NCBI RefSeq assembly: GCF_004010195.1
Contig: NC_057752.1
Span: 14,770,153 to 14,834,152 of the forward strand
DNA length: 64,000 nt
Reading direction: 5' to 3'
Origin: Chiloscyllium plagiosum
Taxonomy: Eukaryota
Both the position numbers and the translations under genes were made by a program. The notes below the pieces were generated by a model. That model searched no databases and was not told the origin of the DNA. It was given only the letters and a program-made list of their open reading frames with translations. How positions within the stretch are numbered: the stretch's first letter is position 1; every line of letters begins with the position of its first letter. Positions 1-64,000 of the stretch are shown here, one piece after another.

Positions 1-765
1 TTTCCTATAGTAGGGTGACCAGAACTGGACACAATATTCTAAGTGTGGCCTCACCAGGGACTTGTAGAGTTGCAGCAAAACCTCACGGCTCTTAAACTCG
101 ATCCCCCTGTTATGAAAGCCAAAACACCATATACTTTCTTAACAACTCTATCCACTTGGGTGGGAACTTTGAGGGATCTATGTACTTGCACACCAAGATC
201 CCTCTGTTCCTCCACACAGCCAAGAATCCTGTCTTTAATCCTATATTCAGCATTCGAGTTTGACCTTCCAAAATGCATCACTTTACATTTATCCAGGTTG
301 AACTCCATCTGCCATTTCTCAGCCCAGCTCTGCATCCTGTCTATGTCGCGCTGCAGACTGCAGTAGCCCTCTATACTATCGAGGACTCCTCCAACCTTTG
401 TGTCATCTGCAAATTTACTAACCCACCCCTCAACCTCTTCATCCAAGTCATTTATAAAAACTACAAAGAGCAGAGGCCCAAGTACAGAGCCCTGCGGGAC
501 CCCGCTCAACACTGTCCTCCAGGCACGCAGTATTCCAACAGTGGCCTAACCAATGTTCTGTACAGCCGCAACATGACCTCCCAACTCCTGTACCCAATAC
601 TCTGACCAATAAAGGAAAGCATACCAAATGCCTGCTTCGCTATCCTATCCACCTGCGACTCCACTTTCAAGGAGCTATCAATCTGCACTCCAAGGTCTCT
701 TTGTTTAGCAACACTCCCTAGGACATTACCATTAAGTGTATAAGTCCTGCTAAAAGTTGCTTTCC
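1..765 (-). mobile_element. Two adjacent CR1-type LINE ORF2 (RT) fragments
   Basis: ORF 51..512 has [34 protein letters not shown] 506..796 has QRDLGV..LYRTLVRPLLEYC. Confidence 0.9.
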
Positions 766-3577
766 AAAAATGCAGCCCCTCACAGAAATAAAACAAAAAT
801 GTGTGAGGGTGATTCCCTTACTCACACACTCGGTGATAAAACAAGAATCTGTATCTATGATTCTCACACACACAAACACACACGCAAACAGTGATAAAAC
901 AAGGATCTGTGTCTGTGATTCCCTCACACACACATTGATAAAACAAGGATCTGTGTCTGTGATTCCCTCTCTCTCTCTCTATCTCACACATACACAGTGA
1001 TAAAAGGTGGATCTGTGTCTGTGATTCCCTCCCTCACATGCACACTGATAAAACAAGGATCTGTGTCTTTGATTCCCTCACTGATACACACAGCGATAAA
1101 ACAAGGATCTGCGTCTATGATTCCGTCACTAATACGCACTGTGATAAAAGAAGGACCTATGTCAGTAATCTCCTCACTCAAGTACACATTGATAAAACAA
1201 GGATTTGTGGCTGTGATTCCCTCACCAACACACACAGTAATAAAACAAGGATCTGTGTCTGTGATTCCCTCACTCTCACACACAGTGATAAAATGAGCAG
1301 CTGGGCCTGTGATTCCCTGACTAACACACACATTGATAAAACAGGGATGTGAGTCTGTGATATCCTCACTCACACACACAGTGAAATTACAAGGATTTAT
1401 GTCTGTGATTCCCTCACTAACACGCACTGTGATAAGAGAAGGATCTATGTCAGTAATTTCCTCACTCAAGTACATATTGATAAAACAAGGATCTGTGTCT
1501 GTGATTCCCTCACTCACACACACAGTGATAAAACAAGGATCTGCGTCTGTGATTCCCTCACATGCACACACAGTGATAAAACAAGGATCTGTGTCTGTGA
1601 TTCCCTCACTCACACACACAGTGATAAAACAAGGATCTGTGTCTGTGATTCCCTCACATGCACACACAGTGATAAAACAAGGATCTGTGCCTTAGAATCC
1701 CTCACACATACACAATGATAAAACAAGGACCTGTGTCTGTGGTTCCCTCACTAACACAGAGACAGCGATAAAGCAAGGATTCCCTCACTGACACACACAG
1801 TGATATAACAAGGATTTGGGTCTGTGATTCCCTCACTAACACACACAGTGATAAAGCAAGGATCTGTGTCTATGATTCCCTCGCTCACACACATAGTGAT
1901 AAAACAAGGACCTGTGTCTGTGATACCTTCACTGACACACACTGTGATAAAACAAGGATCTATGTCAGTAATTTCCTCGCTCAAGTACATAATGATAAAA
2001 CAAGGATCTGTGTCTGTGATTCCCTCAGTAACACACACAGTGATAAAACTGGGATCTGTGTCTGTGACACACACACACACACTCACACACACAGTGATAA
2101 AACAAGAATCTGGGTCTGTGATTCCCTCACTAACAAACACAGTGATAAAACAAGGATCTGTGTCCATGATTCCCTCACACTCACAAACACACACACAAAC
2201 AGTGATAAAACAAGGATCTGCGTTGGTGATTCCCTCACACACACACACAATGATAAAACAAGGATCTGTGTCTCTGATTCCCTCACTAACACACACAGCA
2301 ATAAAACAAGGATCAGTGTCCGTGAAAATCTCACACACACACACACAGAGTGATAAAACAAGGATCTGTGTCTATGATTCACACACACACACTGATAAAA
2401 CAAGGATCTGGCTCGGCGATTCCCTCACTGACACACACAGTGATAAAACAAGGATCTGTGTCTATGATTCCCTCACTGACACACACAGTGATAAAACAAG
2501 GATCTGTGTCTGTGATTCCCTCACCCATGCACACGTTGAAATATCAAGGATCTGTGTTGCTGATTCCCTCACTCACACACACAGTGATAAAACAAGGAGC
2601 TGTGTCTATGATTCCCCCACTCTCTCTCTCTCTCACTCACACTCACGCACACACAGTGATAAAAGGTGGATCTGTGTCTGTGATTCCCCCACAATCACAC
2701 AGAGTGAAAAAAGAAGGATCTGTGTCTATGCTTCCCTCACTCACACACACTGTGATAATACAAGAATTTGTGTCTGTGATTCCCTCACAAACACGCACTG
2801 TGATAAAGCAAGGATCTGTGTCTCTGATTCCCTCACTAACACACATAGTGATAAAACAAGGATATATATCTGTGATTCCCTCACTAACACACACCGTGAT
2901 AAAACAAGGATCTGCGTCTATGATTCCCTCACTCACACACAGGGATAAAAGAAGGATCTGTGTCTGTGATTCCCTCACTCACACACACAGGGATAAAAGA
3001 AGGATCTGTGTCTGTGATTCCCTCACTCACACACACAGTGATAAAACAAGGATCTGCGTCTATGATTCCCTCACTCACACACACAGGGATAAAAGAAGGA
3101 TGTGTGTCTGTGATTCCCTCACTCACACACAGTGATAAAACAAGGATCTGTGTCGGTCATTCCCTCTCACACACTGTGATAAAACAAGGATCTGCATCAG
3201 TGATTCCCTCACTAACACACAAAGTGATAAAACAAGGATCTGTGTCTATGATTCCCTCACTCACACACACAGGGATAAAACAAGGATCTGTGTCTATGAT
3301 TCCCTCACGAACACACACACACACACACTGATAAAACAATGATCTGTGTCTGTGATTCCGTCACTAACACACAAAGTGATAAAACAAGGATCTGTGTCTA
3401 TGATTCCCTCACTCACACACACAGTAATAAAAGGTGGATCTGTGTCTGTGATTCCCTCACTCACATGCACAGTGATAAAGCAAGGATCTGTGTCTATGAT
3501 TCCCTCACACACACACACTGATAAAACAAGGATCTGTGTCTGTGATTCCCTCACACTCTCTCTATCTCACACACAAA

Positions 3578-4118
3578 GTTAAAATAACACAGGTTATAGT
3601 CCAACAGGTTTAATTGGAAGCACACTAGCTTTCGGAGCGACGCTCCTTCATCAGGTGATTGTGGAGGGCTCGATCGTAACACAGAATTTATAGCAAAAAT
3701 TTGCAGTGTGATGTAACTGGAATTATACATTGAAGAATTGATTGTCTGTTAATCTTTTCATCTGTTAGAATACAGTGATAGTTTCACTTCTTTCATGTGT
3801 AAATCACAAAACCCTTTATTTAAAAAGTTGCATTCTCGGGTTAGCTGTGAACAATGGTGATAGCTAGACAATATATTGAAGGTGTTATCCCCCTGTGTTC
3901 TCTGTCTATGNNNTGTGTGTGGGTGTCTGTGTGCGCGTCTGTGTGTATCTGTGTCCGTAATGTGACATGAACCCAAGGTCCCGGCTGAGGCCCTCCCTAT
4001 GGGTACCGAACTTAGCTATCAGCCTCTGCTCAGCCACTTTACTCTGCTGCCTGTCCCGAAGTCCACCTTGGAGGATGGTCACCCGAAGGTCCGAGGCTGA
4101 ATGTCCTGGACCACCGAA
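3578..4118 (-). mobile_element. Penelope-like element 3' fragment inserted in the minisatellite
   Basis: Minus strand of ~3960-4113 translates GPGHSASDLRVTILQGGLRDRQQSKVAEQRLIAKFGTHREGLSRDLGFMSH (GIY-YIG C-terminus-like); terminal region carries a hammerhead motif; possible TSD TATCTCACACACA (3563-3575 / 4122-4134). Confidence 0.8.
3623..3657 (-). ncRNA. Minimal type I hammerhead ribozyme motif (Penelope-associated)
   Basis: Minus strand reads cac-CTGATGA-a-GGAGC gtc GCTCC-GAAA-GCTA-gtg: intact core, stem II, palindromic AGCT stem III, 3-bp stem I. Confidence 0.75.
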
Positions 4119-7100
4119 TCATATCTCACACACACAGAGTGATAAAAGGTGGATCTGTGTCTGTGATTCCCTCACTAACACACACCGTGATAAAACAAGG
4201 ATCTATGTCTGTGATTCGTGCGCGCACACACACATTGATAAAACAAGGATCTGTGACTGTGATTCCCTCACACACACACCGTGATAAAACAAGGATCTGT
4301 GTCTGTGATTCCCTCACTAACACACACCGTGATAAAACAAGGATCTATGTCTGTGATTCGCGCGCGCACACACACACACATTGATAAAACAAGGATCTGT
4401 GACTGTGATTCCCTCACACACACACACACACCGTGATAAAACAAGGATCTGTGTCTGTGATTCCTTCACTAACACACACACAGTGATAAAACAAGGATCT
4501 ATGTCTGTGATTCCCGCACACACACACAGACACACACTGATAAAAGAAGGATGTGTCTGTGATTCCCTCACTCACACACACAGGGATAAAACAAGGATCT
4601 GCATCAGTGATTCCCTCACTAACACACACAGTAATAAAACAACTGTCTGAACCTGTGATTCCCTCACTCACACACACAGTGATTAAACAAGGATCTGAGT
4701 CTGTGATTCCCTCACTAACATGCACAGTGATAAAACAAGGATCTGCTCCTGTGATTCCCTCACTCACACACACAGTGATGGTACAAGGAACTGAGTCTGA
4801 GATTCCCTCACACACACACACAGTGAGAAAACACCTGTCTTCATCTGTGATTCCCTCACTCACAAACATAGTAATAAAACAAGGATCTGCGACTGGGATT
4901 CCCTCACTCACACACACACACACACACAGTGATAAAACAATGATCTGTGTCTGTGATTCCCTCACTAACATACGCAGTGATAAAGCATGGATCTGGGTCT
5001 GTCATACCCTCACCAACGCATACAGTGATAATACAAGGATCTGTGTCTATGATTCACTCACCCACACACACACAGTGATAAAACAAGGATCTGTCTCTGC
5101 GTATGATTCCTTCACTCACACCACTGAAAAAACTAGGATCTGTGTCTGTGATTCACACACACAAACACACACACAGCGATATAACAACGATATGTGTCTC
5201 TGTGCACTCAGTCAGGCACACGGTGATAAAGCAAGGATCTGTGTCCGTGATTCTCTCACTAACACAGAGACAGTGGAAAACAAGGATCTGTGTCTGTGAT
5301 TCCTTCACTCATAGTGAGTGATAAAACAAGGATCTGTGTGTGTGATCCCTCACTCTCACACACAGTGTTAAAACAAGGATCTTGTCGGTGATTCCCCAAC
5401 TCTCACACACAGTGATAGAAAAAGGATCTGTGTCTGTGATTCCCTCATTTAGAAACACAGTGATAAAACAAGGATCAGTGTCTGTGATTCACTCACACAC
5501 ACACAGCGATAAAACAAGCAGGAGGGTCTCTGATTCACTCGCTCACACACACAGTGATAAAACAAGGATATGTGTCTATGATTCACTTACTCACACACAC
5601 AGTGATAAAACAAGGATCTGTGTATGTGATTCCCTGACTCACACACACACGCACACATTGATAAAACAAGGATCTGTATGTGTGATTCCTTCACTAACAT
5701 ACACAGTGATAAAACAAGCAGCTGGGTCTGTGATTCCCTCACTAATACACACCGTGATAAAAACAAGGATCAGTGTCGATGATTCCCTCACTCACACACA
5801 CACACACGCACAGATAAAACAAGGATCTGGTTCTGTGATTCCCTCACTAACACACAGTTTGATAAACGAAGGATCTGTGTCTAAGATTCCCTCACTCACA
5901 CACACAGTGATAAAACAAGGATCTCTGTCTGTCTGTGATTCCCACACTCCACACCCACTGGTAAAAGAAGGATCTGTGTCTATGATTTCCTCACTCACGA
6001 ACACTCAGTGATAAACATGGATCTGGATCTGTGTCTCACTCACACGCACAGTGATAAAACATGGATCTGTGTCTGTGATCCCCTCACTAACACACGCACA
6101 CTGTGATAAAACAAGGATCTNNNNNNNNNNNNNNNNNNNNNNNNNNNNNNNNNNNNNNNNNNNNNNNNNNNNNNNNNNNNNNNNNNNNNNNNNNNNNNNN
6201 NNNNNNNNNNNNNNNNNNNNNNNNNNNNNNNNNNNNNNNNNNNNNNNNNNNNNNNNNNNNNNNNNNNNNNNNNNNNNNNNNNNNNNNNNNNNNNNNNNNN
6301 NNNNNNNNNNNNNNNNNNNNNNNNNNNNNNNNNNNNNNNNNNNNNNNNNNNNNNNNNNNNNNNNNNNNNNNNNNNNNNNNNNNNNNNNNNNNNNNNNNNN
6401 NNNNNNNNNNNNNNNNNNNNNNNNNNNNNNNNNNNNNNNNNNNNNNNNNNNNNNNNNNNNNNNNNNNNNNNNNCCCTCACTCACACACACAGTGATAAAA
6501 CAAGGTTCTCTGTATATGATTCCCTCACTCACACCACGGGAAAAACTAGGATCTGTATCTGTGATACACACACACAGCGATATAACAACGATACGTGTCT
6601 CTGTGCACTCAGTCATGCACACGGTGATAAAGCAAGGATCTGTGTCCGTGATTCTCTCACTAACACAGAGACAGTGGAAAACAAGGATATGTGTCTGTGA
6701 TTCCTTCACTCATAGTGAGTGATAAAACAAGGATCTGTGTGTGTGATCCCTCACTCTCACACACAGTGTTAAAACAAGGATCTTGTCTGTGATTCCCCAA
6801 CTCACACACACAGTAATAGAACAAGGATCTGTGTCTGTGATTCCCTCATTCAGCAACACAGTGATAAAACAAGGATCCGTGTCTGTGATTCACTCACACA
6901 CACACAGCGATAAAACAAATACCTGTGTCTGTGATTCAGTCACACACACACAGATACAGTGATAAAACAAGGATCTGTGTCTATGATTCCCTCACACACA
7001 CACACAGAGATAAAACAAGCAGCAGGGTCTCTGATTCTCTCACTAACACACACAGTGATAAAACAAGGAACTGTGTCTATCATTCTCTCACTCACACACA

Positions 7101-9037
7101 GTGATAAAACAAGGATCTGTGTCCATGATTCACTCGCGCGCACACACACAGTGATAAAACAAGGATCTGTATGTGTGATTCCTTCACTAACATACCCAGT
7201 GATGATACAAGCAGCTGGGTCTGTGATTCCCTCACTAATACACACAGTGATAAAAACAAGGATCAGTGTCTATGATTCCCTCACTCGCACACACACATGC
7301 ACAGATAAAACAAGGATCGGGTTCTGTGATTCCCTCACTAACACACAGGTTTATAAACGAAGGATCTGTGTCTATGATTCCCTCACTCACGCACACAGTG
7401 ATAAAACATGGATCTGTGTCTGTGATTCCCTCACTAACACACGCACACAGCGATAAAACAAGCAGGAGGGTCTCTGATTCCCTCACTCACACACACAGTG
7501 ATAAAACAAGGATCTGTGTCTGTGATTCCCTCACTCTCACACACAGTGATAAAACAAGGTTCTCTATATATGATTCCTTCACTCACACCACTGAAAAAAC
7601 TAAGATCTGTGTCTGTGATTCACACACACAGCGATATAACAACGATACGTGTCTCTGTGCACTCAGTCATGCACACGGTGATAAAGCAAGGATCTGTGTC
7701 CGTGATTCTCTCACTAATACAGAGACAGTGGAAAACAAGGATCTGTGTCTGTGATTCCCTCATTCAGAAACACAGTGATAAAACAAGGATCCGTGTCTGT
7801 GATTCACTCACACACACACACCGATAAAACAAATACCTGTGTCTGTGATTCACTCACACACACAGTGATATAACAACGATACGTGTCTCTGTGCACTCAG
7901 TCATGCACACGGTGATAAAGCAAGGATCTGTGTCCGTGATTCTCTCACTAACACAGAGACAGTGGAAAACAAGGATATGTGACTGTAATTCCTTCACTCA
8001 TAGTGAGTGATAAAACAAGGATCTGTGTGTGAGAGAGTGAGGGATCACACACAGTGTTAAAACAAGGATCTGTGTCTGTGATTTCCTCACTCTCACCGAA
8101 GGCATATAATAAGGACCTGTATCTGAAATTCCCGCACTCATATACAGTGACAAGACAAGGATACGTGTCTGTGATTCCTTCACTCACATGGAATGATAAA
8201 ACAAGGATGTGCATCAGTGATTCACTCACAAACACACAGCGATAAAACAAGGACTTGTGCCTGTGATTCCCTCACTCTCACTGACAGTGATAAAATAAGG
8301 ATCTGTGTCTCGGAATCCCTCACTAACACACAGTGACAAAACAAGGATCTTTGTCTGTGATTACCTCACACACACGCGCACATATAAAACAAGGATCTGG
8401 TTCTGCGATTCCAACACACAGGTTGATAAACGAAGGATCTGTGTATATGATTCCCTCACTCACGCACATAGTGACAAGACAAGGATCTGTGTCTGTGATT
8501 CCCTCACGAACACTGACAGTGACAAGACAAGGATCTGTGTCTGTGATTCCCTCACTAACACACAGTGACAAGACAAGGATCTGTGTCAATGATTCCTGCA
8601 CTAACACACACAGCAATAAAACAAGGATCTGAGTCTGTGATTCCCTCACACACAGACAGTGATAAAATAAGGATCTGTTTCTGGTAATCCCTCACTAACA
8701 CAGTGACAAAACAAGGATCTTTGTCTGTGATTACCTCACACACACGCGCACATATAAAACAAGGATCTGGTTCTGTGATTCCAACACACAGGTTGATAAA
8801 CGAAGGATCGGTGTCTATGATTCCCTCACTCACGCACATAGTGATAAAACAAGGATCTGTGTCTGTGATTCCCTCACGAACACTCACAGTGATAAACATG
8901 GATCTGGATCTGTGACTCACTCACTCGCACAGTGATAAAACATGGATCTGTGTCTGTGATTCTCTCACTCACACACAGTGACAAGACAAGGATCTGTTTC
9001 TGGTAATCCCTCACTAACAAGGATCTCTGTCTGCAAT

Positions 9038-9039
<2 letters not shown>

Positions 9040-9111
<72 letters not shown>
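9040..9111. repeat. (AC)n microsatellite, ~36 units
   Basis: Pure AC run at the end of the minisatellite. Confidence 0.98.
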
Positions 9112-9113
<2 letters not shown>

Positions 9114-9478
9114 TGCCTGTGTCTATGATTCTGTCACGAACGCGCAGTGAGAAAACAAGGCGTCAATAAGTAAGACCATATAACGTAAGGGCAGAAATTA
9201 TGCCATTCAGCCCATCGAATCTGCTCCACCATTGAATCATGGCTAATAAGTTTCTCAATCTCAGTCTCCTGCTTTCTCCCTGTCACCTTTGGTCCCCTTG
9301 ATACTCAAGAACCTATCTATCTCAGTCTTAAATGCACAGACTTGGCCTCCACAACCTTCTGTGGCAGTGAATTTCACAGATTCACCACTCTCTTGCTGAC
9401 GAGATTTCTCCTTATGTCTGTTCTACCAATGGAAATATCTTCCCAACATCCAATCTGTCCAGGCCCTTCAGTATTCTA

Positions 9479-9716
9479 GCTGAAAATGTGTTGCTGGAAA
9501 AGCGCAGCAGGTCAGGCAGCATCCAAGGAGCAGGAGAATCGACGTTTCGGGCATGAGCCCTTCTTCAGGATTCCTGAAAAAGAAAAGATTCCTGAAGAAG
9601 GGCTCATGCCCGAAACGTCGATTCTCCTGCTCCTTGAATGCTGCCTGACCTGTTGCGCTTTTCCAGCAACACATTTTCAGCTCTGATCTCCAGCATCTGC
9701 ACTCCTTACTTTCTCT
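9479..9716. mobile_element. Palindromic Penelope-derived mini-element, copy 1 (hammerhead motifs 9536-9573 minus, 9587-9624 plus)
   Basis: ~93-bp inverted arms (9478-9682) plus one-sided tail; 12-bp TSD TTCAGTATTCTA at 9467-9478 and 9717-9728. Confidence 0.85.
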
Positions 9717-10637
9717 TTCAGTATTCTATGTGTTTCAATTAGATCTTCTCCTCATCCTTCTAAATTTCATTGAGAATAAACCCAGAGTCTTCAAACGTTC
9801 CTCATATGTTAAGCTTTTCATTCCTGGGACCATTCTCATGAACCTCCTCTGAAAACACTCCAGGGCCAGTACATCCTTCCTGAGGTATGCAGCCCAAAGC
9901 TGTGCACAATACTCCAAATGTGGTCTGACCAAGCCTTATAGAGCCTCAGAATGACATCCCTGCTTTTATATTCAAGTCCTCTCAAAATAAATGCCACTTG
10001 CCTTCTTAACTACTGACTCAATCTGCAGGTTTACCTTGAGCGAATCCTGGACTAGAACTCCCAAGTCTCTTTGCAGTTCAGACTTCTGAATTTATCCCCA
10101 TTTAGAAAATAGTCCATGCCTCTATTCTTCCTACCAAAGTGCATGACCTCTCACTTTCCTATCTGCCACCTCTTTGCCCACTCTCCTAATCTGTCCAAAT
10201 CCTTCTGCAGCCTCCCTGCCTCCTCAATGCTACCAGTCCCTCTATCTATCTTTGTACCATTGGAAATTTAGCCAGAATGCCCCCAGTTCTTTCAGCTAGA
10301 TTGTTATTGTATAAAGTGAAAAGTTGTAGTCCCAACATTGAGCCCTCCAGAAGACCACATGTCACCAGCTATCATCCTGAGATTTTTTATCCCCTAATCC
10401 TCGTGATTCCTGAACGATCATCGCTAATGCTTCCACTATCTCTTCAGCTTTCTCCCTTAGAGCTCTGGGGCACAGTCCATTTGGTCCAGGTGATTTATCC
10501 ATGTTCAGGCCATTCCATTTTTCCTAGCACCCTCACCTTGGTGATGGCCACCATACTCAGCTCCGCCCTCTCACTCTCTTGAAGTTTTGGGATATTACTC
10601 ATGTTTTTCACTGTGAAGACTGACATGAAGTAATTAT

Positions 10638-10961
10638 TAGAATCATAGTATCCTACAGTGTGGATACAGGCCCTTCGGCCCAACAAGCCCACCCCAATCC
10701 TCTGAAGTGTAACCCACTCAGACCCAAGCCGCCTTGCTGATCTTTGAGGGGCCCTATTCTCTTCCTAGTTACCCTTTTGTCCTTAATGTACTTGTAAAAT
10801 CCTGCATGCCTTTGGATTGTGGAAGGAAACTGGAGCACCCGGAGGAAACCCACTGGAGAATTTGCCAACTCCACACAGACAGTCATCTGAGATTGGAATC
10901 GAACCCAGGTCCCTGGTGCTGTGAGACAGCAGTGCTAACCACTGAACCACCATGCCGCCCC
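10638..10961 (-). mobile_element. HE1-type tRNA-derived SINE with its middle replaced by a short CR1 fragment (~10728-10802)
   Basis: Reverse complement of the GGGCGGCATGGTGGTTCAGTGGTTAGCACT head and of the GGGCCGAAGGGCCTGT tail. Confidence 0.75.
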
Positions 10962-11379
10962 ATGCCTCAGCAATTTCCTTGTTCCCCACTACCATCTCCC
11001 CAGCATCATTTTCCAGTGGCTCAATGTCCACTTTTGCCTCTCTTTTGCCATTCATATATCTAAAGGAACTCTGACAGTTTTCCTTCATATTACTGGCTAG
11101 CTCATCCTCATATTTAATCTTCTCCCTCCTTAATTCTTCTTTTGTTGCCCTCTGTTGATCTTTGCAAGCTTCCCAATCCTCTGGTTTCCCACTGCCCTTC
11201 AGCAAATTGTAGGCTTTCTCTTTTGCTTTTCTGCTATCCCTGACTTCTCCTGACAGCCATAGTTGCCTCATCCTCCCTGTACCATGCTCTATTTTCCTCA
11301 GGATGAATCTCTGTTGCGTCTCCTGCATTATTCCCAGAAACCCCTGCCGTTGTCTTTTCTGTGAGACTCCTCTCCTAGA

Positions 11380-11580
11380 TGTGGAGCTGGGAAAGCATAG
11401 CAGGTCAGACAGCATTCAAGGAGCAGGAAAGTCAACATTTCAGGCCAAAACCATTCGTCAGCACTGGGGATGGGAGCCCAGAAACAAATAGTGGGATGGG
11501 CCGAGGGGAAAGGTTGCTGGGATAGCGACAGGTGGGTGCAGGGTGTTATTGTGATGAGGCAGTGGGAAGGATGGAGCAGA
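11380..11580 (-). mobile_element. Decayed Penelope-like terminal fragment with degenerate hammerhead
   Basis: Similar to the palindrome arm; minus strand CTGACGA-atggttttggcct-GAAA-tgtt. Confidence 0.6.
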
Positions 11581-12340
11581 TACACACGCAGGGATAAAAC
11601 AAGGATCTGTGTCTGTCATTCCCACACTAACACACACATACACAGTGATAAAACAAGGACCTGCGTGTGTCCCTCCCTCACTAACACACACGGTGATAAA
11701 AAAGGGTCTGTATGATTCGGTCACACAGTGATCGGAATGTCTGCGATCCTCTGAAAAACACCCAGTGATGGAACTGAGGTCTGTGTTTCCCATATGATGA
11801 TGGGTCTGGTGTATCTGTGATTTCCTCACACACACAGTGATGTGACTGGGATTTGTGCCTGTGATTCCCTCACACACAGCACAGTGTTGGGACTGCAGTC
11901 TGTTTCTGTGATTCTCTTCAACAGACAAATGATGTGACTGGGAGTCTTTGTGCACGATTCCCTCACACACACACACACATGCAGTGATCAAAGTGGGGAA
12001 AGGGGGAGGTGTTTGTGTGTTTCCCAAACAATACTGGAGTCTGTGTCTGTGGTTCTTTCATGAATACACACACTGATCAGACTAGGGTCTGTATCTATGA
12101 TTCCCTGATACATACACAGATCTCAGGTCATATCATCATGTGTATGTGGTTCCCTCACTAACATACACACAGTGGTGTGACTGGGGTTTGTGCCTCTGGT
12201 TTTATCACTAACACACATAGTAATCAGATTCAGGTCTGTGTCTTTGATTGCCTCACACACTGGCTTATTGGTCTGGTAATTGTATCACACTGAGATTGTC
12301 TCACACTGTGTTGGGGTTGGTGTCTATGACTGTGATTAAG
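11580..12340. repeat. Degenerate cluster of the same 48-bp minisatellite
   Basis: gataaaacaaggatctgtgtctg units decaying rightwards into cacagtgat..ctgg..tgtgattccctcacac. Confidence 0.8.
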
Positions 12341-12905
12341 ATCATAAGAATTAGGAACAGGAGTATTCCCTTTGGCCCCCTCAAGCCTGTTCCACCATTC
12401 AGTAGGATAGTGGCTGATCCAACATTCCTCACATCCACAACCCTGGCTTTTCCCAGTAATCCTTAATTCCCTGACTGATGATGAATCTGTCTCAGCCTTA
12501 AATATACACAAGGACTCTGTCCAAAAGGTCTCTGCAGCAAGGAGTTCCATGAACACACAACCCTCTGAAAGAAGAAATTCCACCTCATCTCAGTCTCAAA
12601 TTGGTGCCCGTTAATTCTGAGACTATGCCCTCTGTTTGTAGGAGAAACATCCTCTTAGTATTTACTGTGTCAAGCCCTTTAAGAATCTGATTTGTTTCAA
12701 TGAGATCACCTCTCATTCTTCTAAATTCCAGTTGAGCCTTTGCTCATAACATAATTCTTCCATACCAGGGATCATCCTAATGAGCCTTCTCTGAACTGCT
12801 TCCAATGAAATGGCATCTTTCTTTAAATGAGGGGACGAAAGCTGCTCACAGCACTCCAGCTGTGGTCTCTCCAGCACCTTATCCAGTCGCAGGAAGACGT
12901 CCCTA
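12340..12905 (-). mobile_element. CR1-type LINE 3' fragment
   Basis: RPQLECCEQ..LKKDAISLEAVQRRLIRMIPG; ataagaattaggaacagg tail. Confidence 0.8.
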
Positions 12906-13316
12906 CTCTCATACTCTTTCCAAAATGTTTTCAAAGAAACATGAATGTAGAATTCGGTCAACCTTATTTCAAGGAAGTCTGGCCTCTGTGTTCAAATTGG
13001 TGTGTCCTGTCATTTTTCTTTGCGTAAGTCCTACATCGACCACCCCAAAAACATTTTCAACTTGAATTGTATACATGTCGGTAACTTCTGCACGGAGTTT
13101 TTGACAGATTTCCTCATTCATGCACCAGCCTTGCAGTTCTGCATATAGGCCGCTAGGTGACATCATGGAAGAGATGGGTTTACCTTCAGCTGGAGGACAC
13201 GGATCACACAACAACTACTTTTATTTAGCTCACACTTTCATTGCGTTAAACCATTTCAAAATGCTTCACAGAAGCATTATAAAATGAAAAACGAAAGGGC
13301 ACTGCTTGTCACTGAG

Positions 13317-13556
13317 GAGAAAGTGAGGTCTGCAGATGCTGGAGATCAGAGCTGAAAATGTGTTGCTGGAAAAGCGCAGCAGGTCAGGGAGCATCCAAGG
13401 AGCAGGAGAATCGACGTTTCGGACATGAGCCCTTCTTCAGGAATCTTTTCTTTTTCAGGAATCCTGAAGAAGGGCTCATGCCCGAAACGTCGATTCTCCT
13501 GCTCCTTGGATGCTGCCTGACCTGCTGCGCTTTTCCAGCAACACATTTTCAGCTCT
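13317..13556. mobile_element. Palindromic Penelope-derived mini-element, copy 2 (hammerhead motifs 13408-13445 minus, 13459-13496 plus)
   Basis: Inverted arms 13348-13556; central spacer is the exact reverse complement of the copy 1 spacer; no clean TSD. Confidence 0.85.
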
Positions 13557-13984
13557 TGTTAGACTGACTCTAGTAAAAGGTCTTCTCAGTAGCACTGAGG
13601 AGTGGGATGCCCTGGTAGTTACTGCATCGTCACACCTGAGGAGTAGTTGTTTGTTTGCGAGGATGGTTGAGTATTTAGGAGGATTAGTTAAGCCGGGGTG
13701 TTTGTTATATCTGGTCTGTGGGTATAGTTGTGTCTGAGCAGGATGGAAATTCCAATCAGGGAGTCAGTTGGGTTGGGTCAGAAGAAGGATAGTCTGATTG
13801 GATGGAAGGGATGTTTGGAGAGGTGGATATAAGTGCTGGGATGGTCAGGTGGCTCATTGGTAGTATCAAGAGGGTAATGGGGATGGATCAGTTGTGCAGC
13901 CACCCAGATGTTAGATGAGGATTTAAGCTGTCTAACATTTCTTTGGTATTTACATTCGCAGAGAATCTTGGAAAGCAGAGGAAT

Positions 13985-16690
13985 TAAACATAAGAACACA
14001 AGAACATAAGAACTCAGGGCAGGAGTCGGCCATTCAGTCCTTCGAGCCTGCTCCGCCATTCAATAAGTTCGTGGCTGATCTTTTCGTGGACTCAGATCCA
14101 CTTACCCGCCCTCTCACCACATCCTTTAGTTCCGTTATTGTTCAAAATAAATCTGCCTTAGCTTTAAACACACTTACTGAATTAGCGTCAACTACTTCCC
14201 TGGGCAAGGAATTCGATAGATTATCCAGCCTCTGGGTGAAGAAGTTCCTTCTCAACTCAGTTCTAAATCTGCTCCCTCTAATCTTGAGGCCATGCCCTCT
14301 TGTCCTAGTTTCACTTGCCAGTGGATGCATCCTCTCCACTTCTATCTAATCTATTCCCTTCATAATTTGATATGTTTCTATAAGATCCCCCCCTCATTCT
14401 TCTGAATTCCAATGAATATAATCCCAGTCTACACAGTCTCTCCGCATAAGCCAACCCCTCAACTCCAGAATCAACCTAGTTCACATCCTCTGCACCCCCT
14501 CCAGTGCCAGTACATCTTTTCTCAAGTAAGGAGACCAAAACTATACACAGTTTTCTGGGCGTGGCCTCACCAGCACCCTATACAGCTACAAGATAACCTC
14601 CCTGCTTTTAAACTCCATCCCTTGAGCAATGAAGGACAAAATTCCATTCGCCTTCCTCATCACTTGGACCTGAAGACCCACCTTCTGTGATTCATGCACA
14701 AGGACACCCAGGTCCCTCTGCATAGCAGCATGCTGCAACTTTTTACTATTCAAATAACAATCCTTTTTATTGTTACTCCCACCAAAATGGATGACTTCAC
14801 GTTTATTCCATCTGCCAGACCTTTGCCCCCTCATTCAATGTATCTAACTTCCTCTGCAAAGTTTCACAATCCCCTGCACACTTTGCTCTGCCACTCACCT
14901 TAGTATCATCTACAAACGTTGACACACAACACGTGGTCCCCAACTCCAAATCATCTACTACATAAATGGGGAATAATTGAGGTCCCAACACCGATCCCTG
15001 AGGCACACCACTAGTCACTGATTGCCAGCCAGAATAGCACTCATTGATCCCCACTCTTTGCTTCCTTTTAGTCCACCAATCGTCTATCCATGCTAATACT
15101 TTACCCCTAGCACCATGCGTCCTTACCTTATGCAGCAGCCTCATGTGCAGCACCTTCTCAAGGGCCTTTTGGAAATCTAGGGACACCACATCCACTGGGT
15201 CCCCTTTGTCAACCTTGCTCGTAATGCCTTCATAATATTCCAAAAGATTTATTAATCATGACCTGCCCTTCATGAACCCATTGCTGTGTCTGCCCAATGG
15301 GACAATTTCTATTGAGATGCCCTGCTATTTCTTCCTTGATAATAGACTCAAGCATTTTCCCTATGACAGAGGTTAAGCTAACCGATCGATCATTCACCAT
15401 CTTTTGTCTGCCTCCCTTTTTAAACAGTGGCGTCACATTTGCTGCTTTCCAATCTGCTGGGACTGCCCCAGAGCCCAGCAAATTTTGGAAAATTACCACT
15501 AGTGCACTTGCTATTTCTCCCACATCTCTTTTAGTATGCTGGGATGCATTCCATCAGGGCCAGGAGATTTGTCTATCCTTAGCTCCATTAGTTTGCCCAA
15601 CACTCCCTCTTCCATAATAATGATTGTTACCAGGTCCTCACCTACCATACTCTGTTTGTCAATTACTGACATGTTATTAGTGTCCTCCACAGTGAAGACC
15701 GATACAAAATACCTATTCAATGCCGTGCCAACATTTGCTTTAGCCACTCTTTTTCATTTTATCTATTTATAGTAGCTGTTTGTATATTCTGTGCTAGGTT
15801 TTTCTCATGTTCTACCTTACTTTTCTTAATAGCTCTATTTGTTGCTTTCTGTTGACCTTTAAAATTTTCCCAATCTTCTAGTTTCATGCTGTTTTTGGTG
15901 ACTTTTTATGCCTTCTCTTTCACTTTGATAGCCTTCCATATTTCCTTAGACACCCATGGCAGATTACTCCTTTTCTTACACTCCTTCCTTTTCCCTGGAA
16001 TATACTTTTGCTGAGCACATTGCAAAATTGCTTTGAAAGTCCTCCACTGCTCGTTAACTGTCCCACCATAAAATCTTTGTTTCCAGTTTACTTTAGCCAA
16101 GTCCTCCCTTGTTCAAGCACAGGACCCCTGGTATTGGATTTTATCTTCACACTCTCCATCTGTATTCTAAATTCAACCATACTGTGATCACTCCTTCCAA
16201 GAGGACCCATTACTGTGAGTTCATTAATTATTCCTGTCTCATTACACAGGACCAGATCTAGGATAGCTTGCTCCCTCATCAGTTCCATACTGTTCAAGAA
16301 AACTATCATGGATACACACAACAAACCCCCCCTCAAGGCTACCCTGACCAAGCTGGTTCAACCAATTTGTAGATTAAAATCCCTCATGATAATAGCCGTA
16401 CCATTTTTACAGGCATTACTTATTTTCATTGTACTGCCCGCCCCAATGTGATATTATTATTTGGTGGCCTATGGACTACGCTTATTAGTGACTTTTTCTT
16501 CTTAGAATTTCTAATTTTCACCCAGATGCATTCAACCTAATTCTCCATAGAACCTATAGAACTGCCCTCATGCCATCCTTGAATTTCAGAGCTGCACCAC
16601 CTCCCTTACTTTCTTGTCTGTCCTTCCGAGTAGTCTGGTACCCCTGGATATTTAACTGCCAGTCATGACCATCCTGAACCATGTCTCCGT
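13985..16690 (-). mobile_element. CR1-type LINE ORF2 (EN-RT, frameshifted) with 3' tail; most of it is an inverted duplicate of 19892-22110
   Basis: ORFs 14803..15243 ([17 protein letters not shown]), 15230..15523, 16088..16351 (ILDLVL..SDH); acataagaac tail. Confidence 0.9.
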
Positions 16691-16811
16691 GATGGCCATT
16701 AGTCAAAATTTTAAACTTTCCAGACAATTCCCACAAAAGTCTACACGTCAGGGCTTCCACAGAGTCCCAATGTGCATCTTTCATCATACATCCAGTCACT
16801 GATGACCTGGA

Positions 16812-17059
16812 ACGTGTATAGGGACTGGATATCCATGGTACAGTCACAACATAACCTCCCTGCTTTTAAACTCCGTCCCTTGAGCAATGAAGGACAAAAT
16901 TCCATTCGCCTTCCTCATCACTCGTACCTTCTGTGATTCATGCACAAGGACACCCAGGTCCCTCTGCACAGCAGCATGCTGCAACTTTTTACCATTCAAA
17001 TAACAATCCTTTTTATTATTACTCCCACCAAAATGGATGACTTCACGTTTATTCCATCT
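16812..17059 (-). repeat. 248-bp inverted copy of 21890-22137
   Basis: Reverse-complement match including the right-copy-specific 12-bp deletion and the CR1/Penelope junction. Confidence 0.92.
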
Positions 17060-17419
17060 CAAGTTAGGTGCATACCCAACTTTATTTGAGATATTCTTCC
17101 TGAATTTTGTTGCTGTTATTATTATGGAATGCATCATATGCCTCCTTTTACTTCCTTATTTTCTCATCAAATCCTTAGTCATCAGAGGTACTCTGCCTTT
17201 ATTTATTTATTTCTCATGGGTATGCACCTAACTTGTTTCTTATTCATCTCTCTTGAATGCCTCCCATTTTTTATCCACTGTATTATCCATTAAGATATAC
17301 TCCTGAACAGCCTCCAGTTCAACTTTAAATTCCCAAAATCTGCCCTTTTCCAATCTGGGATCTTAATCCCTACTCCTTTTTATCCTTATCCTTTTTAACC
17401 TTCTATTATAGATAACCGT

Positions 17420-17681
17420 AAAGTGTGGAGACAGGCCATTCAGCTCACACTTACCCTCCAAAGAGCACCCCTTACCCTATCCCTATAACCTTGCATTTCC
17501 CAAGGCTAATCCACCTAGTCTGCACCATCGGGCAATTTGGCATGGTCAATCCACCTAACCTGGACATCTCTGGAAAACCACACAGACACAGGGAGAACGT
17601 ACAAACTCCACACAGAGGCTGGAATCGACTCCAGGTTCCTGGCAATGTGAGGCAGCAGTGCTAACCGCTGAGCCACCATGT
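17420..17681 (-). mobile_element. HE1-type SINE (older copy)
   Basis: Reverse complement of the tRNA-like head and the TGTGTGGAGTTTG..TTCTCCC core. Confidence 0.8.
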
Positions 17682-18036
17682 CATGTTTTTTATGATCGCT
17701 ATTTCCGAAATGCTTCCCCACTCTGCCATTCTTCACTTGGCCTGACTCATTTACAGAACCAGTTCCAGCACAGCTTCCTCTCTTAGGAATTCAGGAGTGG
17801 CACAGAACTTCCACAGCATCTCTCTGGAAATGAACTGTTCTAGAAATCTACTGTTCCAGAAAGTTCTCCTGCATTCACTGTAGGAATTTCTCCCCTTCCT
17901 TACCCCACACTCTACCTTTCTCCCCAGTCGACCATAGGGCAATTTAAATCATGGTCCTACTTGTCCTGCAGGTTTCCACAATCTGCTGACAAATGTTATC
18001 TTCTAAATCTTCTCCACTATTTAGAGGTCTATAATA

Positions 18037-18341
18037 TTAGATTAGATTACTTACAGTGTGGAAACAGGACCTTCGGCCCAACAAATCCACACCGAAGCGC
18101 GACCGACCCAGAACCATTCCCCTACGTTTACCCCTGCACCTATGGGCAATTTAGCATGACCAATTCACCTAACCTGCACATTTTTGGACTGTGGGAGGAA
18201 ACCGGAGCACCTGGAGGAAACCCGCGCAGACACGGGGAGAATGTGCAAACTCCACACAGTCAGTCGCCTGAGGCGGGAATTGAACCAGAGTCTCTGGCGC
18301 TGTGAGGCAGCAGTGCTAACCACTGTGTCACCGTGCCGCCC
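18037..18341 (-). mobile_element. HE1-type SINE, full length
   Basis: GGGCGGCACGGTG head with A/B-box-like motifs, core, and TAATC tail on the minus strand. Confidence 0.9.
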
Positions 18342-19094
18342 ATATATCTAGTAAGGTCACTGTCCCCTTCCTGTTTCTCACCTCAAGCCATATAGATTCT
18401 AATTCAGGAACTCCATCAAATTCAAGGGCAATGATACTATCTTTGACTAAGACTGCTTCACCTCCTTTTTTACCCACCAGTTCCTGGGATGACAAATATC
18501 CAGTCCTATTCTGGTTTGAGCCATGTTTCTGTCAATGCTACTATGCTGTATCCCCCACAGCAGTTTTAGCTTCCAGTTCCCCAGTTTTGTTCACTATACT
18601 CCATTCATTTACATATATTCAATTTAATGCTGCCCTTATTTCTTTCTTGCCCATTGGGAGCAATCATTTCTTTATTCATTGTCAACACACATTGCCTTCC
18701 CTCACTTCCCTTTCCCCGTTCCTCATCTTCTCTCTTTTGCCCTCTTTGGTAATTCCAAAACTAGGAATTAGTCAACCCGCCCCCATCTTACAAGTTTAAA
18801 TCTATTTCTACTACACTATTTACTCTCTCAGTCAGGAGATTAGTTCCATTCTGGCTCAGGTGAAACCCAGCTTTTCAGAATAGCTTTCTCCTTTCCTAGA
18901 ACCAATCCCAATGTCCCTCCACACCATCCCACAAGCCGTGCATTTTTATAAGTTTGATTTATTTATTGTCATGCGTATCTTGTTACAAAATACAGTGAAA
19001 ATTGTTGTATAGTGTTGCCACTCTCCAGTGCTATCTTCAAACACAGAAAAATGAACCTACATATAGAACATAAAGGCAGTACAATAAAGAAAGT

Positions 19095-19380
19095 ATCCAA
19101 TGGATGTGGGTTTGCTCGCTGAGCTGGAGGGTTCATTTCCAGAAGTTTTGTCACCCTACTAGGTAACATCTTCAGTGGGCCTCCAGGCGAAGCACTGCCC
19201 CTGATTCCCACTTTCTATTTATATGTTTGGGTTTCTTTGGGTTGGGTGATGTCATTTCCTGTTCTTTTTCTCAGGGGGTGATAGATGGGGTATAACTCTA
19301 TGTGTTTGTTAATAGAGTTCCAGTTGGAATGCCATGCTTCTCGGAATTCCAAACGGAACTCTATCAACAAACACATCGAG
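19095..19380 (-). mobile_element. Penelope-like element 3' end (GIY-YIG C-terminus, degenerate hammerhead, 5' inversion)
   Basis: FREAWHSNWNSINKHIELYPIYHPLR; minus strand CTGAAGA-tgttacc tagtag ggtgac-AAAA-cttc at ~19144-19178; inverted repeat ~19300-19378. Confidence 0.75.
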
Positions 19381-20009
19381 AGATAAGTTAAATGAAATAG
19401 AAGAAGAAAAAAAAATGAGAAAGAGAAAAAAAACAAAAGAAATGAAAATAAAAGCAGATAGAGCGGACAAGCCCCAGGCACAGAAGCCCTATTCCATCAC
19501 CATTTACCCCCCAATCTGCCTTTGCCGAAATGATGAAGCTTGTGGCACAGGTAGTATTTCTGAGATTACTAACTGGAGGTGTTGCATTTCAACCCACTTC
19601 ACAGCTCCTGAAACCAATCCAACAAATCCTCCAAGCTGTCCCTCCCTGTGTCATTGGTTCTCACATAAGCAACAACCTCTAGTTGTTCACCTCTGTTTCC
19701 AGGGGTTTATCCAGCTGTTCTGTTCTGTCCCAAAACCTTGCACCACATCCACTGGGTCCCCTGACCATAAGGACTCAGGATCTCAGCTGTAAACTAGACT
19801 GTCCATCCCTCAAACAGTTTCTTTTACATTGTGTTGGAACAGGCATAAAGATTTGCATTTTTGCCCAAGTATATTAAAAATGCTTACGATCTCCAGGTCA
19901 TCAGTGACTGGATGTATGATGAAAGATGCACATTGGGACTCTGTGGAAGCCCTGACGTGTAGACTTTTGTGGGAATTGTCTGGAAAGTTTAAAATTTTGA
20001 CTAATGGCC

Positions 20010-22105
20010 ATCACGGAGACATGGTTCAGGATGGTCATGACTGGCAGTTAAATATCCAGGGGTACCAGACTACTCGGAAGGACAGACAAGAAAGTAAGGG
20101 AGGTGGTGCAGCTCTGAAATTCAAGGATGGCATGAGGGCAGTTCTATAGGTTCTATGGAGAATTAGGTTGAATGCATCTGGGTGAAAATTAGAAATTCTA
20201 AGAAGAAAAAGTCACTAATAAGCGTAGTCCATAGGCCACCAAATAATAATATCACATTGGGGCGGGCAGTACAATGAAAATAAGTAATGCCTGTAAAAAT
20301 GGTACGGCTATTATCATGAGGGATTTTAATCTACAAATTGGTTGAACCAGCTTGGTCAGGGTAGCCTTGAGGGGGGGTTTGTTGTGTGTATCCATGATAG
20401 TTTTCTTGAACAGTATGGAACTGATGAGGGAGCAAGCTATCCTAGATCTGGTCCTGTGTAATGAGACAGGAATAATTAATGAACTCACAGTAATGGGTCC
20501 TCTTGGAAGGAGTGATCACAGTATGGTTGAATTTAGAATACAGATGGAGAGTGTGAAGATAAAATCCAATACCAGGGGTCCTGTGCTTGAACAAGGGAGG
20601 ACTTGGCTAAAGTAAACTGGAAACAAAGATTTTATGGTGGGACAGTTAACGAGCAGTGGAGGACTTTCAAAGCAATTTTGCAATGTGCTCAGCAAAAGTA
20701 TATTCCAGGGAAAAGGAAGGAGTGTAAGAAAAGGAGTAATCTGCCATGGGTGTCTAAGGAAATATGGAAGGCTATCAAAGTGAAAGAGAAGGCATAAAAA
20801 GTCGCCAAAAACAGCATGAAACTAGAAGATTGGGAAAATTTTAAAGGTCAACAGAAAGCAACAAATAGAGCTCTTAAGAAAAGTAAGGTAGAACATGAGA
20901 AAAACCTAGCACAGAATATACAAACAGCTACTATAAATAGATAAAATGAAAAAGAGTGGCTAAAGCAAATGTTGGCATGGCATTGAATAGGTATTTTGTA
21001 TCGGTCTTCACTGTGGAGGACACTAATAACATGTCAGTAATTGACAAACAGAGTATGGTAGGTGAGGACCTGGTAACAATCATTATTATGGAAGAGGGAG
21101 TGTTGGGCAAACTAATGGAGCTAAGGATAGACAAATCTCCTGGCCCTGATGGAATGCATCCCAGCATACTAAAAGAGATGTGGGAGAAATAGCAAGTGCA
21201 CTAGTGGTAATTTTCCAAAATTTGCTGGGCTCTGGGGCAGTCCCAGCAGATTGGAAAGCAGCAAATGTGACGCCACTGTTTAAAAAGGGAGGCAGACAAA
21301 AGATGGTGAATGATCGATCGGTTAGCTTAACCTCTGTCATAGGGAAAATGCTTGAGTCTATTATCAAGGAAGAAATAGCAGGGCATCTCAATAGAAATTG
21401 TCCCATTGGGCAGACACAGCAATGGGTTCATGAAGGGCAGGTCATGATTAATAAATCTTTTGGAATATTATGAAGGCATTACGAGCAAGGTTGACAAAGG
21501 GGACCCAGTGGATGTGGTGTCCCTAGATTTCCAAAAGGCCCTTGAGAAGGTGCTGCACATGAGGCTGCTGCATAAGGTAAGGACGCATGGTGCTAGGGGT
21601 AAAGTATTAGCATGGATAGACGATTGGTGGACTAAAAGGAAGCAAAGAGTGGGGATCAATGAGTGCTATTCTGGCTGGCAATCAGTGACTAGTGGTGTGC
21701 CTCAGGGATCGGTGTTGGGACCTCAATTATTCCCCATTTATGTAGTAGATGATTTGGAGTTGGGGACCACGTGTTGTGTGTCAACGTTTGTAGATGATAC
21801 TAAGGTGAGTGGCAGAGCAAAGTGTGCAGGGGATTGTGAAACTTTGCAGAGGAAGTTAGATACATTGAATGAGGGGGCAAAGGTCTGGCAGATGGAATAA
21901 ACGTGAAGTCATCCATTTTGGTGGGAGTAATAATAAAAAGGATTGTTATTTGAATGGTAAAAAGTTGCAGCATGCTGCTGTGCAGAGGGACCTGGGTGTC
22001 CTTGTGCATGAATCACAGAAGGTACGAGTGATGAGGAAGGCGAATGGAATTTTGTCCTTCATTGCTCAAGGGACGGAGTTTAAAAGCAGGGAGGTTATGT
22101 TGTGA
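20010..22105 (+). mobile_element. CR1-type LINE ORF2 (EN-RT), 3' truncated
   Basis: ORFs 20352..20615, 21180..21473 and 21460..21900 with CR1 motifs; mirror of 14600-16690. Confidence 0.9.
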
Positions 22106-22268
22106 CTGTACCATGGATATCCAGTCCCTATACACGTCTATTCCCCATGGAGAAGGCCTACAAGCCTTATGTTTCTTCCTCTCCCGTGGCCTAACCAGTC
22201 CCTCTACACTGACTCACTCATTCAATTGTCGAAACTGGTCCTTACCCTCAACAACTTCTCCTTCGAAG
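22105..22268 (+). mobile_element. Penelope-like RT fragment
   Basis: TMDIQSLYTSIPHGEGLQAL..LIQLSKLVLTLNNFSF, typical of PLE RT. Confidence 0.75.
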
Positions 22269-22289
22269 TTCTCCTCCTATCAACTATTT

Positions 22290-25083
22290 ACACAGTCAAT
22301 AGGGCAAAGAGATGGGTTAAAGTGTGCCTGTTTCAAATCAAGGAGTGTCAGGAATAAGAGTGATGAACTTAGATCAGTACGTGGAACTATGATATCGTGG
22401 CCACAACGAAAACATGGCACAGGGGCAAGAATGGTTGCGGGATGTTCCAGGGCTGAGATCTTTTAAAAAGAACTGGGGGGGGGGGTGCAAAATAGGAGGG
22501 GGAGTAGCATTGTTAATTAGAGAGTGCATCACAGCTGCAGAAAAGGAGGTTATTGAGGAGGGTTTGTCTACTAAGTCAGTATGGGTGGAAGTCAGTAACG
22601 GGAAAGGAGCAGTCACTTTATTGGGTGTTTTCTATAGACCCGTCAAGAGCAGCAGAGAGATGGAAGTACAGATTGGACAGCAGATCTTGTAAAAGGTGCA
22701 GATGTAACAGAGTGGTTCTTACACGTGACTTCAATTTCCCCAATATTGATTGGAACCTCCTTAGTGCAGATGGTCTGGATGGAGCCGATTTTGTCAGGTG
22801 TGTCCAGGAGGGATTCCTGACTCAATATGTGGAGCGGCCAACTTGGGGGGAGGCCACATTGGATTTGGTGCAAGGCAACGAGCCAGGCCAGGTGTGAGAT
22901 CTCTCGGTTGGACAGCATTTTGGTGACAGTGACCACAACAGTATGAGATAGGGATAGACAGTATGGGAAGGTATTTAACTGGGGGAGGGAAAATTATACT
23001 GCTGTTAGACAGGAGCTGTGGAGTATAAATTGGGAACAATTGTTTCACATGAAAGGCACAACAGAAACGTGGAGGCTATTTAAGGAGGACTTGTTGCGAG
23101 TGTTGGATAACTTTGTCCCACTGAGACAGGCAAGGAATGGTAAGGTGGAGGAGCTTTGGATGACAAGAGCAGAGGAGCTTCACGTCAAAAGGAAGAAGGA
23201 GCTTAGTTAAGGTTGTGGAAGCAAGGTTCTGGCACAGCTTTACAGGATGACAGGATAGCTAGGCAAGAACTCAACAATGGACTGAGGAGAGCGAGGAGGG
23301 GGCACGAAAAAGTCTTGGCGGGAAGGATTAGGGAAAACCCAAAGGCATTCTACACTAACATGAGAAATAAGAGAATGATCAGAGAGAGGGCAGGGCCAAT
23401 CAGGGATAGTGGAGGGAACATGTGCCCGGAGTCTGAAGAGGTAAGGAAGGTCCTATATGAGTTTTTTGTTTCAGTATTCACTAGAGAGAGGGACCTTGTT
23501 GATAGTGGGAACACCGTGAACCAGGTTAATAGGCTTGAACAGATTGATATTAAGGAATTGGATTTGCTGGAAATTCTGGGAAGCATCAAGATAGATAAGT
23601 CCCCAGGGCTGGATCAGATATATCAAGGTTACTTTGGGAAGCGAGGAATGAGATTGCTATGCCTCTGGCAATGATCTTTGCTTTCTCTATCTCCACAGGA
23701 GTAGTACCAGCAGATTGGAGGGAGGCGAGTGTTGTTCCTCTGTTCAAGAAAGGGCATAGGGAAACCCTAATTACAGACAATTCATATGTTTGTGGTAAGC
23801 AAGGTACGAGAAAGGATTCTGAAAGATCGGATCTATGAAGATTTGGAAAAACATAGTTTGATTAAAGATAGTCAGCATGGCTCTGTGAGGGGCAGGTCAT
23901 GCCTTACAAGCCTTATTGAGATCTTTGAGGTTGTGATGAGACAAGTTGACGAAGGTCAAGCAATGGATGTGGTGTATTTGGATTTCAGGAAGGCATTTGA
24001 TAAGGTTCCCCACAGTACGCTCATTCAGAAAGTTAGGAGGTATGGGATCTGGCTGTCTGGAAACAGAATTGGCTGACCGAAAGAAGACAGTGAGTGGCAG
24101 TGGATGGAAAGTATTCCGCCTGGAGGTCGGTGTCCAGTTGTGTCCTGCAGGGATCTGTTCTTGGGCCTCTGGGATGCAGAAGTGGAAGGGTGGGTTAGTA
24201 AGTTTGCTGATGACACAAAGGTTGGTGGAGTTGAAGATAGTGTCGAGGGCTGTTTCAGGCTACAACAAGACATTGACAGGATGCAGAGCTGGGCTGAGAA
24301 ATGGCAGATGGCGTTCAACTTGGAGAAATGTGAATGGATTAATTTTGGAAGGTCAAATTTGAATACTGAATACAGGGTTAAAGATAGGATTCTTGACAGT
24401 GTGGAGGAACAGCGGAATCTTGGGATCCACATACATAGATCCCTCAAGGTTGCTACCCAAGTTGCTAGGGGTATTAAGAAGGCATTTGGTGTTTTGGCTT
24501 TCATTAACAGGGGGATTGAGTTTAAGAGCTGCGAGGTTTTGTTGTGGCTCTATGAAATCCTGGCTAGACCACACTTGGAATACTTTGTACAGTTCTGGTT
24601 ACCTCATTATAGGAAGGATATAGATACTTTACAGAAGTTGCAGAGGAGATTTACCAGGATGATGCCTGGATTGGAGGGTTTGTCTTATGAAGAGAGGTTG
24701 AATGAGCTAGGCTTTTTCACACTGGAGAGAAGGAGGAAGAGAGGTGACTTGACAGAGTGTACAAGGTAACGTGAAGCATAGATAGAGTAGATAGCCAGAG
24801 ATATTTCCCCAGTGCAGAAATGGCTGTCACAAGTAGTCATAATTTTAAGGTGATTGGAGGAAGGTATAGGGGAGATGTCAGAGGTAGATTCTTTCTACAG
24901 AGAGTGGGTGCGTGGATTGCACTGCCAGCTGTGGTAGTAGAGTCAGAGACATTAGGGACTGCTGGACAAGCACATGGACGGCAGTAAATCGAGGGGTGTG
25001 TAGGTTGGGTTGATCTTAGATTAAGATAAATGCTCGGCACAACATCGTGGGCTGAAGGGCCTGTACTGTTCTATGTTCTATGT
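22290..25083 (+). mobile_element. Nearly complete but frameshifted CR1-type LINE ORF2 with 3' tail
   Basis: EN motifs (GGGVALLI, GVFYRP, DFNFPNIDW), RT motifs (YLDFRKAFDKVPH, FADDTK, RPHLEY), ttctatgttctatg tail. Confidence 0.92.
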
Positions 25084-25084
25084 C

Positions 25085-25675
25085 TGCGCCAACCATGATG
25101 CCATTCAAAATTAATCGGATCTGCCTGCACATAGTCTGTATCCCTCTACTCCCTGCTGTTTATGTGTTTATCTAAATGCCTCTTAAACTTTGCTATTGAA
25201 TCTCCTTCTACCAACCCCCTGGCAGAGCGTTCCAGGCACCTACAACCCTCTGTGTAAAAAAACATGCCTTGCACATCTCCTTTAAACTTTTCCCCTCTCA
25301 CCTTAAACCTATGTCCCCTAAAATTTGATATTCCCACTCTGGGAAACAGACTTTGACTGTCCACCCTATCCAATACTCTCATAATTTTATATACTTCTTT
25401 CAGGTCACCCCTCAGCCTCTGATGCTCCAGTAAAAACAATCCAACTTTGTCCAAACTGTCTTGATAGCTAATACACTACAATTTAGGCACATCCTCTTTT
25501 ACATCTTTCTAAAGCCTCGACATCTTTCCTATAGTGTGGTGACCACAACTGCACACAATACTCCAAATGTAGCTTAATTGAAATTTTATACAGTGGCAAC
25601 AATGACTTGCCAATTTTTATTCACAATGCCCCGACCGATGAAGGAAAGCATACCATATACTTCCTTTACCACCCT
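25085..25675 (-). mobile_element. CR1-type LINE 3' fragment
   Basis: RLRGDLKEVYKIMR..RGHRFKV. Confidence 0.85.
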
Positions 25676-25689
25676 CTTGGGAGGCAACA

Positions 25690-25995
25690 CCCAACTGGCA
25701 TTATCGTTGGAATGTTAATCCAGAGACCCAGGTTTGAATCCCACCATAACAGATGGTAAAACTTGGTTTCAATAAAAATTTGGAATCAAGAGTCTAATGA
25801 TAACCACAAATCCATTGCCGATTGTCAGGAAAAGCCCACACGGTTCATTCATGCTCTTTAGGGAAGGAAACTGCCAACCCCCTTACCTGATTGGGCCTAC
25901 ATGTGACTCCAGACTCAGAGCAATGTGGTTGACTCTTAGCTGCCCTCTGGACAATGAAATATGGGCAAGAAATTATGGCAGTGATGCCCGTATAT
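25690..25995 (+). mobile_element. Second shark SINE family (SacSINE1/DeuSINE-like, tentative)
   Basis: B-box-like ggtttgaatccc and core ggcctacatgtgactccagac..gcaatgtggttgactctta; reverse-orientation relative at ~59295-59575. Confidence 0.5.
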
Positions 25996-26212
25996 AATTA
26001 AAACATCCATTTGTTTTGCTCTTTTCAGTGAGCTATTAACTTGGACCCCAAGATCTCTCTGTATATCAATCTTCCTGTCATTTACTGTATACTTTCTTCT
26101 TGCATTTGACTTCACAAAAATGCATCACTCCACACATGTCTCGATTAAACCCCATTTGCCCAACTTTCGATCTGACCTATATCCTGTTCTATCATTTGAC
26201 AACCTTCCTCAC

Positions 26213-29100
26213 TATAGAACATAGAACATTACAGTGCAGTACAGGCCCTTCGGCTCTCGATGTTGTGCCGACCTGTCATACCAATCTGAAGCCCATCTAA
26301 CCTACACTATTCCATGTACGTCCATATGCTTGTCCAATGACGACTTAAATGTACTTAAAGTTGGCGAATCTACTACCGTTGCAGGCAAAGCATTTTCTCT
26401 CTGAATAAAGAAACTACCTCTGACATCTGTCCTATATCTATCACCCCTCAATTTAAAGCTATGCACCCTCGTGCTCACCGTCATGATACTTGGAAAAAGG
26501 CTCTCCGTGTCCACCCTATCTAACCCTCTGATTATCTTAAATGGCTCTATTAAGTCACCTCTCAACCTTCTTCTCTCTAATGAAAACAGCCTCAAGTCCC
26601 TCAGCCTTTCCTCGTAAGACTTTCCCTCCATACCAGGCAACATCCTAGTAAACCTCCTCTGCACCCTTTCCAAAGCTTCCACATCCTTCTTGTAATGCGG
26701 TGACCAGAACTGTACACAGTACTCTAAGTGCGGCCGCACCAGAGTTTTGTACAGCTGTAGCAGAACCTCATGGTTCCCGAACTTGATCCCTCTATTAATA
26801 AAAGCTAAAACACTGTATGCCTTCTAAACAACCCTGTCAACCTGGGTGGCAACTTTCAAGGATCTGTGTACCTGGACACAGAGATCTCTCTGCTCATCTA
26901 CACTACCAAGAATCCTACCATTAGCCCAGTACTTTGCATTCTGGTTACTCCGACCAAAGTGAATCACCTCACACTTGTCCGCATTAAACTCCATTTGCCA
27001 CCTCTCAACCCAGGTCTGCAGCTTATCTATGTCTCTCTGTGACCTACAACATCCTTCGTCACTATCCATAACTTTACCCACCTTAGTGCCGTCTGCAAAT
27101 TTACTAACCCACCCTTCTACGCCCTCATCCAGGTCATTTATAAAAATGACGAACAGCAGTGGACCCAACACTGACCCTTGCGGTATACCACTAGTAACTG
27201 GACTCCAGGATGAACATTTCCCATCAACCACCACTCTCTGTCTTCTTTCAGCAAGCCAATTACTGATCCAAACTGCTATATCTCCCACAATCCCATTCCT
27301 CCGCATTTTGTACAAGAGTCTACTGTGGGGAACCTTGTCGAACGCCTTGCTGAAATCCATATACACCACGTCAACTGGTTTACTCTCATCTACCGTGGGC
27401 GGCACGGTGGCACAGTGGTTAGCACTGCTGCCTTACAGTGCCTGAGACCTGGGTTCAATTCCCACCTCAGGCGACTGACTGTGTGGAGTTTGCAGGTTCT
27501 CCCCGTGTCTGCGTGGGTTTCCTCCGGGTGCTCCGGTTTCCTCTCACAGTCCAAAGATGTGCAGGGTCAGGTGAATTGGCCATGCTAAATTGCCCGTAGT
27601 GTTAGGTAAGGGGTAAATGTAGGGGTATGGGTGGGTTGCGCTTCAGCGGGTCGGTGTGGACTTGTTGGGCCGAAGGGCCTGTTTCCACACTGTAATGTAA
27701 TCTAGTCCACCTGTTTGGTCACCTTCTCAAAGAACTCAATAAGGTTTGTGAGGCACGACGTACCTTCACAAAACCGTGCTGACTATCCCTAATCAAATTA
27801 TTATTTTCTAGATGATTATAAATCCTATCTCTTATAACCTTTTCCAACACTTTACCAACAACTGAAGTAAGGCTCACTGGTCTATAATTACCAGGGTTGT
27901 CTCTACTCCCCTTCTTGAACAGGAGAACCACATTTACTATCCTGCAGTCTTCTGGCACTATTCCTGTGGACAATGACGATTTAAAGATCAATGCCAAAGG
28001 CTCGGCAATCTCCTCCCTGGCTTCCCAGAGGATCCTAGGATAAATCCTTTCCGGCCCTGGGACTTATCTATTTTCACACTCTGCAGGATTTCTAATACCT
28101 CCTTCTAATTCCTTGCGAACCTCAATCACACCTAGTCTAGTAACTTGTATCTCATTAATCTCCTCGACAACATTGTCGTTTTCTAGAGTGAATATTGTTG
28201 AAAAATATTCATTTAGTGCTTCCCCTACCTCCTCTGACTCCACACACAACTTCCCACTACTATCCTTGATTGGCCCTAATCTTACTCTCGTCATTCTTTT
28301 ATTCCTTAAATACCTATAGAAAGCCTCAGGGTTCACCCTGATCCTATCCGCAAACAACGTCTCATGTCTCCTTCTGGCTCTTCTGAGCTCTCTCTTTAGG
28401 TCTTTCCTGGCTACCTTGTAACCCTCAAGNNNNNNNNNNNNNNNNNNNNNNNNNNNNNNNNNNNNNNNNNNNNNNNNNNNNNNNNNNNNNNNNNNNNNNN
28501 NNNNNNNNNNNNNNNNNNNNNNNNNNNNNNNNNNNNNNNNNNNNNNNNNNNNNNNNNNNNNNNNNNNNNNNNNNNNNNNNNNNNNNNNNNNNNNNNNNNN
28601 NNNNNNNNNNNNNNNNNNNNNNNNNNNNNNNNNNNNNNNNNNNNNNNNNNNNNNNNNNNNNNNNNNNNNNNNNNNNNNNNNNNNNNNNNNNNNNNNNNNN
28701 NNNNNNNNNNNNNNNNNNNNNNNNNNNNNNNNNNNNNNNNNNNNNNNNNNNNNNNNNNNNNNNNNNNNNNNNNNNNNNNNNNNNNNNNNNNNNNNNNNNN
28801 NNNNNNNNNNNNNNNNNNNNNNNNNNNNNNNNNNNNNNNNNNNNNNNNNNNNNNNNNNNNNNNNNNNNNNNNNNNNNNNNNNNNNNNNNNNNNNNNNNNN
28901 NNNNNNNNNNNNNNNNNNNNNNNNNNNNNNNNNNNNNNNNNNNNNNNNNNNNNNNNNNNNNNNNNNNNNNNNNNNNNNNNNNNNNNNNNNCTCCTTTCCT
29001 GTTTCTAACTTTCAGCCCATATACCTCAGTTGACGAGTCCCCAAACATCCTTTCTACAACTGTAATACTGTCCTTGACCAACAATGCCACACCTCCCCCT
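26213..29100 (-). mobile_element. Relatively young CR1-type LINE interrupted by a SINE (27397-27704) and an N gap (28430-28990)
   Basis: ORFs 26302..26739, 26824..27405 (YMDFSKAFDKVPH), 27719..27997 (NYRPVSLTS), EN piece at 28991-29100; atagaac tail. Confidence 0.92.
27397..27704 (+). mobile_element. HE1-type SINE, full length
   Basis: GGGCGGCACGGTGGCACAGTGGTTAGCACT head, GGTTCAATTCC B box, core and tail. Confidence 0.92.
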
Positions 29101-30490
29101 CCACAACCCCACCAATTTTCATGTCATCTGCAAACTTACTAATCAGACCACCTTCCTTTTGCATCCAAATCATTTATATATATTACAAACAATAGAGGCC
29201 CCAGCGCTGATCCTTGTGGAACACCACTCGTCACAGACCTCCAGTCAGAAAAACACCCCTCCAAAGCTAACCTCTGTCTTCTATTATCAAGCCAATTTTT
29301 TATCCAACTTACCTGTTTGCTGTGGATCATGACTTAATCATTTGGACAGCCTACCATGGGGGACCCGTATCAAATGCTTTAGTAAAGTTCACGTAGACAA
29401 TGTTCACTGTCCTATCCTCAATCATCTTTGTCACATCCTTAAAAAACTCAATCACGTTTGTGAGGCAAGATTTCCCCTGCATAAAGCCATAAGACCATAA
29501 GACATAGGAGCAGAAGTTAGGCCATTCGGCCCATCGAGTCTGCTCTGCCATTCAATCAAGGCTGATAAATTTCTCAACTCCACTCTCCCGCTTTCTCCCC
29601 GTAACCCTCGATCCCCTTTACAATCAAGAAGCTATTGATCTCCATCTTAAATATACTCAATGGCTTGGCCTCCACAGCCTTCTGTGTCAATGAATTCCAT
29701 AGATTCACAAGTCTCTGGCTGAAGAAGTTTCTCCTTATCTCTGTTCTAAAAGGGTCTTCCCTTTACTCTAAGGTTGTGCCCTTGGATCCTAGTCTCTCCT
29801 ACCAGTGGGAACATCTTCCCAATATCCACTCTATCCAGGCCATTCAGTATTCTGTAATGCTGACTATCCCTAATAAGTTGATTCTTTTCCAAATGTGAGT
29901 AAATTCTGTCCCCAAGAATCTTCTCCAATAGTTTTCCTATTATTGATGTGAAGCGCATCAGCCTCTAATTCCCTGGATGATCCTGGCTGCCCTTCTAAAA
30001 CAAAGAAACAACATTGACTATTCTCTAGTCTTCTGGGACCTTGCTTGTAGCTAAAGAGGATACAAAGATCTCTGTCAAGGTCCCAGCAATCTCCTCCCTT
30101 GCCTCCCTCAGTATCCCATTGTAAATCCTATCAGGCCCTGGGGTCTTATATGCCTTAATGTTTTTTTAACACACCAATCAACTCCTCCTCCTAAAGATTG
30201 ACATGCCCTAGAATATCACCATGCCCCTCCCTAATCTTACCATCATCCACGTCCTCCTACTTGGTGAATACCAAAACAAAATATTCATTAAGGACCTTGC
30301 CCACTTCCTCCGGCTTGTTATTTTCCAATCTGATGACATCTTCCCAAAATCTAGAGAAATCTGGAAAATTACAATGCATACTGTCTCAGCAGGCCCTAAA
30401 AAGACCCAGGATGTAGTCCATCAGGATCCAGGGACTTGCCAGTTTTCTAAAGATTTTCTAAAGATTTTTTCAGTGTCCTTTTCCTGGTAA
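29100..30490 (-). mobile_element. Nested decayed CR1-type LINE fragments
   Basis: [21 protein letters not shown]; second 3' end inserted at ~29487-29857. Confidence 0.8.
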
Positions 30491-31794
30491 GAGAACTTCA
30501 TACACATAGGATGCTCTTTTTAAGAACGAACCATTACCTCATCTTTTGCACATACTCTGTTCTTCATGCTTTATTTTGCATAATTTTGAAAGATCTTTAA
30601 CTTGCACTGACCATCCATTTCGGAGGTTTCAGCAACCCTGTAAGTAACTGTCAAGTGATTGGCTGATAAGTTGATTTTGAGTTCTGTTTTAACCAGTTAA
30701 GTGCAACACGATACAGAAAGGCATCTTTGTGTCCTTTCCATGGCCCAGGGCTGCAGACAAAAAGTAAAGTATATCAGCAGTGATGACCCAGAAGGAGCAG
30801 TCTTGTACTCGCTAGTTTGGAAGATGGCTTCAGCGGATCACAGTGCAATGTGCCACTTTTTGGTTCCTTCCTTTCAAACAACATTTGGCTAAAGTCAATT
30901 AGTTTGGCCAAGACGCTCTCATATCTTCCGGACAGTAAAGAAAAAGTTAAACTCTTCATGATTGTAGGCAAACACTCCAAATTACACCATTGTTTTATTC
31001 GTTTATCTAGTCTGATACCACACCTAATATTTGGGGAGGGACACAGAGAATTATTACAGTTCATGACTTTGTTTTTGACAGGTAAAAATGACAGATAGAT
31101 TTTATAGCCTTAAGATTCAGGAACTCCTTGCAGCTGTGAAGATTTAGAATACCTCCCGCAACCTGAAACCCACACTTCTTCATTCAATCCTACAATTTGT
31201 GCACAAGCATTACATCATTCAAACAACAATAGGACACAAACTACCACTTACTTTTCATTGAAAATCTGCCCCTCATATATTCCATTTGAAAATACACCCT
31301 TCAACTCAGTTAAGCGTCCATTGTATTGCTTTGCATAAACTGTCTTTTTTTTGTTCTTTGGTTGTACCTTCTCGCACAGCTTCTCCAAAAGCTGAACTAA
31401 AATTGTCCAACTCTTGCACGACTGGTGACCAGGACAGTCAAGCTTTTCCAGGAACTTCAACTTGCTGCTGGCTTAGCTATCTCAATGGTAAGTGCTGCAG
31501 CAGTAGCACAATCTATCATCTCATTCTTCGTGACACCACATAAAATATATGGCCTTGCTCATCATGCATGCCACAATATCACCAGGTGACAAAACTGGTG
31601 CAACTACACTTTGCAAACAGAGTGACAAAACACGTCAGGGACACTCTGCATTCACACACTTCCCCCTGCAGACTGCTCGAAGGGAGGCTAACAGCATTAC
31701 ACTTAGGCTTAAAAACTAAAATAGCCTGGGCACTCAATAATAAGCTATCTATTGCAAGTTCACACATTTAAAATTCATCCCTACGCAAATTTCA

Positions 31795-31975
31795 TAAAAT
31801 CATCATAAAATCCCTATAATGTGGGAAAGAGGTCATTTGGTCCAGGGTCTGCACCAGCCTCCAAAGAGAATCCCACCCAGACCCAGCACCCCCACCTATC
31901 CGTGTAACACATTTACTATGGCTAATCCACCTAACCTGCACAAATTTGGATTGTGGGAGGAAACCTACATGCATT
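31795..31975 (-). mobile_element. HE1-type SINE partial
   Basis: ccacctaacctgcac..tttggattgtgggaggaaacc. Confidence 0.7.
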
Positions 31976-32309
31976 TCCTGTTAAACCCTCCTCATCCAAG
32001 TTGTCCCTCAGAATACATGCATAAGCCTGAAACAGCTGAAGCTGAGAAAGCACAAGAATAGAAATAGGCGAATGCAGCCCATTCCTCTAATATAAAACAC
32101 TATTCATCCAGTCAACGATACAACAGGCTGAATTCTGCACTGCTTCAAGAAATTGGTCAATGAACAAGAGGGTGGGGATTAAAAGGTCAGTTTCAAGTTG
32201 CCAAACTTTAACAATTGGACCGCTTCAGGGAACCAGGGCTGGCACCCTCAGCTATAGTAATGATGCAGATGAAAGGACTGACTACATTACAAACAACGAT
32301 GCAAGCAAG

Positions 32310-32460
32310 TCCAAAGATGTGCAGGCTAAGTGGATTAGCCATGGTAAATGTGGGATAACAGGGATAGGTTGGGGGCTGGGTCTAGATGGGGCATTCTTTG
32401 GAGGAACAGTGTTTACTCAATGGGCTGAATGGCCTGCTTCCACACTGTAGGGATTTTATG
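32310..32460 (+). mobile_element. HE1-type SINE 3' half
   Basis: agtccaaagatgtgcagg..gggctgaatggcctgcttccacactgtaggg. Confidence 0.7.
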
Positions 32461-32559
32461 TAGAATCAAAGCAAATTTTATAGGGATACTAGGATAGTAA
32501 CAAGTTCTGAGGAGGCTACAAAGAGAACGCTTAGGGATATAAGGAGGGCAATAATATGC

Positions 32560-33780
32560 AAAAAAAAATGCAGACGTTGCAAATCTGAAACGAAAACAGA
32601 AATTGCTGAAGAAACTCAATGGGTCTTGCAGCATCAGCAGACGATAAAAGACAGAGTCCAGTGAGCCAAAAGCTGAAGGCAACCGGGAAATGGCGGTCGT
32701 TATGCTGATGATGGTGGCTGGGTGAAAAGGAGTGAGTCCAATAGATGGAGATGGTGCTCAGAGAAAGAAAGGAGAAACAAAGGGATTGTTGATGGTAATC
32801 AAGAAGAGAGATAAATGGCGATTCAGTGTGAACAGCAAGTTTGAATAGTTGAAAATGTGTTGGAAGGAATACATACTGGATCAAATGGGAGAATGGGTAA
32901 TGAACAAGAAGGGTGCTCACGCTCTGAAATTGTGAAACTGAATATAGAGTCCTAATGTATATAAGGTATCTAGGCGGAAGATGAGGTGTTGTTTCTCCAG
33001 CTTGCATAGAGCTCCCCATTGTCAAAGGGACCACAAAATGAGCAGCAAATACAGTGGACTAGATTGAATGAAGTGCAAGTAAATCACTGCTTCACCTGGA
33101 AGCTGTGTCTGGAGCCTTGGGTAGTTAGAGGGAGGAGGTAAATGGGCAAATGTTGCACCTTTTGCAATTGTATGTGAAGGTGCCATGGAGAGCGTAAGGT
33201 AGTTTTGGCAATAGAGAAAAAGTGGACCATAGTGTCTCAGAGGGAATAGTCCCGGCAGAATGCTCAGAAGGGAGGGGATGAGAATATGTACATATTCAGT
33301 GGCTTCCTGCTGGAGATGGCAAAATGATAGCTTACAATCCTTTAGATGCAGAGGTTGGTGGGGTGACAAGTGAGGACATGGGGACTCTATCGTAGTTGTG
33401 GGAGGGAAGTGGAAAGTGTAGGAAAGTAGGATATAGGTTAGACATGACTGAGGGCCCTGTCAACCACGGTAGCAGGGAATCCTTGTTTGAGAAAAAACAA
33501 TGTAGCCATGTTTGAAGTCTCACCCTAGATGGTGGCATAATCAAAACAAATACAGCAGAGAAACTGGGAGAATAGAATGGAGTCCATCCAGGAAGCAGGG
33601 TGTGAGAAAATATAGGCAAAGTAGCTATGGGAGTCAGTAGGTTTGTCCTGTATATTAACATCATATCACATCCCCAGAAACAGAAACAGAGATGTCAAGG
33701 AAGGAAGGGAGAAGTCAGAGATGAACCAGGTGAAGGTGAGAAAAGGATGGAAATTGGAGGCAAAATTGATCATTTTTTTC
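32560..33780 (-). mobile_element. Decayed Penelope-like element (RT C-terminus, GIY-YIG, terminal repeat)
   Basis: Minus strand FTCTSFNLVHCICCSFCG..GE (GIY-YIG-like) and YRTNLLTP.. region; terminal gcagacgttgcaaatctgaaa..gaaactca repeat. Confidence 0.65.
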
Positions 33781-33973
33781 CAATTTCAGATGAAATAACT
33801 ATACAGATACCAAGTCACACTTTATTTACATGTGGAAAGTCTTTGACACTGATCCAGCTTCCTCAGTCAGCTTTCAGAAAGTGAGAAAGGACATTGGACC
33901 CTCCTGTTTTTTTATTTTCATTTGAACGAGTCAAGTTTCCCAAATAACAGCAGGATGCCAGATGTGTTTCCAT

Positions 33974-34270
33974 GGGCGGCACAGTGGTTAGCACTGCTGC
34001 CTCACAGCGCCAGAGACCCAGGTTCAATTCCCGCCTCAGGCTGTGTGGAGTTTGTATGTTCTCCTCGTGTCTGCGTGGGTTTCCTCTGGGTGCTCCGGTT
34101 TCCTCCCACAGTCCAAAGATGTGCAGGTCAGGTGAATTAGCTATGCTAAATTGCCCGCAGTGTTAGGCAAGGGGTAAATGTAGGGGTATGGGTGGGTTGC
34201 GCTTCGGCGGGTCGGTGTGGACTTGTTGGGCCGAAGGGCCTGTTTCCACACTGTAATGTAATCTAATCTA
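33974..34270 (+). mobile_element. HE1-type SINE, full length
   Basis: Same head, core and tail as the 27397 copy. Confidence 0.9.
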
Positions 34271-34349
34271 TCCCAACACAAAGATGACTGTTGTGAGTGA
34301 ATTTCTTCAGGAGTATGCTTTTCTCTTGTTGCCACTGAAATAACTCCAA

Positions 34350-34758
34350 ACAATAGGTGCAGGAGTAGGCCATTCTGCCCTTCGATCCTGCACCACCATT
34401 CAATATGATCATGGCTGATCATCCTTAATCAGTATCCTGTTCCTGCCTTATCTCCATAAACCTGTCCTTGAGAGCTCTATCCAACTCTTTCTTGAATGAA
34501 TCCTAAGACTGAACCTCCACTGCCCTCTGGGGCAGAGCATTCCACACAGCCACCACTCTCTGGGTGAAAAAGTTTCTCCTCATCTCTGTCCTAAATGGTC
34601 TACCCCGTATTTTTAAGCTGTGTCCTCTGGTTCGGCACTCACCCATCAGCGGAAATATGTTTCCTGCCTCTGGAGTATCCAATCCTTTAATAATCTTCAA
34701 AATGTCTTTCCTCAAATTTGGAGACCAGAACTGCACACAATATTCCAGGTGTGGTCTT
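34350..34758 (-). mobile_element. CR1-type LINE 3' fragment
   Basis: QFWSPNLRKDI..TRGHSLKIRG..RRNFFTQRVV..WNALP. Confidence 0.85.
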
Positions 34759-34844
34759 TGTCAACCAGGGCTCCTGATTGGGGCTGTTAACTTAGTCCAA
34801 TCAGGGAACTGATTCTATGAGGTCCATCAAGCCACATTAGATAT

Positions 34845-35050
34845 CAGAGGGAAGCAGAATCAATGATGTTATCGATGTACTTCAGGAAGTTATTGGGAGG
34901 GTCTAAGTAGGACTGGAATAACAAATATCCCATATCACTCAAGAGACAGGCCAAACTGGGGCCCAAATTGGTATACATAGTGACACCTTTGAAATGAAGA
35001 AAGTGACAGGAGTTAAAGAAGTTGCTCAAAGTGAGGATGAGCTCAGACAG
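34845..35050 (-). mobile_element. Penelope-like RT fragment
   Basis: LSELILTLSNFF..HFLHFKGVTM..LGPSLACL..KYIDNI (decayed GxAMG / RYIDD motifs). Confidence 0.6.
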
Positions 35051-35439
35051 ATTCCTCTGCATTGCAACATTCTTCAAGTCATAGTCATCCTTTGTTTTTT
35101 GTTGTGATATAAATTGGGCAAGTGTTAAAAGAAAGGCAGCTGGAGTATAATGTAGGTAAATGTGCGGATAGGCACTTTCGGCAGGTAGAACAGCTGAATA
35201 TTATTTAAATGGAATGAGGATTTAAAAAAATATTCTAATGCAGAGGAATCTGAATGTCATTACAGAACATTAGCACTGATAAATTCGAAGATAATTGGAA
35301 TCGTGGCTTTTACTGTCAGAGAATGGAGCTTAAAAGTATTGAACTACATTAACTACCTGCCAGGTCTCTTGTACGGAACAGATCTACACAGTAGTAAACG
35401 CAATCAGGTTACGAATACTCTCAATTACATCTACCTTAC

Positions 35440-35775
35440 GATTGCGTTTTTCCCTCGACTAGTGATTGACAGCGATTTTGCCCCTCATCACCATGGAGCT
35501 GACGTCAACTTCTCGCGACAATGCGTTCGCGGGAGGCAAAGCGGTGAAAGTCCGCCCTACATCAATTGCTATTGGTGACGTAGGCGGCATGCTCAGCAGT
35601 GATTGACTGCGGATAACGTCAATCAATCTCACGCAGCGGCAGCCTTTCCGCTTCCCGTGTAGTGATGTTGCCAGACGGGTGGGTGGGAGCAGGTACGTCA
35701 TCTGGTTGCTGAGCGTGAGCGTGAGGGAGAGGCTTGACCGATAGCTTAAAGGGAAATTCCTGCAGCAAAGGCCAG
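35440..35775 (+). promoter_or_regulatory. CpG-rich promoter and probable non-coding first exon of SPRYD3
   Basis: Clearest CpG-dense non-repeat stretch in the window. TGACGTCA (35500-35507), TCTCGCGACA (35511-35520), GC box CCGCCC (35552-35557), ATTGG (35571-35575), three TGATTGAC motifs; candidate donors CAG|GTACGT (35692/35693) and CAG|GTAGGC (35775/35776); lies ~2.9 kb upstream of the first coding exon. Confidence 0.75.
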
Positions 35776-36371
35776 GTAGGCTGAGCAGACAACTTTATTG
35801 CGTGCAGCTGTAGTCTGTGTGTGTGTGTATGAGAGCCACGGGGAGGGAATATCCAATTTCGAAATGTCAATCCCAGATCCAAAGAATGGCAACAAAACAT
35901 TCACAGTGATTGTAGCAACCTCTGAGTTTGTGACAACCAGGCCGTGTTGAAGGAGCCGGCCAGTTCTGTGCCGGCTTGCTGCCTAGAAACTTCTGGCGTG
36001 TTAATTAACGTGTGAGCATGCCATTGGAAGTGAATGCCATGCGCCGCCCCCGAACTCTCCTCATTGACAGTTTGCCCCTCTCTATTCACTGAACTCTTCA
36101 CCCTCCCATTAAGCAATCCCAGGTCAGATACAGTGAGACAGGTGGATGGATACCCTGTGAACTGTTTTCTGTCTCTCCAGATCTATTAATCAAGCTGAGT
36201 TCATCAGCCGATAGTTCATTTTCTGACAGATTACCCCGAATGCTCATCTGACTTTGAACCAAACAGATTGCAGTAATTGCTTTTGACATATCGCTATGCA
36301 TTTGTTTAACTCTTGAGATAATCGCCTAAACCCTAATGATTGAAAATGCCTAGGACTTGGTCTGTAAATTT

Positions 36372-36530
36372 AAAAAACACAAAGATGTGCGGATGTTGGA
36401 AATTAGAAACACAAACAGAAGTTGCTGGAAAAACCCAGCATCTATAGAGCGAAAGGAGAATTAACGTTTCGGATCCAGTTCTGTATTTGAATCACTGGAT
36501 CCGAAACATTAACTCTGCTTTCTGTTCACG
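36372..36530. mobile_element. Decayed inverted Penelope-like termini
   Basis: ttaacgtttcggatccagt ... actggatccgaaacattaa inverted repeat (~36461-36512) with a GAAAC remnant. Confidence 0.6.
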
Positions 36531-38671
36531 GAATTCTGGTTGCCCTTCTATGGAAAGGATGTTGTTAAACTTGAGAGGGTGCAGAAAAAAGATTTATAAA
36601 GGATATTGCTGGGATCGGAGAGTTTGAGGTATGTGGAGAAGCTGAATAGACTATGGCTTTTTTTTTGCCTGCAACATTGGAGATTGAGGAGTAACCTGAG
36701 GGAGGTTTACAAAATCATGGACATGCATAGGGTGAATAGCTAAGATCTTTTTCTCAGGGTGTTACAATGTTGGCAGATACTGTCTTTCAAATCATGTGTT
36801 GTGTCTCTGCTCAGTGCTTCAGGAATATTCAAAACAGATGTTATTTGAATAGCAGCAGTTTGAAGATTTTGACAAAAATTCATCCCATAAAGGACATCAT
36901 TAACTTGATTCATGAAACTCCTATCTAGATGGACAACATGGGAATACTACCACCTACATGTTACCCTCCAAGCCACTCACCATCCTGACTTGAAAGTATT
37001 TCACTGTTCCTTCACTGTCACTGGGTTAAAATCTTGGAATTCCCACCCCAAAGGATATTGTTGGTCTATCTATAGCACATGGATTGCAGTGGTTCAAGAA
37101 GGAGCTCACATCCCCTTCTTGGGTTACAAGCAATAAATGCTGGCTAGCCAGTGATGCTCACATCGCACAAGTGAATTTTTAAAAACTGCTAAGTTCACAT
37201 GGAATTATTGATTGTAAAGTGTTATGACATGTTAGATCTTTAGTGAAACTTTCATAAGAACATTGAAGGCAAATCTATTCATCCATATAAATTGAAGTTT
37301 TTTGTTTGGTGACAGGATGCCTGATCTTTGTAGCATCATAAGTGCCTTTCGTAACACCTCAGAGAGTTTATCCTTAAGCCAGTAGCAGATACAAATCGTC
37401 TCCTCTGGCAGGACTGCTGTTATTTTTAAGAGGCAAAATGCTTCGACCACGTCACTAGCTAGAAGTGCACCGGTTTATTGTTCCCTGGCTTTTCCTTACC
37501 ACCTTTCTTAAATAATGGCACCACATTAGCCAAACTCTAGTTTTCTGGCACCTCACCTGTGGCCATCGATGATACAAATATCCCAGCAAAGGGCCCAACA
37601 ATCACTTCCTGAGCTTCCTACAGAGTTCTAGGGTATACCTGATCAGTTCCTGGGGATTTATCCATTTTTATATATTTCAAAACATCCAGCACTTCCCCCT
37701 CTGTAATATGGGCATTTTTCAAGATGTCACCTTCAAAGTCTTTGCACCCTTTTGGGAGAGTCTTGAAAATCTGCCAATGGGTTGATCAGGTTCGATCACC
37801 TTGATCGATCAGACCCTAAATAGCTGTTGGCACGTTGATGTCAGAGTGGCCCTTAGATATGCGTTATGGTAAGTGCTGGTTGCACGTCGCCTCCTCCAAA
37901 TAAGAGTGCTAGGTGCCTCCGTGTCTGGCGAATAACTCAATATTTCTGGCCTGAGGGCAACATTTCATTGTCACATTCACGTCCAACTTCAAGTGTGTAT
38001 CGCAGAGTCTGCAGCTATCAGGTTTGTTTGTACACTGTCTGTATGCAGCTGCAGTCTGTCTGAATTCTGCATGATGCTTATTGGCATCATGTTAGTCAGG
38101 CTGGCTTTCCTTTCCCAGCATATGTTTTAGTTTATGGCCACTTTATCGAAGTTCATCATAAATTAGATGTCTTGGGTGACCTGCCCGGCCACACTTCTCT
38201 ATGTTGAACATCTGAAGCACCCAAAATGGGTTCATCACCAACAGTGGGAGCATCACTGCTGATTGAATCCTGAAGTACATATCCACCGGACTGGGCCTGT
38301 GGCAGGTGATGAGGGAGCAAGAGAGGAAAAGCTATTTGACCTGGTTGTCACTAATGTTGCAGGTACATCTGTCTATAATGATAAAGGGAGGAGTAATGCC
38401 CCATAGTTCTAAGCTGCAGTAAATTCAGGCAATGAGGTTTGTAAACTACCAAGATTGATCAATGTGCCAGTTAACTGATTACGACATCAGTGAAGCTGCT
38501 TAACTGGGATTGAATTCAAACTCCAGAGTCAGTTGTCAGTTTTGTTAGAAATTTGGCCCAGGTTTAAAAACTCTAGGCTTAATAATCTCCGCCAATTAGA
38601 TCTAAAAGATTAAGACTGTGAATTTAACTTTTGAAGATTTCTTTTCCTTGTAGGAACTGCAGTAGTGGGAA

Positions 38672-38799
38672 ATGGAGGACTTCAATTTACACTACAGGTT
38701 CTTAAATTGGAGGAGACGAATAAGAGAAATAAGAGAAGTACGAGCAGTACGGCATCAAGAGAGGTACAAACGCATTCTTGTCGATGGAGACATACTGAG
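38672..38799 (+). CDS. SPRYD3: SPRY domain-containing protein 3, first coding exon (exon acceptor at 38653/38654)
   Basis: Translates MEDFNLHYRFLNWRRRIREIREVRAVRHQERYKRILVDGDIL(S), matching the vertebrate SPRYD3 N-terminus as I recall it (MDDLNLHYRFLNWRRRIREIREVRAFRYQERFKHILVDGDTLS). Polypyrimidine tract + TAG acceptor upstream; AG|GTAATG donor; phase 2. Confidence 0.95.
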
Positions 38800-39329
38800 G
38801 TAATGCTTCCTGTTGAACAAGCACTTTGATAAGTATGTGAATGAGTGATAAAGATGCTGTAATCTGTGATGAAAGATTCGACATGTAGTTTGGTCTAGGT
38901 CATTGCAAAGTTGCTGCAGAATGAATTAGTGATTTTATGCACATTATTGCAACCAGTGGCACACATTTTTTTAATCCTGTTACTTCACCTGAGTGGCTTA
39001 GTTATATGCACATATGAGCAGGTGACTTGCTTCACTGTCGAAAGTCTGAACAGCTTATCCTGGAGAGTTTTCATTAAACATTTATGAGAAGTAAACAGGA
39101 ATTGAGTCAGAGTTATTGTTCATCCATGCTTTTTTCCTTTGATTTTGGACCTAAATCCAGTTTTGGCTTCGGGATTGCATTTGAAGTTATTAGGATGCTG
39201 CGAAGGTCTGCGATCTGTATGTGAGAAAAACGCTGGAAGTCCATTTTTTAACCATTTCTCTGTGGAAGTGTCCTTTCTGTAAACTCGTGCATACTGCAAT
39301 TATATAGATTTACACTTTCTCAAGATTGG

Positions 39330-39612
39330 TCAGTGGTTAGCATTGCTGCCTCACTGCGCCAGGAACCTGGGTTCGGTTTCACCCTTGGGCCATTTGTGTG
39401 GAGCTTCCGCGGGATCTCCGGTTGCCTCCCACAGTCTGAAGATGTATAGGTTAGGATGATTGGATATACTAAATTGCCTATTGTGTCCAGGGATGTGCAG
39501 TCTAGGTGGATTAGGAATGGGAAATGCAGGGTTGCAGGATGGGATAGATCTGGATGGGATGCTCTTTGGAGAGTCGATGTAAACTCAATGGGCTGAATGG
39601 CCTGCCTCCATG
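39330..39612 (+). mobile_element. HE1-type SINE (older copy)
   Basis: cagtggttagcattgctgcctcac..ctcccacagtc..gggctgaatggcctg. Confidence 0.75.
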
Positions 39613-39726
39613 CTGGAGGAAAAAGGTGGCTAACATGGTCAAAATCAATCATGAGACTGGATGTTAAAGAGATTATGGACAAGCTCGCAGAAGTGATTAC
39701 ATCTCATTGGCTAAAATTACATTAAG

Positions 39727-39947
39727 GAGAAAGTGAGGTCTGCAGATGCTGGAGATCAGAGCTGAAAATGTGTTGCTGGAAAAGCGCAGCAGGTCAGGCA
39801 GCATCCAGGGAACAGGAGAATCGACGTTTCGGGCATAAGCCCTTCTTCAGGAATTCCTGAAGAAGGGCTTATGCCCGAAATGTCGATTCTCCTGTTCCCT
39901 GGATGCTGCCTGACCTGCTGCGCTTTTCCAGCAACACGTTTTCAGCT
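39727..39947. mobile_element. Palindromic Penelope-derived mini-element, copy 3, in a SPRYD3 intron (hammerhead motifs 39818-39855 minus, 39852-39889 plus)
   Basis: Spacer-less palindrome 39760-39947 centred on GAATTC (39851-39856), 2 mismatches; 17-bp TSD GCTAAAATTACATTAAG at 39710-39726 and 39945-39961. Confidence 0.9.
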
Positions 39948-40014
39948 AAAATTACATTAAGTTCTGTATAAATTAAATACATTAATGCAGATTCTTTGGG
40001 CACTAATCTTTCAG

Positions 40015-40090
40015 TTATCATGGAAACGCTGATGAAGTTGGCTGTTACGTGGCCCCTCGTCCTTTGACCAAGGAGAATCATTATTTTGAG
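40015..40090 (+). CDS. SPRYD3: SPRYD3 coding exon (76 nt)
   Basis: ctttcag acceptor; (S)YHGNADEVGCYVAPRPLTKENHYFE; GAG|GTAGGT donor; in frame with the previous exon. Confidence 0.95.
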
Positions 40091-41579
40091 GTAGGTGAAT
40101 CTCAAGGAGCTGACTGGTGCTGTGAAATACCAAGCTTTTAAACTGTGGTTAAAGCAAAATTGTTGACCCTGCAGTATGTCTGCAGTCAGACTCGCCCTGT
40201 CCTTTAAATTCTTTTCAGGTCACTTGTCACAATTGAAGAGTACTTTGTAGGGGAATGGGTCTGGGTGGGTTGCTCTTCGGAGGATCGGTGTGGACTTGTT
40301 GGGCTGTAGGGCCTGTTTGCACACTGTAGGGAATCTAATCTAATCAAGTACTCCTGTCTGAGGTGAAGATTATGTCCCCGATGGGTTCTTGTGCTTGCAA
40401 ACACCATTTTACTGGTTAATTTTATAAATAACTGTAGAAAAGTCAATAGAGTGGCTTGTCCTTTAAGCAGATGGCCTGCCCATGTGTGTCTTGCTAAGCA
40501 GATCTCAAGAACTGGTGCTTCTAATGTATAGTGCAGATGGAATCAAACGGAAAGGCAGGGGTTTTAAATTACTTGGCCTTGACCTACTATTGAGTCAATA
40601 CATCCTTTTTATTCAAACTAAATGAAATAACTCAGCAAGTGGTATTTGCAGCTTCATTTATCCATTCAAGTTCAACAAATGACCATTTTAGTCATCTGGA
40701 GGCTGTGTTTGAATATTAATATAAAGGTTGTTTTGAATAATCTCTAGAAGTCTTTTATGCATGAAGAGAAAAAAATTGTTGTTTTTTGGTAAACGGAGCA
40801 GCTTGAAAGGTTCCACAAACAGTAATGAAGATGAACCAGTTAATCTACGATTTGATTTTGGGTGATAGGCCACCAGGACAAGTCCCTTTTTTTTTCAATA
40901 TTGCCGCAAGATCTTTTACACCCTGATTTGGCCGATTTGGCCTTAGGTTAACAATTCATCCAAAGAGCAGTGCCATTCATAGTACAATGCTCCTTCAGAA
41001 CTGCTTTGAAGTGTTACCTAAGATTATGACCTCAAGTCTCTGAAACGAGGCTTGGAATGATGTTCTGACTCAAGTGTATGCTACCACTGAGCCAACCTGG
41101 CACTTAGAATGCTGAGAGCAATATATTAAATTAATCAGTGTTCATTTTATCTGATTGTTAGTTACTGCAAAGTCTCGTAATATTAACCCCTCGTTGAGAC
41201 AAAAAAAAACGAGGAAAAAGGAAACTAATTCAGAGAAAATATTGTGAAATTCCTCCCTGATTCCTCAAAGCAAGAAAAGAAACACCAGGAGACCAATGTT
41301 ATAGCACAAAGTTCTGAAATGAACCCATTTCCAAACTAACCCATTTTCTGCCTTCCTCGCATCTCCCAATTATTTTTCTATGGATATAAGACCACACAAG
41401 GGAATAATCACCTGCATGTGGTTTCAGAAGTCACAGCTTTCATAGACAATGTTACCTTTGATATCCTTCACTATCTTATCTGTTGAAGCCACATTAGTTA
41501 CTGCTCTAAAATTTTCAAGTTCTTTGTATGGAGACATTCGATCTTACCTTTTTTCTTTGAGGATTTGAATGCCTACTGC

Positions 41580-42060
41580 CTATTGTTACAGTAAACAATT
41601 TGCTCCTTTAAACCTGCTCTGCCATTCAACATGATCATGGTTGAACTTCCACCTCAACTTTACCTTCTTGCACTATTCCATATCTCTTAAATCGCTTCAT
41701 ACCACTTCATCTTGAACATACTCCATAGAGCTACAGTTCTTTGGAATAGAGAATTACAGCTATTTACGGCCCTCAAGTCATTTCTCCTCGTCTCAGTCCT
41801 AAGCGGCCAACCCCTTTTTCATGGGTAATCCCATGCTCCAGATTCTTCAGTTAGGAAAATATTTTCTGAGCATCGATGCTGTTGAGCCTCTTCAGGTTTT
41901 TTAGATATTTAAATTGAACCACCCCTCATTTTTCTAAACTTCAGGGAATGTAGGCCTAGTTGACGCAACCTCTCATCATAGACCAGCCTCCTCTTTCCAA
42001 GAGTCAGGCCACTGATTCTTCATTGCGTTCCCCTCAAGGCAAGCTGAAGTATATCCTTTT
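41580..42060 (-). mobile_element. Old CR1-type LINE 3' fragment
   Basis: cctgctctgccattcaacatgatcatgg tail motif and tttctcctcgtctcagtcctaa. Confidence 0.65.
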
Positions 42061-42064
42061 TAAA

Positions 42065-43640
42065 TATTAATGTATGGGTTGTGGGCATTGCTGCCTGAAC
42101 CAGTAATCATTACTCACCCTAGTTTCCCTTGAGATGATGGTAATGTGTGGCCTTGTTGAATTGCTGCAGTCCTTGCAGTGTAAGAACACCCACATGTTAT
42201 GGATGACACGGTGGCACAGTGGTTAGCCTCACAGCGCCAGAGACCCAGGTTCAATTTCTGCCTCAGGCAACTGTCTGTGTGGAGTTTGCACATTCTCCCC
42301 GTGTCTGCGTGGGTTTCCTCTGGGTGCTCCGGTTTCCTCCCACAGTCCAAAGATGTGCAGGTCAGGTGAATTGGCCATGCTAAATTGCCCGTAGTGTTAG
42401 GTGAAGGGGTAAATGTAGGGAAACGGGTCTGGGTGGGTTGCTCTTCGGAGGGTCGGTGTAGACTTGTTGGGCTGAAGGGCCTGTTTCCACACTGTTAAGT
42501 CATCTAATTTAATAACAGTACTTTTGAGAAGGGAGTTCTCAGATTTTGATTGGTGACGCTGAAGGAATAGTGGTGTATTTCCAAATCGGGATGTTGTGTC
42601 TTGGAGTAGCACTTGTAGGTGGCTGCTGCCCTTCTAGGTGGTAGAGGTTGTAGGTTTGAAAGATGCTATCTGAGGACCTTTGATGAATTTCTGCAGTGCA
42701 TCTTGTAGACGATACACAGTGCTGCTATGGAGCGTCAGTGTTGGAGGGAGTAGATGTTTGTGGGTGTAGACAAATCAAGTGGGCTCTTTTGTCCAGGATG
42801 GTGTCTAGCTTCTTGAATGCTGTTGGAGCTGCACTCATTCAAACAATTGGAGAGTATTCCTAACCTGTGCCTTGAAGGTTATGGACAAGGTTTGGGAAGT
42901 TGGGAGGTGAGTTGCTTGCTGTGGTATCCTAGCCTCTGACTCATTCTTGTAGCCACAGTATTTACATTGTTCATTCAATTCCGTTTCTAGTCAGTGGTAA
43001 CTCCCAGGATGTTTTTATTGCTGGATTCAGTGTAGGTGATGCTATTGAATGTCAAGTGGTGGAGGTTAGATACTCTTTTGATCATTGTCTGGCATTTTTG
43101 TGGCTCAAGTGTTACTTGCCTCTTGGATATTGCTTTTTGACATTTTTATTATGTGAGGAGTTGCGAATGATGTTGAACGTTACACAATCATCAGTGAATA
43201 TCCCCATATCTGATAGACGAATCACTGAAGATAATTGGGTCCAGGATACTACCCTGAAGAACTCCTGCAGTGATATCCTGGGAACTGAAATGACTAACCT
43301 CCAACAATCACAACCTTCCTTTCTGCCAAGTATGACTTCAACCAGTGGAGCATTTTCCTCTGATTCCCTTTGATTATAGTTTTGTTCGGGCTCTTTTATG
43401 CCCCATTTGGTCAAATGTGGCCTTAATGTCAAAGGCAGTCACTCTCACCACCTCTCTGGAGTTCAGATATTTTTTTTCCATGTTTGACTTGATGTTGTGA
43501 TGAGATCAGGAGCCATTATCTGGTAGATGCCAGTGTTGTAGCTGGAGTGGAACAGCGTGGCTATGTGAACGGCAAGTTCTAGAGCACACATCTTCAGTGC
43601 TATTGTCAGAATGTTATCAGGGCCCATAGCCTTTGCAGTA
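42065..43640 (-). mobile_element. Decayed LINE of a second (CR1/L2-group) family, with SINE insertion
   Basis: TAKAMGPDNI..ALKMCALELA; related plus-strand pieces at ~36930-37170, ~46720-47170, ~53820-55040 and a minus-strand piece at ~62700-63330. Confidence 0.65.
42201..42510 (+). mobile_element. HE1-type SINE, full length
   Basis: Head, core and tail as in the other copies. Confidence 0.88.
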
Positions 43641-43654
43641 TCTTCCTTGGGTAA

Positions 43655-45135
43655 CGAGTAAAACTGTACATCGTACTCAAGATGAAATAAGTCCACAGAG
43701 GCCGTATCCCATCACCAAGTCATCCTATATTTACATGTAGAGAGTGCTTGACACAGAGCCAGCTCTGAGTGAACAGTCTGTTTCTCCTGTTTATATCTGT
43801 CAGCCAGGACTCCCTGATTAGGGCTGTCAATCTGGTCCACTCAGACAATACATATTCTATGAGGTCCACACAGCTAACCTCATTAAAATCACTACATCCC
43901 TCCCACTCTGAGCCAGAGGCCATAGGGCCAGTTCTTTCTTTTTTGTAGCTCCTTCTGAGGCATTTTAACACTGGGTCAGGTTTCTCCAACTCTGCCTCTG
44001 ATATGGGTGGCATGTAACATACAGTAGCTCATCTCTTGTGATCGGAGTGTCTCAGAAGAAAATTATTCTCTTCAGGCCCATGAAAGGACCTACGTAGTCA
44101 ATCTGCAACTGAGTCCAGGGTTTACGCGGCCATTCGCATGAATGTGGGGGACCTGTGAGCTCATACTGTCACGATGCTGAATGGGGAGGCATTGCATGTT
44201 AATGCCAGATCTCGCTTGGGATTATAGTTTGCCACACCTCAGAGGATGATGGCTGTTTTTTCACTTCCCTAAAAGCTATGGCTTGGCTATGCCACCATTT
44301 CCAAGGCTGGCCCTTATTTGAGAGTTGATGCATATGTGCCAGGATGGAGGCCAGCTTATGTATGAACTTGCTGTAATAGTTCACCAGCCCAAGGAAAGAC
44401 CTAAGCTCAAGTACAGATGTGGGAGCCCTCACTTTATCTTCCAATGGGTCTTGTTGACTCTGTAGCCCAAGTAGGTCACTTGGGTGTCTGGAACCCTCCT
44501 AATGCATATGCATGCCCTGGGCGAAATGTCTAACAGTTCTATCCAAGTTCTTGATGTGCTCCTTATTGGCCTCCCCAGTTATAGTATGTCATCTAGATAA
44601 ATGACAACCTGGGGTTGACCTTGTAAAATGTTCTCCATCTTCCACTGAAAAATTGCACAGGCTGACAATACCCCATATGGTAGTCTCATGTATTGGTACA
44701 ATTGCAAATACAAATGGCTCATGTCCAGCTTCGTAAAGAACAACCCTTTGCCAGCTTTGTATAAATCCTCTAGACAAGGGAATTATATTTATCCAGCTGC
44801 GAGAAGCGGTTTACTGTTTGTTTAAAATTCCCACAAAGGCTTCGCAACCTGTCAGGCTTTACAATCAGCTGGTGCTGCCTGTTTCACAGACTGGACTGGT
44901 TTGATGATTTCTGTCTTCACTTCTGTTCTTAAGGCAAATGGCACTGGGAGGGACTTGCAGAATCATAGAATTGTTTCCTGGTTAACGTATAAGCTGGCTT
45001 TGGCTCCTTTGATAGTCTGTCTGCCTTCCTGAAAAACATTCAGGTATTTCATTAGGACTTCATTCAGGCAGCCATTTTCTAATAGAAAAATACTGTTACT
45101 AGGTGAATATTTCGCAACCAATATTGCCGACATCA
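43655..45135 (-). mobile_element. Gypsy/Ty3 LTR retrotransposon remnant (pol fragments, PPT, probable 3' LTR)
   Basis: APTSVLELRSFLGLVNYYSKFI..WKW; VVIYLDDIL at ~44582-44609 (minus); polypurine agagtgggaggga followed by TG at ~43895-43909; related LTR-like fragment at ~34758-34830. Confidence 0.8.
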
Positions 45136-46635
45136 CATAGAGATATACAGCACGGAAACAGACCCTTCGATCCAACTCATCCATGCCGATCAGGTATCCT
45201 AAATTGAACTAGTCTCATTTGCCAGCATTTGGCCCATTTCCCTTAACCACTTTCTATTCATATACCCATCCAGATGCCTTTTAAATGCTGCAAATGTACC
45301 AGCCTCTACTGACAGCTCATTCAATACATGCACCACCCTCTGTGTGAAAGAGTTGCCACTTAGGTCCCTTTTATATCTCTCCTCTCTCACCTTAAACCCA
45401 TGCCTTCTAGTTTTGGACTCCCTTAACCTGGGGAAAAGACCTTGACTGCTCACCCTATCCATGCCCCTCATGATTTTATAAACTTCAATAAGGTCATCTT
45501 GCAGTCTCCAACGCTCCAGGGAAAATAACCCCAGCCTATTCAGCCTCTCTCTGTAGGTCAACTCCTCCAACTCTAGCCTAATTTCTGCTTCTGTGGTCTT
45601 ATGGTTTTAACATCCTTGTAAATCCTTTCTGAATCCTTTCACGTTTCAAGTCTGTGAAGGAGTTAGCTGAAGAGATAGTGGAGCCTTTATTAGTGATGTG
45701 TCAGGGGGAGTCCCTGAGGACTGGAAAATTGCTGATGTAACCCCCACCCTCCCGGGTTTAAGAAGGGAGTAAGGCAGGAAATTATAAGCCAATTAGCCTG
45801 ACCTCAGATGTTAGTAAGATTTTGGAGCCCATTGTGAAGGATGGGATTTCTGAGTACTTGGAAGTGCATAATAAAATAGGGCCAAGTCAGCATGGTTTCA
45901 TCAGGGGAGGTCATGCCTGACAAATGTGTAAGAATTCTTTGAGGAGCTGATGAGCAGGTTAGACCAGGAGAGCCAATGGATGTTATCTCTGTGGACATGT
46001 ACGCCAGTCACTAAAAGTAAGCATGCAGGTGCAGTAGGCAGTGAAGAAGGCAAATAGTATGTTGATCCTCCTAACGAGAGAATTCAAATGCAGGAGCAGA
46101 GATGTCTTGCTCGATTGTCGAGGTCTGTGACGACATCTGGAGTATTGTGTGCAGTTTTGGTCTCCTTATCTGAGGAAGGGTTTTCTGGCTGTGGAGGGAG
46201 TACAACAAATGTTTACCAGACTGATTTCTGGCATGGCAGGACTGATGTATGAAGAGAAACTGGGTTGGTATGAACTGTATTCACTGGAGTTTATAAGAAT
46301 GAGGGGGATCTCATGGAAACCTATAAAATTCGAACAGGACTAGCCAGGGTAAACACAGGAAGAATGTTCCCGTTAGTTTGGGGCTTGCAGAACCAGAGGT
46401 CACTGTCTAAAGATATGGGGTCGGCCATTTAGGGCTGATATGAGAAATGTCTTCACCCAGAGAGAATGGTGAGCCTGTGGAATTCTATGCCACAGAAAGC
46501 GGTTGATACCAAAACATTGGATGTTTTCAAGATAGAGTTCAGGATATTGAGTTGGATGATCAACAATGATCATGTTGTGAATGGTGAAGCAGGCCCCAAG
46601 AGCCAATGACCTACTCCTTCGATTTTCTACATTTC
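45136..46635. mobile_element. CR1-type LINE fragments (minus 45136-45650; plus 45650-46635)
   Basis: RERLNRLGLFSLE..; QFWSPYLRK... Confidence 0.8.
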
Positions 46636-47169
46636 TAAAAGAAAGAAATAGGGTGTATAATGAATAAATGTTTTGTTTCTGTTTTCACTATAGAGGTTAC
46701 AAAAAAAACCAGTAATAACTATAAATCAGGCACAAGCCCGGAGTATGATGGAATACTTCCCATTTGTCTGGGTGAATGCAGCACCAGCAATGCTCAAGAA
46801 ATTTGACACCATCCACTTGACTGCCACCACATCCACAAACATTCACTCTCTCCTCTGCCGATGCTGAGTAGCAACAGCTATTGACAAGGTGCCCTGCAAA
46901 AATTCTCCAAAGATCCTTAGACAGCTCCATTTAGAAGGACAAGAGCAGCAGATACATGGGAACACCACCATCTTCAAGTTCCCTTCCAAGCCATTCACCA
47001 TCCTGACTTGGAAAAATATTACCAATATTTCATTGCTGGGTCAAAATCCTGGAATTCCTTCCTTAATGACATTGTGAGTCTGCCTACAGCACAGGAACTG
47101 CAGCAGTTCAAGCAGGCAGCTCACCACCATCAGGGATGGGCAAGAAATGTTGGCCCAGCCAGCGGCACC

Positions 47170-48460
47170 CAAGGAGTTTGGTGAAATTATAATCACTCAG
47201 GATGCAAAATTGAGAAAGCAGATGGAACTGTGGGTTCATAAGTCTCCAGGTCTGGATAGACTTGATCTTTGGGTCTCAAAAGAATTGGCTAATGAGCTAT
47301 TAGATGCATTTCTGTTAATTTTCCAAAATTCATTAGATGCTGAATAGGTCCTGATAGACTCTAACAGCAAGTGTAACCCCTTTATTCAAGAATGAAAAGA
47401 GACAGAAAGCAGAACTATAGGCTGGTTACCTTGATGTCTGTGAAGTGGAAGGTGTTGGAACAGGTCATTAGCTAGACATTTGGAGAAACACATTGAAATT
47501 AGAAGGAGTCGTTGTGGTTTTGTGATGGAGAAATCATGTTTAACCAATTTATTGGAATTCTTTAAAGCGGTAACGTGCACTGTGAATAAAAGGTGCCCGC
47601 TGATGTGCGGGACTTGGATTTTCAGAAGGCATTTAATGAGGTTCAATATAAAAAGTTATTTTACAAAGTATGAGCCCATGATGTAAGGGGTAAAATGATA
47701 GCAGGAATAAAAAGATTGGCTAGCTAGCATTTAACCGACAGGATGCACAAAATAGGTCTTTTCCAAATTGTAGGATGTGACGAGTAGGGTCCCATAAAGT
47801 GTCTGTACTGTGACCTCATTGTTTTTGAAGTTATATCATGACTTAGATAATAGGACCGAAGGCATGATGGTGCAAAGATGGATGCAGATTGATTTACATA
47901 GGTTACATGAATGCGAGAATCTATCAGATTAAGTATCATGTGGTAAAATGTGAAGTTATTCACTTTGGCAGGAAGAAGAAAAAACAAGACTTAATCAGAG
48001 AATGACTGAAGAATTCTGAGGTGCAGAGGGATTTAGGTATTCTGGGCAAGAGTCACAAAAAGTAGTGTACAGCAAGTGATTTAGAAAGCTAATGGAATGT
48101 AATCTTTTATTATGAGAGGAAATGAGGAAAGGATGTTTGCTTCAGTTACACAGGGCATTGGTGAGACCATATCTTGCATACTGATACATTTTTGATCTCC
48201 TTATTCAAGGAAGGATATATACGTGATGTAGCCAGTTCAGGGGACATTTACTCAATTGATACCTGGAAAACCAGGTTGCCTTGTGAAGAAAGACTGGACA
48301 GAGTGGACTTGGTCTTCTGAACTCCAGTGAAAGCAAATGGTGATTTGACTCATAAAATTCTGAGTAATCTTGACAGATTGGATATGGGTGGGTTAGTCCA
48401 GAAGTAGGGAACACTGTTCTTAAACTGAGGTGTTGTCCTTTTAGGACAGAGATATTGGGA
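47170..48460 (+). mobile_element. Old CR1-type LINE
   Basis: KSPGLD, KSCLTNLLEFF motifs. Confidence 0.75.
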
Positions 48461-48554
48461 TTTCTACTCCTATTTCCTCTACCAAGTTAATTTAAACCCT
48501 TCACAATCAGAAATGTATGTCATACATGTCACAGAATCGCAGAAGTGTTAACAT

Positions 48555-48817
48555 AGAATCCCGAGTACAGATAGAGGCCATTTGATTCATCAAGCCTACA
48601 CTGACCCTCCAAAAAGCATCCCACCCTATCCCCATAACCTTACATTAACCATGGCCAATCCACCTACCTGCAAATCTTTGGACTATGGGAGGAAACCAGA
48701 GCACTTGGCAGAAACTGGGAGAATGTGCGAATTTCATGCAGTCGCCCAAGGTTGAATTGAACCCAGCTTCCTGGTGCTACGAAGCAGCAAAGCTAACCAC
48801 TGAGCCACCGTGTTGGC
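48555..48817 (-). mobile_element. HE1-type SINE (older copy)
   Basis: Reverse-complement head (ctaaccactgagccaccgtg) and core. Confidence 0.75.
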
Positions 48818-49639
48818 CTTATGGCATAGAAGAAGGACTATTGTGTCTGCACCAGCACATCAAATTAGCATTTTGACTTTGTGCTGTTCTCTTGCCTTTT
48901 ATGTACCCTTGCATGTAGTAATTCCACATCTATTTGCTTGATTCTCCTATTTCTGTGCTTATGAGTGCATGGTAATGTGTATAATATGGAGATCGCTACG
49001 GTTTTGAGGTTCCGCTTGCCAGTTACTTTCTTAGCTCCCTAAACTGACTGTAAAATCTTATCCCTTTATTTTTACCCATATTATTGGTACGGGCATGGAC
49101 CACAACTTCTGGCTGTTCGCTTTTTCTATCTGGGTGCCCTGCATTGACGCTGAAACCAGGGAGACAACACACCATCTTGAAGTTATATCTGTGTCTGCAG
49201 AAATAACTGTCCATTCCCCTATAATGACATGCCTATCACTGTTGATTTTTGAAACTTCCTCATGCTCCCTGTACAGCTGAGCCAGCCATGATGCGGAGGG
49301 CTTGGCTTTGACTGCACTCCTCAGGAACCATCATCCTCAAGTATTCAAAGCTAAATAGTAGCTGGAGAGTGTACTATACCTTTGCATTTGAGCTTTGCAC
49401 TTCATACTTGATCCTCCTTGTAATGTACAATGTTTCCACATTGTAATGTAATCTAATCTAATCCTTGACACTTTTCTGCCTGCATATTTTGAGTGCATGG
49501 TGACCAGATAGACATGTGATCAACAGAAGTGTATTCCATGGAGAAAGAAAGGCTCTGAGAAGGATGGTTACTAAGTAAGTTCAGGAGCTGTCAAATTTAA
49601 AAAAAAGAGAGGTGTACAGTTTGGTGAAGGTTAGTGGTT

Positions 49640-52620
49640 TTCGGTTTAAAGAATGGGAACACTTTAGAAACAACTAAAGGATGACTAAGAAAATAATGAA
49701 GAGAGAAAAGTTAGAGTAATGAGAAGAAACTAGCAAGAAATCTAAAAACCTACACTTTCAGACCCCAACAAATATATATAAAAAGGAAAAGAGTTGCTAA
49801 AGTGAGCATTGGGACCTCGGAGGGTGTGACTGGACAATTGATCATGGGGAAATAAGGAAACACACTGCTAAAATTTCAGTCGAAGTTGAGACACTGAATG
49901 GGCTAAAAATTGATAAAAAGGTGATATTAGGAAAGTTGCAGTAGTTGATAAATAACCAGGACCTGAACAGTTGCATCTAAAGAACTAAGGATGGAAGATG
50001 CAGAGGTAACTAGCTATAATCTTTCAATTCTCAATTGATATGGAAGTAGTCCAGTGATCTGTAAGTTTTGTACCCTTGTTCAAAAAGGGTGCAAGGATAA
50101 ATCCAACAGCTATACGCCAGTCAGTTAACTTCGGTAGTGGAAATACTTTTAGAAATAAGAATCTAGAACAAATCTAAAAGTCACTTGGAATGCGAGGTGC
50201 TGCGTTTTGGGAAAGCAAATCTTAGCAGGACTTCTACACTTAATGGTAAGGTCCTAGGGAGTGTTGCTGAACAAAGAGACCTTGGAGTGCAGGTTCATAG
50301 CTTCTTGAAAGCAATAAAGTTTCAACATACTTTCATTATTGGTCAGAGTATTGGATACAGGAGTTGGGAGGTCATTTTGCCGCTGTACAGAACATTGGTT
50401 TGGCCACTGAGAGTAATAGAGATGTACAGCATGGAAACACACCCTTCAGTCCAACCCGTCCATGCCGACCAGATATCCCAACTCAACCTAGTCCCACCTG
50501 CCAGCACAAGGCCCATATCCCTCCAATCCCCTTCTATTCATATACCTATCCAAATGCCTCTTAAATGTTTCAATTGTACCAGCCTCCACCACATCCTCTG
50601 ACAGCTCATTCCATACACGTACCACCCTCCGTGTGAAAAAGTTGCCCTTGGGTCTCTTTTATATCTTTCTCCTCTCACCCAAACCTATGCCCTCGAGTTC
50701 TGGCCTCCCTGACCCCAGGGAAAAGACTGCCAATTTACCCTATTCATTTTGGAATATTGTGTGCAATTCTGGTCTCCTTCCGATTGGAAGGATGTTGTGA
50801 AACTTGAAAGCATTCAGAAAAGATTTACAAGGATGTTGCCAGGGTTGGAGGATGTGAGCTATAAGGAGAGGTTGAATAGGCTGGGGCGGCTTTCCCTGGG
50901 GTGTCGGAGGCTGAGGGGCATGAGCATGGATAGGATAAACAGATGCCCTTTTTAAATGGGCAGTCCCTAAGCTTTAAACAGCAACCCCTTGTACTAGATT
51001 CTTTCCACATCTGCTTTGTCACAACCCACAGGACCTTGTATGTTTCAATCAAGTCATTTCTTACTCTTCTAAACTCCAGTGGAGACAAGCCCAGCCTGTC
51101 CAACTGTTTCCTCATGAGACGACCCACCCATTCCAGATATTAGTCAGGTAAATCTTCCCTAAAATGTTTCCAAAACATCTTCATCCTTCCTTAAATAAGG
51201 AGACTAATTCTATACGCACTACTCTAGATGTGATATCATTAGTTTCCTGTATAATTGAAGTATAACCTCTCTACTTTTGTATTCAATTCTCCTCCCAGTA
51301 AATTATAACATTGTTAGCTTTCCTAGTGGTGAACAGTGGGGTATCCCAAGGGGTCGGTGTTAGGTTGCATACTTTTCTTGATATATATTCATGACTTGGA
51401 TTTGGGTACGCAAGGCACATTTCAAAATTTGTCAATTACGTACAATTTGCAAATCCTGTGAAGTGGATAGTGGTGGATTTCAAGACATGAATAACTTGGT
51501 GGAAAGAGCAAATGTATGGCAGACAAAATTTAGTGCAGGAAGAATGGGGAACAATAGTACAAAATAACATATTCTAAAGCGTTTGAGGAGCAGAGAGACC
51601 TGATGGAACATGTGCACAAATTGTTGGAGGTGGCAGGGTAGGTTGAGAAAGTACTGAAGAAGGGTCACTGGTGATTTCTCTCCACAGATGCCGTCAGACC
51701 TGAGCTTTTCCAGCAATTTCTGTTTTTCTTTCAGATTTCCAGTTCTTTCAATTTTTTAAAATTTAGTTTGAGAAAGTGTTGCCTGGATTAAAGTGTATTA
51801 ACTGTAAAGGAGAGGTTGAATTAACTTTGATTGTTTTGGACAAATGTGGATTTTTTTTTTCCCAGGGCATCAAAGGCTGTGGGGTGACTGGATAGAAGTA
51901 TAAAATTATGAGATACATGGTTAGGTTGGATAGTCAAAGTCTCTTTGCCAGGCTGGAAATGTCAAATACTAGGAGGCATAGCTTTAAGATGAGGAGAGGT
52001 GGGTGGGGGAAGGTTTAGGGGAGATATGCACCATAAGTGTTTTTACTTGGATGTTAGTAGGTGCCTGGAAGGTGCTGTCAGTGGAGGTGGAAGGAGCCGA
52101 TATGATAGCAAAAGAGGCAGACACGTGAACAGGCAGCGAATAGAGGAATACAGACCAGGCAGGTGGGATTACCTTAGAATAGCATTATGGTTGGTACCGG
52201 CCATGATCAGCTGACCTGTTCCTGAGCTATATACTGTTATACTGTTTTATGTTCTACGTTAATTGCACTCAATGACTTGGCTTCCACGGTTTTCTGTGAC
52301 AATGCGTTCCACAGATTAACCACCCTCTCGCTGAAGAAATTCTTCCTTATCCCAGTTCTAAAGGATCAGCCTTTCACTTTCAGTCTGGCTCTCGGTTCCC
52401 ACTGTATCTAGGCCTCTTAGTATTCCAGAAGTTTCAATGAGATTTCCCTCTCTTTAGGTACATGGATGGGATAGGTATGGAGGGACATGGCTGAAATGCA
52501 GGCAAAAGGGACTTGTTTATATTGTGAAAACTGGGCAGCATAGGCAAGTTGGGCCGAAGGGCCTGTTTGCAAGCTGTGGACTTCTATGGCCCATCCTTCT
52601 AAACTCCATAGAGTATAGAC
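49640..52620. mobile_element. Nest of CR1-type fragments in both orientations plus a Penelope terminal remnant (~51652-51745)
   Basis: [28 protein letters not shown] motifs; ctgaagaagggtcactgg..cttttccagcaatttctg. Confidence 0.75.
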
Positions 52621-52705
52621 CTGACATGGTTATTTTTGAAAAATATGAGATTGCAGAAGTGTGCTCGTTAGTTAATGAAATATGACCTATTTTTCCTCCA
52701 TGTAG

Positions 52706-52830
52706 GTATGCATAGTGGATACTGGTGTAAGAGGGACCATTGCAGTAGGATTAGTCCCTCAGTATTACAAGCTGGATCATCAGCCAGGATGGCTTCCACA
52801 TTCTGTTGCCTACCATGCAGATGATGGGAA
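52706..52830 (+). CDS. SPRYD3: SPRYD3 coding exon (125 nt), SPRY domain
   Basis: ttttcctccatgtag acceptor; VCIVDTGVRGTIAVGLVPQYYKLDHQPGWLPHSVAYHADDG(K); AA|GTGAGT donor. Confidence 0.96.
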
Positions 52831-52978
52831 GTGAGTAATACAGAAAATTTGAGAATGAAAGTAATCTACCTGAAATGTCTTTGCTCTGTTCTTATTACAG
52901 TGGAAGCTGTTACAGCAATAATTATTTATGCAGAACGTTATCACTTTCTGAAATATCTCAAACTGCTTTACTGCTTTT

Positions 52979-53286
52979 GGGCGGCACGGTGGCACAGTGG
53001 TTAGCACTGCTGCCTTTCAGTGCCTGAGACCTGGGTTCAATTCCCACCTCAGGCGACTGACTGTGTGGAGTTTGCAGGTTCTCCCCGTGTCTGCGTGGGT
53101 TTCCTCCGGGTGCTCCGGTTTCCTCCCACAGTCCAAAGATGTGCAGGTCAGGTGAATTGGCCATACTAAATTGCCCGTACCCTTAGGTAAGGGGTAAATG
53201 TAGGAGTATGGGTGGGTTGCGCTTCGGCGGGGCGGTGTGGACTTGTTGGGCCTATTTCCACACTGTAAGTAATCTAATCTAATCTA
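52979..53286 (+). mobile_element. HE1-type SINE, full length
   Basis: Closely similar to the 27397 copy. Confidence 0.92.
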
Positions 53287-53287
53287 A

Positions 53288-53605
53288 AGATGATTAGAGG
53301 TTTAGATAGGGTTGACCATGAGAACCTTTTTCCACGTATGGAGTCAGCTAATACGAGGGGGCATAGCTTTAAATTAAGGGGTGGTAGGTATAGGACAGAT
53401 GTTAGGGGTAGGTTCTTTACTCAGCGAGTCGTGAGTTCATGGAATGCCCTGCCAGTAGCAGTGGTGGACTCTCCCTCATTATGGGCATTTAAGCGGGCAT
53501 TGGACAGGCATATGGAGGATAGTGGACTAGTGTAGGTTAGGTGGGCTTGGATCGGCGCAACATCGAGGGCCGAAGGGCCTGTACTGCGCTGTATTCTTCT
53601 ATGTT
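53288..53605 (+). mobile_element. CR1-type LINE 3' end directly following the SINE
   Basis: IRGLDRVD..TRGHSFKL..FFTQRVV..WNALP; ttctatgtt tail. Confidence 0.88.
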
Positions 53606-54242
53606 TCATGCATAGTGAATTACTTTCAAGTACAGTGATTTGCGTTGTCTTGTCCATTTGTACATCAAAGATTCCACAAACCGAGTTTATAAATGAGTAC
53701 TCTCCAGTTCTCCTTTGACATCAAAGCAGCACTTGAGCAAGAGGTAGGTAGCATCAAGGAGCATAAGTAAAGTTGGATGGGAATCAGGGGAAAATTCTCC
53801 ACTTTTCTGAGTCATTCTGAGCAGAAGGATGTTTGTGGTTGTTAGGCAACCAGTCCCGTCAGCCTAAGGAAGTTCTTCAGAGTAGTATTCTAGATTAAAC
53901 CAGATTTATCTGCTTCATCAATGACCTTACCTTCAACACAATTTCCTAAGTGGGGATGTTTGCTGATAATTTCTGTGTTCTGTTCCATCCAGAACACCTC
54001 ATATTCATATGCAGCAAGACCTGGACAATTTTCAGGCTTGGGCTGATAAATGACAAATAACAGCAGAGAATCTAACCATTGCCCCTTAGCTTTCAATGAC
54101 ACCACCTAGCTAAATTCTGTACTAACAACATCCTGGGGGTGGCCATTGACCAGAAACTGAACTGAACTAGCCACATAAACATAGTGGCTACAAGGACTGG
54201 TCAGAGACTAGGAATCCAGCAGCGACAAACCCATTTCTTGAT

Positions 54243-54588
54243 TCATGGAATCCCTACAGTGTGAAGCACATCATTTGGCCCATTGAGTCCAGACTGACAT
54301 TTTGAAGAGAAGTCCACCCAGACCTTGGCCCCACACTCCTACTCGATCCCTGTAAACCCGCATTTCCCATGCCCCAGTCTTCCTAGTCTGCACATCTCTG
54401 GACACTATGGACAATTTATTGTGGCCAATCCACCTAACCTGCACATTTTAGGATTGGGGGAGGAAACCGGAGCGCCCTGAGGAAACCCACGCAGACACTG
54501 GGAGAACATGCACACTCCACACAGACAGTTGCCTGAGGCTGGAATCAAACCTAGGTCCCTGATGCAGTGCTAACCACTGAGCCATCAT
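54243..54588 (-). mobile_element. HE1-type SINE
   Basis: ggaggaaaccggagcgccctgaggaaacccacgcagacac core on the minus strand. Confidence 0.8.
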
Positions 54589-55769
54589 GACTTGCCAAAG
54601 CATGCGCACTATCTCCAAGGCACAAATCGGGTGTGTTGGAATACTCCCCACTTGACTGGCTGAGTGCAGCTCTAAAGACACTCAAGAAGCTTGACACTAT
54701 TCAGCGCAATGCACCCTTTTTGCCTGGTGCCACATCCACTGCCTTGAACAGTCACTTCCTTAGCCACTATGCACACTGGCAGCAGCAAGTACCATCTACA
54801 AGATGCACTGCAGCAATCCAGCAGCACTCCTTCAGGCACCTTCCAAACTTGCTATTTCCTACTCCTTGAAGGTGAAGAGCAGCAGATGTGTGTGAACACT
54901 ACCACCTGCCAATTCGCCCCTCATCCCGACCTGAGTGGGAATTAGAGCGCCATTTCTTTTTTGTTGCTGGATCAGAATCCTGGAGTTTCCTCCCGAGCTC
55001 CTGCATTAAGTGGACCTCAGTAATTCAAGAAAATGGCCGATAAACCAATTTTTAAATAAAAGTCTCTCCAACAATTTCAAGGGCTACACTATTGCTTGCC
55101 CCATTTTTTTTAGGATACTTGAATGTATCCCATCATTTATTTTTGATGGGGTCATGTTCAAGAGGGGGCTTTAATCTAAAGAGAATGCTTTGCTAATCCT
55201 GGCACGGGAGTAATTGCTGGCAACAGTGTGCAAAGAGTTTTACTTTGGCTTTAAAAGAGTAGAGGGAGCTTTATTTTCAGTTTACTTACAATTGAAAAGA
55301 GTAGAGGGAGCTTTACTCTGTATTTATCCCCTTGCTGTCCCTGTCTTGGGACTGTTTATAGTGTAGCAAGAGCATTGTTCTGTATCTAACCCTTAACTAA
55401 TGGCGATGTGATTAAATGCTGGTTCTCATTTGATGCACCAGCATGATCAGTGCTGAGAGTCCCAATCAGTTCAGTCTCTGGTGTCATGATCGCTATTTGT
55501 GTGGAAAATGGCAGACATTTACTTTTGAGACAGTACTTCACAAGACTTCTGTTTTGTCACTCTTACGTGGATTTGCTTAATAGCACCCTTATCTGTTTTT
55601 CTTAGTTCTTGATCTGCTATTGTGATAGGAGCAGATTGTGGGGTGTTAGTGGCTTGCAGCAACTGATACATTTCGGTCTAAGAAGTTGGATGGCTGATTT
55701 TTTTTTTTCTATTGTTTAAATACTTTCATGGGATGTAGGCATTGCTGGCAAGGCCAGAATTTGTGCCTA

Positions 55770-58760
55770 TCCACAGAACACAACTGTACAGAACAGGGAC
55801 AGGCCCTCTGTCCACTATGTCTGCACTGACCATTCTAAACTAATCCCATCTGCTTGCACATGGTCTGTATCCCTCTATTGCCTGCCTGTTCTGTATATCT
55901 GTCTAAATGCCTCTTAAACTTTACTATCGTGTCTGCTTCTGTCATCTCCCCTGGCAGCATGTTCCAGATGCCGACCATCCTTTGCGTTAAATATTTGCCT
56001 CACACATCTCCTTTAAACTTTTCCCCTCTCACCTTAAACTTATGCTCCTCAGTATTTGACATTTCCATCCTGAGAAAAACATTCAGAGAGAGTATATTCA
56101 AAAAGACTATAATCAGAAAGATTATCCGTCTTTCCATGCAACTCATAGTCTTATGTACTTCTATCAGATTGCTCCTCAGCCTCTGACGAAAACAACCTAG
56201 CCCCTCATAATAGCTAAAACACTCCAATCCAAGCAACATCCTGGTAAACGTCTTTTGCACTCTCTCCAAAGCCTTTCTGTAAAGTGGAAATCGGAACTGC
56301 ACACAACACACAAGTGGCCGAACTAAAGTTTTACACAACTGCAAAATGACTTGCCAACTTTTATCAATGCCCTGACCAGTGACGTCGAGCATGCTGTATG
56401 CCTTCTTTAGCACCTTATCCACTTGCGTTGCCACTTTCAGGTAGCTATGGACTTGGACCCCAAGATCCATCTGTACATCAGTGCTCCTAAGAGTCCTGCC
56501 ATTTCCTCTTGCACTTGATCTTCCAAAAGGCATCACATGTCTGGATTAAACCCCATCTGCCATTTCTCTGCCAAATGTTCCAACTGATCTATATCATGTT
56601 GGAACCTTTGATAACCTTCCTCACTATCCACAACTCCATCAGTTTTTGTATTGCCTGCAAACTTACAAATCAAACCTCTTATATGTATAAATGAATTGGA
56701 TGAAAATATATTACAAAATGAGATCCTATCATGATCCTTTGCGGAATACCTCCATTCAGAAAATCATACCTCCACAACTACCCTCTGTCTTCCATGACCA
56801 ATTTTGTAGAAAAGTTACCTACTCACTATGGATTAAATTTCTGGTCCAATGTACCTTGAGGCACCTTGTTAAATGTTTCAGTTAAATCCATGTAGATAAC
56901 ATCAACTTCTGCTGACTATACCTAAAAAGTTCATTCTTTTCCAAATGTGAGTAAATCCCATCCCTAAGAATCTTCTCCAATAATTTCCATACCGCTGACG
57001 TAAGGCTCACTGGTCTATAATTCCCTAAATTATCCCTATTGCCTTTCTAAAACAAAGAAATGACATTGGCTATTCTCTAGTCTTCTAGGACCTTGTCTGT
57101 AGCAAATGACAACACAAAGATCTCCATCAAGGCCCCAGCAATCTCCTCTCCTGCCTGTCACAATATCCTGGGATAGCTCCCAGTAGGCCATGAGGACTTA
57201 TCAAACTTGATGTTTTTCTAGACACACAGCATCAACTCCTTCTTAATATTGACATGCCCTAGAATATCAGCATAAACCTCCCTGATCTTACCATCATCCA
57301 TATCCTTATCTTCGGCGAATAACGATGAAAAGTTCTCATTAAGGATCTCGCTATTTCCTCGAGCTCCATGCATAAACTCCCCCCTTCTTGAGTGTACCGA
57401 CTTTTACCTAACTTCTTGCTCCTAGTACAGGTATACGTATAAAATGCCTTGCGATTCTCCTGAATCCTACTTGCTAAGGGCATTTCATGGCCCCTTTTAC
57501 CCATCCTAATTCCTTACTAAAGTTCTTTTCTGCTTACTTTATATTCCTCAAGAACCTTGTCTGATTTCACTTTCCAAAACCCTACATCTGCTTCCTTTTC
57601 CTTTTTGTCTAAGCTTTCGATATCTCTTGTCATCTAGGGTTGCTGAATCATGCCATTCTTATCTTTCATCCTCACAGGAGCATGCTGGTCCTGACCTCTG
57701 ATCAGCTGACATTTAAAAGACAGAAATGTGGATTTGCCCATAATCTCATTTCTCCAGTTTGTGCCTACTACTGCTTTAATTAGCCTTCCCTCAATTTCAC
57801 CTGAGGACAGCTTATCCATTTCACCTTATCCATAACTATCTTAAAGCTTACGATCATTGGTTCCAAAATGCTCCCCCACTGAAAGTTCAACTACCTGGCC
57901 AGGCTCATTTCCCAATACAAGGTCTAGTACAGTCCTTTTACTCATTAGACTATTTACATATTCTTTTAGTAAACCCTCCTGGGGATGCACCCAACAAATT
58001 CTGCTCCATCTAAGGCCCAGCACAAAGGAAGTGGGTGGCACGGTGGCACAGTGCTGGGCGGCATGGTGGCACAGTGGTTAGCACTGCAACCTCACAGCGC
58101 CAGAGACCCAGGTTCAATTCCTGCCTCAGGCGACTGACTGTGTGGAGTTTGCACATTCTCCCCGTGTCTGCGTGGGTTTCCTCCGGGTGCTCCGGTTTCC
58201 TCCCACAATCCAAAAACGTGCAGTTAGGTGAATTGGCCATGCTAAATTGCCCGTAGTGTTAGGTGAAGGGGTAAATGTAAGGAAATGGGTCTGGGTGGGT
58301 TACGCTTCAGCAGGTCGGTGTGGACTTGTTGGGCCGAAGGGCCTGTTTCCACACTGTAAGTAATATAAAAAATCTAAGTCACAGTCAATACAAGGGATTT
58401 TTAAATAAAAAATCACCCACTGCAACAACCCTACTATTTTTACATCTTTCCAAGATCTGCCTACATATCTGTTCCTCTATCTCTTGCTGGCTATAGTGAG
58501 GCTTGTTGTATAACCCCAACATAGTGATTGTACCTTTCTTATTCCTAAGCTTTACCCATATGGCCTGACTAGATGAGCCCTCTAAGATGCTCCTTAATCA
58601 ATAATGTAACTCCCCACCCTTTACATCACCCAGTCTCACACCTGAAACATCTAAACCCTGGAATATTGAGCTGCCAGCCCTGCCCTTCTAGTTTCTGTAG
58701 TGGCTGCAACATCATAGTTCCATATATTAGCCCAGGCTCTAACCTCACCTGCCTTACCTT
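55770..58760 (-). mobile_element. Long decayed CR1-type LINE ORF2 interrupted by a SINE
   Basis: ORFs 56000..56536, 57259..57504 and 57841..58041 (VLDLVLGNEPGQV). Confidence 0.85.
58033..58377 (+). mobile_element. HE1-type SINE with duplicated 5' head
   Basis: gggtggcacggtggcacagtg-ct-gggcggcatggtggcacagtggttagc then full body. Confidence 0.9.
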
Positions 58761-59294
58761 GCCTCATAATCTGTTAAAATAGGAGTGACCTAGAACTCCA
58801 CTATTTAAAAAAAAATATCAATTTTGTTCTTTTAACTCTGAAAGTGACCATTAAACGACAACTATTTACAACTCTAAACCTACTTTCTCTTAAAGGTCTG
58901 TTATCTACCTCCCACTCTATAACAACATACTAATCCAATAAAAGCCCCTATTAAAGTTATATCTACTTAATTTTCGAAACCAGATAGCAGCTATCGTCGT
59001 TAGTGACTGTCTTCCTCTGGCTATTGATCTCCCTGGGTCGTCATTGGTCTTTTGCGCAAAGATGTTTCATGTGAAAAAGGTAGCTTTGATAGAGTGTGTT
59101 TTGGATGGCAGTCTCTCTCTCTAAGTGGCAGGTTGTCACTCTGTCTCACTGGCTAACTGTCAAAATGCCGGTTTTTATATACTCCAAGTCTCGGATCGTC
59201 TCATTGGAAATTCATCCGATCTTCTCAGTTGTGGTGAGCGAGCTGACCTCTCCCAGAATCCTCCTCAGTCACTTCTCACTACAGCCCTAATTTC

Positions 59295-59575
59295 CTTGAG
59301 CTGAGTGGCTTGCTTGGCCATTTCCAAGGGCATTTAAGAATCAGGCACATGTAGACCAGACCTGGTAAGCAAAGCAGGTTTTCTATCTGGAAGGATACTA
59401 GTGAACCAGATGAGTACTATTGACAATCGATGATTAAATTTAATTTCAGATTTTATTGAATTGAAATGTTACGACCTGTCACAGTAGCGTTCCAATCCAT
59501 GTCCCCAGAACATTAGCCTGGGATTCTGGATTAATCATCCAGTGACATTGCCATGAACAGCCTCGCCATTTCCCT
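59295..59575 (-). mobile_element. Second shark SINE family, decayed
   Basis: Reverse complement of the 25690-25995 core (cacatgtagaccagacc, gtgaaccagatg). Confidence 0.5.
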
Positions 59576-59900
59576 GTCATCTGGCAAATTGCACAGTGCA
59601 GGTGGATTGAAATACAAGCAGAAATAATTGAAGAAAAAGGTGGAAGAAAAGCTTAACCCTGTATTTTTCTTGACAGTATTTCTGTACTTGCATGAATTTT
59701 GTTTACTTCCCCTTCATAAAAAAAAGACTTTTTTTTTGTTCATTTTTAAAATTTGAGAGCAGCGAGCTTGTATGATTTGCAGCTCAGCCTGTTTTTGTGT
59801 GACAATGTTAATTTCATGTTGAAGATGTGGAATTGTGTTTTCTGATGATAAAGACTCCTGAGTTCCTTTTTTAATGAACTGATTATTTTTAATTCTGCAG

Positions 59901-60036
59901 GTTATTTAATGGAAATGAAGTGGGCCGGCAGTTTGGGCCGAAGTGTTTTACGGGTGATCGAATTGGCTGTGGAGTCCACCCAGAATCCTTTGACAGAGGA
60001 ATGGCAACTGTCTTTTTCACAAGAAATGGCAAAGAG
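59901..60036 (+). CDS. SPRYD3: SPRYD3 coding exon (136 nt), SPRY domain; gene continues past window end
   Basis: aattctgcag acceptor; (K)LFNGNEVGRQFGPKCFTGDRIGCGVHPESFDRGMATVFFTRNGKE; GAG|GTGGGA donor; phases consistent. Confidence 0.95.
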
Positions 60037-60787
60037 GTGGGAAAAATATACTTCCTAGATGTTGAACCCAGAATATCAGGATATTGTTCCAGTGTCCTCT
60101 ATTACAACTGATCCCTGGGTGAGGGTCCACAACTTATGATTGCATATGGGATACCCCTAAATGATTATGCTCCTGACTGAGGAGCAATGAACTTGATCCC
60201 CTTTTCTCACTTGACATGTCCCTGTAGAAAGGACCCCTTCTCATGGACACATTTTCCCAGCCCAAAAATTATGTTTTAAAAGGAGTCNNNNNNNNNNNNN
60301 NNNNNNNNNNNNNNNNNNNNNNNNNNNNNNNNNNNNNNNNNNNNNNNNNNNNNNNNNNNNNNNNNNNNNNNNNNNNNNNNNNNNNNNNNNNNNNNNNNNN
60401 NNNNNNNNNNNNNNNNNNNNNNNNNNNNNNNNNNNNNNNNNNNNNNNNNNNNNNNNNNNNNNNNNNNNNNNNNNNNNNNNNNNNNNNNNNNNNNNNNNNN
60501 NNNNNNNNNNNNNNNNNNNNNNNNNNNNNNNNNNNNNNNNNNNNNNNNNNNNNNNNNNNNNNNNNNNNNNNNNNNNNNNNNNNNNNNNNNNNNNNNNNNN
60601 NNNNNNNNNNNNNNNNNNNNNNNNNNNNNNNNNNNNNNNNNNNNNNNNNNNNNNNNNNNNNNNNNNNNNNNNNNNNNNNNNNNNNNNNNNNNNNNNNNNN
60701 NNNNNNNNNNNNNNNNNNNNNNNNNNNNNNNNNNNNNNNNNNNNNNNNNNNNNNNNNNNNNNNNNNNNNNNNNNNNNNNNNNNNNNN

Positions 60788-61785
60788 CCTCTGACTCCAC
60801 ACACAACTTCCCACTACTATCCTTGATTTGGCCCTAATCTTACTCTCGTCATTCCTTAAATACCTAAAGAAAACCTTAGGGTTTACCCTGATCCTATCCG
60901 ACAACAACTTCTCATGTCTCCTCCTGGCTCTTCTGAGCTCTCTCTTTAGGTCTTTCCTGGCTATCTTGTAACCCTCAAGCGCTCTAACTGAGCCTTCGCA
61001 TCTCAATCTAACATAAGCCTTCTTCTTCCTCTTGACCAGCGATTCTACTTCCTTCGTAAACCACGGCTCCCGCACTCTACAGCTTCCTCCCTGCCTGATG
61101 GGTACATACTTATCTAGGACATGCAGTAGCTTTTCCTTGAATAAGCTCCACATTTCTAATGTGCCCATCCCCTGCAGTTTCCTTCTCCATCCTATGCTTC
61201 CTAAATCTTGCCCAGAGGTATACACCTATCCCTTTCTATCACTAAAGTAAACATAACAGAATTGTGATTGCTATCACCAAAGTGCTCACCTTCGTCCAAG
61301 TCTAACACCTGGCTGGGATCATTACCCAGTACCAAATCTAATGTGACTTCACCCCTTGGCCTGTCTGCATACTGTGTCAGGAAGCCCTCCTGTGCACACT
61401 GGACAAAAACTGACCCATCTATAGTACTTGTACTATAGGGTTCCCAGTCAATATTTGGAAAGTTGAATTCTCCCATGACAACTACCCTGTCTGTCTCACT
61501 CCTATCGAGAATCATCTTTGCTATCGTTTCCTCTACATCTCTGGAACTATTCGGAGGCTTATAGAAAACTCCCAACAGGGTGACCTCTCCTTTCCTGTTT
61601 CTAACCTCAGCCCATACTACCTTAGTTGACAAGTCCCCAAACATCCTTTTTGCAACTGTAATACTGTCCTTGACCAACAATGCCACACCTCCCCCTCTTT
61701 TACCATCTTCTCTGTTCTTACTGAAACATCTAAATCCTGGAACCTGCAACAACCATTCCTGTCCCTGCTCTATCCATGTCTCTTG
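60788..61785 (-). mobile_element. CR1-type LINE endonuclease/tether region (same subfamily as 26213-29100)
   Basis: ORF 61201..61818 GGGVALLVKD..GVFYKPP..GEFNFPNIDW..TLDLVL..GDSNH. Confidence 0.92.
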
Positions 61786-61819
61786 TGGTTCATTAACAAC
61801 CATCGCAAATAAAATCAAA

Positions 61820-61980
61820 ATAATGCGGATACAGGAAATCTGAAATAAAAACCAAATACACTGGAAAAATTCAGCAGGACTGAAGAAGAGTCATACTTGA
61901 CTCGATGTATTCATTTTATTTCACTCTCCACAGGTGCTATCAACCTCTCTAGCTTTTCCAGTTATTCGATTTTAATTTAC
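61820..61980. mobile_element. Decayed inverted Penelope-like termini with hammerhead remnant
   Basis: CTGAAGA-a-GAGTCA tact TGACTC-GA(tg); flanking ctggaaaa / ttttccag inverted arms. Confidence 0.55.
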
Positions 61981-63339
61981 CTATCTCGAAACATTACGTT
62001 AAACTGGAATAAGTTAGCATTTTTGGAGAGCAATAGATACTTTTTGTACACTCAAGGTGGAGGATGGGAAAGAATTGTGACTGTAAGAGCTGTTCCTTTT
62101 TTGAGGTATTTTCAGTGTTGGAGGTGATTTCCTAGAATCCTAGGAGCAGCAATTACTCTTTTATAAGCTGTTGTATTGTTTTTGAACTTTGAGGGATTAA
62201 AAAGATCAAAATGACAGCACTTTAAAAAGGAGGATGACAGACAAAGGTAATGACCACATGGGCAGTGAATCAAATGGAGAAATAAACCTGCACTGCTATC
62301 TGACCCAGCAGTGAATCTGCACAACTAATTGTTCTGCTGTTTGATTTAAAGTATCCCTGGACATGTCAACAATTTTTATTTTTTATTTCATGTAAATAAT
62401 TTCACAAAAAATATTACTGAGAACTTTTGACATAAGGCCACAGTTGGAGATATTATGTCAGGTGTCCAAAAGCATTGCCAAAGAAGCAGGTTTCAGGAAT
62501 GCCTTAAAAGAGGAAAGCAGATCTGAGAGAGCTATGGTGGGGAATTCCAGATCGTGGTGTTTAGGCACCTTTAGTAACAGCCAGGAGATGCAATGAATAA
62601 GCACATCGTTGGGAGTCTGAAACAAAAGAAGTTTTCGAGATATGAAAGATTGTGTGGTACAGGGACATAGGAATGATTATAGCCAGGAATTAAATCAAGA
62701 GTGAGAATGCTGTTGTCTTATCTTTTGCATGTATGTGTGAGGCCCCTCCATCAGTAAGCGTGGAGATATCTATGATGCTTCCTCCAGTGGGTTGTTTAAT
62801 TTTCCATCGCCATTCACAACTGGGTGTGACAGAACTGCAGAGCTCTGATCTGATGGTTCTTTTTGGTAGCTTCACCAAGTTGGCATCTGATTTTTAGCTA
62901 TGCCTGGTGATGCTTCTGGCATGACCTCCTGTACTTTCCATTGACCCACGGTTGATCCCCTGGATTGATGGTAATGGTTTAGTGGGGGATATGCCTTGCC
63001 ATGAGATTTCAGATGGTGCTGGAGTACAATTCGGCTATTGTTGGCCCACAGTGCCTCATAGATGCCCAGTTTTGAGTTCCTACATCTGTTCGAAGTCTGT
63101 CCCATTTAACACAGTGATAGTGCCACTCAACACAATGGAGGGTTTTCTCGACTCTAAGGCGAGACTTTGTCTACAAAATGACTATGTGATTGTTGCTATT
63201 ATCGATACTGTCATGGACAGATGTATCTGCAGCTGGTCAATGCATAACAATGAGATCAAGTATGTTTTACACTCTTGTTGGTTCCCTCACTACCTGCTGC
63301 AGATCCAGTTGTGCAGCTATGTCCGTTAGGACCCGACTA

Positions 63340-64000
63340 GCCTTGATAAGGTTCCCCATGGTAAGCTCATTCAGAAGGTCAGGAGGAATGGGATACAGGG
63401 GAACTTACCTGTCTGGATACAGAATTGGCTGGCCCACAGAAGACAGCGAGTGGTCGTAGAAGGAAAATATTCTGCCTGGAAGTCAGTGGTGAGTGGTGTT
63501 CCACAGGGCTCTGTCCTTGGGCCTCTACTGTTTGTAATTTTTATTAATGACTTGGATGAGGGGATTGAAGGATGGGTCAGCAAGTTTGCAGACNNNNNNN
63601 NNNNNNNNNNNNNNNNNNNNNNNNNNNNNNNNNNNNNNNNNNNNNNNNNATTGAGTTTAAGAGTCGTGAGATCTTGTTGCAGATTTATAAAACTTTGGTT
63701 AGACCGCACTTGGAATACTGCGTCCAGTTCTGGTCGCTCTATTATAGGAAAGATGTGGATGCTTTGGAGAGGGTTCAGAGGAGGTTTACCAGGATGCTGC
63801 CTGGACTGGAGGGCTTATCTTATGAAGAGAGGTTGACTGAGCTCGGACTTTTTTCATTGGAGAAAAGGAGGAGGAGAGGGCACCTAATTGAGGTATGCAA
63901 GACAATGAGAGGCATAGATAGAGTCGATAGCCAGAGACTATTTCCCAGGGCAGAAATTACTAACACGAGGGGTCATAGTTTTAAGCTGGTTGGACGAAAG
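63340..64000 (+). mobile_element. CR1-type LINE RT region (N gap 63594-63649)
   Basis: [35 protein letters not shown]. Confidence 0.92.

Follow-up and report, generated by a model that had tools for sequence, protein, structure and literature searches.

A 238-bp palindrome at positions 9479 to 9716 of the window (the whole 64,000-nucleotide stretch of Chiloscyllium plagiosum DNA analyzed here, to which all coordinates refer) carries a hammerhead motif on each strand and lies between the two copies of a perfect 12-bp target duplication. The locus raises the question of whether such an object spreads as a unit of its own or is left behind by a larger element. The original prediction held that it is a non-autonomous hairpin amplified as a unit, retrozyme- or MITE-like. 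We favor another reading, to which we assign a probability of roughly 0.8: the palindrome represents the hammerhead-bearing end of an endonuclease-positive (EN+) Penelope-like element (PLE), inserted as a short dead end, and its two arms were likely each reverse transcribed at the target from the first ~95 to 130 nt of the element RNA and then joined midway. It was likely built anew at each landing rather than spread as its own unit.

The layout of the locus (Table 1) agrees closely with what had been expected from the letters. A palindrome of ~240 bp with ~93-bp arms had been described, and the repeat search returned inverted arms at 9478 to 9573 and 9587 to 9682, each of 96 nt, 97% complementary and separated by 13 nt. 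The claimed 12-bp duplication is exact on both sides. The asymmetry, put at ~33 bp, was measured at 35 nt, with one arm stopping at ...TTTTCAGC (9681) and the other running on to ...CTTTCTCT. The outer end of the tail-less arm, GCTGAAAATG, is the reverse complement of the proximal 3' end ...CATTTTCAGC, and this discrete end is common to all 30 of the nearest copies and to the single arms that were sampled. In the center, ATTCCTGAA is a 9-nt sense-oriented repeat of the arm start and makes a small fold-back with CTTCAGG. The statement that the element lacks coding capacity was roughly right, but mirrored ATG frames of 66 and 68 amino acids, and only these, are present in 9479 to 9716.

Table 1. 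Parts of the palindrome (copy 1) and of related insertions, in window coordinates
Feature	Position	Strand	Description
Left target-site duplication copy	9467-9478	.	12 bp, TTCAGTATTCTA; repeat family, 100% identical to 9717-9728
Tail-less inverted arm	9479-9569	-	Starts GCTGAAAATG, inward to ...CTTCAGG
Hammerhead motif, minus strand	9541-9568	-	Stem I strands 9569-9573 and 9536-9540, perfect GAAUC/GAUUC; predicted cut between 9541 and 9540
Small fold-back at center	9563-9578		
Private center	9570-9586	+	ATTCCTGAA then filler AAAGAAAA
Extra G preceding ATTCC	9587	+	C at same position in long copies
Complete sense arm	9588-9681	+	ATTCC to proximal 3' end ...CATTTTCAGC
Hammerhead motif, plus strand	9592-9619	+	Stem I strands 9588-9591 and 9620-9623, only AUUC/GAUU with U.U mismatch; predicted cut after C9619
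35-nt tail, one arm only	9682-9716	+	TCTGATCTCCAGCATCTGCACTCCTTACTTTCTCT, between the family's two alternative 3' ends
Right target-site duplication copy	9717-9728	.	12 bp; repeat search
Older diverged end-piece	11379-11461	-	Related family, 78% identity; decayed hammerhead motif 11434-11461
Copy 2	13316-13553	-	97% identical to copy 1, same private center, other flanks
Copy 3	39726-39945	-	Haplotype TTC; center CTTCAGGAATTCCTGAAG without spacer
Duplication flanking copy 3	39711-39725 and 39946-39960		15 bp, TTAATGTAATTTTAG

The motif CTGAAGA-A-GGGC-TCAT-GCCC-GAAA-CGTC was located on both strands, and the perfect stem I of the minus-strand motif was confirmed; both had been described beforehand. 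A relaxed pattern, CTGANGAN{10,18}GAAAYRTY, has 7 matches in the window against 0.07 expected, a number reached in 0 of 100 shuffles. Dual minimal hammerheads on opposite strands, 100 to 700 bp apart, have been reported by Cervera and de la Pena (2014; PMC4209133), whose hallmarks are an extra base between positions 9 and 10.1, a G10.1-C11.1 pair, a palindromic 15.2-16.2 and no stem III. Here the catalytic boxes CUGAAGA ... GAAA-CGUC on both strands correspond to those of the minimal hammerhead (C3-U4-G5-A6-N7-G8-A9 and G12-A13-A14, A15.1/U16.1, H17); an extra A follows A9, stem II is GGGC/GCCC with a UCAU loop, positions 15.2-16.2 are CG, and there is no stem III. As in the ribozymes of metazoan PLEs, CUGANGA and GAAA boxes, an unpaired base between 9 and 10.1, G10.1-C11.1, CG at 15.2-16.2 and a short stem I are all found, and the likeness supports, at the level of the motif, its proposed reading as the minimal, stem-III-less hammerhead of PLEs. 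Stem II differs in length, with 4 bp in this family versus 7 to 8 bp in the schistosome families (PMC4209133), and cleavage here is a prediction.

The proposed covariance-model check gave a different outcome. Rfam hammerhead models had no match at the gathering score across the window, and no hammerhead family was returned at E<=10 over 9400 to 9800. This is expected for a motif lacking stem III; the ribozyme call is accordingly one made from the motif itself. Several microRNA-type Rfam models appeared at E<=10, all far below their cut-offs, and were dismissed as a consequence of the long hairpin. The predicted hairpin fold (-192 kcal/mol, z about -23.7) is in keeping with the suggestion that a ribozyme motif arises whichever strand is transcribed and is sequestered in a hairpin; on this model a transcript of either strand would hold one hammerhead buried in 96 bp. 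Minimal hammerheads cleave as dimers, according to the work of Lunse et al. (2017) as presented in the available part of a review (PMC6765202).

A PLE origin with inverted termini and a one-sided extension had also been proposed, and the longer relatives of the arms bear it out. In long copies the sequence is ...CTTGGCACACTTTCCTC-ATTCCTGAAG, which has 27,574 exact matches, and the haplotypes of the palindromes also occur in long copies that run upstream into a pLTR and a GIY-YIG-type open reading frame. The frames of loci L093 and L024 contain a CxxC...LLYIGE(T/S)GR...HF...GLN-type endonuclease signature and end ~190 to 200 nt before the hammerhead, so that the long copies have an untranslated stretch of ~200 nt between frame and ribozyme motif. 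Pfam GIY-YIG matched L024:2073-2420 at an E value of 0.031, below the curated cut-off. A longer homolog of the L024 frame, P0001 (77% identical), matched RVT_1 (E=0.0077) and GIY-YIG (E=2.5e-4), both again short of the curated cut-offs, and the Atlas clusters nearest to it combine RVT_1, HTH_animal and GIY-YIG (feature score, 0.96; TM, 0.65). Pfam returned 0 families for the single decayed frames of L093 and L095. Since N-masking affects many of the upstream stretches, none of the fetched loci yielded a full RT-EN frame next to a hammerhead. Judged by its sequence features, with RT-EN Pfam scores that stay under the cut-offs, the family is assigned to the putative EN+ PLEs.

The family is very abundant, with tens of thousands of copies. 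The 26-nt end of the tail, in its family form, has 43,158 exact matches in the genome (21,526 + 21,632), compared with 0 for the reversed control. Copies end on the 3' side at one of two discrete points, 34 to 35 nt apart; single arms terminate at either point, and in the first 20 G-ATTCC matches the tail may sit on either arm. Of the 92 tails examined, from about 80 distinct places among the fetched loci, none continues into shared downstream sequence, and a tandem or internal continuation was accordingly rejected. A clean duplication match of 14 to 19 nt, 64% A+T, was present in 23 of 29 evaluated copies. A search of a phage collection gave no match to the palindromic element.

These ends bear on an origin at the DNA level without retrotransposition, by a hairpin-forming inverted duplication or as the MITE of a DNA transposon. 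Terminal inverted repeats and a flanking duplication are what such an origin would leave, but the ends are asymmetric, with the 35-nt tail on one arm, complete arms carry an extra G at the 5' end, and the 3' ends are common to single arms and to long copies that bear an RT-EN-type frame. In a MITE the terminal inverted repeats would be symmetric, the duplication would have a set length and copies would share one internal sequence, whereas here the tail is one-sided, the length of the duplication ranges from about 12 to 15 nt or more and 19 different centers were counted among 30 copies. No transposase-bearing parent with the same termini was seen among the fetched loci, and we consider an origin at the DNA level extremely improbable.

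The junctions between the arms speak to the proposal that a non-autonomous ~240-bp palindrome is itself transcribed and copied whole. Among 29 distinct tail-anchored places, taken in contig order by the 26-nt tail, 17 are head-to-head pairs with unequal arms, and all of the inner breakpoints differ. Random breakpoints had been named beforehand as the sign that would tell against amplification as a unit, and they were seen in 17 of 17 pairs. The 19 different centers (our count) come from the 30 copies most like copy 1, chosen by likeness to the query palindrome, which carries AAAGATT. The private-center string of copy 1 (25 nt, GGATTCCTGAAAAAGAAAAGATTCC) occurs exactly twice in the 3.56-Gb genome, in copies 1 and 2. 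Amplification as a unit is not supported by these data. A few junction types do recur, as whole-unit copying would lead one to expect: CTTCAG joined to GATTCC in 3 of 10 palindromes, and CTTCAGGAAAGATTCCTGAAG and its mirror in 12 of the 30 nearest copies. However, the recurrent junctions were found on different haplotypes, and the presence of the palindrome haplotypes in long copies likewise argues against a separately propagating unit.

The second observation in favor of whole-unit copying is that copies 1 and 2 share their private center at 97% identity with different flanks. These copies lie 3.6 kb apart, and since a chance landing that close is very unlikely, the pair argues against retro-copying. 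Four differences between them fall in the last 15 nt of the tail and four in the other ~222 nt, and copy 2 joins a body of haplotype CCT to a tail of the CAGACC form, otherwise seen with haplotype TTC; the concentration of differences in the tail and the mixed type of copy 2 point to a conversion tract. Segmental duplication was rejected because the flanks are unrelated except for old repeats at 65% identity. As the odd center is shared only by these two copies, so near to each other, it was most likely passed by local gene conversion between two independent stubs. The recurrence of one architecture at 13317 and 39727 was therefore predicted only in part correctly: the copies are real, but the 18-nt spacer is common only to copies 1 and 2, the center of copy 3 being CTTCAGGAATTCCTGAAG, and the duplication that is perfect in copy 1 is imperfect in copy 2 (TCAGTCTAACAAG versus TCAGTGACAAG). 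Because some junctions recur and copies 1 and 2 share a center, whole-unit copying may apply to a minority of copies; as the origin of the palindrome at 9479 to 9716 it is highly unlikely.

The 5' ends of complete arms are also discrete. Complete arms begin at one point, G-ATTCC, with a G that is not in the long copies. The genome contains 8,875 matches to G-ATTCC..., compared with 6,019 to A/T-ATTCC..., and the long type, CCTC-ATTCC..., accounts for 27,574. All of the first 20 G-ATTCC matches (19 distinct places) start an arm there, 10 of them preceded by an inverted arm cut at varying points and 10 by plain flank; in those 10 palindromes the complete arm bears the tail in 6 cases and its partner does in 4. 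A nontemplated addition, rather than a copied cap, could account for the extra G. AAAGATT before CCTGAAG, which with its mirror is likewise found in 12 of the 30 nearest copies, was considered as a special 5' leader or a flip-flop loop and dropped, because its share (249 exact matches to AAAGATT... of the 8,875 to GATT...) is about that expected by chance from A-rich flank and because those 30 copies were picked with an AAAGATT-bearing query.

The two arms of one palindrome share a subfamily haplotype. Discordance at at least 2 of 3 diagnostic sites was seen in 0 of 39 distinct palindromes, whereas shuffling the arms, a null that assumes subfamilies not active at different times, gave 17.2 expected discordant palindromes and a minimum of 7 in 10,000 shuffles. 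Same-haplotype arms fit fold-back self-priming as well as twin priming. With fold-back, one target strand primes, the cDNA snaps back at the RNA 5' end and the second arm copies the first; the small fold-backs at some centers, such as that of copy 1, would suit this course, and self-priming is proposed for Penelope inverted junctions in the available part of Arkhipova et al. (2013; PMC3846280). A strand copied back, however, should take in the tail or break off at variable positions, and the tail-less arm always ends at the same discrete point, one that also serves single arms as a 3' end. The distribution of the tail (complete G-bearing arm tailed in 6 of 10, tail-less in 4 of 10) and the extension of both strands by the PAc protein (PMC11167929) also weigh against fold-back, which we regard as unlikely.

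For the preferred reading, a dead-end insertion with both target strands primed, the in vitro study of Frangieh et al. (2024; PMC11167929) supplies a possible course. In that study both strands are cleaved and extended by the protein of PAc, an anole element, cDNA synthesis begins at two neighboring internal sites that bracket the tail, and hammerhead cleavage is dispensable. In C. plagiosum, the element's protein would likewise nick the two strands of the target, and each 3'-OH would prime cDNA synthesis from one or other of a pair of neighboring internal sites in the RNA, the distal site giving the arm with the tail. Because the start sites are only ~95 to 130 nt from the RNA's own 5' end, which would lie 6 nt before the hammerhead core, each cDNA would run off that end. 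The cDNA that finishes second would then jump onto the 3' end of the first and seal the head-to-head palindrome, sometimes with filler or a small fold-back, as at 9570 to 9586.

A contribution of ribozyme cleavage to the 5' ends was considered and set aside. Arms starting at the predicted cleavage product number 1,177 in the genome against 855 and 656 at the neighboring positions, a weak excess at most and no sharp peak. We infer that the hammerhead was brought along uncut and serves no function of its own in the palindrome at 9479 to 9716. On a long copy, depth in run X1 and in the single-cell poly(A) RNA run X21 followed genomic copy number on both strands, and run X22 gave no reads; on the palindrome the depth in runs X15, X16, X3 and X21 also tracked genomic copy number on both strands. 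No sites where RNA molecules begin or end stood out in X21, a library type unsuited to 5'-end mapping. An empty site of the palindrome was not seen in other sequencing runs; its flanks are high-copy repeats too, so the depth does not speak to this single locus.

The inverted structures of LINE-1 offer a comparison. In the twin priming reportedly set out by Ostertag and Kazazian in 2001, both nicked target strands are said to prime cDNA on the element RNA, and the two LINE-1 cDNAs are said to be joined at microhomology to yield an inverted structure. The second primer reportedly anneals at varying internal places on one RNA, so that inversion is accompanied by deletion. PLE arms, in contrast, start at fixed sites and both can reach the RNA 5' end, which yields a true palindrome.

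The shape of the palindrome (inverted terminal repeat, one-sided tail, duplication and minimal hammerhead) is already in print. The available part of Craig et al. (2021; PMC8557442) describes an inverted, 5'-truncated PLE copy with a one-sided tail of 30 to 40 bp, and that of Arkhipova et al. (PMC3846280) an inverted pLTR, a 31-bp tail, duplications of 8 to 10 bp and palindromes at the inverted junction. The tail, inverted arm and duplication found here match the published Penelope insertion signature. The end-pieces resemble the insertion units of EN+ PLEs in being arranged head to head, in having a tail (35 nt) on one side and two alternative 3' ends, in their short AT-rich duplications and frequent 5' truncation, in the hammerhead of the terminal repeat and, for long copies, in the GIY-YIG-type frame upstream. 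Unlike those units, the palindrome is reduced to two ~95-nt arms with no open reading frame between, and its family has duplications of about 12 to 15 nt, compared with the 8 to 10 nt given for rotifer PLEs in the part of the literature available. Neither the family nor its copy number in this genome was found in print by a literature search, with Repbase and Dfam outside its scope.

Animal non-LTR retrozymes, in the available part of a preprint by Li, Clavereau and Pollet (2026; 10.64898/2026.07.22.740005), are short, noncoding, hammerhead-bearing and derived from PLE pLTRs, and the palindrome resembles them in each of these respects as far as that source goes. As described there, retrozymes are direct tandem repeats in which two ribozymes release a unit able to circularize. 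The palindrome differs in that its arms are inverted, with one motif per strand, whereas retrozymes have direct tandem units with hammerheads in the same orientation; one transcript of an inverted pair thus holds one ribozyme and its complement.

Taken by itself, the palindrome at 9479 to 9716 is one of very many end-pieces, dead on arrival, left by a retrotransposon of a known class. Annotators should avoid labeling palindromes of this kind as retrozymes, MITEs or microRNA hairpins. Short and very numerous as they are, the stubs offer in their centers and ends base-level statistics on where PLE reverse transcription starts, where the template RNA starts and how the cDNAs are joined, matters only partly answered by one in vitro study (PMC11167929). 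We hypothesize, with somewhat less than even confidence, that the thousands of palindromic and single-arm stubs are an in vivo record of PLE insertion, in which reverse transcription would begin at a fixed pair of sites inside the first ~130 nt of a capped RNA whose 5' end lies 6 nt ahead of the hammerhead core, one RNA source would serve for the extension of both strands, an end-to-end template jump would seal the product and the hammerhead would stay uncut. If this is true, the steps left open by the in vitro study would be readable directly from genome junctions.

The palindrome, the hammerhead motif on each strand, and the 12-nt duplication described in the original prediction were borne out by repeat search and by inspection of the sequence, with small corrections. 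The recurrence placed at about 13317 and 39727 was confirmed as well, a BLAST search within the window recovering both copies; as corrections, the center of copy 3 differs from that of the element studied here (copy 1), and the duplication around copy 2 is imperfect. In copy 1, the left arm halts at CTTCAGG and is followed by a 9-nt turn-back (ATTCCTGAA), by AAAGAAAA, and then by the full G-ATTCC arm.

Features of the palindromic element (copy 1) and its further copies in the window
Feature	Position	Strand	Description	Basis
Palindromic element	9479-9716		238 bp	Repeat search
Inverted arms	9478-9573 and 9587-9682		96 nt each, 97% complementary, 13 nt between	Repeat search
Direct repeat	9467-9478 and 9717-9728		Perfect, 12 nt, TTCAGTATTCTA	Repeat search
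Hammerhead motif	9592-9619	+	CTGAAGA-A-GGGC-TCAT-GCCC-GAAA-CGTC	Sequence reading
Hammerhead motif	9541-9568	-	CTGAAGA-A-GGGC-TCAT-GCCC-GAAA-CGTC	Sequence reading
Tail	9682-9716		Right arm 35 nt longer than left	Sequence reading
Copy 2	13316-13553	-		BLAST of element against window
Copy 3	39726-39945	-		BLAST of element against window

As a by-product of its symmetry, the palindrome contains mirror-image ATG frames (66 and 68 amino acids, starting MCCWKSA) on its two strands, at 9468-9686. The flanks at 9200-9466 and 9740-10000 also belong to sequence present in many copies, with contig depths in DNA runs that sum to 10^4-10^5, so the stub, as we call such short end-pieces, sits inside another repeat. 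Elsewhere, many short overlapping matches at 65-80% identity in 8046-9014 and 11809-12260 suggest arrays of a ~75-nt tandem unit.

A relaxed form of the hammerhead pattern matches seven places in the window, where chance would give 0.07: two in each of the three palindromes and one decayed relative at 11434-11461. That decayed hammerhead (CTGACGAATGG...GAAATGTT) is part of an older relative of the family at 11379-11461 (78% identity), which has different upstream sequence. The Rfam hammerhead models did not report the motif in the window, a silence that is expected of a hammerhead without stem III. Four hallmarks of the minimal hammerheads of Penelope-like elements (PLEs) were given by Cervera and de la Pena (PMC4209133), and all four are present in copy 1: the catalytic boxes, a base between 9 and 10.1, the G10.1-C11.1 pair, and the palindromic 15.2-16.2. 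Its plus-strand stem I is AUUC/GAUU, with one U.U mismatch. Minimal hammerheads have been reported in pairs, one on each strand, at distances of 100-700 bp (PMC4209133). The minimal hammerheads of PLEs are poor cleavers in vitro, acting as dimers or when aided by protein (PMC11167929, PMC4209133), and hammerhead mutants of the anole element PAc insert equally well (PMC11167929). In the shark genome, 1,177 arms start at the predicted cleavage product and 855 and 656 at the positions next to it, which argues that cleaved RNA is not a favored template. The whole-element transcript is predicted to fold into a 96-bp hairpin in which the core is fully paired (-191.8 and -192.6 kcal/mol; z of -23.7 and -23.6). 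We see no basis for ribozyme function in copy 1. A 27-codon frame begins at an ATG within hammerhead loop II, much as the open reading frame of the anole element starts at stem II (PMC11167929).

Long copies of the family read ...CTTTTATCTTAGCCTGCTTGGCACACTTTCCTC-ATTCCTGAAGAAGGGC, which has 27,574 exact matches genome-wide. In two of them (L093 and L024), a frame with a GIY-YIG-type endonuclease signature ends about 190-200 nt upstream of the hammerhead; the Pfam match of the L024 frame to GIY-YIG is below the cutoff (E=0.031). This L024 frame shares 77% identity with a 486-amino-acid uncharacterized protein of a bamboo shark, which has weak, subthreshold Pfam matches to RVT_1 (E=0.0077) and GIY-YIG (E=2.5e-4) and for which the nearest ESM-Atlas clusters carry RVT_1, HTH_animal, and GIY-YIG (feature score 0.96, TM 0.65). 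In endonuclease-positive (EN+) PLEs, the reverse transcriptase precedes a GIY-YIG domain at the C terminus (PMC8557442), and the family is therefore filed as a putative EN+ PLE, with each Pfam score below threshold and many upstream stretches masked. Runs of N end at variable distances upstream of the hammerhead in several loci, which limited reading of the parent frame; those in the window lie at 6121-6473, 28430-28990, 60288-60787, and 63594-63649.

The 3' ends of the arms are discrete and of two kinds, falling at ...CATTTTCAGC or 34-35 nt beyond, at ...CACTTTCTCC, and none of 92 tails (about 80 places) had shared downstream sequence past the tail. Complete arms read G-ATTCC and long copies C-ATTCC. 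Exact matches to G-ATTCCTGAAGAAGGGCT number 8,875, versus 6,019 in which the G is replaced by A or T, so that G is about four times as frequent as base composition would predict. In the first 20 G-ATTCC matches in contig order (19 distinct places), the arm begins exactly there every time; 10 are preceded by an inverted arm that is broken off at variable positions, and 10 by plain flank. We infer that such a sharp 5' end, bearing one G that has no template, marks a cDNA run to the end of its RNA; the G could have been copied from a cap or added terminally. The sequence AAAGATT, found in copy 1 and its near relatives, was rejected as a special leader, being merely G-ATT after three A's (249 of the 8,875); that the 30 near relatives had been chosen by likeness to an AAAGATT-bearing query was also counted against it. 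At L093:1510-1637, three RNA reads and one contig join 1637, four bases beyond the tail end (1633) and in flank, back to 1510, near the start of the arm ("goes back 128"). The join was taken for a genomic arrangement, not circular RNA, and is probably a stub abutting another, 5'-truncated stub somewhere.

In the 3.56-Gb assembly, the last 26 nt of the tail in its family form match exactly at 21,526 plus 21,632 places, and the reversed control at none. A structure-independent sample, the first 30 tail matches in contig order (29 distinct places), was classed by inspection and comprised 17 head-to-head pairs, 5 single arms, and 1 tail alone, the remainder being long copies or masked upstream. 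The arms of the pairs are mostly unequal, and every inner junction is different. The self-propagating unit first envisaged is thus not borne out, since 17 of 29 places being pairs with all-different inner junctions is the refuting result that the original prediction had named. Among the 30 copies most like copy 1, the outer ends are common to all and the duplications clean in nearly all, and 19 different centers were counted. The duplication is a clean match of 14-19 nt, a length that includes a few bases overlapping the element ends, in 23 of 29 evaluable copies (64% A+T). The first flank base after ...CTTTCTCC, part of the duplication, is T in 24 of these 30, often followed by A, and the nick may favor a T(A) site; the anole element prefers 5'-ATT-3' (PMC11167929). 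One single-arm stub occurs twice, 3.7 kb apart, with about 120 nt of identical flank (L117 and L118; G000:C1:3888075-3888405, 3891759-3892090), the stub having been duplicated locally as part of a larger segment. No RNA record is listed for the locus of copy 1. RNA read depth over the family tracks genomic copy number on both strands, the flanks of copy 1 also being repeats, and the same reads have no favored starts or ends; they neither support nor weaken the reading of the element as a PLE stub.

Two papers describe PLE insertions with an inverted 5'-truncated copy, a one-sided tail of 30-40 bp, duplications of short length, and inverted junctions that contain palindromes (PMC8557442, PMC3846280). 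The protein of the anole element cleaves and extends both target strands, reverse transcription starts at two adjacent internal RNA sites without target homology, and the tail corresponds to what lies between those sites (PMC11167929). The genome data fit this scheme, the template being very short. In this genome, the tail lies on the complete arm in 6 of 10 palindromes and on the other arm in 4, and the junction CTTCAG/GATTCC, which recurs in 3 of 10, would arise if an unfinished cDNA jumped onto the 3' end of a finished one. The main rival is fold-back, with the second arm copied from the cDNA of the first. Of 39 distinct palindromes, none has arms that disagree at more than one of the three diagnostic sites (arm shuffling gives 17.2), and the two arms of each have a common source; this concordance fits one RNA source for both arms and equally a fold-back copy. 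Fold-back is, however, opposed by the tail-less arm always ending at a fixed proximal site and by the fact that either arm may be the complete one. Formation by an anole-like scheme is likely.

The private center of copies 1 and 2 has exactly two genome matches, those two copies in the window. The flanks of the two copies are unrelated. Between the copies the left arm and center are identical, the right arm has 4 differences, and the final 15 nt of the tail have another 4. Copy 2 combines a CCT-type body (a haplotype at the diagnostic sites) with the CAGACC tail form, elsewhere paired with TTC-type bodies. Reinsertion of the whole palindrome is unlikely; the copies are only 3.6 kb apart, and a retro-copy would land so near by chance about once in a million. 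We think it probable that the center was shared by gene conversion between two independent neighboring stubs.

Retrozyme identity was rejected: a retrozyme is a tandem direct repeat (preprint 10.64898/2026.07.22.740005), unlike the inverted arms seen here. MITE identity was also rejected. A search limited to the literature found no paper on this family in sharks. The element belongs to a class already described: insertions of EN+ PLEs that have an inverted terminal repeat, a tail, and a duplication and that carry the known minimal hammerhead. The modest value of such stubs is as a base-level record of Penelope insertion.
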